The notes beneath the pieces were generated by a model, which saw nothing but the letters and a program-made list of their open reading frames with translations, searched no databases and was not told the DNA's origin. Positions 1 to 64,000 of a DNA stretch of 64,000 bases are shown here, piece after piece. Within the stretch, counting starts at the first letter, position 1. Every line of letters starts with the position of its first letter. A program made the translations under genes and the position numbers. Where the stretch lies: the NCBI GenBank assembly GCA_964016885.1, contig OZ024740.1, positions 323,578,001-323,642,000 on the forward strand, given 5' to 3'. The stretch comes from Eledone cirrhosa (lineage: Eukaryota).

Positions 1-255
1 AATACATGAATACACTTACATCTAACTATACACATCAAACATATATATATATTTACTTATTTATATACATTTTCACATATATATACATACTTATGGACGT
101 TTTTAGACACATTCATTATCACATATTTGCACCTATTCTCATCAGCATATCTTTCCATTATTAGTGTGGTAATTTAAGGTTATTAATATTCTTCTAACAA
201 CTTCACCCCTCCCTCCTAATATTCTCTATAAAAACTAAATAGGTCCTCAGTAATA

Positions 256-375
256 TTATTCTGATGAAATGACAGTAAATAATAACATTGAAATATTGAA
301 TGTCTGCATAACTAAAAGTTTGTAGATAGCAGCTGTTTTAGGTTATGTAACTGTTATAGAAACACGTGTTAATAA
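256..375 (+). ncRNA. Type I hammerhead ribozyme motif with long stem II insertion (Penelope pLTR-like remnant)
   Basis: ttatt(256-260)-CTGATGA(261-267)-a-atgacag...ctgttat-a-GAAA(359-362)-cacgtg (palindrome)-TT-aataa(371-375); stem I ttatt/aataa. Confidence 0.65.
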
Positions 376-525
376 ATTCCTTTCAACTAAACTGTATCCA
401 TTCAAATCTTTCTATTTTTCTCCGGATTACTTTTGGAACTACAACTGGAACCGTCGAGCAAACTCTACGTGAGCTGATAATCTACTGTGTGTAATATTTA
501 TATTACAACACAACGGAAAATACAC

Positions 526-720
526 CAAAGGAATGTGGTAAGGAACGAAATGGGCGATAACGCACCAGAGTACTCAATACTTAGGGTAGTAGAGTGGGAA
601 ATAGGAAAAAGTATGACCCCGACGGCAGAGCTGAAGCCGTTTCGACGGCTATTTCTGGACTCAGTGCAGAAATAGCCGTCAAAACGGCTTCAGCTCTGCC
701 GTCGAGGTCATACTTTTTCC
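526..720 (-). mobile_element. Fold-back (hairpin) element carrying the 3' half of an HHR, family H, copy 1
   Basis: Inverted arms 604-652 / 671-720; the long tail matches the copies at 36045, 40187 and 48570. Confidence 0.7.
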
Positions 721-2045
<1,325 letters not shown>

Positions 2046-2548
2046 ACCAGGAATTCTCTTATCATTTTATAAGATAAGCTCGTCTTCTGTGACATTCCAA
2101 AATTCCTCTGTCCCAGACCTTATTTCCAGTCGATGTGCAGTGTTTCTTATAATCTATAGACTATACTCTTAGTCGCTTTAAAAGGAATCAAAGTTTTCTA
2201 ATAAGTTTCCCAATTATTAAGTGAGAAATCATCTTCTAGTTCCTATCCTTATCTATCTATTACGTAACACAACTTCAAAGGTCGCCATCTTCCTTCTGAT
2301 CCGTTTACGCCTTTGCACAGCGAAAATATTCAGTTTACTCCGCTTTTAGAAATCATTATCTCTTTCAGACTTCAATGTGAACATTCCTTATCGTATATTC
2401 CTGCAGCAAATGGTACTGCTATTGCTGGTGGTGGTGGTGGTGGTGGTGGTGGTGGTGATGCTAGTAAATGGTAAAGATTTGATGTCCTTATTAGTAAGAA
2501 GCAATCGATCCAAATTCTTTACTTGGATTCTTCAGTGAACCTGCACGT

Positions 2549-2593
<45 letters not shown>

Positions 2594-2787
2594 CAGATAA
2601 ATCTACCACTCAATGGTAGGGTCTAAACCGTATAAAGAACTCAATGTAATCCGTATGTAGATGTCGTGAAGCAAAGTTTAAAATACAAAAATGTTTATCA
2701 ACGATATAATTCAATTGGATACAGAGTCAAAATAGAAATATTAAAACAATGAAATTAAACACAAAACTGTTAATTCATAATAAAACA

Positions 2788-2925
2788 CATTATTTTACGA
2801 TCGTTTCTGGGGGGTAGTTCTCTGTGTGTTCATTTAATTATTGATCTATGTAAAAAATATTACAAAATATCATAGTAAGAAAAAAATACATACGTCTTCA
2901 CTACCCGCCGTCTTCAGAAATAATG
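2788..2925 (-). ncRNA. Type I hammerhead ribozyme in the inverted pLTR
   Basis: Reverse strand: cattattt-CTGAAGA-c-ggcgggtagt...actacccccc-a-GAAA-cgatcg-TA-aaataatg; 8-bp stem I; palindromic helix III. Confidence 0.75.
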
Positions 2926-3161
2926 AGTTTTGTTTATTGAAGAATACAAAAAAATATACATATGAATAAGTAAGGTTTTATAACCAGGTTGAAATTGACC
3001 ATTGTTAAGAATGGAAAGGGGCAGTGTAAATCCTTAAGGTTGGTGGTAGTAGATGAATAAATAGGCCATCAGTGGATAAGGTATCAAATGACTTTTAAGA
3101 AAAGAAATGAAAGTTGTTAGTGTAAATGAGTTTAGGCATATTGTATATAAAAGTGTTGATG

Positions 3162-3590
3162 CTCAAAGTAATTGTAGAATAAAAGAAAATTGCCCCTTAA
3201 ATGGAAATTGCTTAATTAATAATATAGTATATAAATGTGTAATCACCACTAAATACTCTAATCAATCCTATATAGGATCCACTTCTAATCCATTTAAATC
3301 GAGATTTTATGCACACACCCACAGTTTCCGAAACACAAAATTAGCAAATACCACTTCTTTAGCAGAAGCAGTTAATAATTGTAAAAAGAAGAATATTAAA
3401 TATAACCTAACTTGGAAGATTCTTAAGAGAACTATTTCTTATCAGGGCAATAGAAGGGGGTGCGGACTCTGTTCCCAAGGAATTTTTGAAATTACTAAAT
3501 CGAAGGACACTATTAAATAAAAGACAAGAATTAATTTTAGTATGTAGCCATAAAATTAGAAGCACATTCAAATATTATAAATACAACTAA
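3162..3590 (+). pseudogene. GIY-YIG endonuclease domain fragment of a Penelope-like element
   Basis: CRIKENCPLNGNCL-NNIVYK...YIGSTSNPFKSRFYAH...SF...W...CGLC; premature stop at 3518-3520. Confidence 0.85.
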
Positions 3591-4100
3591 ACAAATATAG
3601 AAAAGGATATAGGTGAATAAATGTGTGAATATATATATCATTGTGTGTATATGTATGTATATGCATAAATGTATGCCTATATATAAACATGTGTAACTAT
3701 ACATGTGTATATATATATTTTTTATATTATATATTTTTAGAACAAATTATTCCTCACAACAAAGAAATAACTAACTTTTTAAGATTGTTCTATTCCATTC
3801 TACTTGATGTAACACACTAATCTCAGTACCCCTTCTCCTCCAACCGTAATCTTCTTTGACCATCAATACTTTTATATACAATATGCCTAAACTCATTTAC
3901 ACTAACAACTTTCATTTCTTTTCTTAAAAGACATTTGATACCTTATCCACTGATGGACTATTTATTCATCTACTACCACCAACCTTAAGGATTTATACCG
4001 CCCCTTTCCAATCTTAACAATGGTCAATTTCAACCTGGTTATAAGACCTTACTTATTCATATGTATATTTTTTTGTATTCTTCAATAAACAAAACTCATT

Positions 4101-4230
4101 ATTTCTGAAGACGGCGGGTAGTGAAGACGTATGTATTCTTTTCTTACTATGATATTTTGTAATATGTTTTACATAGATCAATAATTGAATGAACATACAG
4201 AGAACTACCCCCCAGAAACGATCGTAAAAT
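4101..4230 (+). ncRNA. Type I hammerhead ribozyme in the 3' pLTR
   Basis: attt-CTGAAGA(4105-4111)...GAAA(4215-4218)-cgatcg-TA-aaat. Confidence 0.7.
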
Positions 4231-4278
4231 GTTTTACTATGAATTAACAGTTTTGTGTTTAATTTCATTGTTTTAATA

Positions 4279-4360
<82 letters not shown>

Positions 4361-4513
4361 ATATATATGTATGTATATATATATATATATGTGTGTGTGT
4401 ATGTGTGTATGTGTGCGGGTCTGTGTGCTTATTTGTATATATAATATAAACTATATGATTGTGATTTAAAATACGCAATCTTATATACATATATATATAT
4501 ATATATGTATGCG

Positions 4514-4550
<37 letters not shown>

Positions 4551-4559
4551 TTGTATGTG

Positions 4560-4639
<80 letters not shown>

Positions 4640-5280
4640 GCGTGTATTTGTCTGTTTCTTTATTTATCGACACCAAAAGCATGAAAGGCAGTTTTGACCT
4701 CTGCGGGATTTGAACTCAAGATGTATAGACTCGCAAACGTAAATATATAGACACCTGCATAAACGGACACATGATGCTAACATTTTATTGGCTACTACTG
4801 CTGCTGCTGTGACTGCTGCTGTGGTTGCTGCTACTGCTACTACTACTACTACTACTACTAGTTTTGTCACTGACAATCGAGTATGATTTGATAGTATGTA
4901 CTTAACTTCAGCTAAGGGTTTTAGATGACCGTGCAGTAGCGAATAGACACAGACACCCTCTTGACGCTCCCCCATCTCCTTTGATCCAGTGGAACTTCCG
5001 GGTGGAAGGAGGGAGGGCTAAATCAATACTGAACTGGTACTTTCCTTATCAACCTCGAAAGTTAGGAAGGGCAATTGAATCGCAGCAAACACGAACGTCT
5101 TCTCGACCCATCTTCCTATGAACAAGTGGAACATCCAAGATATGACAGCTGGAAGGAGACAGAGTTACACAAGCACTTGTACTTTCTTTATGGACACTGA
5201 AAGGATAAAATTCAAAGTGGTTATTGGGGGAATTTGAATTGAAAACGTAGAGGCCCAGAACAAGTATCCAACACGCCAAC

Positions 5281-6440
5281 ATTAACTGGTTAATCGCTTC
5301 ACTTGGGAGATTAATACAAATACAAATTTAGCGAGAATCGCATTTCGGCGGATAAAAATTGGCGAAACGCAACTTCTACATTGTGCAGACAAGCGCTCCG
5401 TGGATATGAAGATACCAGAGCTATAAACATAAATTAAAATGGTCATACAAACTGAGACGATGGTTAAGAAGCCATTAAAAACCTTAGCCAAAAAAGCGAA
5501 CAAGCTAAACGAGTCAAACAAAATAAGATCTGATTGAAATAGATACCCGGACCCTCGGGGAAGATGGAATACTCCGATATTTGGGTTTCTGCAACACCTA
5601 AATCAGTAATACTGTCTGCTTATAAAAAATAAGCTCTTGGTATAATGATCGAACAAGGCATCGCTTTCTCAACAGGCATTTTGCTCTTCGTGCGCCAGAA
5701 TCTCACAGGTTATGAAACCACATGTGAGGTTTTAAGGGGAGGAAACCCCTATTTTGCCCAGTGAATTCAGCATGTGTAGTTATTGTAAAAATTTGCAAAG
5801 ACAGCACAAAATGAATTTAGCTCTCGATCGAGTTGTTTTTAAAATAAACTTAAGCGATTAATCAGTCAGTAGAGTTAACTAAAAAGCCAAAGAAAATTAA
5901 TTGGTTAATCGCTTGACTTGGGAGATTAATACAAATATAAATTTAGTGAGAATCGCATTTCGGCGGGTAGAAATTAGCGAAACGCAGCTTCTGTATTGTG
6001 CAGACAAGCGCTCCGTGGATATGAAGATACCAGAGCTATAAACATAAATTAAAATGGTCATACACGCTGAGACGATGGTTAAGAAGCCATTAACCACCTT
6101 AGCCAAAAAAGCGAACAAGCTAAACGGGTCAAACAAAATAAGATATGATTGAAATAGTTACCCGGACCCTCGGGGAAGATGGAATACTCCGATATTTGGG
6201 TTTCTGCAACACCTAAATCAGTAATACTGTCTGCTTATAAAAAATAAGCTTTTGGTATAATAATCGAACAAGGCATCGCTTTCTCAACAGGCATTTTGCT
6301 CTTCGTGCGCCAGAATCTCACAGGTTATGAAAGCACGTGTGAGGTTCTAAGGGGAGGAAACCTCTATTTTGACCAGTGAATTCAGCATGAATCGCTTGAA
6401 TCGCTTTACTTGGGAGATTAATACAAATACAAATACAAAT
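5281..6440. repeat. Tandem duplication, period about 615 bp (about 1.8 copies plus a third short start)
   Basis: attaactggttaatcgcttcacttgggag at 5281 recurs at 5896; a partial copy starts at about 6399. Confidence 0.9.
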
Positions 6441-6723
6441 ACAAATATATATATTACTCAATACCGAGTACTTATTTCTCTCAGCTTCACCAGATATATG
6501 TATATAGTGAATTTGGAGTGTCAATCCCTTGTGATTTTTTTTCCTCTCCTTTTTTTCTTTTTTATTTTCCAATACCGGACTTACAGTTTTCCAGGATTTA
6601 TACTGATTTTTTTTTTTTTTTTTTTTTTTCCCTTCAAAAGGACAGAGGCGTTTTATCTCCTCATGAAACTGACATTACTTAATGATGTTCGTCATCTATG
6701 GCTTATTCATATGTATTATTTCA

Positions 6724-6910
6724 TGAATTGGCAGTATCGGTAGAGGGTCAGACGCCATGCTTTCCAGCATAGTTACGCCCCTTTACGATCTGAGTTCAAA
6801 TCCCGCCGAGGTTGACTTTGCCTTTCATCCTTATGGGGTCGATAAAAATAAAGTACCAGTAATGCACTGGATAATTGCTGGCCTTGTGCCTAAAGTAGAA
6901 ACAATTATTT
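6724..6910 (+). mobile_element. tRNA-derived SINE family A (central GCCTTTCATCC..GGGGTCGATAAAATAAAGTACCAG domain, Meta-domain-like)
   Basis: Box A-like TGGCAGTATCGG and box B-like GAGTTCAAATCC; many near-identical copies in the window. Confidence 0.85.
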
Positions 6911-9727
6911 CATAACTCTATAGAACTATTAGAATGTTTGTGCAGTGTTCTGTGTCCAGCCAGGTTTGTACAACAGGTAAGAAAAATGATGCTTCGGTGA
7001 CGGTTTCTTCTGATAGGAGCCTCTTCCACGTCGGAAGATCGAAGTGGGTTTTCTTGTCTTCTTCAATACTTTCATAAACGGCTTCGGAGATTTAAAACTT
7101 ATGTTTCAATTGGTGCTTCCATTTCCACACGGTTCTATTGTCTTATTTACAAAAATATATATTTCTATATATTTCTTTATTTATTTCTCTTCTTTTAGTA
7201 TAATATAGCGAGTTGTCACCAGTGATGTTTGAAGTTCCTTGGTCAGAGTATCGCTTAAAGCTTCCTTTGTAGCGCCTATCCTTTAATTTATCTTTTTCAA
7301 AACAATTAGATTTGTCAGCGTTTGAACTAAACATTTTGAGAGTGTTTAGAGATACAACAACATAATTATTTTGGTGTTGTTGTTGTTGTTGTTGTTAGCT
7401 GTTTGACCGAGTCACTAACCCAGTCTATTTATATCTTTTGATACCTTGCTCGCTTCCCTTAATGCATAGTGGCATCATCACCCCTCTCTCAAGCAGTGAG
7501 GGTACAGTGGCGGCAGCGACGATGCAGCGACGATGCAGCGGCGGCGGTTGTGATGGGACAGCAGCGCCATAGGGATGGCGCTGGTCTGTATTTGGCTAGA
7601 GTTTTTGTGGTAGTGGTGATGGTGAAGGTGATGGTGGCGGCGGCGGTGGTGAAGTTATGTATATTAGGGCGGCCTTTAGCAATAGGTAATTTTCCGAAAG
7701 TTAAAATGTTGCTGCTCCCACAGCGAAAAATAGGTGTTTGCCCTACACCTGCGCTCTGTCCCCAGCTTTGCAAGTTGCCTTCCCCATTATATTTATTGTC
7801 ACTTATCCTTCTAATATCAAGAATAAGTCTGAACAAGTTTTTAATTTAAAAGAAAATTATATAAGAGATAAACAAATTTTATCTGAAAAAAAGGTGAAAA
7901 CTTTAAAATGTTCACGGTCGATGAGGGTCGCCTTGCAGTTGTTCGCTTGAGCTAAAGTTTGCATAGATTGGATTTTTGCTAATTGGAACAAGATAGTGGG
8001 GCGAGAGCTAAACCTTTAGAAAGTTGAAAAATGAGGGCAACCCTAATACACACACACATTTATATATATATATATACATGCATACACGTATATATATGGG
8101 CCTTCCAGTTTCATTTCACATTATATACATGTCTATGTACATTTTTATTATTTTGAAGTGAACGTGGCCCAACGAGACACGGGTGGTCTAGTATATTTAC
8201 AAAAATAAAAATGATGACACACGTTACATTCTATGAAAGTAAGTTGTGTCTATGTTATGAGAAAATAAATGTAAATTCTATGTTGTTAGATCTCCGTCGT
8301 TTCCGACGTTGAGCCTTCTAGTTGTTTCGATTACCGGAACAACCTGCTTATGAAGTTAAAGTGAAAGTAGCTGGGAATTCTACTGGCACGTGTGCCACGT
8401 GACTTAGTTCTCTGAGAGATTCGGCAAGGCAGGGTGTGGCCTTTTCAATTATACGTACAGTCAATATAATATTGTAATGTAACTTGGCTGAGTATTCTAC
8501 AGACACGTGTACTTTATCATAATTCTCAGAGAGATTCAGTGTCACATATTTCATAACATGACTGTCCCTTTGAATTACAGCTACAACTCAATTGTGGCAG
8601 CTGAGTGTACTGCACCTATGGTAAATATAGTGTATTGCTCATGGACACAACGTGTCGCAAAGAATCGAATTCATGACCTTATAATCCTGAACCCATCACC
8701 CTAACCACTAAGACATGGCCTTTCACAGAGAGTGCATAAAACTACATATAAAATAGTATATTTTACCTTCTCTTAAAGTAGTTCTTGTCTATAAAAACAA
8801 AAAACAAACGATGAATATATTGTAAGCCACATTATAGCATATCATTTAATAAATTTATAGGCGATATAAAAAATATAAAAAGCTATATTCTATTTATGAT
8901 TAAATGCTCTAAATTTTACGATTAATTGAAATGGTAAAATATAAATATAAGCGTGCAGAAATACATTTAGTTATTTATATATTCATTTTCCCTTTTCCTT
9001 TATATTTTTTTTATTCATTATTTATATTTTCCTTTCTTTATTTATTGTATTGTAGTTTGTCATTTATTCTTCCATCTATTCATATCATTCAATCATTTTG
9101 CTATTCTGGCAATCTTTTCTTTTACTTCATTATTGAGATTCTCAATAATGTTTTGAATCTTTTGAAAATGCTTTGAAACAAGTGTATTATATAAAGTAGC
9201 AGTGCAGTTTCATTTCCACAGTCACCTGTATAGGAAACGTGAAACCAATGGAGGTAGTTTAAAGTTTTCAAACCTATGTGATTTAAACAATATTGATAAT
9301 GGTTATTAATCGATCGTGAGGCCTTAATCTGTAGTTTTTTTTTTGTCTAATCCCAGCACTGTTAGATGCGTTTTGAGTAATGTTGAAATTTTTCTCTAAC
9401 CTGGTGGCTTATAAGAACCGAGTTTATCCTGAATTCATGCGGCGTTAAGCGACTGAGAGTAAAAGATACTCACTGATAGTGACGGCGGATATTAGAAAGG
9501 TTACTTAGGCTGCTACTAGTACCCATGTTTAGCTGAGTGTACTGGCAGAATTTAAACACGAAATTCTTTGCTCAAATACACAACGCTGCACCCACCTTGA
9601 GAACTGAAACCACGGCACTACAATTATGATCAGAACAATCTGGCAACTAGATCACTCCTCTTCATTCTAGCCACTTAGAGTATATAATATCTCTCCCTGC
9701 AGGATTCATTTTGTGTGTGTGTGTATG

Positions 9728-10030
9728 TGAAGAATCATGGCCTTGTGGTCACGGTGTTCCGTTGACAATCGTAAGCAAGTGAATTCGATTCCCAGACCGA
9801 TCAATGAATTATGTCCTTGAGGAAGACGCCATATTTCATGTTACTTCAGTTAACTCAGTTTGCAAAAAATGAGTTGCGTCACCTTATGTCACGTTGAATC
9901 TCCCTGGGAAATACTTTAAAGATGCGCATTCCTGTAGAATGCTTATGCTATGCTCAGCCACTTACACATCAAGCAGTTCTGTTGATTGAATCAACTGAAG
10001 CACTCATCATCGAAAGCGATGGAGATCCGA
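9728..10030 (+). mobile_element. tRNA-derived SINE family B (CORE-like), diverged
   Basis: tggccttgtggtcacgg...ttcgattccc...tgtccttgaggaagac. Confidence 0.6.
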
Positions 10031-10427
10031 CACATGATTCATTTTTGTATATTTAGTGTTTGCCTGTCAGCAGCCATCTTGTGTAAAGTTGACGTCTTAC
10101 GGACAGCTGAGTAACATCGCTGATTGCTATCACCTAACCAAGCTTCCTTAAACAGTTGCACTTAACTGACCCCACTTTTACTCTGCTCTTTATGTATATG
10201 GGAGTGTGTGTGAGTTTGTGTGTGTATATGTGTATGTGATACTATCTATATCTGTCTATCTATCTATCTATCTATCTTTCTATCTCTCTATCTCTCTATC
10301 TCTCTATCTATCTAGCTATCCATCTATCTATATCTACACATACATACATACACATGTATATCTATGCGCATGTATGCGTATGTGTGTATGTGATTCTATC
10401 TATATCTACACACACAGACATTCACAT

Positions 10428-10479
<52 letters not shown>

Positions 10480-10538
10480 ATGCGTTTTAGTATAGATATA
10501 GATAGATAAATATAAATCACACATACGCATACACAAAT

Positions 10539-10579
<41 letters not shown>

Positions 10580-10741
10580 CATATGTATATAAACAGTAGA
10601 GGTAGAGTGAGGTCAGTTAAGTATATACAAGTGTGTTTTTATGTGTGTGTACGTGTGTGTGTGTGTTTGTGTACGTGTATGCGTGTTTGTGTATGTGTAC
10701 ATGTGTGTATGTGTGTCTGTGTGTTCACATGTATGTGTATA

Positions 10742-10807
<66 letters not shown>

Positions 10808-11211
10808 TGAACGTCTTCTCCTATAGATCAACTTCACCTACATCTACTGCCATTCGATGTTCAGGTTTATTTAACTTAAATAGGTACAGATCTGGTACTC
10901 TTTCTGAGATAACCTGAAATGGGTGCAGCAAAGAATCTGATACCTCGATTGACATTTCCTAATGCTGCGTAACGAAGTTATCGGAAAAGGAATCATGCTT
11001 ATTAGCAACACTTTCTAGTTTTTACGACTCTGTTTAATTTCTAAGATATCACCAAGGATTCTCCATTGCTGAATAGCTGAATATTTCTCGTGTTGGTGTT
11101 CTCACACGGTTACTTAGGTAATGCTGACATGACTGTAGATTAAAATACCATCAGCGAGATTTATGTATGTTTATTGTACATAATCATATTGTATATGTTT
11201 CAATCATGGGT

Positions 11212-11490
11212 GAAGGCACATGGCTTAGTGGTTAGAGTGTTGCGATTGGGAGGTTGTGAGTTCAATTTTCTCAGACCGGATGATGTGTTATGTCCCTGTG
11301 CAAGACTATTTCACGTTGTTCCAGTTGTATCGGCATTTGCCTTTCCCTTGGACAACATCGGTGGCATGGAGAGAGGAGACTGGTATGCATGGGCGGTTGT
11401 CTTCCATAAACAACCTTGCCCAGAGTTATACCTCGTAGGAGAACTGTCTAGGGGCACACCCCATAGTCATTCGTGTCCGAAAAGGGTATT
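11212..11490 (+). mobile_element. SINE family B (CORE-like)
   Basis: gaaggcacatggcttagtggttag...gagttcaatt...tgtccctgtgcaagac. Confidence 0.65.
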
Positions 11491-11548
11491 TACCCTTACA
11501 TCTATGCTTTTGTTATGAATCACGCTGTATTAGTTCTGTTGCTAATTA

Positions 11549-11737
11549 ATTGTTTCTACTTTTGGCACAAGGCCAGCAATTACCCAGTACATTACTGGTA
11601 CTTTATTTTATCGACCCCGTAAGGATGAAAGGCAAAGTTAACCTCGGCGGGATTTGAACTCAGAATAGCAAGGGCCGTAACTCCATGCGTTAACGCATGG
11701 CGTCCGACCCTCTACCGATACTACCAATCTACCGCCC
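11549..11737 (-). mobile_element. SINE family A
   Basis: Reverse complement of the 6724/51138 copies. Confidence 0.9.
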
Positions 11738-12446
11738 TGTTGCTAATTAATATTAGCCTATCAAGGCCGAAATCTATGCAATGAAGATCTTCATAAATAT
11801 ATTATATGCAAAAGTCTCTATAGACCATCAGCTTAGTTTGCCTCCGTAGGAGGTAAGTAAACGTATTTGAAGAAGGATAGAAATGCTGAAATACTGTACT
11901 ATATGGCATTTCCCTACGTGTACTGATCACAGTTTCAAATACCATAGCGAGGCTTATGTATACTTAATGTACATAAATATTACTGTATATGCTTTCATAC
12001 ACAACTCTATCCTGAATCACGTCGCGTTTGTTCTGTTGTTTATATATATTAGTAGAGATACATAATTTAATAATAATGTTTTCTTTTTCATACATACAAC
12101 AAGACATGTCTATTCACGTGTGTAAGACTGTTTATAAATGCGTGTTGATTCCGACTTACTTTTATTGAGATATATTGTCAGATATATATATATACAATGA
12201 TATTAAATAAATGGAAACTATATTTATAAAACCATATTTATTCTAGTATATATATATAATATATAATATATTATATATATATTATATATATATAATAAAA
12301 TAAATATGCTTTTATAAATATAGTTTCCATTTATTTAATATTTAATATCATTGAATATTATACTCCAGAAAAATGTGTCGAGTGCTTCGAATCAGTTATA
12401 AACATTTATATTTGTTGAATTACCAACAAATTGAATATCCCTTTTG

Positions 12447-12511
<65 letters not shown>

Positions 12512-12591
12512 TATCCTGATGTCCTCCAAAAGCAATGGTCGCATTTTTAAAGGGTACGTCAATGCTTATTTGTAAAACTGATATATATTGT

Positions 12592-12654
12592 ATTTTGTCT
12601 GATGAAGGCATACCATAATTTAACTTGGTATCCTTGAAATATGTATAATGAAAT
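12592..12654 (+). ncRNA. Type I hammerhead ribozyme motif (slightly degenerate)
   Basis: attttgt-CTGATGA(12599-12605)-aggcatacca..tggtatcctt-GAAA(12636-12639)-tatgta-TA-atgaaat; its downstream sequence is repeated directly (about 12297-12410) and inverted (about 12196-12243). Confidence 0.6.
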
Positions 12655-12752
12655 AAATATGGTTTTATAAATATAGTTTCCATTTATTAATATCGTATAT
12701 CTACTCCAAATACTTGTCGAGTGCTTTATATCAGTTATAAAAATATTTATTT

Positions 12753-12827
<75 letters not shown>

Positions 12828-14117
12828 ATGCATGTACATATATATATTCTCGTATGCATGCATGAATATTACTATGTATATATTATGTATATATGTAAGT
12901 ATACATATGTGATGCCTGTATAAATGTATGTCACTCTTGAGTGCTACTGGTAACATGTAACCCAGTACAACCTGTCTCATGGTCGGGTCGTGATATTTGG
13001 ACACCCTGCGGGATGAAATCAAGACCCGGAAAATGGCGGAGACAACGGCCATCCAAATAGTACTTTTTTTTTACCTGGGAGTGAAAGGCCTCCAGTTGTT
13101 GTCACAACACCTTTCTAAGAGAGGGAAACTCTGAAAAAAAACCTGCGGCTTCGGAAGCATCCGATGATGTTGACCTGTTCTCCTTTTTGGGTAGTGTTTT
13201 CGATGCTCAGAGAGTGGGATTGGTCGAGTGCAAGGCCTTTCCCCACTTTAAAAACCTTCAAAGCACAGGCATTGCTTATTCAGGATATGTTTCAGGTTCG
13301 TGTTGCTGCCTGTAGCCTAAAGGTGCACCATTTTCTCTAATCTGACAAGCAATTGCAATACTGTTAGCAGCGTTTGCAGCCACCATATATATGATGTATG
13401 TATTGGAAAATTCGTCTCAAATGTGAAAGCCTGAGAGGGTTGTTTTTGTGGGATCAGCAGCTGCCCATGTCAGTCTCCACTCTCCACGACACCAATGCTG
13501 TCCAAAGACCTATACTGCTCACCACTAATGTCGTTGCACCTCATACACACTCTATATATATAATATATACATTATATATCATGTTATCTCAAGGATATGA
13601 AAGGGCCAATTGCAGCTTGATACCAGTGTCATCACAACTCATATATTCCAGGTAGGTGGACTAGAATAACGTAACGTAAAGTATCTTATTTAAAGACACA
13701 ACACGACTCGACGTCCAGGAATCGAATTCATAACCTTACGATTGCAAGCTCAACACACTAACTAATCTCTGCACCCTCACAACTACAAATAGTAATGTAG
13801 TAATGAATGCTAGATTGTGTTGCTAAGTTATTTAGAAGAGCAAAGCAATCTACTCCTTGTACTAATATATTTATTAGATCTATGAAAACCATAAATATAC
13901 CGTTTCTTGTGCCAATAGAAAACTAGACATAAAACCTCTATCATATATTCTTCAATATTCTTCAACTCTAAACCAAAGTAAGGTTATATGAAGCATCAGA
14001 GCACACAAACACATACGTACATACATACACACACACATTCAAATATACATACATATATATATATACATATACATATACATATATATATATATATACATAC
14101 GCATACATACACAAACA

Positions 14118-14281
<164 letters not shown>

Positions 14282-14287
14282 CGTTAG

Positions 14288-14330
<43 letters not shown>

Positions 14331-14649
14331 ACAAATATACAAACACATCATCTAAGCAATGTCGAAATCAAATAAGTTAAACATAAAAATCCTTTTTAAA
14401 AAAACTAGCAAACCGGAAACCGAACGACATGTGTTGTGTTAGTTTTGTACTAGCGTGATAAATCATGCACAGTTCTGTCTGAAGTCACCAGATGGTGTCT
14501 TGAGAATATGTCTTGTCAAAACCAGATGTTGATTGCTTGACCAATCGCCGCTCTAATATCCGTTGCACATATTTCTCATATCTACACAATTTATCCCATC
14601 TCCATTTTTATTTACCTCTCAGTATATTTGTTTTATTTTTATTTTATTT

Positions 14650-14689
<40 letters not shown>

Positions 14690-15162
14690 TTTAAGATTTT
14701 ATATATGTTATTTCTTGTGCTTTAATTTCTTTGGTGGACAGTTTTCTTTCTACGTCTCTGCAAATATCTATACTTCTCTGTACAGGTCTTTGCGTCTATT
14801 GAGTGTGTGGGTATGCACGCGTATGTGTGTGAGTGTGTGTATGTTTGTGTGTGTCCGTGTGTGTGGATGGTTGGATGGATGGATGTGTGTGCACTTGTGT
14901 CTGCTAGAGAGAGAGGAAGCTGGTTTTCAATGCATGCGAATAGGCATAACTGTACACACAAACACGAAGACACACACATATATACATATATATATATGTG
15001 TGTGTGTGTATGTATATGTATATATATATTTTTTTATATCACATATGTGTATATATGTACACATATATGTTTCTATGTGTTTGTGTCTGTGTGTTTGCGT
15101 GTACGAGAGTAAGAAATAGAGTATGTTTGTTTTCTGAGTATGTGAATAAGCATAACTTTATA

Positions 15163-15316
<154 letters not shown>

Positions 15317-15414
15317 AGGTGAAATCAGTCGACTACAGAGATGAAATATTGGCTTGGATGAAGTATTAACCAAGAAAGCATGTGAGTCAAACATACATAC
15401 GTGTGTCTGTCTGC

Positions 15415-15448
<34 letters not shown>

Positions 15449-16310
15449 CTCTGTCTGTTTGTGTGTTTGCATTTTCTCCTTTCTTCGGAACAGAAGCATC
15501 CTGTGATTTGCTAACTTTTTCAAAAGTTTAGACTGGTTCTTATTTTGTCCAACGTCATACATTATATTTTGGAGGGAAAATACATAAAGAAATGTATTAA
15601 AAACTATATGAGGAAAGCGAAAATAATTTCTACCATAACTGTACCTATGATAACGGTGATGAGTGATATTTGAATCCAAGTGCATCACCGATTTTCCGGA
15701 ACTGACGGTCTGGCACGTCTATTAGTCCGGACATAGTTATGAGCAGATATTTGAATTTTCCACGGCCTACCAGATTCACATGCTTTCCACGCCTTACCAG
15801 ACTAGTCAATTCACGTTAGGAGCTCACCGCAGAAATTCTAAACATTTAAACCTTTATATTATTATAAATGATGTGCGGCGGATCAATAGAGTCGTTAGAA
15901 CGTCCGATGAATTCTGTACTCCATTCTCTCTCTACGCTCTCTGAGTTCAAATCCTATCAAGATCAACTTTGTCATTCATCGTTTCTAGGTCGATAAAAAA
16001 GTATCAGTCCGATCTTTCCTCTTTATCTCTTTCCCATTTCACCTTTCTCGGTGTTCCAACCTTCAGAAGGGGCAGGGATCAGCCATTTTTAAAGGACCCT
16101 ATATATACCATATGCCTCGTCAGTACACCTAAGACACCAGTTGTGAGGGCAGAAAAACGTGTTGGTAACGTCATAAGATGTCTGTAGTTAATTATGTAGT
16201 CTGGTATAATGGAAAAACTGCCATGAGAGTGGACCCAGCAGTGTTGGGAAATAGGTAGTGTACCTGAAACAGATGGGTTTGTCATGGTTGGAACTCCTTT
16301 AGTCTTAATA

Positions 16311-16775
16311 CACCAAGTACACCACCAACAACAATTACACCATCACCAATAACAACATCCACCGACAACAACAACATCCACCGACAACAACAACATCTAC
16401 CGACAACAACAAAAGATACACCAACAACAACTACACCACCAACAACAACAGCAATTACACCACCAGCAACAACAACTACACCACAACCAACAGCAACTAC
16501 ACTACCACCAACAGCAACTACACCACCAACAACAACTACAATTACACCACCAACAACAACAACTACACCACCACCAACAGCAACTACACCACCACCAACA
16601 GCAACTACACCACCACCACCACCACCACCACCACCAACAGCAACAACAACACCACCACCACCAGCCACAACAACAACACCAACAATAACTACACAACCAC
16701 CACCACCAACAACAATAGCTACATCACCACCAACAACAACTACACCACCACCACCAACAACAACAACAACAACAA
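16311..16775. repeat. (CCA/CAA)n trinucleotide low-complexity tract
   Basis: Directly visible. Confidence 0.9.
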
Positions 16776-16888
16776 GTGTAGGCTAATATATGAGATTAAA
16801 TCATATCAGAAGACTGAAGAAGCCAACCCCATTTATTTATATATTTATGCTATTCGAGATTGGTGTCTTCTAATATTATGTATCATTG

Positions 16889-17070
16889 TGAATTGGCAGT
16901 ATGGGTAGAGGGTTGGACGCCATGCTTTTTAACATAGTTACGTCCCTTTACATTCTGAGTTCAAATCCCGCCGAGGTTAACTTTGCCTTTCATCCTTACG
17001 GGGTCGATAAAATAAAGTACCAGTAATGTACTGGGTATTTGCTGGCCTTGTGCCTAAAGTAGAAACAATT
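16889..17070 (+). mobile_element. SINE family A
   Basis: Matches the family A consensus. Confidence 0.9.
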
Positions 17071-17375
17071 TATATCATTGTACAGAGGAACAATATTGCT
17101 GATGTTTAGCTATGATCACAGTTATCCTATCCCTGACAATTCCGAGTTGTTTTTATTTAAAATCATCAAAATATTCTCAGAAGACATCAAACGACTTTTT
17201 TTTTTTAATATTGAAAACTCGTCCCGATAAATTCCTATGAAAATATGCATGCACTTTTTGTATCTCTCTCATTTTGTTCTCACTATCACTCTTTCTCTCA
17301 CTTTTTCTCTGTGTGATTGTGCGTGTCTTTGTATATGTGATTGTATTTATGCATGTGTTGTGTGTATGCGGAGCA

Positions 17376-17452
<77 letters not shown>

Positions 17453-17611
17453 TGTGTGTGTGTGTGTCTGTTTAAGAACTGCTACTTGACACAAAGTATG
17501 TGTAAATGCTAGAAATAGAATATCAAGTAGAATCAAATTGAATTGACTTCAGTTTACATTCAATGCAATATATTTCGATTATATTACCAAGAACAACAAT
17601 GGAAAGCACGG

Positions 17612-17642
<31 letters not shown>

Positions 17643-18093
17643 CAACTTACACAATCAACAAATATATCAATAATAACAAACAAAAACATACGAAACAGCA
17701 GAAGAAGAAGAAGAAGAAGAAGAAGAAGAAGAAGAAGAAGAAGAAGAGGTATAGCATGCAATGTTGCAATGCTACAACAATCATAGCATACTATGCAACA
17801 ACAACAACAACAACAACAACGCCTTACAATGATACAATAGGATACATGTGAATCGGAATCAATAAACAAGACATACAACTCTACAATATAATAACAATAA
17901 CAACAACAACAAGCACAACAACAACAACAACATAAAATGATGCAATAGTATAACAGGTGGTTATATTACATTATTGCTGACATATTTGGTGTTCGATCTC
18001 AAATCAAAGAATAACGGATGACAATATGAATTGGAATGGATTCGATCATGGTGATTCGTCCAGGAACTGATTGTTGGGACACAATTGGTTTGA

Positions 18094-18135
<42 letters not shown>

Positions 18136-18318
18136 ATATATATATATATATATGTGTGTATATATATATACATATATATTTGTATGTATATATATATGTG
18201 TATATATGGCCTCCGTTTATTTTTGGGATTCGAAACCGATCGGTAAAGGTAACTATAGTAGGTAAAGTCAATTTTTTAAAATTTATTTTGAAACTTTTTC
18301 ATTATTTGCTAAACCTTG

Positions 18319-18458
<140 letters not shown>

Positions 18459-18648
18459 ACAGTGCGTATCAAAACGAATCATCCGATTTTATTTCCATTT
18501 AACAAATGCGCAATATGTAAATAATTACGTAAAACTTTAGTAACCGCATAGTCATTTGTTCAAAAAATATCACTTCCTTTTGAAATAAAGTCCTTTTGAT
18601 ACACCCGGTGTATATATATATATATATATATACACCTTGTGATACACC

Positions 18649-18688
<40 letters not shown>

Positions 18689-18914
18689 TGGGTGTATCAA
18701 AAGGGCTGTATATATATTGAGTGAGTGTGAAAGACCAAAGGTCATTATTGAAAGTCTCTGGATTTCGCAAAATACATATTTTATATTGGAGAAGGTACGA
18801 TATTTTTTTCGCGAAAATGTGATTGTACTGTTTTGTTTCATCTTACGCCACCAAAAATAGAGAGCCGGGACCACACGATATTTGAAGTAGTTCTACGAAT
18901 TAACGGACCGATTT

Positions 18915-19510
18915 TGGTCCATTACGAGTTGAACACATATATATATATATATATGTCTGTGTTCGTTTTTTCCTTTTTGTTCAGTTATATACGGCTCCGA
19001 AAAGCCTTTTTCCTAGAGCTAATTTACTGTAATGAGACTATTTTGAGTTTCTAACTCAATACAAGTTCTTGATATATTCGGCTCCGTTAATTCGTAGAGC
19101 TATTTCAAATGTCGTGTGGACCCGGCTGCTATGTTTAGTGGCGTAAGCCTACGCGACACGCTAAGTTCGGGAACCATGTGCGTTATATATACACACACTT
19201 TCCAGTTTCCTATTTGATTTAGAAGTAGAAGTGGAAAGTATACAAATTTCAACACCCACTGATGAGCCTGGAATTTGGTATTACTCTTCACAAATAATAT
19301 TGCGAAACGGTTATATCGAAGACCGTCTGGGTCATGATAGTTACCACAATACTGGTTTGTATTTATTTTTCTTAATTTATTTTTCTTTGTTCTTACCCTA
19401 TTATCTGTAGTTAGTATTTTTTTTCACCTTAGCGAATTTGGTCCATTACGATTTGAACACATATATATATATGTCTGTGTTCGTTTTTTTCCTTTTTGTT
19501 CAGTTATATA
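18915..19510 (+). mobile_element. About 520-bp HHR-bearing non-coding unit with ~75-bp terminal direct repeats (retrozyme/pLTR-like)
   Basis: ttggtccattacga...gttcagttatata at 18915-18990 and about 19437-19510; HHR inside; ends in (TA)n. Confidence 0.7.
19254..19332 (+). ncRNA. Type I hammerhead ribozyme
   Basis: accca-CTGATGA(19259-19265)-gc...gc-GAAA(19304-19307)-cggtt-loop-gaccg-TC-tgggt; GUC site after 19327; full 5-bp helix III. Confidence 0.8.
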
Positions 19511-19678
19511 TATATATATATATATTAGAAAGTGAGTGAAAGTATAAAGAAAAAAAGATGAAATCGAAAATGTAGCTGGAGTCTTATTTTTAAAAATATA
19601 TATATATTTATTTGGTTTCTTTACCGGTTTCGCAGTTCTTCTGCTTTTCAAAAGTAGAGTTCAGATGGAGGGTCTGTG

Positions 19679-19720
<42 letters not shown>

Positions 19721-19745
19721 TATATATATATATATATATATAGAT

Positions 19746-19780
<35 letters not shown>

Positions 19781-19799
19781 TATATATATATATATAGAT

Positions 19800-19845
<46 letters not shown>

Positions 19846-19851
<6 letters not shown>

Positions 19852-22026
19852 TTGCGAGGTTTTTGATATGAAATCGTGTGTCGAAACAAATAATAGACAG
19901 TATGTACGTGGTATCATTATACCCATCCATTAACATTGATTTTGCTGTGGAAAATTGTGTGGAGATGATCATTGAGAGTGAAGTGGAGTTCTGCGACGTC
20001 GACACAGACGAACTGGTCCTCCTACTTAGACAGCCATGACCTTAGACGTTTCTGCCCCAGTAGACCCATACGAGGTAGACCCCCCCCCCCACCACCATAA
20101 CCTCAATGGCTAAAAAGACTCCCATGGGAAGGTGGATTGTGTGGACCAAAGCCATACCGACCCCCCAAAACAATGATCAGGTAAGAAAAATGGTCGCACA
20201 TGCAATAGGGGCTAGTATTATGACTACCCTAAAGGGCCACATATTCAAATTCAACGAGAAGATCTACACCCAAAATGAGGGAGCAGCCATTGGCGTCAGC
20301 ATAGCTGGTGACGTTGCCAACCTTTTTATGGTATGGTGAGAAAGGAGACTCAAAGATCTCCTTGATGAGAGCTCCATAGACCTCATCACGTACTCTCGTT
20401 ACGTAGACGACATCAATATAGTTATAAGGACATCCCTACAAGAGAGTACTAACAAGTTTGATTTAGAATGTAGCACAATGGAAAGCATCCAGCAGATAGC
20501 TAATTCCATACACCAGAGTATAACTGTAACTATCGACTTCCCTTCCAAACACCCTAATAATAGACTACCTGTATTAGAAACAGAACTCTGGATTAACACT
20601 ATAGACGAGAGAGCCCAAATTCTCCACTCACACTATGCTAAACCCATGGCCTCCAAATACCTGATACTCAAAAACTCAGCAATGTCCAGTAGTACTAAGT
20701 TTAATATTCTGATCGCAGATTCGGTACGAGTGATGAAGAATGTGTCCCGCATGTGCGACCCAACAGAAATGGAAAGACACATCCAACACTTCATCAACCG
20801 CATGCAGTTCTCTGGCTACAACCAAAGAGACAGAGTCAGAGTATACGAAGGAGCCATAGAGAAGTATAAGGCCCTCATAGAACTGGACATGAAAGGAATT
20901 TGCCCATTATACAGGAGCAAATCATGGAATAGCTTAGATAGGGCTAGACATAAGATAGGGAAAGCCACCTCATGGTACGACAACCAGAGATACCAGAGTG
21001 TCATGTTCGTGGACGCTACCACTGGAGTAAAATTAGCTAACCAGTGTAGAAAGGCCCTGAGAAAGACCCACTTAAAGATTAAGGTGGTAGAAAAGCCAGG
21101 AACCACCATAAAATCCCTGATCAGCAAAACCCACTGCAGTAATAGGAAATGTATTACATGTAAAGTGAACCCCCGGATAAACTGTAAAACTAGAAACGTA
21201 CTCTATAGCATAAGATGTACAGAGGGTACTTGCAGAAACATGACAACAACATACATAGGCGAGACAGCTCGTAGCATAGGTAAAAGGATAGACCAACACT
21301 GGGGGGGAACTAAAAGGACGAAAAAACGGGTCAGTACTATACGAACACGCCAGACAACAAACGACGGTAACATAGACAACATAGAAATTAGAATAATATC
21401 TAAACATAGAAATGACCCAGCAGATAGGCAAATCAGAGAGGCCAGTGAAATAGAACTTAGAAGGCCAAAGCTAAACAGAAAAAATGAATGGAATAACAAC
21501 ACCCAAACAAAAAATACCGACCTAAGAGAAGGATAAATGAATAAATAAATAAATAAATACATACACAAGCACAATAACAACAAACACATATAAACACACA
21601 CACTAGTAAACTAAGATAGAATACAATAACCAAAACACAGTCACCCAAACACGAACACACACCAAACATTATACACACGCGCAAACGCATGCGCAGAGAA
21701 GACAAAAATAAATAAATAAATGAATTAGCAGATTAAATAAAGATGGCGTAGACATACAATACAACAGGAGGAAACATAATAGCACCACTGACCACTGACG
21801 ATGTTGCAGATGTGGAACGAAAGAATTTTTTTTAGACTATATATATGTGTTTGTGTCTATATTATATCTATTTTTGACTGTTGGTCAGTCAATGGTAATA
21901 TTGAGGACCGAATAAATTGAATTAACTGATATAAAAGATACAGAAGCGAAAACCAACCAAACAGTGAGTGTGTTCTGTTATTAATTCTGGCAATATTATT
22001 ACACAAATATGACCCTCCCCATGTAT

Positions 22027-22031
<5 letters not shown>
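19846..22031 (+). mobile_element. Penelope-like retrotransposon (RT + GIY-YIG), 5'-truncated and decayed, flanked by (TA)n
   Basis: VVSLYPSI-like motif near 19905; FKFNEKIYTQNEGAAIG; RYVDDI at 20397-20414; C..C/C zinc motif, VLYSIRC...YIGETARS...R; in-frame TGA at 20337 and later frameshifts. Confidence 0.9.
20106..21536 (+). pseudogene. Penelope-like RT-GIY-YIG polyprotein, disrupted
   Basis: ORFs 20106-20339 and 20478-21536 share one frame, separated by a single TGA at a probable Trp codon. Confidence 0.85.
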
Positions 22032-22072
<41 letters not shown>

Positions 22073-22697
22073 TTATTTATTTATATTTATATATATATAT
22101 ATATATATAATGCCAATCATTGTTAGTTTGAATTTAACTGACATGCAAAAACATATATATATGAACAAAGTAAGCCAAAATTATAGTAGATTCAAATATT
22201 ACAAGGAGAAAGAGAGAGGGCGGAATAAGGTGCAACAGAAATGAAAGATGGATTACTGGTTAAAATGTAGTCTAGATAGATGAGAAACAAAACAAGGGTA
22301 TAGTTTATGGAACACCCAAATGATTTAGAAGTCGACCTTAAGTAGAAGCAATAACATTAAGAAAGACATGAACCACACCAAATCATTTTGTTTAGGAGGA
22401 GATGTGTGCCGACCGTTTTAGTAGACAGACAGACAACCTCAGTTTTATATATATAGATGAGTTCTATGCTTGAAAATGACTTAGAAAAAATGTAAATCAA
22501 AATCAAAATGTTATCCCAAAAGAGAGGAAATTGGAACATTATCCACTGAAAGAAGGGACATTTGGGTCCCGCAATATTGGACAGATAAAAGAACAACAAA
22601 AAACAAAACAAATATTACCAGGTAACTTTTGCTTTTCGTTACTACATCTTACAGTCCATTTTGCATTGTTTAGCCTTCTATCGCTTTCAACGTTATA

Positions 22698-23665
22698 TCT
22701 ATATATATAAAACTGAGGTTGACTGTCTGTCTGTCTGTCTTTCTGTCTACTAAAACGGTCGGCACACATCTCCTCCTAAACCGTACGTTCAAATTTCGGT
22801 GAAATTGCTACACTTATAGATGAAGGTCTTGCGGAGACATCGGTCAAAAGAATTTTCAAATCGACCCACCCCAAGTGCAAAAATCGAATTTGTAATGCAT
22901 TGATTTTTCAGTTCAAATGTATAAATAGAGATGAGAGACGAGTTATTTCCCTTTTATGGCGTCATTCTGCTTATCTATTTACGTTACGAATAAACGACGC
23001 GTGCAAAGGTACAAAATTACACGAACAACTTTCGGGCCAGCAAAATTTTAACCTGCAAAATTCATGAGTTCGAAATTTCAACATTCTTCCATTTTGCTTC
23101 ATTTCCATTAAAAAGTCTTTTAAAACAATATTTTTACTTGAAAACAAGCCTATTTGAATACACCGTAAAACAAGCAAATATTTTGTAAAAAAAGCATTGA
23201 TCTATATATATAATCTCGAATAAAGCCTTATGAGATTTTCATTTAGAAGCAATGATTTTAAACGACAGACTGATAACGCATTTTTTTTTCGTTTTTTGTT
23301 TTTCATGTCCATCCAATTTCTTTGTTTCAAAATAACTGATAGTTTGGTTGCGCTGATGTTTTTCTCCGAGACAAGTATTGCAGTGTTTACATTGTCGATT
23401 TTTGTGTTTACATTGTCGATTCTTGTTAATAGATGACCAGTGCAGTTTTTATCCCCAGCATCCTCTTTTGTTTTAAGATTCGGGTTATGGTTATGTTTTC
23501 TTAACTTCATAAGGCATACTGTTGGTTGAGGGAATATTAATCAAAAGTACCACATGAAAGTCTACACTGTAGACTCTACAGTTTTTAAGCCAGGAAAGGA
23601 ACTTAACATTGTAACTTTAACACAGCTACTGAGCAGCCCCAAGCAACGCCGGGCTTTACTGCTAG
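22698..23665 (+). mobile_element. Non-autonomous Helitron-type element
   Basis: 5' TC-TATATATATAAAA start, internal (CTGT)n, 3' hairpin gccc..gggc followed by CTAG (23662-23665), inserted at A|T. Confidence 0.7.
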
Positions 23666-24456
23666 TATTATATACAATGCTTCAAGTAAACTATAACATT
23701 TTATTAAATATTACATTTACAGCACGCCGTAAGAGTGGACAAACTGCTCATGGGAGTCGAACTTCGTTTCTGTTGTTTACCAGATAATCACAATAACATA
23801 CACATATATTATATACATTTATTTATTTACACTCAAACAGACATATACACATACAAATACACACAAACACATGCACGCACTCTCACATTTGCATAATTAT
23901 ATCTATCTATGCACCTATGTAATATTAACTCAATCAGTTCTCTCTGCTGCACTCTCTCTTTCTCTCTCCCCCCTCCCTCTCTCCCTCTCTCCTCCTCTCT
24001 CTCTCTCCCTCAAATCTAACAGTTTGCCTGACAATATAATTGTCTTACTATCGATCACATTCCTCCACGTATTCATCAATATAACAATCCAGCTATCAAC
24101 TAAACCCTTCCCTCTATCTACCCATCTCTCCTTGTCTCTACATATCCAAGCATTCATTCATCACTTTTCCAACCAACCCATCTATCCATACCACCATCCG
24201 CCCAACAATACATCTACCCATCCACCCATGCACCAAAATATTTATCCCCCAATCCACCCATCCATTCATCCACACTTTCTTCAAGGCCGTCCATTCATGC
24301 ATTCATCCGTGCACCCATCTATCCACCCCTGCACCGATCCCTCCACACCACCAACCCATCCGTCCACCCATTCACAGAAACATTCATCCACACAATCACT
24401 CTACCATTTATCTACATTGCCTACAACCCAGGATGGATCCATCCATCCACACAATC

Positions 24457-25400
24457 ATTCATACAACCAATCCACCCGATCCTTCTATCCAACCAGCCAG
24501 CTATTTATCCATCCGTCTACCGAACCCACCATTCATACAACCAATCCACCCGACCCTTCTATCCAACCACCCAGCTATTTATCCATCCATCTACCGAACC
24601 CACCATTCATACAACCAATCCACCCAACCCTTCTATCCAACCACCCAGCTATTTATCCATCCATCTACCGAACCCACCATTCATACAACAAATCCACCCG
24701 ACCCTTCTATCCAACCACCCAGCTATTTATCCATCCATCTACCGAACCCACCATTCATACAACAAATCCACCCGACCCTTCTATCCAACCAGCCAGCTAT
24801 TTATCCATGAATCTACCGAACCCACCATTCATACAACAAATCCACCCGACCCTTCTATCCAACCACCCAGCTATTTATCCATCCATCTACCGAACCCACC
24901 ATTCATACAACAAATCCACCCGACCCTTCTATCCAACCACCCAGCTATTTATCCATCCATCTACCGAACCCACCATTCATACAACAAATCAACCCGACCC
25001 TTCTATCCAACCACCCAGCTATTTATCCATCCATCTACCGAACCCACCATTCATACAACAAATCCACCCGACCCTTCTATCCAACCACCCAGCTATTTAT
25101 CCATCCATCTACCGAACACACCATTCATACAACAAATCAACCCGACCCTTCTATCCAACCACCCAGCTATTTATCCATCCATCCGCCTAACCCACCATTC
25201 ATACAACCAATCCACCCAACCCTTCTATCCAACCAGCCAGCTATTTATCCATCCATTCACACAACCATTCATCCAACCAATCCACCCCACCCTTCTATCC
25301 AACCACACAACTGTTTATCCATCCATCCGCCTAACCCACCATTCATCTAACGAAACCACCCAACTCTTCTCTCCGACCACCCAGCTATATAACCATTCAT
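24457..25400. repeat. 74-bp minisatellite, about 12-13 copies, degenerate at the edges
   Basis: attcatacaa recurs at 24531, 24605, 24679 and onward. Confidence 0.95.
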
Positions 25401-25595
25401 CCTCCCACCCGACTATTTTCCACTCTGCCAATCACCGTTATTTATCCGCCAGAACCAGTCATCTGTATATATTTTCTATTTAACCGTTAATCTAAGAATT
25501 AATCTATACTTCATATTTTTTTACAAAGCATTTACATATTTCATTTCTTAAATGTTTCAGTTGTGAAGCAGAATTAAAGACCACACATACGCACT

Positions 25596-25686
<91 letters not shown>

Positions 25687-25770
25687 ATACATTATATAAT
25701 ATATACATTGTGTATAATATATATTATATATATATATATGCATATATATAAATGTATACGTATATATATA

Positions 25771-25815
<45 letters not shown>

Positions 25816-25873
25816 GTATATATATATATATAAATGTATACGTATATATATATATGTGTACATATATATATAC

Positions 25874-25909
<36 letters not shown>

Positions 25910-25975
25910 GTATATATATATATATATACATATGTATATATATATATAAATGTATACGTATATATATGTGTGTAA

Positions 25976-26008
<33 letters not shown>

Positions 26009-26136
26009 TATATACATATGTATATATATATATATATATATACATATGTATATATATATATATAAATGTATACGTATATATATGTGTGTAAATATATATA
26101 TATATATGTATATGTATATATATATATGCTTATAGG

Positions 26137-26172
<36 letters not shown>

Positions 26173-26212
26173 TATGTATACATATATAAATGTATACGTA
26201 TATACACACATG

Positions 26213-26243
<31 letters not shown>

Positions 26244-26367
26244 TTATGTATATATATATATATGTATGTATATATGTATATATATATATATATATGAGTG
26301 TATATATATTTGTGTGTATATATTGTGTGTTTATATATGTGTATATATATATGTATATATATATATA

Positions 26368-26444
<77 letters not shown>

Positions 26445-26814
26445 ATATATACATAGATATAATGAACTTGTCACTTGTTTTCCTTTATATTCAACCTCAA
26501 TGAAGAAAGATTTTCAATCAAATATATTTTTTAAAAAAAGACATGTTAAGTCGGAATATTTTAATTCAAATTTTCCATTTAATCAGTCAAATAATACAAA
26601 ATAACAACTTTTTCCTCTTGTATTGAATTAAATATAACACATTATTTATATGTTATATATTTTAATTAATAAATTTTAAAAAATGTTTTTTAAGCAAAAG
26701 TGAAATAAAATTCAACAAATTAAACTATTGAAATTCATGTTCGATTGTTTTTTGCGGCAGATGATTCTTAAGAAAAATACTTTAATATCGCAAGCTGGAT
26801 GATTGTATTGTATT

Positions 26815-26897
26815 GTAGTAGTGGTGGTGGTGGTGGTGGTGGTACTAGTAGTAGTAGTGGTGGTGCCAGTACGGTGGTGATGGTGGTGGTAGTAGTT

Positions 26898-26972
<75 letters not shown>

Positions 26973-27075
26973 CTAGTGATGGTGGTGGTGGTGGTAGTAG
27001 TAGTAGTGATGGTGGTGGTGGTGGTGGTGGTAGTAGTAGTAGTGACGGTGGTGGTAGTAGTAGTAGTAGTAGTAT
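26815..27075. repeat. (GTA/GTG)n trinucleotide tract
   Basis: Directly visible. Confidence 0.9.
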
Positions 27076-27377
27076 TTAAGGAGGTGGTGGCAGAGGGAGT
27101 GAAGTTCCTGCAATGCATTTATTGCATTTGGAGGCAGATAAAGGTAACGGAACACAGGCTATTGGCAGATGGTTGCACACAGAATAGAAAACCTTATGTG
27201 AAAATGAGGTTTACTTTGCCTTTCATCCTTACGGTCGATAAAATAAAGTACCAGTAATGCACTGGGTAATTGCTGGCCTTGTGCCTAAAGTAGAAACCAT
27301 TATGTGAAAATGACATATTACAACGTGAATTCATACATATATATATGTGTGTGTGTGTGCAAGTGTGTTTGTACGTA

Positions 27378-27420
<43 letters not shown>

Positions 27421-27580
27421 CGACAAAATGAAATAGAAATGAAAAGACACAAAAAATCGATAGTCTCTTCATTTCACAATTGATGTGACGAAAGTGGTTT
27501 GATGGAAGAATAAAGATAAAGTGATAGTTATATGGTGCGTGTGTTCGATTAGCAACATCACCAACCCAGGACTAGAACTG

Positions 27581-27631
27581 GGCTTCTTGATGATTTCTCC
27601 CGAATGAAACAGTTCTAGTCCTGTAGAAGCC
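27581..27631 (+). ncRNA. Degenerate type I HHR (core C3>U)
   Basis: ggcttc-TTGATGA-tttc-tccc-gaat-GAAA-cag-ttctagtc-ctg-TA-gaagcc; perfect 6-bp stem I; homologous copy at about 59765-59880. Confidence 0.6.
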
Positions 27632-27735
27632 ATTTCTATATTAAATATTTATAATCTGCTATGTATTGAGTATCTTACTTACTGTGGTTACCCCCCGATT
27701 GTACCCGGGATAAACTTACCTCTTTCTCTCTCTCT

Positions 27736-27788
<53 letters not shown>

Positions 27789-27795
<7 letters not shown>

Positions 27796-28271
27796 CTGAG
27801 GATGTCTGTTTGTGTGTGTGTGTGTCTGTGAGTTTGAATCCCTAAAACTCGAGAAGTACCCAACCGATTTTTTTCAAACTTTACATGTCTATTACTTATG
27901 TTTCAGGGAGTGTTATACAAATAAACATTTCAACTTTTTGATCCCCGAGGGCCCGCATAGGGTGAAAAACTGCCTTTTTCAGCTTTTTAGGGCTTTTTTG
28001 AGGCGTTACGTCTAGCCGATTTTCCGAAATTTTAAAGCATTTTATGCACATTAAAAAATTTCATTTTCTTGATCCCCTAGGGCCCGCATTAGGTGAAAAC
28101 CTGAATTTTTCCTGCTTTATAGAGGAAAATCTTAAAGATTATCCAGCCATCAGAGTATTCGGTTTATTTTCTTTACATATTGTCCAGGAACGCAGTTTTT
28201 CCACGATTAGGTCTGTTGGCGGCCGCGTTCCAAAATACCTTATCCCGTGCAACGCCGGGTACAACTGCTAG
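27789..28271 (+). mobile_element. Non-autonomous Helitron-type element
   Basis: Start resembles the 22698 element (tataactgagg..gtctgt); 3' cccg-tgcaacgc-cggg hairpin then CTAG (28268-28271). Confidence 0.7.
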
Positions 28272-28319
28272 TATATAATAAAAAAGAAAATTTCGCTTTA
28301 CATGCCTGAATACAGTGAG

Positions 28320-28363
28320 CTGTACTGATGAAGGGTGATACCCAGAAACATTAGTGCCTGCAG
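28320..28363 (+). ncRNA. Degenerate type I HHR (U16.1>C)
   Basis: ctgta-CTGATGA-a-gggt-gat-accc-a-GAAA-cattagtg-CC-tgcag. Confidence 0.5.
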
Positions 28364-28497
28364 TCCAACACAAGAGCAAGAATGAAGTGTTCATTCTACT
28401 GACATGGCTATAAAATGCAGGCTTCTTTGCATAATTGCAAACGAATCGAATGTTATTATTAATATTCTAAAAACTCAGATTACATTTATTATATATA

Positions 28498-28542
<45 letters not shown>

Positions 28543-28685
28543 ATATCTGGAGGGGGCATTTTGCTAATCTAACACACACATATATATATAATACATATAT
28601 GCTTATAGAATTGTAGACTTAAAGATCCATAAGGTGTATGTATACAACGTGCACACACACACACACACGCACACACACACACATC

Positions 28686-28739
<54 letters not shown>

Positions 28740-29224
28740 TATTAGTCGAGAGACAAGTTGGCACAAAATATATTAATCGAAGAGAAGGCTGAATATCTTT
28801 CAAAGAAACAAGCCAAAGATATGCGGAGAAATTATGTAATGATTTATTGATATTGAAATGAACTGTAACGATGTTTTAAAATTTAAAAAAACTAAGTAAT
28901 TCTTTATATATAAAACAGAGTAAATAGAATATATGTAATCTATAATTTGATGTCGAGTTCAGGAAGTTATTTGCTTTAACCATTAAATATAAACATTCAT
29001 CTCATAAAATCGTTAGAAATTTTGAAAAAGATAAGCTGGACACAGTAATTATTTGGGGTAGACTGTTTTAATATCTTACTGAATATAATTACCCTGGTTA
29101 TAATTATTATAAATGTAATGTGTGTTGCGTGGGTGAACCTGTAGATAAACACTATTTTACTTCCCTTTAGTATCTTTGCGTAAATTCTGTCATATTTTGT
29201 GTCTTTAAAATAAGTACTAATCAC

Positions 29225-29750
29225 TCAAATCCCGCCGAGGTTAACTTTGCCTTTCATCCTTACGGGGTCGATAAAATAAAGTACCAGTAATACACTGGGA
29301 TAATTTCTGGCCTTGTGCCAAAAATAGAAACAATTATTAATTAGATCTATAGACCGTCAGACAACATAATTTGCAGCATAAAGTTATGGCCCTTTACTTT
29401 CTGAGTTCAAATTCCGCCAAGGTTAACTTTGCGTTTCATCCTTACAGGATCGATAAAATAAAGCACCAGTAATGCCCTGCGGTAATTACTGGACTTGTGC
29501 CAAAATAGAAACAACTATTAAGTAGATCTAGGGTGGTGAATGGGCAGGACCGGTAGAGCGTCGAGCAACATGCTTTGCGGCATAGAGTTACGGCCCTTTA
29601 CGTTCTGATTTCAAATCCCGCCGAGATTAGCTTTGCCTTTCATCCTTGCGGGTCGATAAAATAAAGCACCAATAATGGACTGGGGTTCATTTAATCGACT
29701 TTCCCCTCCCCTAAAATTGTTGGCCTTGTGCGTAAATCAGAAATTATTAT
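29225..29750 (+). mobile_element. Three head-to-tail SINE family A copies (two 5'-truncated)
   Basis: Central domain repeated at about 29245, 29425 and 29630. Confidence 0.85.
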
Positions 29751-31507
29751 TTGGTAGATCTAATTGTCAATATCTACATAAATTATAGGATTATTCGCTT
29801 ATGGTAGAAAGAATTATTGCTGCTATTACTAGTAGAAAGAATTTCTGTATTTATCTGATTTACAAAATGTACACCGTATCACTGCATGCCGTTAAGGGTG
29901 ACTAAAAGTGTTGGTGACAAGAAAGCCACCTTACTCTAAAGTATTGCCTCTAAGACTATTCCATTGTTAGTATGAAGCGTATCATGGTGTTCACAAGGTT
30001 AACTTATGTTTTAGAAGGTACGATGACTTTATAACGCTTTTTGTTGCAACAGTAAAGAACTTACAATATTCGACTCTTTATTCTCCGTTCCAGGCTATAC
30101 CTAACAAATAAACACATACAAACTCCCCCCACCAATCCCACCAGCCCCCTTCACACCAGCCACCCTTGTCAGCCCCCTCCACACACATGCACACATCTTT
30201 ACCCCAAACCTCAGTCGAGATTAAGTTTCAATGTATTCACATTTATTTTCTCGTGAGGAAGCAGGTCTCCTGAAAATAAATTAAATATATATTTCATTTA
30301 AAATTCAATTTGTTTTCATCATTTTAGAATTACAATAAGATGTCTAAAAAAAAATAGTCTAAATTAAGTTTCGATATATTTGTATTTTTCTACGAATATT
30401 TTTTCTCGGAATCTGTCTTTCAATGTATTGGATATCATGAAAATAGATCAATTTCTCTTTCAAAGAATTTCTTTTTCGGGAAATATATTTATCGACCAGT
30501 TTGTCTTTCGGGAGGTTTGCCTTAAGGGGAATTTGTTTTCATTGGTTGTCATTATGTTGAATTAGCCACTTCTCCCCCCCTCTCTCTCTCTCAATCTCCC
30601 ACTGTGTGTGTGTGTATATATATATAATTTTTTTTTTAGAAGAACGATGAAGTTTACATATATTTAGCTTTTATTTTGTATCGACCTGTTACGCGCGTTT
30701 CATAGGAGTTATAGACCCAACTCCATTATCGATCTGTTCTTCAGATTGGCGAGAAACAAAAGATATCACAGCAAACACTATATTGTTTGGTGGATCGCCA
30801 GTCTAAAGAGGAGATCGATAATGGAGCCGGGTCCTTCATTTTTATGGGTGACCCTGAGACAATCATCTGTGAATCGCGCGTAACAGGTCGATTCATAATG
30901 AAAAAAATAAATACATATAAACGAAATTTCCTTGATATGTACGTTCTGATTGTGCATCGCGAAACTCGTTTTGGTACCACCACAATTAATTTACTGAATC
31001 ACAGCCGTTTATATGGGGCTAAAGTTAGCTCTACAATAAGGAGCAGTGATACTATTAATAATGAGTTCAAAACTCAGGCAGTTCTTTACAATGAAATAGC
31101 TCAAAGAAAGAAGTATTTCTGAGCCGTGTAATACAAGTTAATATAAATTAATATATTTGATAAACACAAATACCAACATATCTGTGTTTGTATTGTAAAT
31201 GACCAAGTTAGCTAGATTGAAAAATACTAATTATAATAATACAGTTTGCCTGTCTCGATTTAAAATAATAAATCAATAAAAACAAAGCATATTGGCAAAT
31301 GGCCGTGGTACTTGGATAAATTTAAATTTCAAAATCAAACCTGTTCCGTAGACAGGTTTAAACCTTAAAATCCAAATAAGTTTCGAAAAATGAAAAAGTG
31401 AAAAAATATCGCATTTAGATCTCCTCAGCAAGCACTAGAAACATTGGTATGTTTCACTTCAAAATATTTTAAAAGACTGTTTAACGCACATGGTTTTTCA
31501 CACATGG

Positions 31508-31603
<96 letters not shown>

Positions 31604-31684
31604 TTAATATAGATGAGATTCTACAGGATTAGAACTGTTTCATTCTTTAGAATGGTGGTTATCTCCGATTCAACCCAGAATAAC

Positions 31685-31815
<131 letters not shown>

Positions 31816-31820
31816 AAGAA

Positions 31821-31857
<37 letters not shown>

Positions 31858-32044
31858 GAGAGAGAAGTAATATCCTACTGAAACGGTTGGGCTCACCATT
31901 GAAATTCTACCTGTTTACTATAACCATCATGCAGCAAGAACTACCTTGATTTAGGATATTCCTGGTCCCTGCACCATGGACACTATACTACGTTTATATA
32001 TATATATATATGGGATTCTCAAACAGAAAATAATTGTATCAAAG

Positions 32045-32400
32045 TCTTCTTCTTCTTCCACTTCTTCCTGAGAGGGTCGTGGTGGTAGAGTCCTCAATCG
32101 CTCCTTTCAGCGGGTCCTGTCAGAAGCAACCATCTCCAACTGATCAGACTGGAGATCTTGCTCCGGATCTGCTCCTGGGTCTCCAGCCAGTTGGTTTTGC
32201 ATGTAAAATCTACCCACCGTTTCTTTCCCGCGGTATTCTAACCACATACCCATAGTATCGTAGCTGCGATCTCTCAATTCGGAGAAGTAGCGGCTCTACC
32301 TGGAGTGACTCTCTGAACACTCCGAACTATGCACTATATCGAGTAACATTGTTCCAAGACCGTTCGGAGTAAACCCATTCCTGTCGTTCTAACGAAGTCG
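32045..32400 (-). pseudogene. 3' fragment of an RTE-clade LINE with (GAA)n tail
   Basis: Reverse strand encodes PLLLRIERSQLRYYGYVVRIPRER, typical of the RTE C-terminal LRWFGHV region; cttcttcttctt tail at 32046. Confidence 0.7.
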
Positions 32401-33057
32401 ATAGTTATATCTTAGAAAATCAGGTAAGATAGTCCTAGAGATGGCAAAAAACCGCCCACTTTTTACCATCATTAAGCTATTTTACCCGATTCTCTACCCT
32501 ATTATTTTTAACTATCGACTGTAGTTGCAGTTATTTTCTGCGTTTGAGAATCCCACATTTTCAAATCATCCAACGCTTCGGTTATTCGTAACATATATAT
32601 ATATATATATATAATGAGGTGGGGTGGGGGGTGGGGGGGCGATATATATAACCACAAGATCGATATTTACTTTAAAGAATACACCAAGTGAAGATCCCAC
32701 TACAACAGCACAAGTTTTTTTTATATATATATAAACCCTAATTCATTTGACTACCATGAATCTAGTTTTATACAAACCCGATTCTAAAGGTGGCAAAAAA
32801 TCCAAGAACATTCTAACTTTCCAATGGAAAAAACATTTCTTTGGGAATTCGCAGACAAACGAAAGTGACCCTCAATGTATGTTTTCACAAGATAATAAGT
32901 TCTTGCATGAATGGACAGAAGTTCTTTACATCGTACTAGAAATATTCCATCAACTGTGGCATTATTAAATTAACTAAAATCTATCGTCCATTAACACGCA
33001 CCCGAACACATCTGACTATTTGAGAGGTTATCTGGCGCTATTTATCCAATAAGAATG

Positions 33058-33098
<41 letters not shown>

Positions 33099-33201
33099 TG
33101 TATATATATACCCATTCATATGCAATGTATATATATATATATATATATATATAATCTTCTATATATATATATATATTATTTATATATATATATATATTAT
33201 C

Positions 33202-33241
<40 letters not shown>

Positions 33242-33266
33242 ACATATGTGTGTGTGTATGTATGTT

Positions 33267-33301
<35 letters not shown>

Positions 33302-33428
33302 GTATGTATGTATATATATATATGTATATATATATATATGTGTATATATATATATATATATTTAAATATATATGTATTTATATATATATGTATATGTATG
33401 TATATATATATATATATATGTGTGTGTC

Positions 33429-33481
<53 letters not shown>

Positions 33482-33516
33482 CTGTATGTATGTATATATA
33501 TAATTATATATATATA

Positions 33517-33578
<62 letters not shown>

Positions 33579-34037
33579 AGTGTGTGTGTGTGTGTATTAA
33601 TATATGGTAGTTTGCAACCTGTATGATATTTAGCAGTAAATCCAATATGCATTTTACAAATACATTATGATATCTGCGCACTAGTGTGTATTCGGTTTCT
33701 TACTAATAATATGTAATACTCTCATACTGACATGATATAATATATAGATATGATCTGTTAAATTCTATGGGCTGAAATAAAATGTATTACATATAATAAA
33801 AGAGGTTTATTTGTATCAGTACATCTTACAAACAAACCCAAGATATATGGGAGAGGCGGGATCAGTTGATCTTATACACTCCAGTACTTGAACTGGTATT
33901 TTCTTTTTTGTATCGACTCAGGAATAAAATGATAACATTGACCCCCAGTAAAATACTGGAACAAATACCGCAAGGCATCTAGTGAAACGCTCTAACGTCT
34001 CTGCCATTTTGGTGAAAGTTAATACGTAAACAAACCT

Positions 34038-34088
<51 letters not shown>

Positions 34089-34089
34089 C

Positions 34090-34121
<32 letters not shown>

Positions 34122-34124
<3 letters not shown>

Positions 34125-34339
34125 GGCATGTGGGTAAGTAGTTTGAGAATTGGATTCGCAATCGTGAGGTTGTGAGTTCGATTCCTGGACCAGGAGATGA
34201 GTTATGTCCTTGAGGAAGACACTTTGCTCTTTCTACCTGGAATTGCGACCTGGAATTGCGACCGATATATAGTATTACCAATTGGAAAGACCAACGGAAA
34301 CGTCGTTTCCTCGGTCCGATTTGAGGAAAGTCGATCGTT

Positions 34340-34343
<4 letters not shown>
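34122..34343 (+). mobile_element. SINE family B, variant tail shared with the 58987 copy
   Basis: tRNA-like head, gagttcgattcc, tgtccttgaggaagacact; ends in (TA)n. Confidence 0.75.
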
Positions 34344-34407
<64 letters not shown>

Positions 34408-34410
<3 letters not shown>

Positions 34411-35066
34411 TATGTATACGTACATACATATATGTATACAGACGCACAGTAGTATGTATATATATACATACATGCACACATATATATATGTACGTATGGA
34501 TTCACCGAACATTTATTATAGTGCTCGATGTGTTTGTGAATAAACATCCAGTATTAAGCCGTAGTGTCTAGCAACCGTCGTTCCTCATTTGTTCAACACT
34601 GACAAAGGAACGCTGTACTAGTTTTTCCGTTTATCGTTTTCGGTGCGCCCGGCCGATTAACTCACTCGATATGCAAATTTGGCTGCTCAGCCGTTAATGT
34701 GCATAAGGAAAGTATATACTTTCAGACGTTCAATCATCTGGCTGGAAGGTATACGTTGCTGACGATAGCTGATAAGATTGAAACTAGTACATCGTTCCTT
34801 TGTCAGTGTTGAACAAACGAGCAACGATGGTTGCTAGACACTACGGCTTAATACGGGATGTTTGTTTACAAACACACCGAGCACTATAATAAATGTTCGG
34901 TGAATCCATACGTACATATATATATGTGTGTGCATGTATGTATATATATATATATACATACTACTGTACGTCTGTATACATATATGTATGTACGTATACA
35001 TACTCATATTTAAGTAACAGCCGTACTAAGAGTGAGAAATGAAATTTCGTTTCATTTTTTTCCGTT
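34408..35066 (+). mobile_element. About 436-bp HHR unit (family R436) with 5' inverted segment, in (TA)n
   Basis: 34408-34624 is the reverse complement of about 34781-35005; HHR at 34753. Confidence 0.8.
34753..34795 (+). ncRNA. Minimal type I HHR (R436)
   Basis: acgttg-CTGACGA-tagctgataagatt-GAAA-ctag-TA-catcgt. Confidence 0.7.
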
Positions 35067-35082
35067 TATATATATATATATT

Positions 35083-35149
<67 letters not shown>

Positions 35150-35151
35150 AT

Positions 35152-35217
<66 letters not shown>

Positions 35218-35326
35218 CCGCCAAAATGTATACACACATTGATTATGTATTTCTATTTACATTTTCTTACAAAGTATTACTAAAAGACATCTAGCTAAAT
35301 AATACATGCGCAGGCAATATAAATAA

Positions 35327-35376
<50 letters not shown>

Positions 35377-35427
35377 GATGTCCCGAAAATTGTATACACA
35401 CTTCAACAGCATTCTAATATATACATC

Positions 35428-35467
<40 letters not shown>

Positions 35468-36044
35468 TTATATTGCCTGCGCATGTATTATTTAGCTAGA
35501 TGTCTTTTAGTAATACTTTGTAACAAAATGTAAATAGAAATACATTATAGTACAATAGTACATACATAACAATAAACCATATTAATAATTGTGCATGTCT
35601 TATAATAGATTACTACAAAGTGACTATAGATCGCCTTATGCATTCATGTGTGTGAGCTTATGTGTGAGTGTATCAGTACACATATATAAATATAAATATA
35701 TGTATATATGTGTGTATATGTGCGCGTAGGGGGTGCGTGCACATTTTAGTTATAAATTTAATATCCTAGGGTAGGAGAGCACTCAGTCTGTGATAAGAAT
35801 TTGGAATATACCGAAGTAGGGAATATAAATCTTATACGAGAATGCTCATGCAGCGATTTGGCCGTATTTTTAGTAGCTTTTTTTTCTCCTTTTCCATATA
35901 AAGCGTGAAACTAATAAGAGTTTTTGTACCTCTGCTTGTTGTTTCCTTGAACTATATATATGTGTGTGTGTGTATATATATATATATATAATTTAATCCT
36001 CGTTATTTCTATTCATTTTATAATATATATATATATATATATAT

Positions 36045-36257
36045 ATAACGAAGGAAATGTGGTAAGGAACCAGGTGGACCATAACGCACCAAAGTACTCA
36101 ATACTTGAGGTAGTAGAGTGGGTAATAGGAACCAGTAAGACCCCGACAGCTGAGCTCAAGCCGTTTCGACGGCTAATTCCAGACTAAAATCTGATCATTT
36201 TAGTCAAGAATTAGCCGTCGAAACGGCTTGAGCTCAGCTGTCGGGGTCTTACTGGTT

Positions 36258-36262
<5 letters not shown>
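36045..36262 (-). mobile_element. Fold-back element family H, copy 2
   Basis: Inverted arms about 36125-36188 / 36198-36262; (TA)n on both sides. Confidence 0.75.
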
Positions 36263-36324
<62 letters not shown>

Positions 36325-36499
36325 TGGATCGCAGATGAGTCTTCAGTGCAGTAAGAAGCACAAATGAGGGCAGCAGTGTCAAACATTCTCTTTCAGCAAC
36401 AGCCAGCAAAAGAAGAATAGCTATAGAAAGTGTAGCAACAATGGCAGTACTCCTGCATGGTCTCAGCTCATGGGCTTGAACAGGTAAAAAGCTGAAAAA

Positions 36500-36531
<32 letters not shown>

Positions 36532-36606
36532 TATAAGGATAAGGAAGAAGGATTCAGTGTTGCATATTTTATAACTACGGACGCATTTTTCATGCAACTA
36601 TACAGC

Positions 36607-36716
<110 letters not shown>

Positions 36717-37075
36717 CAAATGGCTTAAGAAAAGCTGCCGGCTATTATCTGTGGCTATTCAAATATTTGTTTAACACCAAGTCACCTCAGGTCAAGCAGA
36801 ACTGCGTTGAAAGACATATGAGCTGTGATCATTCTATCCAACTTTAAAAACATTTTTTTTTTTTTTTGAATTCTCTTTATTTTATCTGTGTCCAGGATTC
36901 CACCAGACAAAGAATCGTTCTCCTTTTTTTGAAAAACTCTATCATGTGATTTGTGGAAGATTCGGTTACTATATCTGATAGGTCGAGTGACCACGTAGAA
37001 TGGCAAAAATCTCCTCTGTGCCTTGATAATATACTTATGTTTGAGTGTGGTTGTGGGGCTGCTGGTACGTGTATG

Positions 37076-37130
<55 letters not shown>

Positions 37131-37530
37131 GTGTGTGTGTGTGCGCGTGCATGTATACATATATATATTTCTCTTTCAACCATCCCCACCATCAAAATAA
37201 AAGTAAGGGAATACAACAAACCGAAGACAATCAATATCTATCACACAAAATATTATTACTTACCCTCGAGAATACAATATTTAACACTATAAAACAACGT
37301 CAACCACAAACAAAATTATCCACCAAATACTTCATATCTAATCAACAAAATATTTAAACTGATAACCAGGAAATGAACATAATCGAAAATGAAAACATCT
37401 CAAGGAATAAAATTAAAATTAAAATCAACCCACTATAGTCGTACTAAAATGACAAACTTCATCAGGCCACAACCGCCCTCAGTTGCTCCCAAAATGTTCA
37501 ATCTTTACATTCGTCAGACAACCGTATATA

Positions 37531-38640
37531 TCAGGTTGTTCAGAAAGTAATGCACGTTTTAAACATTAAATTAAAAACAACATATCTCATTCAAGAATAT
37601 ACTTTATTATTGAAATAAAAGTCACAAAAATCTAAATAACTTTGCCAAAAATATACAAGTTTGGTTAATCCGGAATGGCAGGAGACAATGAATTTTTCAA
37701 AAGACTTTTTGCGGTTGGTTGTTTGTTGAAGACTTTTCATTACAAGAAGTCTAAATTCTTGTAAAAGTAGTTGACGATTGGTGATGTTCCGGGGAACATT
37801 TTGGTTGAGGCAACTTTTCATCACCTAATTCTTTAACAACTTGTGGAAAGCTGGTTGTACGTTGTGCGATCGAGCGTTGTCGTGCAAGGGGATTGGACCC
37901 TTTCTATTGACCAATGCTGAACATATATGGGGTAATTCATGATGCGTTTCACCGATTTCGTCAGAATACTTTTCTTCTGTGATTGTTTCATCAGGAAAAC
38001 GTTAGTAAACTTCTTTTGGTGCAACCTCGGCTTTGAGAAGTGTTTAGGAGCATTAACTCGGTCCCCGGGCTCATCTGAGCGTCGCCGGTTGTTGTATAGG
38101 ATCCACCTTGCATCGCATGTCAGAATGTGATCAAGAAATGGGTAGTTTTCGTTGTTTGAAAAAAGGCTGAGATCATTGTACTGGTTTTCATTCGATTCTT
38201 GTGGCACCCATGTTTCAAAATTCTTCAGTTTAAATGCACAGAAATTGTTCCAATTGTTCCATCTAGCTTTCCTGGAAGTTTTTAAACAGTTGTGCGAAGA
38301 TTTGCTTCTAACAAAGCTCTTAATTCATCGTCATGAATGACAGTGTGACGCCTCCGAACTTACCTTCAATATCAACTTCAGCATGACAGACGTTTTGAAA
38401 CCAACGTTGCACTGTGCATTCATTAACACTTTCTATGCTCCAAACTTCATCGATGCTTCTAGCCATTTGTGATCTAATGCGGTTGAGTTTAAACTTATAA
38501 AAATATATTTGGAAAAACCCCTACTTGACATCTTAACTTCAAAGATCTATTAATCATAAATTATATTTTAAATGGATTAAAGAACAAGATGGATATTGAA
38601 ATAATCTCGAAAATGTTATATAATTTTATACGTGTCACGC
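37531..38640 (-). pseudogene. Mariner (Tc1/mariner) transposon relic
   Basis: TCDARWILYNN (mariner TCDEKWI motif), KPRLHQKK, LHDNARSH near 37865-37890; frameshifted; TA-flanked end near 37531. Confidence 0.85.
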
Positions 38641-39284
38641 AAGACATTATTTTTTAAACAATTTTGAAACAAATAAAAAATAAACCTGCATTAAGCTGCT
38701 AATAAACTTATCACCCACGAATAAATGACGCATGAAGGATAATTATCTCCAGTAGTTCATGCAACTTTAAACAATTAATCATCTAAAGCTAACCCTTTAA
38801 ACATTATATCCTATATATAATACCAAATAAAACATTGTAGATAATTCACAAATATTAATGCAAAGAATATATTATACCGCCCCAAAACAAAAGATGTTCA
38901 ACTAATTTAAAAATGAAAAAGATCCTAAACCCTCCTAAACCTTAACTATATCAACACAACCTCAATTAAACATCACGAACCCCAAAAGATTTGCACCTAG
39001 AAAGTTTCCTTCTGCGGCACAATCCCGGGCAAGGTGATTTTAGGGAACACAAGCAGTCGTCCATGCATATCACTCTTCACTTTCCCCGCCGCCGATGTTA
39101 CTCAATGTAAAGGGAAAGGCTGATACAGTTTGGCACCAGTGATGTCACGACTCATTCATACAGCCGAGTAAATTGGGGCAACACAACACATCATCACCAC
39201 ATCACCAGATGCGGGAATCGAACTTACAACCTCACGATTGTGAATGCGACTCTCTAATCACTAAGTCATCCGCCTTATATATAT

Positions 39285-40135
39285 ATAAATGGAAAAAATG
39301 AAACGAAATTTCATTTCTCACTCCTAGTACGGCTGTTACTTAAATATAAGTATGTATACGTACATACATATATGTATACAGACGTACAGTAGTATGTATA
39401 TATATATATATACATACATGCACACACATATATATATGTACGTATGGATTTACCGAACATTTATTATAATGCTCGGTGTGTTTGTAAACAAACATCCCGA
39501 ATTAAGCCGTACAATGTTTAGCAACCACCTTTGCCCTTTTTGCTCAACACTGACAAAGGAACGATGTACTAGTTTCAAGCTTATTAGCTATCGTCAGCAC
39601 CGTATACCTTCCTGCCAGATGATTGAATGTCTGAAAGTATATACTTTCCTTATGCATATTAACGGCTGAGCAGCCTAATTTGCATATCGAGTGAGTTAAT
39701 CGGCCGGACGCACCGAAAACGATAAATGGAAAAAATGAAACGAAATTTCATTTCTCACTCTTAGTACGGCTGTTACTTAAATATAAGTATGTATACGTAC
39801 ATACATATATGTATACAGACGTACAGTAGTATGTATATATATACATACATGCACACATATATATATATGAACGTATGGATTTACCGAACATTTTTTTATA
39901 ATGCTAGGTTGAACATTATAATTATTATCATGCAGTGTTGAACAAAAGAGCAACGATGGTTGCTAAACACTGTACGACTTAATTCGGGATGTTTGTTTAC
40001 AAACAAACAGAGCATTATAATAAATGTTCGGTAAATCCATACGAACATATATATATGTGTGCATGTATGTATATATATATATATATATACATACTACTGT
40101 ACGTCTGTATACATATATGTATGTACGTATACATA

Positions 40136-40140
<5 letters not shown>
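39285..40140 (-). mobile_element. R436 unit, about 1.4 tandem copies plus an inverted segment
   Basis: aaatggaaaaaatgaaacg at 39287 and 39724 (period about 436); 39934-40140 inverted. Confidence 0.8.
39561..39603 (-). ncRNA. Minimal type I HHR (R436)
   Basis: Reverse strand: acggtg-CTGACGA-t-agct-aata-agct-t-GAAA-ctag-TA-catcgt. Confidence 0.75.
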
Positions 40141-40186
<46 letters not shown>

Positions 40187-40191
<5 letters not shown>

Positions 40192-40396
40192 AACGAGTAG
40201 GACCCCGACGGCTGAGCTCAAGCCGTTTCGACGGCTAATTCTGGTCTAAATGCACTTAGTCCAGAATTAGCCGTCGAAACGGCTTGAGCTCAGCCGTCGG
40301 GGTCCTACTCGTTCCTATTACCCACTCTACCACCCTAAGTATTGAGTACTTTGGTGCGTTATGGTCCACCTGGTTCCTTGCCACATTTCCTCCGTT
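40187..40396 (+). mobile_element. Fold-back element family H, copy 3
   Basis: Inverted arms 40187-40249 / 40256-40318; GAAA-cggc..gccg-TC-ggggtc at 40276-40304. Confidence 0.75.
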
Positions 40397-40652
40397 ATAT
40401 ATATATATATATATATATATTTATTTATTTATTTATTTATTTATTTATTAGAATGCTGTTGAAATGTGTATACATTTTTGAGACACCCTATATATAAATG
40501 TATTTATATGTATATAAGAATTAAAATACTAGAGTGTGTTGGAGTAAAACACACTCGTCGTACTATAGAAATGACAGTATAGGGTATAGCTCAACAGAGC
40601 CGAAAAATTATAAAAACAGACAAAGAAGCCTTCAATACATCAAAAGTCTTTA

Positions 40653-40700
40653 TTAGCCTACAATGTTTCGTCCCATTAATCAGGACTCATCAGGGCAAGT
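40653..40700 (-). ncRNA. Type I HHR with canonical G-C stem II
   Basis: Reverse strand: gcc-CTGATGA-gtcc-tgattaatg-ggac-GAAA-cattg-TA-ggc. Confidence 0.8.
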
Positions 40701-40868
40701 AAACAGATAAGAAGCATTAACGGCCAGCATTAACGGCCAGAACTAGTCCACACTTTTAGCTTTAGCATGCTTTTCCTTCATATCTCTCATAAGCTTTCAT
40801 GGATATGAATTCCCTATTCTTCTGAGTTTTGGTTAGTTCTGGCTGTTAATGCTTCTTATCTGTTTACT

Positions 40869-40913
40869 TTCCCTGATGAGTCCTGATTAATGGGACGAAA
40901 CATTGTAGGCTAA
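40869..40913 (+). ncRNA. Type I HHR (inverted partner copy; weaker stem I)
   Basis: CTGATGA 40873-40879, GAAA 40897-40900, GUA site after 40907. Confidence 0.7.
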
Positions 40914-41124
40914 TAAAGACATTTGATGTATTGAATGCTTCTTGGTCTATTTTTATAATTTTTTATAATTTTTTTATAATTTTTATAATTTTATATGTAT
41001 ATATATCACATTGATCACCTTGACCGAGTAGTCTGTCGGGGGGCCGACCGGCGCCGCTGGTCACAGCACGTCGTGCTGTTTTAGCTATAAGATTACGCCA
41101 TCCCACTGGCTGGGCGGGCAGGCC

Positions 41125-41178
<54 letters not shown>

Positions 41179-41356
41179 CATTTAATTACGTAATAAACAA
41201 CACAATATAATAATTCCATTGCCAAAGCTTTCAAGAAACTAGACGATTCTTATAGAAATGTCCAGCCCGTTCATCAGATAAAATAGCTCTGTACAATACA
41301 TAGAGCACTCTTCTTTCCTTTACCTGTTCTACGGAAATACTTTATATATATATATA

Positions 41357-41632
41357 AAGTCTAAAGTCTGTCTTAAGCCAGAAGGCTCATTTGGCCGGTG
41401 CTTATCCCGGTTTCATGGCATGAAGCGACTGAGAGTACAAGACTCCCCCCTGGACAGGACGCCAGTCCATCGCAGGATTAAACGTCCATCTATTGCTCAT
41501 TTTCAGCTGAGTATACCGGAGCAACGTGAAATGAAGTGTTTTGCTCAAGAACACAATACGTAACCCAAGAATCGAACCGACGACATTATGATCGTAAGTT
41601 CAACACTCTTACCACTAGGCCACGTGCCTCCA
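41357..41632 (-). mobile_element. SINE family B (CORE-like), full length
   Basis: Reverse strand: ggaggcacgtggcctagtggtaagag...ggttcgattc...gtgttcttgagcaaaacacttc. Confidence 0.75.
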
Positions 41633-41665
41633 CATATATATATATATAAATATATATGTATATAT

Positions 41666-44600
41666 GAATATAGACATAGAATATTCGAAAATATTCTGTA
41701 TGTTTATAATAAACATTTTGAAGACCTAATCGCTATAGAATAGAATACGTCACGTATTACAATTAGATTCTCGATAAAAGCAAGGGAAGTAATCTACGCG
41801 TTTCATTCTTGTTAGAATTCATCAGGACTACATATCCAGTGCTTTTATCGAGAATGACACAGCTAGAGACTTATAGAATACTTAGCTGTGTACAGGAACT
41901 GGTTTGAAAGAGCGGTTGCCGGTCCGGCAGAAATTAGAAATTGGAATAAATGCTCTGAAATAGCGATATATATGTGAATATAGACATAGAATATTCGAAA
42001 ATATTCTGTATGTTTATAATAAACATTTTGAAGACCTAATCGCTATAGAATAGAATACGTCACGTATTACAATTAGATTCTCGATAAAAGCAAGGGAAGT
42101 AATCTACGCGTTTCATTCTTGTTAGAATTCATCAGGACTACATATCCAGTGCTTTTATCGAGAATGACACAGCTAGAGACTTATAGAATACTTAGCTGTG
42201 TACAGGAACTGGTTTGAAAGAGCGGTTGCCGGTCCGGCAGAAATTAGAAATTGGAATAAATGCTCTGAAATAGCGATATATATGTGAATATAGACATAGA
42301 ATATTCGAAAATATTCTGTATGTTTATAATAAACATTTTGAAGACCTAATCGCTATAGAATAGAATACGTCACGTATTACAATTAGATTCTCGATAAAAG
42401 CAAGGGAAGTAATCTACGCGTTTCATTCTTGTTAGAATTCATCAGGACTACATATCCAGTGCTTTTATCGAGAATGACACAGCTAGAGACTTATAGAATA
42501 CTTAGCTGTGTACAGGAACTGGTTTGAAAGAGCGGTTGCCGGTCCGGCAGAAATTAGAAATTGGAATAAATGCTCTGAAATAGCGATATATATGTGAATA
42601 TAGACATAGAATATTCGAAAATATTCTGTATGTTTATAATAAACATTTTGAAGACCTAATCGCTATAGAATAGAATACGTCACGTATTACAATTAGATTC
42701 TCGATAAAAGCAAGGGAAGTAATCTACGCGTTTCATTCTTGTTAGAATTCATCAGGACTACATATCCAGTGCTTTTATCGAGAATGACACAGCTAGAGAC
42801 TTATAGAATACTTAGCTGTGTACAGGAACTGGTTTGAAAGAGCGGTTGCCGGTCCGGCAGAAATTAGAAATTGGAATAAATGCTCTGAAATAGCGATATA
42901 TATGTGAATATAGACATAGAATATTCGAAAATATTCTGTATGTTTATAATAAACATTTTGAAGACCTAATCGCTATAGAATAGAATACGTCACGTATTAC
43001 AATTAGATTCTCGATAAAAGCAAGGGAAGTAATCTACGCGTTTCATTCTTGTTAGAATTCATCAGGACTACATATCCAGTGCTTTTATCGAGAATGACAC
43101 AGCTAGAGACTTATAGAATACTTAGCTGTGTACAGGAACTGGTTTGAAAGAGCGGTTGCCGGTCCGGCAGAAATTAGAAATTGGAATAAATGCTCTGAAA
43201 TAGCGATATATATGTGAATATAGACATAGAATATTCGAAAATATTCTGTATGTTTATAATAAACATTTTGAAGACCTAATCGCTATAGAATAGAATACGT
43301 CACGTATTACAATTAGATTCTCGATAAAAGCAAGGGAAGTAATCTACGCGTTTCATTCTTGTTAGAATTCATCAGGACTACATATCCAGTGCTTTTATCG
43401 AGAATGACACAGCTAGAGACTTATAGAATACTTAGCTGTGTACAGGAACTGGTTTGAAAGAGCGGTTGCCGGTCCGGCAGAAATTAGAAATTGGAATAAA
43501 TGCTCTGAAATAGCGATATATATGTGAATATAGACATAGAATATTCGAAAATATTCTGTATGTTTATAATAAACATTTTGAAGACCTAATCGCTATAGAA
43601 TAGAATACGTCACGTATTACAATTAGATTCTCGATAAAAGCAAGGGAAGTAATCTACGCGTTTCATTCTTGTTAGAATTCATCAGGACTACATATCCAGT
43701 GCTTTTATCGAGAATGACACAGCTAGAGACTTATAGAATACTTAGCTGTGTACAGGAACTGGTTTGAAAGAGCGGTTGCCGGTCCGGCAGAAATTAGAAA
43801 TTGGAATAAATGCTCTGAAATAGCGATATATATGTGAATATAGACATAGAATATTCGAAAATATTCTGTATGTTTATAATAAACATTTTGAAGACCTAAT
43901 CGCTATAGAATAGAATACGTCACGTATTACAATTAGATTCTCGATAAAAGCAAGGGAAGTAATCTACGCGTTTCATTCTTGTTAGAATTCATCAGGACTA
44001 CATATCCAGTGCTTTTATCGAGAATGACACAGCTAGAGACTTATAGAATACTTAGCTGTGTACAGGAACTGGTTTGAAAGAGCGGTTGCCGGTCCGGCAG
44101 AAATTAGAAATTGGAATAAATGCTCTGAAATAGCGATATATATGTGAATATAGACATAGAATATTCGAAAATATTCTGTATGTTTATAATAAACATTTTG
44201 AAGACCTAATCGCTATAGAATAGAATACGTCACGTATTACAATTAGATTCTCGATAAAAGCAAGGGAAGTAATCTACGCGTTTCATTCTTGTTAGAATTC
44301 ATCAGGACTACATATCCAGTGCTTTTATCGAGAATGACACAGCTAGAGACTTATAGAATACTTAGCTGTGTACAGGAACTGGTTTGAAAGAGCGGTTGCC
44401 GGTCCGGCAGAAATTAGAAATTGGAATAAATGCTCTGAAATAGCGATATATATGTGAATATAGACATAGAATATTCGAAAATATTCTGTATGTTTATAAT
44501 AAACATTTTGAAGACCTAATCGCTATAGAATAGAATACGTCACGTATTACAATTAGATTCTCGATAAAAGCAAGGGAAGTAATCTACGCGTTTCATTCTT

Positions 44601-44786
44601 GTTAGAATTCATCAGGACTACATATCCAGTGCTTTTATCGAGAATGACACAGCTAGAGACTTATAGAATACTTAGCTGTGTACAGGAACTGGTTTGAAAG
44701 AGCGGTTGCCGGTCCGGCAGAAATTAGAAATTGGAATAAATGCTCTGAAATAGCGATATATATGTGAATATAGACATAGAATATTC
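41666..44786 (-). repeat. 310-bp HHR-bearing tandem array, left arm (10 full units plus about 20 bp)
   Basis: gaatatagacatag at 41666, 41976, ... 44766; HHR on the minus strand at 41789-41831 + 310k (k=0..9). Confidence 0.95.
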
Positions 44787-47385
44787 TATTCTATAGCGAT
44801 TAGGTCTTCAAAATGTTTATTATAAACATACAGAATATTTTCGAATATTCTATGTCTATATTCACATATATATCGCTATTTCAGAGCATTTATTCCAATT
44901 TCTAATTTCTGCCGGACCGGCAACCGCTCTTTCAAACCAGTTCCTGTACACAGCTAAGTATTCTATAAGTCTCTAGCTGTGTCATTCTCGATAAAAGCAC
45001 TGGATATGTAGTCCTGATGAATTCTAACAAGAATGAAACGCGTAGATTACTTCCCTTGCTTTTATCGAGAATCTAATTGTAATACGTGACGTATTCTATT
45101 CTATAGCGATTAGGTCTTCAAAATGTTTATTATAAACATACAGAATATTTTCGAATATTCTATGTCTATATTCACATATATATCGCTATTTCAGAGCATT
45201 TATTCCAATTTCTAATTTCTGCCGGACCGGCAACCGCTCTTTCAAACCAGTTCCTGTACACAGCTAAGTATTCTATAAGTCTCTAGCTGTGTCATTCTCG
45301 ATAAAAGCACTGGATATGTAGTCCTGATGAATTCTAACAAGAATGAAACGCGTAGATTACTTCCCTTGCTTTTATCGAGAATCTAATTGTAATACGTGAC
45401 GTATTCTATTCTATAGCGATTAGGTCTTCAAAATGTTTATTATAAACATACAGAATATTTTCGAATATTCTATGTCTATATTCACATATATATCGCTATT
45501 TCAGAGCATTTATTCCAATTTCTAATTTCTGCCGGACCGGCAACCGCTCTTTCAAACCAGTTCCTGTACACAGCTAAGTATTCTATAAGTCTCTAGCTGT
45601 GTCATTCTCGATAAAAGCACTGGATATGTAGTCCTGATGAATTCTAACAAGAATGAAACGCGTAGATTACTTCCCTTGCTTTTATCGAGAATCTAATTGT
45701 AATACGTGACGTATTCTATTCTATAGCGATTAGGTCTTCAAAATGTTTATTATAAACATACAGAATATTTTCGAATATTCTATGTCTATATTCACATATA
45801 TATCGCTATTTCAGAGCATTTATTCCAATTTCTAATTTCTGCCGGACCGGCAACCGCTCTTTCAAACCAGTTCCTGTACACAGCTAAGTATTCTATAAGT
45901 CTCTAGCTGTGTCATTCTCGATAAAAGCACTGGATATGTAGTCCTGATGAATTCTAACAAGAATGAAACGCGTAGATTACTTCCCTTGCTTTTATCGAGA
46001 ATCTAATTGTAATACGTGACGTATTCTATTCTATAGCGATTAGGTCTTCAAAATGTTTATTATAAACATACAGAATATTTTCGAATATTCTATGTCTATA
46101 TTCACATATATATCGCTATTTCAGAGCATTTATTCCAATTTCTAATTTCTGCCGGACCGGCAACCGCTCTTTCAAACCAGTTCCTGTACACAGCTAAGTA
46201 TTCTATAAGTCTCTAGCTGTGTCATTCTCGATAAAAGCACTGGATATGTAGTCCTGATGAATTCTAACAAGAATGAAACGCGTAGATTACTTCCCTTGCT
46301 TTTATCGAGAATCTAATTGTAATACGTGACGTATTCTATTCTATAGCGATTAGGTCTTCAAAATGTTTATTATAAACATACAGAATATTTTCGAATATTC
46401 TATGTCTATATTCACATATATATCGCTATTTCAGAGCATTTATTCCAATTTCTAATTTCTGCCGGACCGGCAACCGCTCTTTCAAACCAGTTCCTGTACA
46501 CAGCTAAGTATTCTATAAGTCTCTAGCTGTGTCATTCTCGATAAAAGCACTGGATATGTAGTCCTGATGAATTCTAACAAGAATGAAACGCGTAGATTAC
46601 TTCCCTTGCTTTTATCGAGAATCTAATTGTAATACGTGACGTATTCTATTCTATAGCGATTAGGTCTTCAAAATGTTTATTATAAACATACAGAATATTT
46701 TCGAATATTCTATGTCTATATTCACATATATATCGCTATTTCAGAGCATTTATTCCAATTTCTAATTTCTGCCGGACCGGCAACCGCTCTTTCAAACCAG
46801 TTCCTGTACACAGCTAAGTATTCTATAAGTCTCTAGCTGTGTCATTCTCGATAAAAGCACTGGATATGTAGTCCTGATGAATTCTAACAAGAATGAAACG
46901 CGTAGATTACTTCCCTTGCTTTTATCGAGAATCTAATTGTAATACGTGACGTATTCTATTCTATAGCGATTAGGTCTTCAAAATGTTTATTATAAACATA
47001 CAGAATATTTTCGAATATTCTATGTCTATATTCACATATATATCGCTATTTCAGAGCATTTATTCCAATTTCTAATTTCTGCCGGACCGGCAACCGCTCT
47101 TTCAAACCAGTTCCTGTACACAGCTAAGTATTCTATAAGTCTCTAGCTGTGTCATTCTCGATAAAAGCACTGGATATGTAGTCCTGATGAATTCTAACAA
47201 GAATGAAACGCGTAGATTACTTCCCTTGCTTTTATCGAGAATCTAATTGTAATACGTGACGTATTCTATTCTATAGCGATTAGGTCTTCAAAATGTTTAT
47301 TATAAACATACAGAATATTTTCGAATATTCTATGTCTATATTCACATATATATCGCTATTTCAGAGCATTTATTCCAATTTCTAA
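44782..47385 (+). repeat. 310-bp HHR-bearing tandem array, inverted right arm (about 8.4 units)
   Basis: Reverse complement of the left-arm unit; HHR at 45008-45050 + 310k (k=0..7). Confidence 0.95.
45008..45050 (+). ncRNA. Minimal type I hammerhead ribozyme of the 310-nt monomer (18 copies in total)
   Basis: gtagtc-CTGATGA(45014-45020)-attc-taacaa-gaat-GAAA(45035-45038)-cgcg-TA-gattac; stem I 6 bp (1 G-U), stem II 4 bp, palindromic ACGCGT; GUA site after 45044. Confidence 0.9.
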
Positions 47386-47403
47386 TATGTATATATATAT
47401 ATG

Positions 47404-47455
<52 letters not shown>

Positions 47456-47456
47456 C

Positions 47457-47525
<69 letters not shown>

Positions 47526-47526
47526 G

Positions 47527-47641
<115 letters not shown>

Positions 47642-47755
47642 TACATATATATATATACATACATACATACATACATACATACATACATACATACATACAT
47701 ACATACATACATACATGCATGCATACATACATACATACATACATACATACATACA

Positions 47756-47803
<48 letters not shown>

Positions 47804-48233
47804 GTAATAAATTTGAAGACTAAAATCCAAAGAGGGCTCGATAAGGATAAATATATATCAAATATAATAGAACCGTAGACCAAATAGAGTTTCAGAAGAT
47901 CCCGTTAAGGGTGAACGCAGCGATTCTTTGCTTAAACTTTAATCTGTTATTTTAATATATATATATATCATCATCATTCTTCGACTACTGTCGAGATGAC
48001 GGATCTCACTCTCATGCCCCAGAATTCCCTGTCCCACATCGCTGCCCCCAGGTCCTGTTTACTGATTCCCGTATCCCTAGAGATCATTCTGATCAGAAAC
48101 AGGACCCGGGAAAGCAGGGGCTGGACCTATATCAACAGGTATACCATATAGTGTGGTTCCTTGGCTGTCAAATTCTTTCACATGTGTGTAGTAGTGGCGC
48201 CCACACACATTATTAGCTATTTGAAAAGATGAT

Positions 48234-48267
<34 letters not shown>

Positions 48268-48569
48268 GGGGTAACAGATAATAGTTAAATGCAGTCCACC
48301 TAGGTAAAGTCCAGTTATGGTATTCCAGGTAGTGGATGATATTAACGCTTGGCTTGGTTTGACTCAACAAGGCGTTTTCATAGTGATGCTGCCGGTATGC
48401 CGTAATTCCTATGTTGTAAACACTTGGAGTAATAATAAATCAGGAAAATAGGTTGACATGGTTTGCTATACAAAAAAGGTTTAATCACATAGCTTACATT
48501 TGTTTCACTGAGCTGGTAGGTCTAGAGATCGCTATTCGCTTATTTTCGCGTTACTCGATATATATATAT

Positions 48570-48759
48570 GAACGAGTAGGACCCCGACGGGTCAGCTCAA
48601 GCCGTTTGGACGGCTAATTCTGGACTAAAATCAAGCTGTCGAAACGGCTTGAGCTGAGCCGTCGGTGTCCTACTCATTCCTATTACCCACTCTACTACCC
48701 TAAGTATTGAGTACTTTGGTGCGTTATGGTCTACCTGGTTCCTTACCACATTTCCTTCG

Positions 48760-48762
<3 letters not shown>
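48570..48762 (+). mobile_element. Fold-back element family H, copy 4
   Basis: Same sequence as the 40187 copy, with a small deletion near the loop. Confidence 0.7.
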
Positions 48763-48830
<68 letters not shown>

Positions 48831-49581
48831 AATATATATGTGTGTGTGTATATATATATACATATATGTGTGTATGTTTCTATGCGTGAGTTTGGGGGAG
48901 AGAGAGAGATAATGTGATGCTCTGCTGTTTATAGTTTACCGTTTATGTCGTTTATGTCATTTTACATTAGTAAACAATAAACAATCAACAAACAAAAATC
49001 CACCCCAAAACATTTTAGAACTCGTTATTACTTTACTGATCTCATTTTCATATTTGCTAATTCTTCTCTTCGATTTAACAACCTCGATTCCTTGGCGAAG
49101 TTTTTGGCGATGTTTTAGTCTTAAATTATTTCTGCCAATCTGATTTATCCTTTCTTTCTTTCCATCCATAAGAAACTGCTTATCGTTATTTTCATTTTCC
49201 TGCTTATTATTTTTTTTCCTTCCATGGTCGCTTATGTGATTTTTACTTCTTGTTTAAGATTTAATGTTCCTGCTCTACGCTATAACATCTAGTGTTAACA
49301 TTAATGCGCTCTTGTATGTCAATTAAACATTGCTTTATATACGTACTTTACTGTTTAAATATTAAAATATCGTGAAATATCACCTGTCATTTATGGTATT
49401 CAATTTACTACCGAAAAAAAACGAATGTCTATATTAGGTCCCATCGTAGAGTTTTATAGCTTTCGTCACGTAAATCTGTTGTGAAGATCTAAACCTCTTA
49501 GAGACAACCCAGTGTTTACACAAGTAATTGTAAAAATCTACATGAATGTATATATATATATATATATAATCATTCTCTCTC

Positions 49582-49690
<109 letters not shown>

Positions 49691-50376
49691 CTATAACTAT
49701 TTCTAGCGCTATTGATGTTATCTCCTGAGCCAATATGTAATTTTAAGCTATAATTTTGATAGACCGTGTGTAGACATGGTGTTGGTATTTAGGGAATGTT
49801 ATTTTTATATACAGTTCATATAGTGTCGGATCTCCGTCGGTTCCGACGATGAGTGTTCTAGTTAATTTGATCAACAGAACAGTTGCTTGTGAAATTCCCA
49901 TCATTGGCTGAGTATTCCACAGATATCTGTATTTTTAAAGTAGTCCTCAGGGTGATTCAGCGAGGTTGGCTTTTTGAATAATATTCCAGTTTGATTATAG
50001 GTGCAGCCCGCTATTTAAATGAATTTTCAAGTGAATGAGCATTCCACAAACGAGTAGACACCTAATATAATTCTCAGGGAAATGCAACATGACTTCGTAC
50101 GACAAATCTGGTCTTCTGAATTCCAAATAGATCCGCATGAGACAGACTTCCAATCCGTTTCCGCCTACCTAATATCACTCACATGGCATGGATAGACGAG
50201 GAGCTAGGGTAAATGACACTTAACCAAAATGCCACGCAAGGGGATCTAAAATAAGAAGTAATAAGGGTGACGCGGACATCTTAACCATTCGGTTATGCTG
50301 CATACACTGGATAACTAACAAAGGTTTGGTTGTCTTTGTTATCAAATGCAAATTATAAAACTGTTGCAACTGTGAC

Positions 50377-50458
50377 GAAGAAGAAGAAGAAGAAGAAGAA
50401 GAAGAAGAAGAAGAAGAAGAAGAAGAAGAAGAAGAAGAAGAAGAAGAAGAAGAAGAAG

Positions 50459-50488
<30 letters not shown>
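50377..50488. repeat. (GAA)n microsatellite
   Basis: Directly visible. Confidence 0.95.
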
Positions 50489-50489
<1 letters not shown>

Positions 50490-51137
50490 TAGAGACGCTC
50501 AGTGTGAAGGGGAGAGGTTAGATTAAAAGAATAACTGTTGAGCCTAACACCAGTGGATAATAGCCTTGTCATTTGTTGGGCCTAAATCTTATATACAAAG
50601 ACTGTAGTTGGACCTAACCTGTGTATAAAGACTCTCTCTGTAGATGGTGTTATTATACAGTTGAAGAAGTTTCTAATAAGTGAGGGCTGTCCTTGTGAAG
50701 ATTTAATTTTATTTTAAAAGAAATGAATCTTAGAAATCAACATATATTTTAAATAGAATATCCGAAGGGATGGCATTACCATGTTGGTGCGATTAGAGGA
50801 TGTTATTTAGAAACACATATACTTTTTATTGAGGCACCGATTATATTTAAGGAGAGTTAACACTTGTGATAGCAGATGTTTCTATGGAAAATCAGGTGAT
50901 GTCGAGATTGTTTGAGATATAATTGTTATGCCAGCAAAAATGAGCTCCGAAATTTCTAACGGTGGTACGGAATAACATAAAGATGTACACATATGCTGAA
51001 TACTTATTTATATCTAATAAAAGGGGGCTGTAACGAGATTACGATAGATATAAAGGGTTGCTAAGTATGTATTCCTGGTTCAGATATTAAGTTACATAAC
51101 ACTGTTATAAACTAGCAATCATTATTATATATCTCCA

Positions 51138-51330
51138 GGGCGGTGAATTGGCAGTATCGGTAGAGGGTCGGACGCCATGCTTTGACACATAGAGTTACGG
51201 CCCTTGCCATTCAGTGTTCAAATCCCGCCGAGGTTAACTTTGCTTTTCATCCTTACGGGGTCGATAAAATAAAGTACCAGTAATGTACTGGTAAATTGCT
51301 GGCCTTGTGCCTAAAGTAGAAACAATTATT
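51138..51330 (+). mobile_element. SINE family A, full length, with probable TSD
   Basis: attattatatatctcca precedes the element (51121-51137) and recurs at its 3' end (51325-51341). Confidence 0.9.
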
Positions 51331-51861
51331 ATATATCTCCAATTCATTCAACTAGGGATAGTAGGCTATTTCATAAAAGACTTCAGTAAAGCCAATATAG
51401 AAGTTATCAAGAGAATGTTTATAATTATACTTGTGGATATGCAAGAGAATTGTATGGATATATTGCAGGATTTTATATATATATATGTGCAGGGGCAGAA
51501 CGATTGATGTTAATGAAAATGATTGCATCAGACGTGCTTGGTATCAAACACAAACATGGCAGACGATAGCTATTCAGTGGATCTAAAGAAAGGTTTTCGC
51601 ATCTCTGCAGTTGAAGAGTGATTGGATTTAATGAAAAATCTTCCGTGTAGGCGAACGAAAGAGTAGATTTCAATGGGGAGATGAGATTCTTCAAAATATA
51701 TAATATTCCCAAATTAAATGCCGTAAGTGTTTGTGTAACAAAGTTTTTCTAAGATGAAAGATTAGGCTCCTTCAATAAATTATAGTGTTTGTCAGATAGG
51801 AACGAATGGATGGATTTCAAATAGAGTAATGCCTAAATACGTGCATACATATATACATACA

Positions 51862-51900
<39 letters not shown>

Positions 51901-52312
51901 GTACACACATACATATATATGTGCGTGCGGATATGTATGTATATACGCATATATATTATATATATATATTTATATATATACACACACACTTGGACAGACA
52001 TGTATGCGCGCATATACATATATATATGTGTGTGTGTGTGTGTGCAGAGAGAGAGACGATTTAGATCAATATCCAGTGATTATATATATATATCCACACA
52101 CATTTACAAACACACACCTCCACGGACATATATATGTGCATGTATAGTGGTGTGTTCTTGGTTCCTAAAACAACAAATATTAACTGAAGAAACCTCTCAA
52201 TGCAAGCTATACTGTCAAATGCATATAAACTGACTTTCACCGCAGATGTTTATCAAACGGCAAAACCTTAAATTCATAGTCGACTTTCTTTTTTTCAATA
52301 TATATATATATA

Positions 52313-52427
52313 CAGGGTGCCCCCCCCCCTCCCCCACGACCACCAAAATGTATACACACCTTGATTACCTGTACTGGCAATGTTTATTAGAATGCTGTTG
52401 AATTATGTATACTTATTGGGGAGCACC

Positions 52428-52430
<3 letters not shown>
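52313..52430. mobile_element. Small Tc1/mariner-type MITE
   Basis: cagggtgc...gcaccctg termini flanked by TA; related ends at 35374-35420 and 40447-40490. Confidence 0.6.
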
Positions 52431-52463
<33 letters not shown>

Positions 52464-52590
52464 GCAGCGATTCTTTGCTTAACTTTAATCTGTTATTTAA
52501 TAAATATTTGTTCTACGGTTCTTATATATTTGATATATATTTATCCTTATCGAGCCCTCTTTGGATTTTAGTCTTCAAATTTATTATCAT

Positions 52591-52671
<81 letters not shown>

Positions 52672-52896
52672 CATACGGACTGGGTAACCATGACTGCACG
52701 AATGTGTATATAAATATGCATATATTTAATATGTAAACATGACAGAAAATACGAATTTCACTGAAAATTAGGAAAATGATAATCACCTTTAATAAATATG
52801 TGTATATTTATATACAAATTGGTACAGTCTCGGTCATCCACTCTGTATGTATACAGAGATAACTTTCTCGTACACATGGGCTGCTAGCGCACTTCT

Positions 52897-52968
<72 letters not shown>

Positions 52969-53634
52969 GAAATGGCTGTGTAGTTGCTATTTAAGATAAC
53001 TTAAAATGCAGTGGGAATACGAAGAGAGCAAGAACAGGGGGGGGGGGGCTCATCAGTTGTCTACTGGGGTCTAGGATATTTCTACGCTTTAAAGACAAGA
53101 TATCACTTCACCCCAGGGCGTCAATAACTGGATAAGTTATTGGAAAAACGAAGGAAGGAGGGAAGGAAAGCAAAGGGGAAGAAAAGAGAAACAGTAACAA
53201 AACAGCGAAAAAAAAACACAGACCGAGCAATGTGCGAGCAACTATAGGTAGGAAATCCAAGCAACTATAGGTAGGAAATCCAAGCAACTATAGGTAGGAA
53301 ATCCACTCGATAAAAGAACTTAAGTTCGAGATTGAGTAATCGAGAGAAACAAGACACATGTCCGATCGCTGCAGTTGTAAGTGAGAAGAGAATTGCTAAA
53401 CGGTCAGACGAGGGGGTGAAAGTGAAAGGGAGAAAAGGAGAGGAAGAAAGTGGGGTAAGAGTAGATAGGGAGAAGGGGAGAGGAAGAAAGAGGGGTGAGA
53501 GTAGAAAGTGGCGAAATAGGAAGGTAGAAGGGGAGAGAAGAATGGTCACAGCGGAAAACATGATGAAATATATGGAGAATAGAAATGGCTGTGTAGTTGA
53601 TATTTAAGGTAACTTAAAATGCAGTGGGAATACG

Positions 53635-53684
<50 letters not shown>

Positions 53685-53824
53685 TTATTTATTTATTAAA
53701 ATAACAGATTAAAGTTTAAGTAAAGAATCGCTGCTTTCACCCTAAACGGTGTATGTATATATATATATATATTTCGTTTCTGAATTTGTTTAGCAAGATT
53801 CTTTATCTGAAAACGTGTGTTGAA

Positions 53825-53936
<112 letters not shown>

Positions 53937-54298
53937 ATGTATATATATATATGTACAGAGATGGGGAGAACAAAAGTTAGAGAGGGGAGGTAGAGGGAGC
54001 GAGAGGGGTAGACAGATAGATAAGTAGGTAGGTAGATGCATAAATATCGTGTATTAGTGTGTAACGTTGAGTTACTGATGGTTCATTAGTTTGAGCATTC
54101 ATTGATAAAATGTGGTTCTGCCTACCGATGTGGGATCCTACGTTTGGACCTTCACTATGCTCCGTAAGATGAAGTGTGTTAATAATAATAAGGAGCAGGA
54201 TCCAGGTATTAATAAGACATCAATAGTTTCCTTTATACTTATGAATAAATATATTGATGGTTCATTCCTGATCGATTAAATATATATACATTAAATAT

Positions 54299-55165
54299 AG
54301 ATATATTAGATATGTCTCATATGAAATAATACAGCCAATTTTCCACGCAATACTTTTAGTTAGCACCCCGAACGCATAATTGGGAATATAATGACATATT
54401 TCATAATGTTTGTTGAGTGAGTTGGAATTTGGCCGGAGTATCGCTAAAAAGCTTTCTCCGATATTGTATTCATTTATTTACTCTTGGAGCTACAGATTTG
54501 AAAAAATTCCCGGTATAAGGTCAGCATTTCTTTGTTTATTTTTCATATATGAATATTGATTGTTCCTTATATCTCATTCTGTTATTTTGCCCGAGAAAAT
54601 ATCTGTGTGTCATCAAATGTTGTACACACATAGATATTTTTTCAATTTCCAATTGAGTTCTTAGCACGTGGCCTGAATTCCTTTCAGAATTCATTGTCAT
54701 GCGCATGTATTGTTTTTTTGGCGGTTATTTACTTCCTCATTTTTTAAATCAGTTTGAGCACTTCTTTAAAACTGCTGGACTGGCAACCTGACAGATACCT
54801 CAGGCACAGTGGATGATGATTATCGCTAAATACTGATGTTGGTTAGATTATCAATATTAGTATTATTGGGGCACCCACTGATGAATTATAGGAGCCCACT
54901 TGAATATATATCTATTGATGATATACAAGCTCCTACATAAATTGGTATAATTTCACCCAAATTGTAGGAATCCTATAATGAAACGAGACGTCCGTCTGGG
55001 AAGAGATATATTAGATATGTCTCATATGAAATAATACAGCCAATTTTCCACGCAATACTTTTAGTTAGCACCCCAAACGCATAATTGCGAATATAATCAC
55101 TTATTTCCTAATGTTTGTTGAGTGAGTTGGAATTTGGCCGCGCTAAAAAGCTTTCTCCGATATTG

Positions 55166-55170
<5 letters not shown>
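54299..55170 (+). mobile_element. About 705-bp HHR-bearing unit with ~165-bp terminal direct repeat
   Basis: agatatattagatatgtctc at 54299 and 55004; HHR at 54874-55000; 3' end joins (TA)n. Confidence 0.8.
54874..55000 (+). ncRNA. Type I HHR with extended stem II
   Basis: ccca-CTGATGA(54878-54884)-attatagga...tcctataat-GAAA-cg-agacgtc-cg-TC-tggg; GUC site after 54996. Confidence 0.85.
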
Positions 55171-55243
<73 letters not shown>

Positions 55244-55276
55244 TGCCAATTAAGTTGAAATTAGAAAAGTAAGGTT

Positions 55277-55315
<39 letters not shown>

Positions 55316-55420
55316 GGAAAAAATGAAACAAAATTTCATTTCCGACTCTTAGTACTACTGTACGTCTGTATAGATATATGTATGTACGTGTACATACTTA
55401 TATATATATATATATATATA

Positions 55421-56519
55421 TTGTTATACTTGGGGAGGGTCATATTTGTGTAATAATATAGCCAGAATTAATAACAGAACACACTCACTGTTTGGTTGGT
55501 TTTCGCTTTTCGCTTCTGTGTCTTTTATATCGGTAACCTAATTTATTCGGTTCTCAATGTTGCCATTGATTGACCGACGGTCAAAAATAATACAGATACA
55601 ATATAGACACAAACACATATATATAGTTTATCAAAGTTCTTTCGTTGCACATCTGCAACATCGTCAGTGGTGCTATTGTTTCCTCCCGTTACATTGTATG
55701 TCTACGCCATTTTTATTTAGTCTGTCTATATATTTATTTATTTATTTGTTTGTTTATTTTATTTTGTCTTCTTTGCGCATGCGTTTGCGTGTGTGTATAG
55801 TGTTTTGTTTGATGTGTGTTCGTGATCGTATTCTATGTATTCTATGTATTCTATCTTTACTAGTGTGTGTTTATATGTGTTTGTTGTTATTGTGCTTGTG
55901 TATGTATTTATTTATTTATTTATCTATTTATTTATTTATTTATACTTCTCTTAGGTCAGCGCTGTTTGTTTGGGTGTTGTTGTTATTCCATTCATTCTTT
56001 CTGTTTAGTCTTGGCCTTCTAAGTTCTATTTCACTGGTCTCTCTGATTTGCCTATCTGCTGGGTCATTTCTATGTTTAGATATTATTCTAATTTCTATGT
56101 TGTCTATGTTACCGTCGTGTTGTTGGATGGCATGTTCGTATAGTACTGAACCGTTTTTTCGTCCTTTTAGTTCCCCCAGTGTTGGTCTATCCTTTCACCT
56201 ATGCTACGAGCTGTCTCGCCTATGTATGTTGTTGTCATGTTTCTGCAAGTACCCTCTGTACATCTTATGCTATAGACTACGCTTCTAGTTTTACAGTTTA
56301 TCCGGGGGTTTACCTTACATATGATACATTTCCTATTAGTACAGTGGGTTTTCTTAAAAGGGTAGGTTTTGCTGATCAGAGATTTTATGGTTGTTCCTGG
56401 CTTTTCTACCACCTTAATCTTTAAGTGGTCTTTCTCAGGGCCTTTCTACACTGGTTAGCTAATTTCCCTCCAAGGGTAGCGTCCACAAACATGACACTCT
56501 GGTATCTCTGGTTGTCGTA
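55421..56519 (-). mobile_element. Second, 5'-truncated copy of the 19.8-22.0 kb Penelope family (GIY-YIG + 3' region)
   Basis: ORF 56167-56412 (VEKPGTTIKSLISK...YIGETARSIGER) is nearly identical to the 20478 ORF. Confidence 0.9.
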
Positions 56520-57545
56520 TGTGGCTGTGGTCAAGCTAGAAAGAATGTGATTGGCTGCTAATTGTGTATGGTTGATGATATATTTAGTCAGTTTCTACAT
56601 GCTGTCGAAATGTTGGATAAATATACTATATTGGGGCCACCGCGAAGAGGCCACTTTCGGTTATTTGTCGAATATTTCTTCATAAGAGCCTTTCTTCTTA
56701 TAGCTTGGTCTAATTGATTTTTTATATGGTTAATTATGCTAATTGGAAGAAGAAACGGTATATATTTTATCTAATAATTCTAAAGACATGATTTATGATA
56801 TATTGCTCTGATTATTTAATTTATTAATTCTTCATAGAGCTTAAAAGTGACCGGTTGCAACATATATATCTATAACTTTATGTATATGTATATGTAAACC
56901 CTTATATTTAATAATCTCCCGCTAGGTTGAGATTAAATTTGGCGATATTTGGCTGCGCTTTCTAGCAACAAGCCTACCCGCCGTAAGCAGCCAATCACAT
57001 TCTTTCTAGCTTGACCACAGCCACATAGCGATTCTTAGCCATATTTGAATCTAATTTCGGCGCGATCAGGTTGAAAAACTAGATGTCTGATTTTGAGTTT
57101 GTCTCCTGATGAATCCTAACTCAGGACATTCCTATTAATTGGATGTCTAAAAATACGGATGAAACCATGGTAGAGATATAATTACGGTATGTACACATTT
57201 CTTCTAAGTTTAATTTTACACCTAATTGTGTATGATTCATGATATATTTAGTCAGTTTCTACATGCTGTCGAAATGTTGGATAAATATACTATATTGGGG
57301 CCACCACAAAGAGGCCACTTTCGGTTATTTGTCTAAGATTTCTTCATAAGAGCCTTTCTTCTCTAATAGCTTGGTCTAATTGATATTTTATATGGTTAAT
57401 TATGCTAATTGGAAGAAGAAACGGTATATATTTTATCTAATAATTCTAAAGACATGATTTATGATATGTTGCCCTTAGAGCTTAAAAGTGACCGGTTGCA
57501 ACATATATATCTATAACTTTATGTATATGTATATGTAAACCCTTA

Positions 57546-57550
<5 letters not shown>
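56520..57550 (+). mobile_element. About 660-bp HHR-bearing unit, 1.5 tandem copies with a short 5' inversion
   Basis: 56558-56910 repeats at 57222-57550; 56520-56559 is the reverse complement of 56986-57025. Confidence 0.8.
57100..57178 (+). ncRNA. Type I HHR
   Basis: tgtctc-CTGATGA(57106-57112)-atcc...ggat-GAAA-ccatgg-TA-gagata; palindromic helix III. Confidence 0.85.
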
Positions 57551-57581
<31 letters not shown>

Positions 57582-57586
<5 letters not shown>

Positions 57587-58073
57587 ATACTTGGGGAGGG
57601 TCATATTTGTGTAATAATATTGCCAGAATTAATAACAGAACACACTCACTGTTTGGTTGGTTTTCGCTTATGTGTCTTTTATATCGGTTAATTTAATATA
57701 GTCTGTCCTCAATGTTACCATTGACTGACCAAGGGTCAAAAATACAGATACAATATAGTCACAAACACATATATATAGTCTAACAAAGTTCTTTCGTTGC
57801 ACATCTGCAACATCGTCAGTGGTGCTATTATGTTTCCTCCCGTTGTATTGTATGCTTACGCCATCTTTATTTAGTCTGTTTATTTATTTATTTATTTGTT
57901 TATTTTTTTGTGTTCTCTGCGCATGCGTTTGCGTGTGTGTATAGTGTTTTGTTTGATGTGTGTTCGTGTTTGGGTGACTGTGTATTCGTTATTGTATTCT
58001 ATCTTAGTTTACTAGTGTGTGTTTATATGTGTTTGTTGTTATTGTCCTTGTGTATGTATTTATTTATTTATTT
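57582..58073 (-). mobile_element. Third copy (3' end only) of the same Penelope family
   Basis: Reverse complement of about 21540-22031. Confidence 0.85.
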
Positions 58074-58263
58074 ACATACTTATATTTAGGTATGAGCCGT
58101 ACTAAGAGTGAGAAATGAAATTTCGTTTCATTCTGTTCCAGTTATCGTTTTCGGTATGCCCGGCCGACTAACTCACTCGATATGCAAATTAGGCTGCTCA
58201 GCCGTTAATATGCATAAGGAAAGTATATACTTTCAAACGTTCAACCATCTGACAGAAAGGTAT

Positions 58264-58306
58264 ACGATGCTGACGATAGCTAATAAGCTTGAAACTAGTA
58301 CATCGT
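58264..58306 (+). ncRNA. Minimal type I HHR (R436 fragment 58074-58325)
   Basis: acgatg-CTGACGA-t-agct-aata-agct-t-GAAA-ctag-TA-catcgt; perfect 6-bp stem I. Confidence 0.8.
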
Positions 58307-58390
58307 TCCTGTGTCAGTGTTGAACAGGTCATGTCTCTGATTTTTCAACCCCATGGATTTTGTCTATTGTATTTCTTTGTTATATTTCAA

Positions 58391-58448
58391 ATACCTGATG
58401 ATATCATCGGATTCTTACTGAACCCGGTCATTGAAATGATCATAGTAT
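58391..58448 (+). ncRNA. Type I HHR motif, partly degenerate stem II
   Basis: atac-CTGATGA-tatcatcgg..ccggtcatt-GAAA-tgatca-TA-gtat. Confidence 0.65.
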
Positions 58449-58640
58449 AATAAACCTTTCAGTCCAGCCTCCTGTTATTTTATAATAATTAACTCCGTAC
58501 TCGCACCACCAACTACACAAACGAAGACGGGTGAGTTGCATTACGTCGACCGCTTTCCATAATATTACATCGAGGTTGACCATACGGAATGACCAGTTCT
58601 ATCCAATGGTAAACCAACAAACCTAAATATATATATATAG

Positions 58641-58717
<77 letters not shown>

Positions 58718-58729
58718 TAGACAGATATG

Positions 58730-58763
<34 letters not shown>

Positions 58764-58840
58764 GGTGTGTGTGTGAAAGGTAAACAGAAATAACAACACA
58801 ATCGATACAGTATATGGAAGGGATATATTAGGTTAACGCT

Positions 58841-58903
<63 letters not shown>

Positions 58904-58986
58904 GGTTTGTTGGTTTACCATTGGATAGAACTGGTCATTCCGTATGGTCAACCTCGATGTAATATTATGGAAAGCATATATATAAA

Positions 58987-59199
58987 TGCGTGTGGCTGAG
59001 TGGTTAGGGAATTGGATTCGCAATCGTAAGGTTGTGAGTTCGATTTCTGGACCAGGCGCTGCGTTATGTCCTTGAGCAAGACACTTTATTTCACGTTGCT
59101 CCTTCTAGCTGGGGTTGCGACCGATAGATAGTATTAGCAATTGGAAAGACCAACGGAAACATTGTTCCCTCGGTCCGATTTGACGAAAGTCGCTCGTTC

Positions 59200-59202
<3 letters not shown>
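58987..59202 (+). mobile_element. SINE family B
   Basis: gcgtgtggctgagtggttagg...gagttcgatt...tgtccttgagcaagacact; tail like the 34122 copy. Confidence 0.8.
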
Positions 59203-59235
<33 letters not shown>

Positions 59236-59911
59236 TATGGTGGTTCCATGACTCCTGATGCTGTTGTAGGGGCATGGTAGTGGCATACGGCGTCTCTTGG
59301 GTATTCTAAGTCTGGCGGTGCCTATTCTTCTCCAATCTCAACACAACAGATTTCTTCAAGAGAAGGATAGAAAGTGAGAGAGAGAGGGAGGAAGTGATAA
59401 ACAGATATAGAAGAAGAATTGAACCCCAGTACTATATATATGTGTATAGACATGCCTGGTCCTGTACCTCCTAAAGGCGACGTAGAGGAACTGTATTGGA
59501 CACTTTAAGCCTGACGGATCCCATCCATCTCCAGGCCTGAGTACAACAGATTTCTCCCAGAGAAAGATAGAAAGTGAGAGAGGGGAAATGAGAAAGAGAT
59601 ATAGAGGAATAATCCCACCCCAGTACTAGACTGGTACCTTTTTTATCGACCTCAAAAAGATGAATGGAAAAGTTGATCTCGGCGGGATTTGAACTCAGAG
59701 AGCAGAGAACCGGAACGAATACCATAAAGCATTCTATCAGATGTTCTAACGTCTAGAAATCATCAGATGATTTCATACCAATGAAACAGTTCTAGTCCTG
59801 TAGAAGCAATTTCTATATCAAATATTGATCTTTACACCCTACTAATGTATTGAGTACCTTATTTACTGTGGTTATTCCCGATTTATCTCGGCATCTACAT
59901 ATCTATCTACA

Positions 59912-59998
<87 letters not shown>

Positions 59999-61369
59999 CT
60001 ACGTATATTTATATATATACGTGCATACAAATGTGTGTATCTATATATGTACATACATACCGCTTAAATCCGTATCCAGGATTGTTTAACATATTCGTTA
60101 CAGAGTCCGTGTCAGACATTACAGAGAGAAGAGAGGAAGACCCTTTAAATATACTTATTTTAATTGGTAAATTTTTTAGAATTCTATATTCTGTTAGAAT
60201 CTGAAATACTTTTCTTTGTTTATACTTTCTCTATATCAATTAAGTATTTTATTATTTTATTTCTTCTGTTTATTTTTCACATTTCTCTGTATGTATTTTC
60301 TCTATGTTGTTTGTGTTAGGTGTTTCTATAAGATTAGTGTAAAATTCTTACAGAAATACTCTATGTAAATTGTATAGGTTTTACCCGTTGTTGCTGTGGT
60401 TTTCACTGCTATGGTGATGAGTCAATCTGTTTCTACTAAGATCTGCAACCTTTCTTCACCGTCGGTGTATATCCCTTGCTATCTTAAAACATATATATGT
60501 AATCTATTTAGAACCCGATCTGTGAATTCATTTAGGATGTATCTAGTTTTGTAATTTACTTTTCAACGCTTATTCGTAATTCTCTGATATACAACAGATG
60601 AACCAGGAAAAGTTTCATTAAAATCAGGAACCATCAGTGAAACATTAACTGATGTCATAACAATTTCTCCGTTTGGCAGAAAGATGGGAGTCCAGCCTAA
60701 CAACTGGTTTCAGTGATAGCTAAAACCTGTACTACTTAAAGAGGATGTGATATCATGCATTTACATTGTGTAAAACACGTTGCTTAGCGCGTCAACAATT
60801 GATTAATTATGTGACTTGATATGAAGGAGTCTCCATTTTTCTTTGTTAAGATTGCAGTAGCTATATAAATTAATTGGTTTATCTTGGTGATATTCGTGTT
60901 CGTTACTGTTTTTACAGTTCATAATTGTTAACATTTCGGGTCAGGGTTCTTAAGGGGTTTTTATTCTTCTTACCTTTGTATAGTTACCTTTTATCTTTAG
61001 GAAGATATTTCATTTACCCAATAAAAGATTTTATATTGGTTTCATTTTAATTCGTCAACTATTTCTGCCTTAAGTTAATTGTCATATTGCGAAATTCCAT
61101 CTTTAGAATTTTCAACCGTTAGATCTTTTTCATATTCAAATCTATTCATAGTTTTGTTGATAGGGTTGTCATTCAATTATCATTAGTTAATAATGTATAG
61201 GTATATTACTAAGGTTTAAAGGTGGTGCATTATCAAAGTCGTTAGACCATTGGATTAAATATCTTACAATATTTGCTTCGGCTCTCTAATTAGAGAGAGA
61301 TCAAATACTGCTGAGGTCAACTCAATGAAATCAGCTGATAGCTTGATCCGTCCTACACGTGACAGCAGT

Positions 61370-63840
61370 TGTTCGACATGAACTCACGAGTCAACAATAC
61401 TCAGATACTCGACGAGTGTGTGCAATACGGTTTCTTCACTCTGCGTGCATCTGAAACAGGCCCGGTTAATGGCACTTCCATGCCTATAGAATTGATTTAG
61501 AACTGCCAAAGCTCATCGGTAGCACTTGCAGAATAAGAATTTCTGGAATTTATCCATGGTACCTGGAACGAAAGTTCTCCGAAAGAGTGTGGCTAGTTAG
61601 TTTTCGTTGACACCTAGATTTTCCCCCAAGAACTTCAACGCTTTAACCAGTCACAAACCTTCTGTAGACGCCAAGAGGTGGTTTCTATCGGTCGTATTGT
61701 CCCGATTGGTAGAGGGCTGTGAGCACTTGAAACATTTTAATTTCCAAGCCTTCCCGCATGGTCTTCGCTTTGTTCATATGCCTCTAAGGATCAACTCTTA
61801 ATTAACCTTATGATCCTTGAGAACTGCCATAACAAGCAAAAAAATCTAAGTTCTGCGGGGATTGATTACAAAAAGCTTTTGACTGCATACCACATTCATC
61901 GACTCTGAAATCGATGTATATCTCCGAAATTTCTCATGTAAATTCAAACATTCTTAAATATAATATACCATTGTTGAATAAGGATCTCCAGTAATGTAAT
62001 TCCAATGGAGAACTAAGTTGAAACAATACTAGCTTCAGCTGTAGCATTTTCCAAGGTGACACACTTTCAACTCTATGTTTCATAGCTCAAAATACTCTTA
62101 CAATCGAAGTTAACAGAACAAGTTGTGGTTATAAAATTGACAAAAGAAAAATAAGCCATATTATATGTGAATGGCAAGGGCGGTGGATTGGCAGTATCGG
62201 TAGAGGATCTGACGCCATGTTTTGCAGCAAAGAGTTACGGCCTTTTATGGTCTGAGTTCAAATCCCGCCGAGGTTAACTTTGCCTTTCATCCTTACGGGG
62301 TCGATAAAATAAAGTACCAGTAATACACTGGGATAATTGCTGGCCTTGTGCCAAAAGTAGAAACAATTATATATGAATGGCCTAAAACTAGATGGCAAAG
62401 CCAATGATGAGCTTGAACTTTTTTTACATACAGTGAAAACATTCAATGATGACATCGGGTTGGAATTTGGGCTTGGTAAGTGTGTCAATTCCACTTTCAG
62501 GAAAATAAAAGTTGATAAACTCAAATTCAGTCGAACTAGACATTGAAACAGTTATAAAAGATATAAAGGAATAAACCTACAAATACCTAGGTATAAATGA
62601 AGGCTCCGACATGCATAGTTCAAGCATGAAAGAGAAGATAAGAAAGGGGGAATGTTATAGGAGAGTACGAGAAATTTTCAAATCTGAGGTAAATACACAT
62701 AACAAGATGATAGACATAAATTCATTAACAGCTCCAGTTGTTAGTTATAGCTTCAATGTGTTGAACAGGGATATGAGTGAAATAAAGAGAATTGACACAA
62801 ACAATCGTAAGTTGCTGACTTTTAAGAAGATGTACCATCCAGAGGCAGATGGAAACTGTCTTTACCTTCCAAGAACTCAAAGAGGCAGAAGCTTGACCCA
62901 GTTTTAACTGTCTTACAAAACCACCACAATTGAACTGGTCAAATATCTTGAAACTACAAAAGCCTGGATGGTAAAATTCGTTGAAAAATACGAGAGGAGT
63001 AAGAAGCTTTATTCTATCTTGAAAGAGAGCAAACATATTGCTACTGATCTCATGACTGATATCTAGGCTGGACAGACCAGGGGAACTGTGGTAACTGTTG
63101 TTGGAAATCAAGGAAAATTAAAAAGGGCATGAAAAATTGATATCCAGGTGGGAGCAGAAACCTCTGCATGACAAATATGTGGCCTGTAGCAAACGTGATG
63201 ATGTTGACCAGAAGCACACCCATCAGTGGCTACGTAGCTGAGGGCTTAAGGCAGAAAAGGAAGGCTTCATCTTAACTGTCCAAAATCAAAGCTTATAAAC
63301 TCGGAACTATCAAGCCAATGTGATGAGAAACGGAGTAGATCGAAAGTGCTAATTCTGCAATGATACGATTGAAACAGTGAAGCATGTAATTTCTGGATGT
63401 AAAGTTTAGAGCTTTAGTAGAGTATAAAGCATGGCATGACAGAGTTGGCCAATACCTACACTGGTTAATATGTCGATAGTAATGCTATGGTAACTGAGGT
63501 AGAAACTGTAAAGATTCTTTGGGACTTCACTGTACAAACAAACAGAACCATGAAAGCTAACAGACCAGATATTATTGTAAAAGTATGTCTATTGATTGAT
63601 ATGAGCATCCCATGTGATCACAATATTGCGGCAAAAGAATTTGACAGGGCCAGAAAATATAATGACTTACATATTGAAATTGAAGGAAATGTGACATCTC
63701 AAGTTTGTTACAATACCAGTGAATTTAGGAGCGCTAGCACTGATAAAAAATTAAATAATGAATATTGTTTGAGAACAATCCATGGCTTGCCACCTCTGCA
63801 GGAACTGCAAAAGACTGTTTTAACTAGTACGACTCGTATT
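61370..63840 (+). pseudogene. Decayed R4/Dong-type non-LTR retrotransposon (RT, CCHC, restriction-like endonuclease)
   Basis: IDYKK/AFD..PH (61861), IFQGDTLS (about 62046), YKYLGI, LYLPRTQRGRSL, C..C...ETVKHVISGC, ILWDFTVQTNRTMKANRPDIIV..LIDMSIP; many stops and frameshifts. Confidence 0.85.
62176..62369 (+). mobile_element. SINE family A inserted into the LINE RT catalytic region
   Basis: TSD-like tatatgtgaatggc (62162-62175) / tatatatgaatggc (62368-62381). Confidence 0.9.
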
Positions 63841-64000
63841 GAGAAGAGTACTATCACTGTGGGAAAGATAACCGTCTATGTAATTTCTTTACTTTTATTA
63901 GGTTATATTCCATAATTATTTAAGTTGTATATAATTGAGCACTCATATGATGAAATATTATGTTGTAAATAAGATTTTATACAGATAATGTGCACATGGA

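Follow-up and report, generated by a model that had tools for sequence, protein, structure and literature searches.

Why does a stretch of cephalopod DNA contain 18 complete copies of one ribozyme-bearing unit, ten facing one way and eight the other? The array lies at 41665-47386 of a 64,000-nt window of the Eledone cirrhosa genome (contig OZ024740.1, positions 323,578,001 to 323,642,000; window coordinates are used throughout), and it touches the open question of the spread of retrozymes among animals and of the enzyme behind their movement. With a probability of roughly 0.6, we interpret it as a single insertion by a non-LTR retrozyme that is young and present in many copies, that a Penelope-type element (PLE) mobilises in trans, and that was copied here in twin-primed, rolling fashion from one circle.

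The array and its hammerhead ribozyme

A 13-nt hammerhead motif occurs in ten copies on the minus strand (41819-44609) and in eight on the plus strand (45008-47178), spaced by exactly 310 nt on both, and it is present in 18/18 full units. Unit position 1 was set at the first base 3' of the predicted cut (45045). On this numbering, the left arm (41665-44786, minus strand; 3,122 bp, 10.07 identical units) runs between an outer, RNA-sense 3' end at position 130 of the unit ("site 1") and an inner end at 109; for the right arm (44782-47386, plus strand; 2,605 bp, 8.40 identical units), the corresponding positions are 172 (outer; "site 2") and 48 (inner). The two arms meet head to head at 44782-44786, a 5-nt microhomology common to both. 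Unit positions 131-172 thus form a "tail" (47345-47386, plus strand) present at the right insertion end and missing from the left one. The insertion is flanked by a 12-bp target-site duplication (TSD), read on the plus strand, whose left copy (41654-41665) lies within a (TA)n tract (41634-41665) and whose right copy (47385-47396) opens a TA/TACA tract (47385-47803). The period is perfect, with 0 mismatches in the left arm and 0 in the right. The unit contains 106/310 G+C bases (34%); its longest ATG-started ORF, when read as a circle, is 30 aa, and the RT plus GIY-YIG ORF of an autonomous PLE is absent. A preliminary description of the locus had reported ten minus and eight plus units identical by eye, a hammerhead in each, no ORF, and ribozyme-sense 3' ends pointing outward into TA-rich tracts on both sides, and the present counts agree with it on every one of these points.

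The hammerhead of one unit spans 45008-45050 (plus strand), with the core CUGAUGA/GAAA/UA and a predicted cut after 45044. Canonical metazoan type I hammerheads have a conserved core, a helix I of 6 bp, a helix II of 4 bp, and a helix III of 1-2 bp with a palindromic loop (PMC4209133). The unit agrees in the core and in all three helices (6 bp, 4 bp, and one pair capped by a palindromic CGCG loop), and its weak helix III resembles that of the axolotl HHR_Amex1 (PMC7229834). Judged by its sequence, it is a dimer-type type I hammerhead. The claim that the ribozyme is "complete" holds for the core and helices I-III, with two qualifications. The G10.1-C11.1 pair closing helix II is A-U in the window units and U.U in the majority allele. 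Furthermore, the Rfam hammerhead clan CL00010 gave 0 matches at the gathering score; all 13 units within the stretch searched score 23 bits with Hammerhead_HH9, for which the cut-off is 52. The axolotl HHR_Amex2 also has U.U at the base of helix II, yet it cleaves (PMC7229834); among predicted Xenopus retrozyme dimers, 8/9 failed to cleave in vitro (10.64898/2026.07.22.740005).

Among 89 loci, fixed changes in the core bases affect position 7 only; in the lineage as a whole, the core pair takes either the C3-G8 or the U3-A8 form, and helix II shows covariation. The ribozyme is closed by a long extension of helix I (44984-45072, plus strand; 16-bp helix of 44984-44999 with 45057-45072), with a predicted fold of −31.9 kcal/mol (z −6.4) that none of 200 shuffles equalled in stability. 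The 310-nt circle as a whole is predicted to fold at −68.3 kcal/mol (z −4.1 vs 100 dinucleotide shuffles). On the sense strand, A>G exceeds T>C among fixed changes (12 vs 4) and not among sporadic ones (8 vs 17; Fisher p 0.011), an excess that could reflect a filter acting at the RNA level. The lineage propagates itself through several sister subfamilies.

Insertion ends, joints, and targets across the family

The preliminary description called for a genome search for other loci. An invariant 32-mer marks 16,367 units, and at least 1,046 insertion ends were identified as site-2/TA junctions. The window's ribozyme allele is the minority one, with 2,528 copies (15% of genomic units), and the genome is estimated to contain 1,500 young inverted arrays (0.17% of its length). 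As for the earlier idea of one recent insertion event, the single-step origin of the array is upheld, but the locus is one of these estimated 1,500. We examined 70 loci, all on one contig, 60 of which were picked by having one end in TA.

Head-to-head inverted arrays with two arms account for 63 of the 70 loci; six have a single arm and one is interrupted by an N gap. All 63 two-arm loci have one site-1 end and one site-2 end, and none has two alike (binomial p 2e-19). The outer ends fall at 126-139 and at 154-172, with modal values of 130 and 165 (63/63 loci). This fixed offset of 35-42 nt between the two outer ends, like the 12-bp TSD, had escaped the preliminary description. Among the loci not picked by their ends, 9/10 lie in TA tracts, L034 being the exception. 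Duplications of 11-12 bp flank 6/63 loci (shuffled mean 0.95, maximum 3 in 300); in the remaining loci, they are masked by TA tracts or absent. This stricter test took the place of a cruder one, swamped by TA tracts, whose result was not significant (21/63 vs a shuffled mean of 13.9 and maximum of 24).

The 126 arms average 1,624 bp, and their lengths approximate an exponential distribution (KS p 0.32). The inner ends are evenly spread over the unit (chi-square p 0.17); none coincides with the cleavage site, and the absence of a cluster there led us to reject the joining of linear monomers end to end by RT jumping. Among 45 joints without inserts, 24 have a microhomology of at least 2 nt (random expectation 18%) and nine of at least 4 nt (2.4%). 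At one locus, L097, the arms seem to differ next to the joint, which itself falls within an inverted repeat of the unit; this difference is probably spurious.

These insertions work like those of PLEs, with an inverted truncated copy, a tail at one end, and a preference for (TA)n, and this anatomy at 63/63 two-arm loci backs the earlier proposal of a Penelope-type RT. The same combination has been described among EN+ PLEs for Neptune, Naiad, and Hydra (Craig et al. 2021, PMC8557442) and for Poseidon of Anolis (Frangieh et al. 2024, PMC11167929): the copy is inverted and 5'-truncated, only one end bears the tail of 30-40 bp, (TA)n is preferred, and an HHR lies upstream of the start sites. The retrozyme differs from them in having no ORF, in building each arm from many tandem laps of a single 310-nt unit, and in that the common origin of both arms from one molecule is legible from haplotypes. 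A purified PLE cuts and extends both strands, and two internal start sites define the tail (PMC11167929); in that in vitro system the start sites are alike on both strands, whereas here they differ between the two insertion ends in 63/63 loci.

Evidence for one template per locus and the rival explanations

Then, we compared the variants of the two arms. In 37/39 loci with at least two units per arm, both arms share one haplotype (19 haplotypes in all), against a permutation mean of 4.7 and a maximum of 16 in 100,000. Non-fixed divergence amounts to 87/162,136 bases, and in 72 arms of 3-14 units, 49/49 sporadic substitutions are single-copy. The shared, hierarchical variants that are the hallmark of classical satellites are absent from these arms and present only at 14.5 units or more, where multi-copy variants occur (9/20); two arms of 45-46 units show higher-order duplication. 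For the longest arms (45-46 units), local duplication of a satellite-like kind also contributed to later growth. For ordinary arms, one haplotype per locus and single-copy sporadic mutations support a single-step origin.

In the mechanism that we propose, tandem units would be transcribed, and neighbouring hammerheads would pair as a dimer via the palindromic helix III, releasing 310-nt monomers to be circularised by a host ligase; a lone circle would not be easily re-cleaved, as suggested by its structure and by published retrozymes. The PLE endonuclease would cut with a stagger of some 11-12 nt, and almost always within (TA)n, duplication and target choice both being visible in the DNA. Both DNA 3' ends would prime the RT on one RNA, at site 1 (about 130) and site 2 (about 165-172), as the one-of-each rule and the shared haplotype indicate. 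Each RT would circle until a random stop, after about 1.6 kb or five laps on average, consistent with the observed length distribution. The two cDNA 3' ends would presumably then anneal by microhomology and template each other's second strand, yielding the head-to-head array, and a few very long arms would grow later by ordinary unequal exchange. The earlier retrozyme reading is strengthened family-wide by the PLE anatomy, the haplotypes, the sporadic mutations, and inner ends away from the cleavage site. Its picture of an RT going round the circle many times is also ours as regards multi-lap copying; the inversion is the rule (63/70) and is best explained by two priming events, one per DNA end, rather than by one RT pass. 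L1 twin priming likewise involves two primings at one staggered cut; in the resulting inversion both RNA 3' ends face outward, and the inner joint shows microhomology. In L1, however, a minority of insertions take this course, the RNA is linear, and a single internal priming site varies in position, whereas here we find two fixed sites and many laps.

The same twin priming could have acted on a long uncleaved linear multimer, circles being a side product or an occasional template. The RNA circle is here deduced from DNA, and in vitro PLE insertion is independent of hammerhead cleavage, the hammerhead being dispensable and uncut RNA the main template (PMC11167929). Furthermore, in L093 (173C) and L069 (204T) the variant is confined to lap 1 and mirrored there in both arms, a pattern that a single unchanging circle does not explain. 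Mirroring is however confined to these two loci (of 31 sporadic positions that the other arm also covers, one gives a shared pair; L069 is additional), and in 13/70 loci all units carry a variant that none of the other sampled loci has, a state that each time needs a one-unit bottleneck, with the caveat that 210A, one of two variants checked genome-wide, is a subfamily of 324 copies, so that a "private" variant need not mark a bottleneck at that insertion. The other, 158G, has 36 copies in the genome, in three wholly fixed inverted arrays and two lone units; the haplotype fixed in the array L201 recurs nowhere else among them. The lone units were rejected as parents of the 158G arrays, as they have other haplotype backgrounds. 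On balance, we consider the linear multimer unlikely. It is still less probable that the arms were copied from two separate RNAs out of a pool clonal in that cell: the mosaic of L062 (A276 in laps 1-4 of one arm, G everywhere else) does require two templates, a mid-way change, or later conversion, but the pool would have to be near-clonal in 37/39 cases despite 38 haplotypes among 89 loci, and the strict one-of-each rule (63/63) would be left unaccounted for.

Growth in place, i.e., a short PLE-type inverted insertion later amplified by unequal crossover and homogenised by arm-to-arm conversion, would agree with the shared or periodic variants of the longest arms (L053, L082, L052, L073, L202), with the old sister array L197, and with the local amplification proposed for vertebrate retrozymes (10.64898/2026.07.22.740005). 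We regard it as very unlikely for the ordinary arrays, in view of the 0/49 multi-copy substitutions reported above. Moreover, arms of the younger A287 group (11/52,514 bases non-fixed) are as long as those of the older T287 group (76/109,622; p 0.74), and in older sister families, with 26 loci seen inside a 1.5-kb span, the arms are short and never exceed 1.7 units. The least credible alternatives are that the array arose at the DNA level, by fold-back replication or by rolling-circle copying of an extrachromosomal circle of DNA, or that it is an artefact of the assembly. A DNA circle too would fix one haplotype per locus, and inverted tandem arrays, here read from assembled sequence, are hard to assemble; against this stand the two fixed outer end-points, the TA targeting and 11-12-bp duplications, the sense-strand A>G bias of fixed variants, flanks that differ between sides, unequal arms with unrelated inner phases, and the same anatomy in protein-coding PLE copies.

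The unit also appears in public data, where 20 runs (18 organism labels, 17 studies) contain 73-100% of its sampled words. Three of them (X1, X3, X20; kind unrecorded) each yield one closed contig of about 310-340 nt, two being identical to the window's minority allele. We did not accept these contigs as proof of circular RNA, as collapsed tandem DNA looks alike. Raw DNA sequenced in the study behind one of the 20 runs gave 0 reads of the unit, two further runs made from the sample of another are likewise without it, and the 20 listed include no RNA run and are uninformative on expression. Cross-contamination, diet, or related host species is a simpler account, and it seems highly doubtful that the 310-nt circle also exists outside host chromosomes as a viroid-like RNA reaching other animals.

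The candidate partner and known retrozymes

A protein-coding PLE family of the same genome follows the one-of-each end rule, with a short end at +10 to +30 and a long end near +89 after its own HHR. It has many open 758-aa frames (95-98% identity), and its look-alikes carry RVT_1/GIY-YIG; Pfam searches of PLE-like ORFs gave GIY-YIG matches below threshold only, and a PDB sequence search gave nothing relevant to them. This candidate is Neptune-like, has a tail of 68 nt, and shares with the unit the ribozyme core and helix II only (alignment score 66 vs a shuffled maximum of 81, with a query unit that spanned a joint). The conserved tail motif retrieved, among the matches listed, no autonomous element with the unit's 35-42-nt tail; these matches are mutated family copies and older retrozyme subfamilies. 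Neptune-like 3' regions among the fetched loci gave no tail similarity standing out in a comparison made without a shuffle control. The mobilising PLE is probably of the Neptune type. Within the tail, a 16-nt motif (unit positions 139-154; 45183-45198, plus strand) is unchanged in older, otherwise clearly diverged sister families and is a candidate protein-recognition site; a GC-rich motif (positions 180-196; 45224-45240, plus strand), largely conserved in sister families, may be a promoter or a protein site.

Like metazoan non-LTR retrozymes, the family consists of non-coding tandem units (170-400 nt in those retrozymes, and about 150-450 bp as the range allowed in our comparison) with GC below 50% and TSDs above 4 bp (PMC7229834, PMC7761336), here of 11-12 bp at dispersed insertions, with a type I HHR per unit and a well-folded circle, the latter predicted here. 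Unlike the published ones, whose expression and cleavage have been demonstrated, it is known from DNA alone, and it shows inverted two-arm arrays, a fixed tail offset, and one haplotype per locus. That a primed circle is copied by a PLE into multimeric cDNA was hypothesised by Cervera and de la Pena in 2020 (PMC7229834; "inverted" has 0 occurrences in its main text), and a review describes retrozyme repeats as having no motif pointing to a mobilising element (PMC7761336). Vertebrate retrozymes share with the present family the PLE link, the tandem HHR units, and co-occurring Neptune-type elements; that work (Li, Clavereau, Pollet), built on co-occurrence and pLTR homology, suggests local amplification of the satellite type, whereas ordinary arrays here look born at full length (10.64898/2026.07.22.740005; "tail" has 0 occurrences and "inverted" occurs only in a reference). 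Chlamys MRC1 is, in passages of PMC8557442, likewise a non-autonomous PLE partner with multicopy head-to-tail insertions; the Chlamys non-autonomous elements described there are green algal and share 3' sequence with autonomous families, and most Chlamys are without canonical HHRs. Retrozymes and PLE anatomy are already known, and in the literature we found no report of such insertion anatomy for retrozyme arrays.

Retrozyme insertions with a PLE signature at nearly every locus name start sites for testing, and the haplotype of each locus is a genomic record of the multimeric copying of one template. A second open question concerns the way in which PLEs build inverted, one-tailed insertions and make their second strand, a process that has been called undefined so far. 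The start-site rule and the common haplotype of the arms are suggestive of a PLE dimer that starts synthesis from both DNA ends on a single RNA, with each cDNA then priming the other. The 310-nt RNA, the (TA)n target, and an apparently intact 758-aa PLE ORF, all in one genome, make a small reconstitutable system, and the estimated 1,500 young inverted arrays are potential sources of long double-stranded RNA and hairpin DNA. If our reading is true, Penelope-type copying of one RNA circle would explain the spread of ribozyme repeats in animal genomes.

Anatomy of the arrays

The preliminary description had counted, by eye, 10 minus-strand and 8 plus-strand hammerhead units that seemed identical, contained no ORF and ran outward into TA-rich tracts, and each of these points held. 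Indeed, the motif search returned the same numbers at 310 nt spacing, the identity check found no mismatch over the 10.07 units of the left arm (41665-44786, minus strand) and the 8.40 units of the right arm (44782-47386, plus strand), and the longest ATG ORF of the unit is 30 aa. The two arms overlap by 5 nt at the inner joint (44782-44786), where they meet head to head. Numbering the unit from the first base after the predicted cut (window position 45045), the outer ends lie at position 130 on the left and 172 on the right; both enter TA tracts, and a 12-bp direct repeat, a target duplication, flanks the array (41654-41665 and 47385-47396). The host DNA is microsatellite-rich and AT-rich, which suggests a cephalopod.

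The search for other loci found many. In the genome containing the window (3.0 Gb, 1,796 contigs), an invariant 32-mer occurs 16,367 times, the ribozyme allele of the window 2,528 times (pattern count), the junction between TA and site 2 (the long outer end, near 165-172) 1,046 times, and that between TA and site 1 (the short outer end, near 130) 1,279 times, internal units of a variant included. Dividing the units by the mean of ~10.5 per locus, we estimate a family of ~1,500 loci.

We examined 70 loci, all on one contig (C1): the window, the first nine found through the ribozyme, 40 through the site-2 junction and 20 through the site-1 junction. Head-to-head two-arm arrays made up 63, single arms six, and one was broken by an N gap. 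No two-arm locus among the 63 had two like outer ends: each paired one at 126-139, usually 130, with one at 154-172, usually 165; one end was preset by the selection in 60 loci, the opposite end being unconstrained. Nine extra loci viewed end to end followed the same two-arm plan, a short end opposite a long one, with one of the short ends at 114. Two loci, L204 and L205, were single-arm; only one arm was seen at L207 and L209, within short fetches. The sister families, older and diverged, have the tail motif and the anatomy in common with the main family; 18/26 of their loci scored as inverted in a single-unit search, with arms of at most 1.7 units.

In many insertions of Penelope-like elements (PLEs), an inverted truncated copy is present and just one of the ends bears a tail of 30-40 bp; (TA)n targets are favoured by several PLE clades (PMC8557442). 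A purified PLE cut and extended both strands, with reverse transcription starting at two internal sites whose spacing makes the tail (PMC11167929). The anatomy of the retrozyme arrays is that of PLEs. Informative 11-12-bp target duplications were present at 6/63 loci (shuffled mean 0.95, maximum 3); an earlier, cruder test on 63 loci was not significant. At L034 (G000:C1:68678500-68683500) the insertion is outside TA, with a clear 12-bp target duplication and a long end at 154, and it is on such insertions away from TA that the cut can best be mapped. The three arrays fixed for 158G (L037, L200, L201) all end at 167 and not at the modal 165, which suggests a start site governed by the RNA sequence nearby.

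Growth of the arms and template of each locus

An old satellite shaped by unequal crossover would be expected to carry its substitutions in several copies, a divergence pattern that the preliminary description had named as evidence against a recent insertion. Non-fixed divergence amounts to 87/162,136 bases. In the 72 arms of 3-14 units, 49/49 sporadic substitutions were single-copy, and the satellite pattern is absent; it is present in the longest arms, with 9/20 sporadic substitutions multi-copy in the six arms of at least 14.5 units and a higher-order duplication in the arms of 45-46 units. Ordinary arrays seem to have been born at full length. Arm lengths fit an exponential distribution with mean 1,624 bp (126 arms, 95 above two units, KS p 0.32); a comparison of the younger with the older allele group showed no difference in arm length (p 0.74).

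The inner ends are spread across the unit, none of them at the cleavage site. After exclusion of two complex joints, 61 simple ones were left, 45 without insert and 16 with insert; at least 2 nt of microhomology was found in 24/45 of the former (p 1e-7), and several inserts are visibly copied from neighbouring unit sequence. At L082 (1599-1870), a 272-nt foreign sequence, without match among the fetched loci, was caught at the inner joint. The joints of L041 and L049 contain extra short segments with orientation switches, as if from repeated annealing and synthesis.

Among the 39 loci with both arms of at least two units, arm haplotypes were identical in 37, with 19 haplotypes in total (100,000 permutations: mean 4.7, maximum 16). 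At 13/70 loci, a variant was fixed in all covering units and absent from the other sampled loci. Genome-wide, the 36 copies of 158G correspond to the three wholly fixed inverted arrays plus two lone units on other backgrounds, and the L201 haplotype is unique among them; 210A marks a subfamily of 324 copies and, among the first 100 of the list, is mostly in all units of an array or in none. For a mutation of one unit to become fixed throughout both arms, a one-unit bottleneck is needed, which a circle would supply.

Fixed changes are strand-biased, with 12 A>G and 4 T>C (40 distinct sites), against 8 and 17 among the 111 sporadic changes (Fisher p 0.011), with polarity set against the window unit and uncertain for old variants. 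In the predicted fold, 10/12 fixed A>G sites convert A-U to G.U, where the share of paired bases among all A is 61%. The bias could stem from selection on structure or from A-to-I editing, which both act on RNA. At positions 20, 158 and 276, and for an insertion after position 2, the same fixed change is present on more than one haplotype background (at least six for 276G), which suggests repeated editing or a switch of template from circle to circle.

Ribozymes and candidate enzyme

The unit was first described as holding a complete type I hammerhead. The core, a helix I of 6 bp and a helix II of 4 bp are present in the predicted ribozyme; the canonical G10.1-C11.1 pair is replaced by A-U in the window unit and by U.U in the majority of copies, and scores stay below the Rfam cut-offs. 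Otherwise, the unit matches the canonical metazoan type I motif (PMC4209133) and the axolotl HHR_Amex1 (PMC7229834). Helix I is lengthened by a 16-bp helix (fold z -6.4), and helix III is a single A-U pair with a CGCG cap. Its closure inside one unit is computed to be unfavourable (+2.1 vs -3.3 kcal/mol), and the palindrome ACGCGU would pair across two units at -7.5 kcal/mol; in tandem RNA the canonical motif is cut as a dimer, whereas in the monomer circle it is presumed to be quiet (PMC4209133).

Fixed core changes among 89 loci fall at position 7 only. Older sister subfamilies have either C3-G8 or U3-A8 as the core pair, apart from two C-A cases in a list of the 40 commonest forms, and covariation is seen in their helix II. 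This constancy and covariation give indirect evidence that catalysis may be under selection.

Read by eye, the motifs of a PLE family in the same genome include RT, GIY-YIG and a Cys linker of Neptune type. On these motifs, it is a putative member of that clade (PMC8557442). It gave 73 scored matches, and in many of them a 758-aa frame is open; Pfam returned a weak GIY-YIG match only, and the nearest atlas clusters of the ORF carry HTH_animal, joined from rank 10 by RVT_1 and GIY-YIG. Its ends lie about +21 or +89 past its own hammerhead, one of each per inverted copy seen. Its ribozyme core and helix II are almost identical to those of the majority retrozyme allele, but no other part aligns to the unit better than expected by chance, and its own tail measures 68 nt. 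Searches by tail motif and 3' region found no element with an ORF and the same tail as the unit. On these sequence comparisons, the family is a candidate enzyme source rather than a proven partner.

In the Neptune-like family, both inner ends of many inverted copies are just upstream of the hammerhead, with cores 50-61 nt apart (e.g., G000:C1 24136515/24136571, 44866990/44867040 and 72725139/72725189), whereas retrozyme inner ends are evenly spread; an RT stop or an RNA 5' end may lie just upstream of the Neptune-like hammerhead. A second Neptune-like element, inserted in TA (L042, 1200-6500), shows RT and GIY-YIG motifs and has, besides a hammerhead of its own, inverted arms with a tail on one side.

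Immediately left of the array, an unrelated hammerhead family forms an inverted pair (40505-41005; cores at 40693, minus strand, and 40873, plus strand), its left arm long-tailed and its right arm short and ending in TA, a PLE-type anatomy as in the main array. Several other type I families, often with a palindromic helix III, are found repeatedly in the window (12599, 19651, 34759, 39597 and 58270, none at the Rfam cut-off) and in loci L031-L164. PLE ends that bear a ribozyme seem to be very abundant in this genome. PLE-like coding remnants, with RT end and GIY-YIG motifs by eye, are at 20340-21536 (+), 3092-3520 (+) and 55542-56424; Pfam gave a weak GIY-YIG match for 3092-3520 only. The remnants at 37833-38324 (-) and 62575-63915 (+), presumably of a mariner-like transposase and LINE-like elements, had no Pfam match. 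The window also contains a 74-bp minisatellite of 12.8 copies (24456-25401) and, flanked by TA tracts, an almost perfect palindrome of ~125 bp (40191-40316).

Proposed insertion mechanism

The DNA itself shows where the arrays end, the target and its duplication, the haplotypes shared by the arms, the distribution of arm lengths and the microhomology; transcription, cleavage, circularity, the enzyme and the order of steps are inferred. A PLE complex would cut (TA)n with a stagger of ~12 nt, and both DNA 3' ends would prime on one RNA, one near 130 and the other near 165-172. Each RT would circle the 310-nt RNA until a random stop; the two cDNA ends would then anneal and complete each other. 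PLE-type double priming is highly probable. To the whole model, with rolling on a circle and joined cDNAs, we assign a probability of about 0.62. It is weakened by loci L093 and L069, where the two arms carry mirrored variants in their first lap, by the mosaic locus L062, and by published data: PLE insertion in vitro was hammerhead-independent and without strand preference (PMC11167929), and 8/9 predicted frog retrozymes were inactive in vitro (10.64898/2026.07.22.740005).

Most words of the unit are also present in 20 public runs under 18 organism labels, none recorded as RNA. Four of the 24 listed runs were examined at read level (X1, X3, X20 and X23). X1, X3 and X20 each gave one closed 340-nt contig at depth 17-34 without loose ends, two of them identical to the window allele. 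The raw Hi-C run X23, from the study of one holder, had 0 reads with the unit in 1,938 million letters, and the unit is absent from X21 and X22, from a sample of another; for these two holders, it seems not to be a genomic repeat of high copy number. Contamination or diet is the likeliest source of these sequences, and a free-living or non-genomic circle a less probable one.

The literature already describes retrozymes, a hypothetical cycle through circular templates in which PLEs are candidates (PMC7229834; PMC7761336), the PLE ancestry of retrozymes (10.64898/2026.07.22.740005) and the PLE insertion anatomy (PMC8557442; PMC11167929). In the literature covered, which is mostly open-access and includes PMC11722881, we found no report of retrozyme arrays as inverted two-arm insertions with a PLE tail, nor, for retrozymes, of the one-of-each start-site rule or of shared arm haplotypes. 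What appears new here is the anatomy of the retrozyme arrays, with inverted arms, PLE tail, one-of-each starts and shared haplotypes, and this anatomy makes two open mechanisms directly testable.

Follow-up and report, generated by a model that had tools for sequence, protein, structure and literature searches.

A 64,000-nt stretch of Eledone cirrhosa DNA (contig OZ024740.1, positions 323,578,001 to 323,642,000; hereafter the window) contains an array of a 310-nt unit in two orientations, at 41665-44786 and 44782-47386, and the question raised by this locus is how two arrays of one unit came to be joined back to back. We consider it probable, with some room for doubt, that the seam is the inner join of a two-armed hammerhead-retrozyme insertion which arose by Penelope-type twin priming and subsequent microhomology joining, the latter probably of the host Pol theta type. 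The window junction is an ordinary member of its family, and its value lies in the whole set of seams.

The two-armed array and its unit

The antisense arm (41665..44786, minus strand) comprises 10.07 copies of the unit and the sense arm (44782..47386, plus strand) 8.40 copies, both with zero mismatches. With unit numbering starting at the predicted hammerhead cut, the left arm extends from 130 to 109 in antisense orientation and the right arm from 48 to 172 in sense orientation. The outer end of the antisense arm at unit 130 represents the short "A" end, located beside the unit's own TA run, and the outer end of the sense arm at unit 172 the long "B" end, for which 165 is the usual position. 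The antisense arm terminates in ...GACATAGAATATTC and the sense arm opens with TATTCTATTCTATAGCG; common to both is the 5-nt microhomology TATTC (44782..44786, plus strand), which constitutes the inversion seam. Both the TATTC overlap and the single inversion described in an earlier note on this DNA were confirmed, with one inversion in the array and both arms mismatch-free compared to the 310-nt unit.

The left break is situated in the loop of an 18-nt hairpin (unit 99-116), past its first stem arm. The remaining half of the broken hairpin, GAATATTC, is found at 44779..44786 (plus strand; left breakpoint unit 109-113), and the intact GAATATT-TTCG-AATATTC hairpin of the first sense unit at 44833..44850 (plus strand). 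The right break (unit 48-52) lies outside of this hairpin, at the edge of another small hairpin (unit 37-51). As read from the sequence, a 56-nt stretch without mirror partner (44787..44842, plus strand) is flanked by perfect palindrome arms.

On both sides the array is bordered by (TA)n target tracts, (TA)n at 41634..41664 on the left and (TA)n/(TACA)n at 47387..47803 on the right. The flanks are not mirror images, as had been remarked before, and beyond the tracts only dispersed-repeat matches with 81-87% identity were observed. The B end of the window (47380-47386), 7 bases past the usual unit 165, follows a near-repeat of the same 7 letters; the B site seems to be set by the RNA sequence rather than inherited. 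Elsewhere in the window, a 74-bp tandem array of 12.8 copies (24456-25401) and two copies of a 1.1-kb dispersed repeat in inverted orientation to each other, with 86% identity (20976-22061 and 55391-56519), were found.

Each unit is predicted, from inspection of the sequence, to contain a minimal type I hammerhead motif, giving 10 + 8 cores (18 in total) at 310-nt spacing. The last of the 10 motifs predicted in the antisense arm is a motif match at 44565..44630 (minus strand). The first of the 8 in the sense arm is located at 45008..45050 (plus strand) with a predicted cut after 45044, and is covered by a weak match to Rfam HH9 (44999-45064). A search of Rfam gave zero matches at gathering level, HH9 reaching only 23 bits compared to a gathering score of 52. 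The unit is non-coding, with a longest stop-free stretch of 59 aa over three units, and 106 of its 310 bases are G or C. Of the words, no more than 6-7% were present in the runs recorded as RNA.

Animal non-LTR retrozymes are described as tandem arrays of non-coding units, each with a single type I hammerhead, for which tandem cDNA synthesis from circular RNA and mobilisation by Penelope-like elements were proposed (PMC7229834; bioRxiv 10.64898/2026.07.22.740005). The window unit resembles them in being tandem, non-coding and equipped with one predicted type I hammerhead motif per copy, the circle being hypothetical here, and judged by its tandem motifs, lack of coding capacity and GC content under 50% it agrees with the sequence criteria of this group. 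Unlike in these accounts of retrozymes, nearly every insertion of the present family comprises a back-to-back pair of arrays whose outer ends are fixed and whose seam varies. The main text of PMC7229834 does not contain the terms "inverted" or "orientation", nor does the text accessed of bioRxiv 10.64898/2026.07.22.740005 contain "inversion" or "junction". No description of two-armed retrozyme insertions or their seams was found in the openly accessible literature covered.

Geometry of the family

The exact hammerhead 43-mer occurs 2,528 times in the genome, and eight of the first nine loci among the matches listed are arranged antisense-then-sense. Based on the genome-wide counts of the two end patterns (1,010 and 1,219 matches) and on the long ends located exactly at unit 165 (34 of 53), the family is estimated to comprise about 1,500 insertions. 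Our sample consists of 111 regions, namely the window, 10 loci matching the window seam or the hammerhead 43-mer, 93 loci retrieved by the 165 end and 7 by the 130 end, after removal of one overlapping and one duplicate stretch. With a seam defined by antisense-then-sense arms and at most 40 nt between them, 103 seams, all antisense-then-sense, are present in 102 of the 111 regions, and what the earlier note had regarded as an extreme version of the Penelope geometry is thus the normal form of the family. The nine regions without a seam show a single arm, are cut by the region border or Ns, or carry a 272-nt insert. In a second sample of 60 further loci picked by the seam, a seam was present in 55; altogether the same two-armed geometry was observed at about 150 loci.

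Single arms whose inner end runs straight into (TA)n were observed as a minority outcome in L034, L066, L081, L084, L121, L143, L193, L198, and L214, and perhaps arise when second priming fails. In case of L140, a GC-richer insert of 272 nt (1399-1670) is situated between the arms, and a 36-mer taken from it has a single occurrence in the genome. On C14, one variant context is present in about 25 copies and another in 8, all within 340 kb (25.02-25.36 Mb), and together they represent a locally amplified element cluster.

The outer ends fall into two classes, A at unit 127-139 and B at unit 154-172. Usual positions are unit 130/139 and 165, with a separation of 26-35 nt in most cases and of 42 nt in the window. 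One A and one B end were found in all 99 loci with both ends classed, in the sample picked by the B end, and in 48 of the 51 loci with both ends seen that were picked by seam and not by ends. The A site coincides with the unit's own TA run and is complementary to the target, whereas the B site has only AT in common with it. The second end is fixed at unit 127-139, the seam positions are unrelated to that end, and poly(A) is absent. At nearly all loci (TA)n hides the target-site duplication, for which a length above 4 bp would be expected in an animal non-LTR retrozyme. The sole insertion outside (TA)n, L036, is bordered on either side by a repeat of about 11 bp (1483-1493 and 3253-3263), which likely represents a target-site duplication.

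For endonuclease-bearing Penelope-like elements, an inverted 5'-truncated copy, a tail of 30-40 nt at one end, and (TA)n targets have been described (PMC8557442, PMC3846280). The retrozyme family shows this footprint as well, i.e., an inverted 5'-truncated copy, a tail of 26-42 nt at one end only, corresponding to the distance of the two ends in the unit, and a (TA)n target, in good agreement with the Penelope-type inverted geometry recognized in the earlier note. The usual A-B difference of 26-35 nt matches the Penelope tail as given in PMC8557442. Unlike Penelope-like elements, the retrozyme unit lacks an ORF and both arms are multimers.

A young Penelope-like family, abundant with 132 matches scored and represented by L053:1092-4000 and L145-L174, possesses reverse transcriptase motifs, a cysteine-rich linker and a weak GIY-YIG match, and ends in (TA)n. 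It is a candidate enzyme donor, though unrelated in sequence to the unit; among 30 loci of that one family, no likeness to the unit was found beyond an adjacent array and TA runs. The Penelope-like ORF beside the L053 array was considered as autonomous partner and dismissed, since a run of N separates it from the array and its sequence is unrelated. An autonomous partner of the unit was thus not found in the one Penelope-like family compared, which counts against the preferred reading.

The same unit is present in both arms in 63 of 70 loci, compared to 7.6% between loci (30 haplotypes), and thus both arms draw on one template or source. L071 (C1:86.27 Mb) and L086 (C1:136.72 Mb) carry variants at equal copy positions whether one counts from the left or from the right outer end (copy 1, and copies 1-2 with a three-site haplotype, respectively), which suggests a heterogeneous multimeric template or conversion; such mirrored variants are more easily reconciled with fold-back, conversion or a multimeric template than with a single monomer circle. 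Among the 55 seams of the second sample, read by hand, no mirrored variants were found. In case of L064 (C1:61.29 Mb), which switches variant mid-arm, A-to-G at unit 276 occurs in all A-arm copies and in the inner two copies of the B arm, but not in its outer four; a template switch, editing during copying, or conversion are possible readings. L075 is a mosaic, and both L064 and L075, like L071 and L086, speak against a pure monomer circle. An excess of A-to-G among locus-fixed variants (9 A>G vs. 5 T>C of 40 sites) was unconvincing.

Breakpoints, microhomology and the hairpin

The arms overlap by 0-16 nt in 80 of the 103 seams, and the remaining 23 contain insertions. Overlaps average 2.34 nt compared to 0.76 nt for random breakpoints (n=80), zero overlap was observed in 10 of the 80 seams with 42.5 expected, and 9 of the 80 overlap by at least 5 nt vs. 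0.9% of random breakpoint pairs. The microhomology noticed at the window junction, for which a comparison with other copies had been suggested, is thus enriched family-wide. Of the 18 insertions with at least 3 nt, six resemble sequence close to a breakpoint (within 40 nt) more strongly than 95% of random inserts do, and some insertions are iterated or patchwork-like (L038, L103, L135, L144). The two breakpoints of a seam are independent, as their offset is uniform (KS P=0.97), a test whose outcome would not change if whole units had been gained or lost afterwards.

Theta-mediated end joining leaves short microhomologies and, at the joint, small insertions that are locally templated and in part patchwork-like; such insertions are taken as a mark of Pol theta (PMC12426944). 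With above-chance microhomology and locally templated insertions the family seams are similar to theta-mediated end joining, from which they differ in that the ends joined would be two cDNA 3' ends and that a dependence on Pol theta is hypothetical here. A 4-nt seam between unit 109 and 250 was observed in five independent loci with differing variants and lengths (L177, L194, L196, L197, L199), compared to about one expected by hand estimate, and some bias beyond microhomology therefore remains. Unit 250 is the start of the long stem in the predicted RNA fold.

Concerning the hairpin, to which the earlier note had assigned a role in the break, 202 breakpoints were evaluated, with the window and its C6 twin left out. 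Neither the hairpin at unit 99-116 (12 of 202 breakpoints, 11.7 expected) nor the second hairpin (9 of 202, 9.8 expected) is enriched. A 7-nt loop window chosen post hoc contains 9 breakpoints vs. 4.6 expected (P=0.04); this bias was rejected, since genome-wide rows are no higher than in the neighbouring window 84-90. In detail, about 53 non-indel rows were counted for the loop window (100 minus 43+3+1 judged indels by eye), compared to raw counts of 53 for window 84-90, 68 for window 62-68, of which 25 stem from one amplified cluster, and 112 for window 95-101. Among the fetched pattern rows, 35 of 40 and 19 of 20 were true seams. When a model was given weights for microhomology alone, these being derived from the same data, unit 109 came out among the top positions (2.3-fold) and received 27% of the loop window, with 14 of 42 obtained by hand count in loci enriched for recurrent rows; the pile-up at unit 109 is thus predicted by microhomology alone in the model. 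The pairing probability of the folded circle fails to predict breakpoints, as 16% of rotations score equally high. The hairpin has no detectable part in seam formation, and its presence at the window junction is a coincidence.

Formation of the seam

In L1 twin priming, two opposite cDNAs, each primed by one target strand, are joined inside the insertion; according to PMC12016303 this concerns about a fifth of insertions, with the second primer at variable internal sites and a poly(A) end. Similarly, both target strands continue 5' to 3' into antisense copies at all 103 retrozyme seams. Unlike in this description of L1, the inverted arm is the rule in the retrozyme family, both start sites are fixed, and poly(A) is absent. 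Purified anole Penelope protein was reported to cut and extend both strands in vitro, and two internal RNA start sites bound the tail (PMC11167929). Since ribozyme cleavage was dispensable for this protein in vitro (PMC11167929), a linear multimer is still possible as template. What we infer beyond the sequence is that priming took place twice, that the template was RNA (a single circle copied repeatedly or one long multimer), and which enzyme and repair pathway acted. A Penelope-type enzyme would nick both strands of a (TA)n tract, each nicked end would be extended into multimeric cDNA beginning at one or the other fixed start site, and the free 3' ends of both cDNAs would then be sealed where they share a few nucleotides, a step probably carried out by Pol theta-type end joining of the host.

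The fold-back of the earlier note would require that one cDNA primes on itself at TATTC, copies towards its start and stops about 30 nt short, the arm lengths being altered later or the cDNA being circular. Self-priming was proposed for Penelope inversions (Arkhipova) from palindromes at inverted junctions (PMC3846280). Taken alone, the window seam is compatible with a loop of 61 nt in the B-end cDNA, between unit 48 and unit 109, and a common variant in both arms as well as the mirrored variants of L071 and L086 are also in line with it. For the family as a whole, loops of at most 60 nt are not in excess (22 or 21 of 99 vs. 19.5 expected), nor are near-palindromic seam centres (8 of 103, about 7 expected), and the seam statistics do not favour the self-priming account given for Penelope. 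The A arm, which would be the copy, exceeds the B arm in length in 46 of 99 loci and in 18 of the 34 that are free of mismatches, and in the window the excess amounts to 517 nt; in eight loci the B arm comprises less than one unit and is too short to template the A arm. Of 147 loci, 47 have an A arm that surpasses the B arm by over one unit, and in 54 the reverse is true. A weak correlation of the arm lengths in the first sample (rho 0.33, n=99), a point against the preferred reading, is absent from the second (rho -0.04, n=48). Due to later unit duplication in some arrays (L056, L190, L227; several show periodic variants) the arm lengths may not be original. L064 and L094 carry arm-specific variants, which also stand against copying of one arm from the other. 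Independent breakpoints, together with the finding that now the A arm and now the B arm is the longer, argue against fold-back, which we regard as unlikely; taken as a set, the seams favour the joining of two cDNAs at their ends over a fold-back driven by the hairpin. Of the earlier proposal, the multimeric copies and the microhomology join are retained.

Twin priming could also be completed by the element's own reverse transcriptase, which would jump from the RNA to the other cDNA, with no end joining by the host. This case predicts an identical geometry as well as breakpoints that are independent and overlaps that are short, a template switch from one cDNA onto the other being possible and indistinguishable from host end joining by sequence alone, and the templated insertions could equally derive from the reverse transcriptase itself. 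The iterated patchwork insertions of L038, L103, L135, and L144 resemble those ascribed to Pol theta in PMC12426944, the main text of PMC11167929 does not report such a jump for the in vitro reactions, and a jump of the enzyme appears slightly less likely still than fold-back. A transfer of the window seam from or to another locus by gene conversion across the palindrome centre is improbable. The seam does recur once, at C6:27874970, and in both arms of L086 the outer haplotype differs from the inner one; but the C6 copy carries a 311-nt variant in all of its units and differs in arm lengths and flanks. Given that 47 different 5-nt seams are possible and that 5 of 101 seams belong to that class, the probability of such a repeat is 0.65-0.88 for 1,000-2,000 insertions, and the recurrence on C6 is thus expected from microhomology; other seams recur too. 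Least probable is an assembly or library artefact caused by a fold-back read, although the arms are 100% identical and the search for junction-spanning reads, as advised in the earlier note, yielded no bridging read or contig for the window seam among the matches listed for six runs (X1, X2, X3, X5, X23, X24; maybe from other individuals). Against an artefact, which is unlikely for the window seam, stand the non-mirrored flanks, the two outer ends belonging to the two types of the family, the same geometry at about 150 loci, and other antisense-to-sense joints, of which 13 were found in short-read contigs of X1 and one in raw Illumina reads of X23 and X24 (98 and 110 reads, respectively, with one start each).

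Twin priming with microhomology joining thus remains the preferred reading. In a variant of it, which we put forward tentatively and hold to be possible but doubtful, Penelope-type integration would lack a separate step of second-strand priming: a dimeric enzyme would prime both strands on one RNA circle, the cDNAs would roll to independent lengths, and host Pol theta would seal their 3' ends, making the "inverted 5' copy" obligatory in every completed insertion. If this holds true, the approximately 1,500 young seams would represent a natural mutation-signature library for the joining step.

What is added here are the statistics of the seams in this retrozyme family. How Penelope-like elements finish their insertion and why inverted copies remain is described as open (PMC8557442, PMC11167929), with the joining step specifically left open in PMC11167929. 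The joining of two cDNAs would explain the inverted copies of Penelope-type transposons. The seams of the family form a large, young and countable record of the final step of insertion, which favours two independently grown cDNAs over self-priming, and this reading of the seam names a host pathway that is amenable to knock-out.

Follow-up and report, generated by a model that had tools for sequence, protein, structure and literature searches.

Does the 5' end of an inserted repeat record the point at which a ribozyme cut its RNA template? The question is raised by an insert in the 64,000-nucleotide stretch of the Eledone cirrhosa genome analysed here (the window), which begins a few bases downstream of the site that its own hammerhead ribozyme is predicted to cut. 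The original prediction held that the reverse-transcribed template had a 5' end made by self-cleavage and was longer than one unit, the insert being a genomic footprint of ribozyme activity in vivo. In-vivo cutting by the hammerheads of Penelope-like elements is stated in the literature to be an open question.

An insert that begins close to its predicted cleavage site

Throughout, +1 denotes the first base 3' of the predicted cut (window position 54997), and the unit measures 705 nt. The features of the insert, which carries a single ribozyme, are listed in Table 1. Its direct repeat (54299-54435 and 55004-55140) shows 96% identity at a spacing of 705 and extends to 54470 and 55169, past a 6-nt deletion in the second copy. 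The positions given beforehand for the GUC site (54996), the start of the duplicated segment (55004), the start of the insert (54299) and the 705-nt period were all confirmed, the GTC (54994-54996) lying within a complete type I hammerhead. Moreover, element sequence upstream of 54299, which had been named as a finding that would speak against the prediction, was absent: the flank is AT-rich target, and TGGGAAG, the 7 nt 3' of the cut, does not occur upstream of 54299. The 5' boundary of the insert lies at +8, or at +10 if the letters AG belong to the target, and its 3' limit lies at ~55170, inside the (TA)38 run.

The focal copy represents a second-pass end at +8. Because any one end has a chance of ~1% of falling this near the cut (within 8 nt) and the family is large, the end of the focal copy alone is not evidence; evidence for a cleavage footprint is supplied by the population test of 5' ends.

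Table 1. Features of the insert and its surroundings (window coordinates; strand given as +, or as a dot where none applies).
Feature	Position	Strand	Basis or remark
5' target flank	54260..54298	.	AT-rich, degenerate (TA)n-like, non-element; clear target-site duplication absent
Whole insert	54299..55170	+	non-coding repeat of retrozyme type, unit 705 nt; spans 1.24 units, from +8 once around to ~+180
Upstream duplicate segment	54299..54470	+	unit +8..+179
Type I hammerhead	54874..55000	+	sequence, folds, motif scan
Helix I, 4 bp	54874-77 (CCCA) / 54997-55000 (TGGG)	+	sequence
Core CTGATGA (CUGAUGA)	54878-84	+	sequence
Helix II, 9 bp, branched 77-nt loop	54885-93 / 54971-79	+	sequence, folds
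GAAA	54980-83	+	sequence
GUC triplet	54994..54996	+	predicted cleavage between 54996 and 54997
RNA hairpin, 9 bp	55003..55023	+	unit +7..+27; rival cause of ends at +5..+10
Downstream duplicate segment	55004..55170	+	stops at the fixed 3' end of the family
(TA)38 microsatellite	55166..55241	.	target site, 3' junction

A type I hammerhead with a palindromic helix III loop

The conserved core elements CUGANGA, GAAA and NUH are present in type I order, as indicated by the sequence and a motif scan, and the cleavage position (54996/54997) is the one that we assume from the hammerhead consensus. Helix III comprises only 3 bp with a palindromic GACGUC loop. In fold modelling the helix III region alone was unfolded and its self-duplex reached -14.7 kcal/mol; the hammerhead is predicted to be dimer-dependent via this loop. 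A dimer-type architecture is described for Penelope-like elements in the available sections of PMC4209133. The fold energy of the ribozyme was -29.4 kcal/mol when constrained versus -31.7 kcal/mol when free, and its region gave a fold z of -2.6. Among the sampled copies, all 12 core letters were intact in 126 of 146 full ribozymes. Covariation in the core helices amounted to one pair with two double changes, and 10 broken, which is too sparse to back the fold, in a family whose members lie only ~2.5% from the majority sequence.

An Rfam scan of the entire window, hammerhead models included, gave zero matches at gathering thresholds, for which the 77-nt loop II may be responsible. A separate hammerhead-like motif with palindromic CCATGG occurs at 57102-57175 (+) and is related to the family of locus L269.

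A dispersed, non-coding repeat family

A DNA search of the 3.0-Gb assembly returned 2457 candidates, 40 of which were scored. Three exact 3'-junction patterns yielded 350, 156 and 164 matches, that is, 670 in all and hence at least 670 insertions. Copies diverge from the majority by a median of 2.5%, and the circular unit holds no open reading frame longer than 69 aa (longest stop-to-stop frame). Inserts have a median length of 335 nt and a maximum of 1748 nt, with copies ranging from 0.05 to 2.5 units. The 5' ends are variable and the 3' end is fixed near +180; in alignments, most copies selected without regard to their 3' junction stop at +183..+189. At least three TA units stand at the join in 190 of 250 clean 5' junctions. 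The fixed 3' end is probably the internal start point of reverse transcription, which, judging from the available sections of PMC11167929, would begin inside the RNA downstream of the cut and so hold this end constant.

5' ends accumulate immediately downstream of the predicted cut

Copies were taken in genome order by their 3' junction, which avoids choice by 5' end, from the five largest contigs; the first family searches, which were biased to long copies or to copies with +7, were left out of the statistics. The first sample, to which the focal copy belongs, combined the first 100 of 350 and the first 100 of 156 matches (202 anchors). Four same-junction and two near-neighbour duplicates (L194, L202) were dropped, leaving 196 copies: 188 were clean, while 7 rearranged copies and one truncated by the edge of its locus were treated as censored. 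The replicate, for which the analysis windows were fixed beforehand, took the first 70 of 164 matches (71 anchors, three duplicates dropped, 68 copies, 62 clean). The pooled set thus holds 264 copies with 250 clean 5' junctions. Since ends are more frequent where the unit resembles (TA)n, at 15 per 1000 given a 5-nt match as opposed to ~1 per 1000 without any, expected counts were adjusted for microhomology.

Ends at +1..+9 numbered 15 in the first sample against 1.9 expected (p 2e-9), 4 in the replicate against 0.42 (p 9e-4) and 19 in the pooled 264 copies against 2.3 (p 8e-12); backgrounds using one to three bases of context raised the pooled expectation to 2.8-3.3. A strict class lacking the +8 ends and the (AG)n-flanked +6 ends still retained 13 (p <= 5e-5). 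The edge is one-sided: 19 ends were counted downstream of the cut but 5 over the 9 nt that precede it (p 0.005). Five ends fall exactly at +1, against 0.35 expected, or 0.95 when judged against other TGG starts (p 0.003). The pile-up of genomic 5' ends at the cleavage site that had been proposed as a check is therefore present at the level of the family (19 versus 2.3-3.3). Random truncation had been proposed as the opposing outcome, and this too is partly seen: the 5' ends of most copies are spread along the full unit, yet the excess at +1..+9 stands out from them.

The same picture emerged across the genome, where an AT-rich flank is joined directly to +1 in 20 copies versus 666 intact junctions (2.9%). 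When starts were counted by eye at 28 separate places, drawn from the first 100 among 235 overlapping matches, 9 lay at +1, 14 at +4..+8 and 5 upstream, which makes +1 the commonest start near the cut; the search pattern behind this tally slightly under-samples upstream ends, and the tally overlaps the other samples.

These ends could instead reflect drop-off caused by structure or sequence, at the +7..+27 hairpin or at the ribozyme fold, on uncut or circular templates, with ATATAT aiding the joining to (TA)n. The 5' foot of the 9-bp hairpin falls at +7, and 13 of the 19 pile-up ends lie at +4..+8 rather than at +1 (ends were seen at +1, 2, 4, 5, 6 and 8, with differing flanks). The commonest single end, +10 (17/250), is largely explained by microhomology, another hot zone lies at the 5' edge of the ribozyme, and two control families are negative (see below), all of which would suit such drop-off. 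However, the excess at +1 holds against TGG-context rates, +1 is the commonest start in the tally by eye, and the drop upstream of +1 is significant. Moreover, the strongest helix II produced no stall, its foot holding 4 ends versus 3.7 expected, and the cDNA hairpin is weak (-2.1 kcal/mol). We consider drop-off of this kind unlikely as the cause of the excess. Further downstream, at +10..+16, 19 ends were observed against 10.4 expected, an excess that is mostly microhomology. Positions 428 and 485 received three ends each, at 2.3-2.5%, a rate similar to that of +1.

A transcription start or another processing site coinciding with the predicted cut would also give a hard 5' edge, and the terminal repeats of Penelope elements contain a promoter and start site, as far as the available part of PMC8557442 describes. 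A base-exact coincidence with the predicted cut would be needed, however, and L224 and L321 are second-pass copies whose start is exactly +1. In addition, the 20 exact +1 copies show no consistent cap-derived extra G at the junction; 19 of them have TATA flanks and one GATA, for which the search pattern selected. A start site of this kind is thus very improbable as the source of the +1..+9 ends.

A founder effect was examined as well, in which a few source loci started near +1 and passed their junction on to daughters. The family does have only a few subfamilies (38 segregating columns), but three haplotypes are represented among the 20 exact +1 copies (by 8, 7 and 5 of them), and the 19 pile-up copies follow the haplotype mix of the family, CAGA alone being missing, while their ends and flanks differ. 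The haplotype spread of the +1 copies largely rejects a founder effect, and we give it hardly any credence.

A second hot zone of 5' ends lies at unit 573-588 (window 54864-54879), at the 5' edge of the ribozyme, with 15 ends versus 3.6. It is not a cut site and could be a start site, a splice acceptor or a structural stop. Six ends in the family of locus L242 likewise mark a hot zone ~46-53 nt 5' of the cut.

Most arrivals read through the predicted cut

Within the first pass, 173 of 188 arrivals cross the cut and 15 stop at +1..+9. About 92% of arrivals therefore pass +1..+9, and about one in 12 copies that reach the cut start within these nine bases. Inserts longer than one unit account for 62 of the 264 copies, and one locus has four successive unit junctions. 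The spacing of read-through junctions was exact in 170 of 171 cases, and tandem units in one insert agreed in their alleles at 391 of 409 polymorphic sites, versus 248 expected; no strongly recurrent difference was found between upstream and downstream copies within inserts. Precise junctions and allele agreement together indicate that each insert derives from one haplotype, either as a ligated circle or as an uncut homogeneous multimer. They rule out random template jumping between unrelated monomers, whereas a precise jump within a single lineage would fit them as well.

The rate of truncation approximately doubles after one full unit (p 0.004). This leans towards circular templates, where the enzyme would come back round to its own starting point, although AT-rich microhomology or a truncation rate that rises with length would also fit. 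A spike of second-pass ends was seen at unit 141-190.

Second-pass ends at +1..+9 numbered 4 of 34 against 0.84 expected (p 0.011; p 0.052 without the focal copy), and on this pass no edge is visible at the cut (4 ends after, 2 before). The claim that the template was longer than one unit is therefore borne out only in part: two copies of more than a unit start exactly at +1, but cDNA longer than a unit does not prove a linear template of that length, since a circle yields the same, and the second-pass excess is marginal.

For the focal copy itself, a competing explanation is that rolling-circle or read-through cDNA stopped at the TA-like microhomology at +10, the letters AG coming from a degenerate TA target. 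The prominence of +10 among single ends and the doubling of the truncation rate, which is expected on a circle, fit this explanation, as do the degenerate TA flank and the finding of one +8 copy (L251) in (GATA)n. The +8 ends, at the foot of the hairpin and beside the TA-like stretch, nevertheless number 4 versus well under 1 expected, and the second-pass excess at +1..+9 also argues against a stop at +10. We place this explanation just short of an even chance. The claim of a template 5' end made by self-cleavage thus stands for a minority class of the family through its end excess, and for the focal copy the chances that self-cleavage produced its 5' end are evenly balanced.

Other hammerhead families show no comparable excess

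Generality was assessed with two further, unrelated hammerhead families of this genome, seeded by loci L210 and L242 and sampled by sequence from +13 onward (best 40 of 1086 and best 40 of 1874 candidates; two dropped from one of them, an inversion and a duplicate locus). Neither showed an excess at its own cut, with 3 of 78 ends at +1..+9 versus 3.8 expected. The contrast between the focal family (19/222) and these families (3/78) is not significant (p 0.21), so that power is low. The putative cleavage footprint is so far family-specific.

We also looked for an autonomous partner with a homologous end, and none was found in the window or in the fetched loci; in several of the latter, the (TA)n run beside the focal copy is also bordered by fragments of Penelope-like open reading frames. 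A pattern for relatives with shorter-looped ribozymes gave 17 matches, mostly deletion variants of the same family, the partner being absent from them.

A proposed mechanism and its precedents

Given the evidence above, we consider it probable that a protein-less 705-nt retrozyme is copied into (TA)n by a borrowed Penelope-type reverse transcriptase, and that the end excess stems from ribozyme-cut templates. The enzyme would nick (TA)n and begin cDNA synthesis within the RNA at about +180. Most templates, as re-ligated circles or uncut multimers, would carry it past the cut, and it would detach at variable places, often where TA-like microhomology occurs. In ~7-8% of arrivals the RNA would end at +1 and the enzyme run off, the join keeping +1 or losing 1-8 nt. 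The focal copy may, with about even chances, derive from linear RNA in which the upstream ribozyme had cut and the next had not. The low share of cut templates fits a weak, dimer-dependent ribozyme. Somewhat more tentatively, and with less than even confidence, the insertion ends may be regarded as a fossil record of germ-line hammerhead cleavage in Penelope-type retrotransposition, with ~7-8% cut per ribozyme passed, including partly cut linear multimers such as the one that would underlie the focal copy.

The element behaves like a non-LTR retrozyme or a non-autonomous Penelope-like element, showing testable features of both. As far as the available parts of the retrozyme literature describe (Cervera and de la Pena 2020, PMC7229834; Li et al. 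2026, bioRxiv 10.64898/2026.07.22.740005; also PMC8557442 and PMC6765202), metazoan non-LTR retrozymes likewise consist of head-to-tail non-coding units with one type I hammerhead each, their mobilisation by Penelope-like elements has been proposed, and the reported unit range of 51-972 bp (PMC7229834; Li et al. 2026) includes the length found here. Unlike the long arrays described in those parts, the focal family consists of copies of 0.05-2.5 units that are dispersed among (TA)n sites and share a fixed 3' end, and in place of the canonical 6/4-bp helices it has the short helix I and long helix II of the Penelope type. The focal copy, with its single ribozyme, falls outside the two-ribozyme definition of 'active' in the available text of Li et al. 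The available text of neither PMC7229834 nor Li et al. 2026 maps insertion 5' ends against the cut.

In the available sections on Penelope-like elements (PMC4209133; PAc of Anolis, PMC11167929; PMC8557442), a helix I of 4-5 bp, a long helix II and a palindromic helix III loop recur, as do partial-tandem inserts, 5' truncation, AT-rich targets and a 3' end fixed downstream of the cut. The architecture described for PAc in the accessible part of PMC11167929, with the cut upstream of the internal start of reverse transcription and uncut RNA as the main substrate, is matched here, and the read-through of 92% agrees with uncut or re-ligated RNA as the main substrate. Unlike the Penelope-like elements described there, the focal family has no open reading frame; the distance from cut to 3' end is ~180 nt versus ~85-92 nt in PAc (computed from the positions available in PMC11167929). 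No RNA-seq reads ending at the cut are reported for PAc in that part of the source, whereas in the focal family insertion ends pile up there.

A precedent for reading template ends from insertions is provided by R2 with its HDV-like ribozymes, in which, according to the available part of Eickbush 2013 (PMC3774820), the cut fixes the template's 5' terminus and junctions vary by chance microhomology with the target. The joining proposed for the focal family, in which +1 is retained or a few bases are lost, resembles that of R2 (PMC3774820, available part). Ribozyme class and element class differ, however, and whereas the R2 cut defines full-length ends in that account, here fewer than one-tenth of arrivals are concerned.

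A search of the main texts of openly accessible papers turned up no account of insertion ends accumulating at the hammerhead cut in such elements. The replicated excess of ends at the predicted cut is an indirect in-vivo sign that some templates are cut. The footprint is statistically solid but concerns a minority of copies, and it is likely best explained by self-cleavage in vivo. Its weight is limited, because insertions of R2 have long been read by the same logic, only a minority of copies shows the effect, and two other families are negative. The test needs genome sequence alone and, if the explanation holds, mapping of ends could measure ribozyme activity in vivo, family by family, from genomes. 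The repeat is likely a new Penelope-type non-LTR retrozyme family carrying a minority footprint of cleavage in vivo.

Further repeats in the window and in the flanks

At least 10 other hammerhead-bearing repeat families were seen in the flanks of the fetched copies (L015, L050, L132, L156, L210, L215, L242, L269, L276 and L296), and in most of them (TA)n lies 50-380 nt 3' of the predicted cut. A broken Penelope-like element occupies 55411-58083 of the window (minus strand), with direct repeats ~2150 nt apart and an end that adjoins (TA)n. A GIY-YIG fragment (Pfam PF01541) lies within it at 56167-56445, with an E of 0.0035 that falls short of the cut-off, and relatives of the element adjoin several copies of the focal family.

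At 41659-47386 lies a 310-bp tandem array in which 10.1 copies precede 8.4 in inverted orientation, with identities of 99-100%. A minimal hammerhead-like motif with palindromic CGCG is present in 18 units, and the whole has the appearance of another array of retrozyme type, very young in age. Finally, a 74-bp minisatellite of 12.8 copies lies at 24456-25401.
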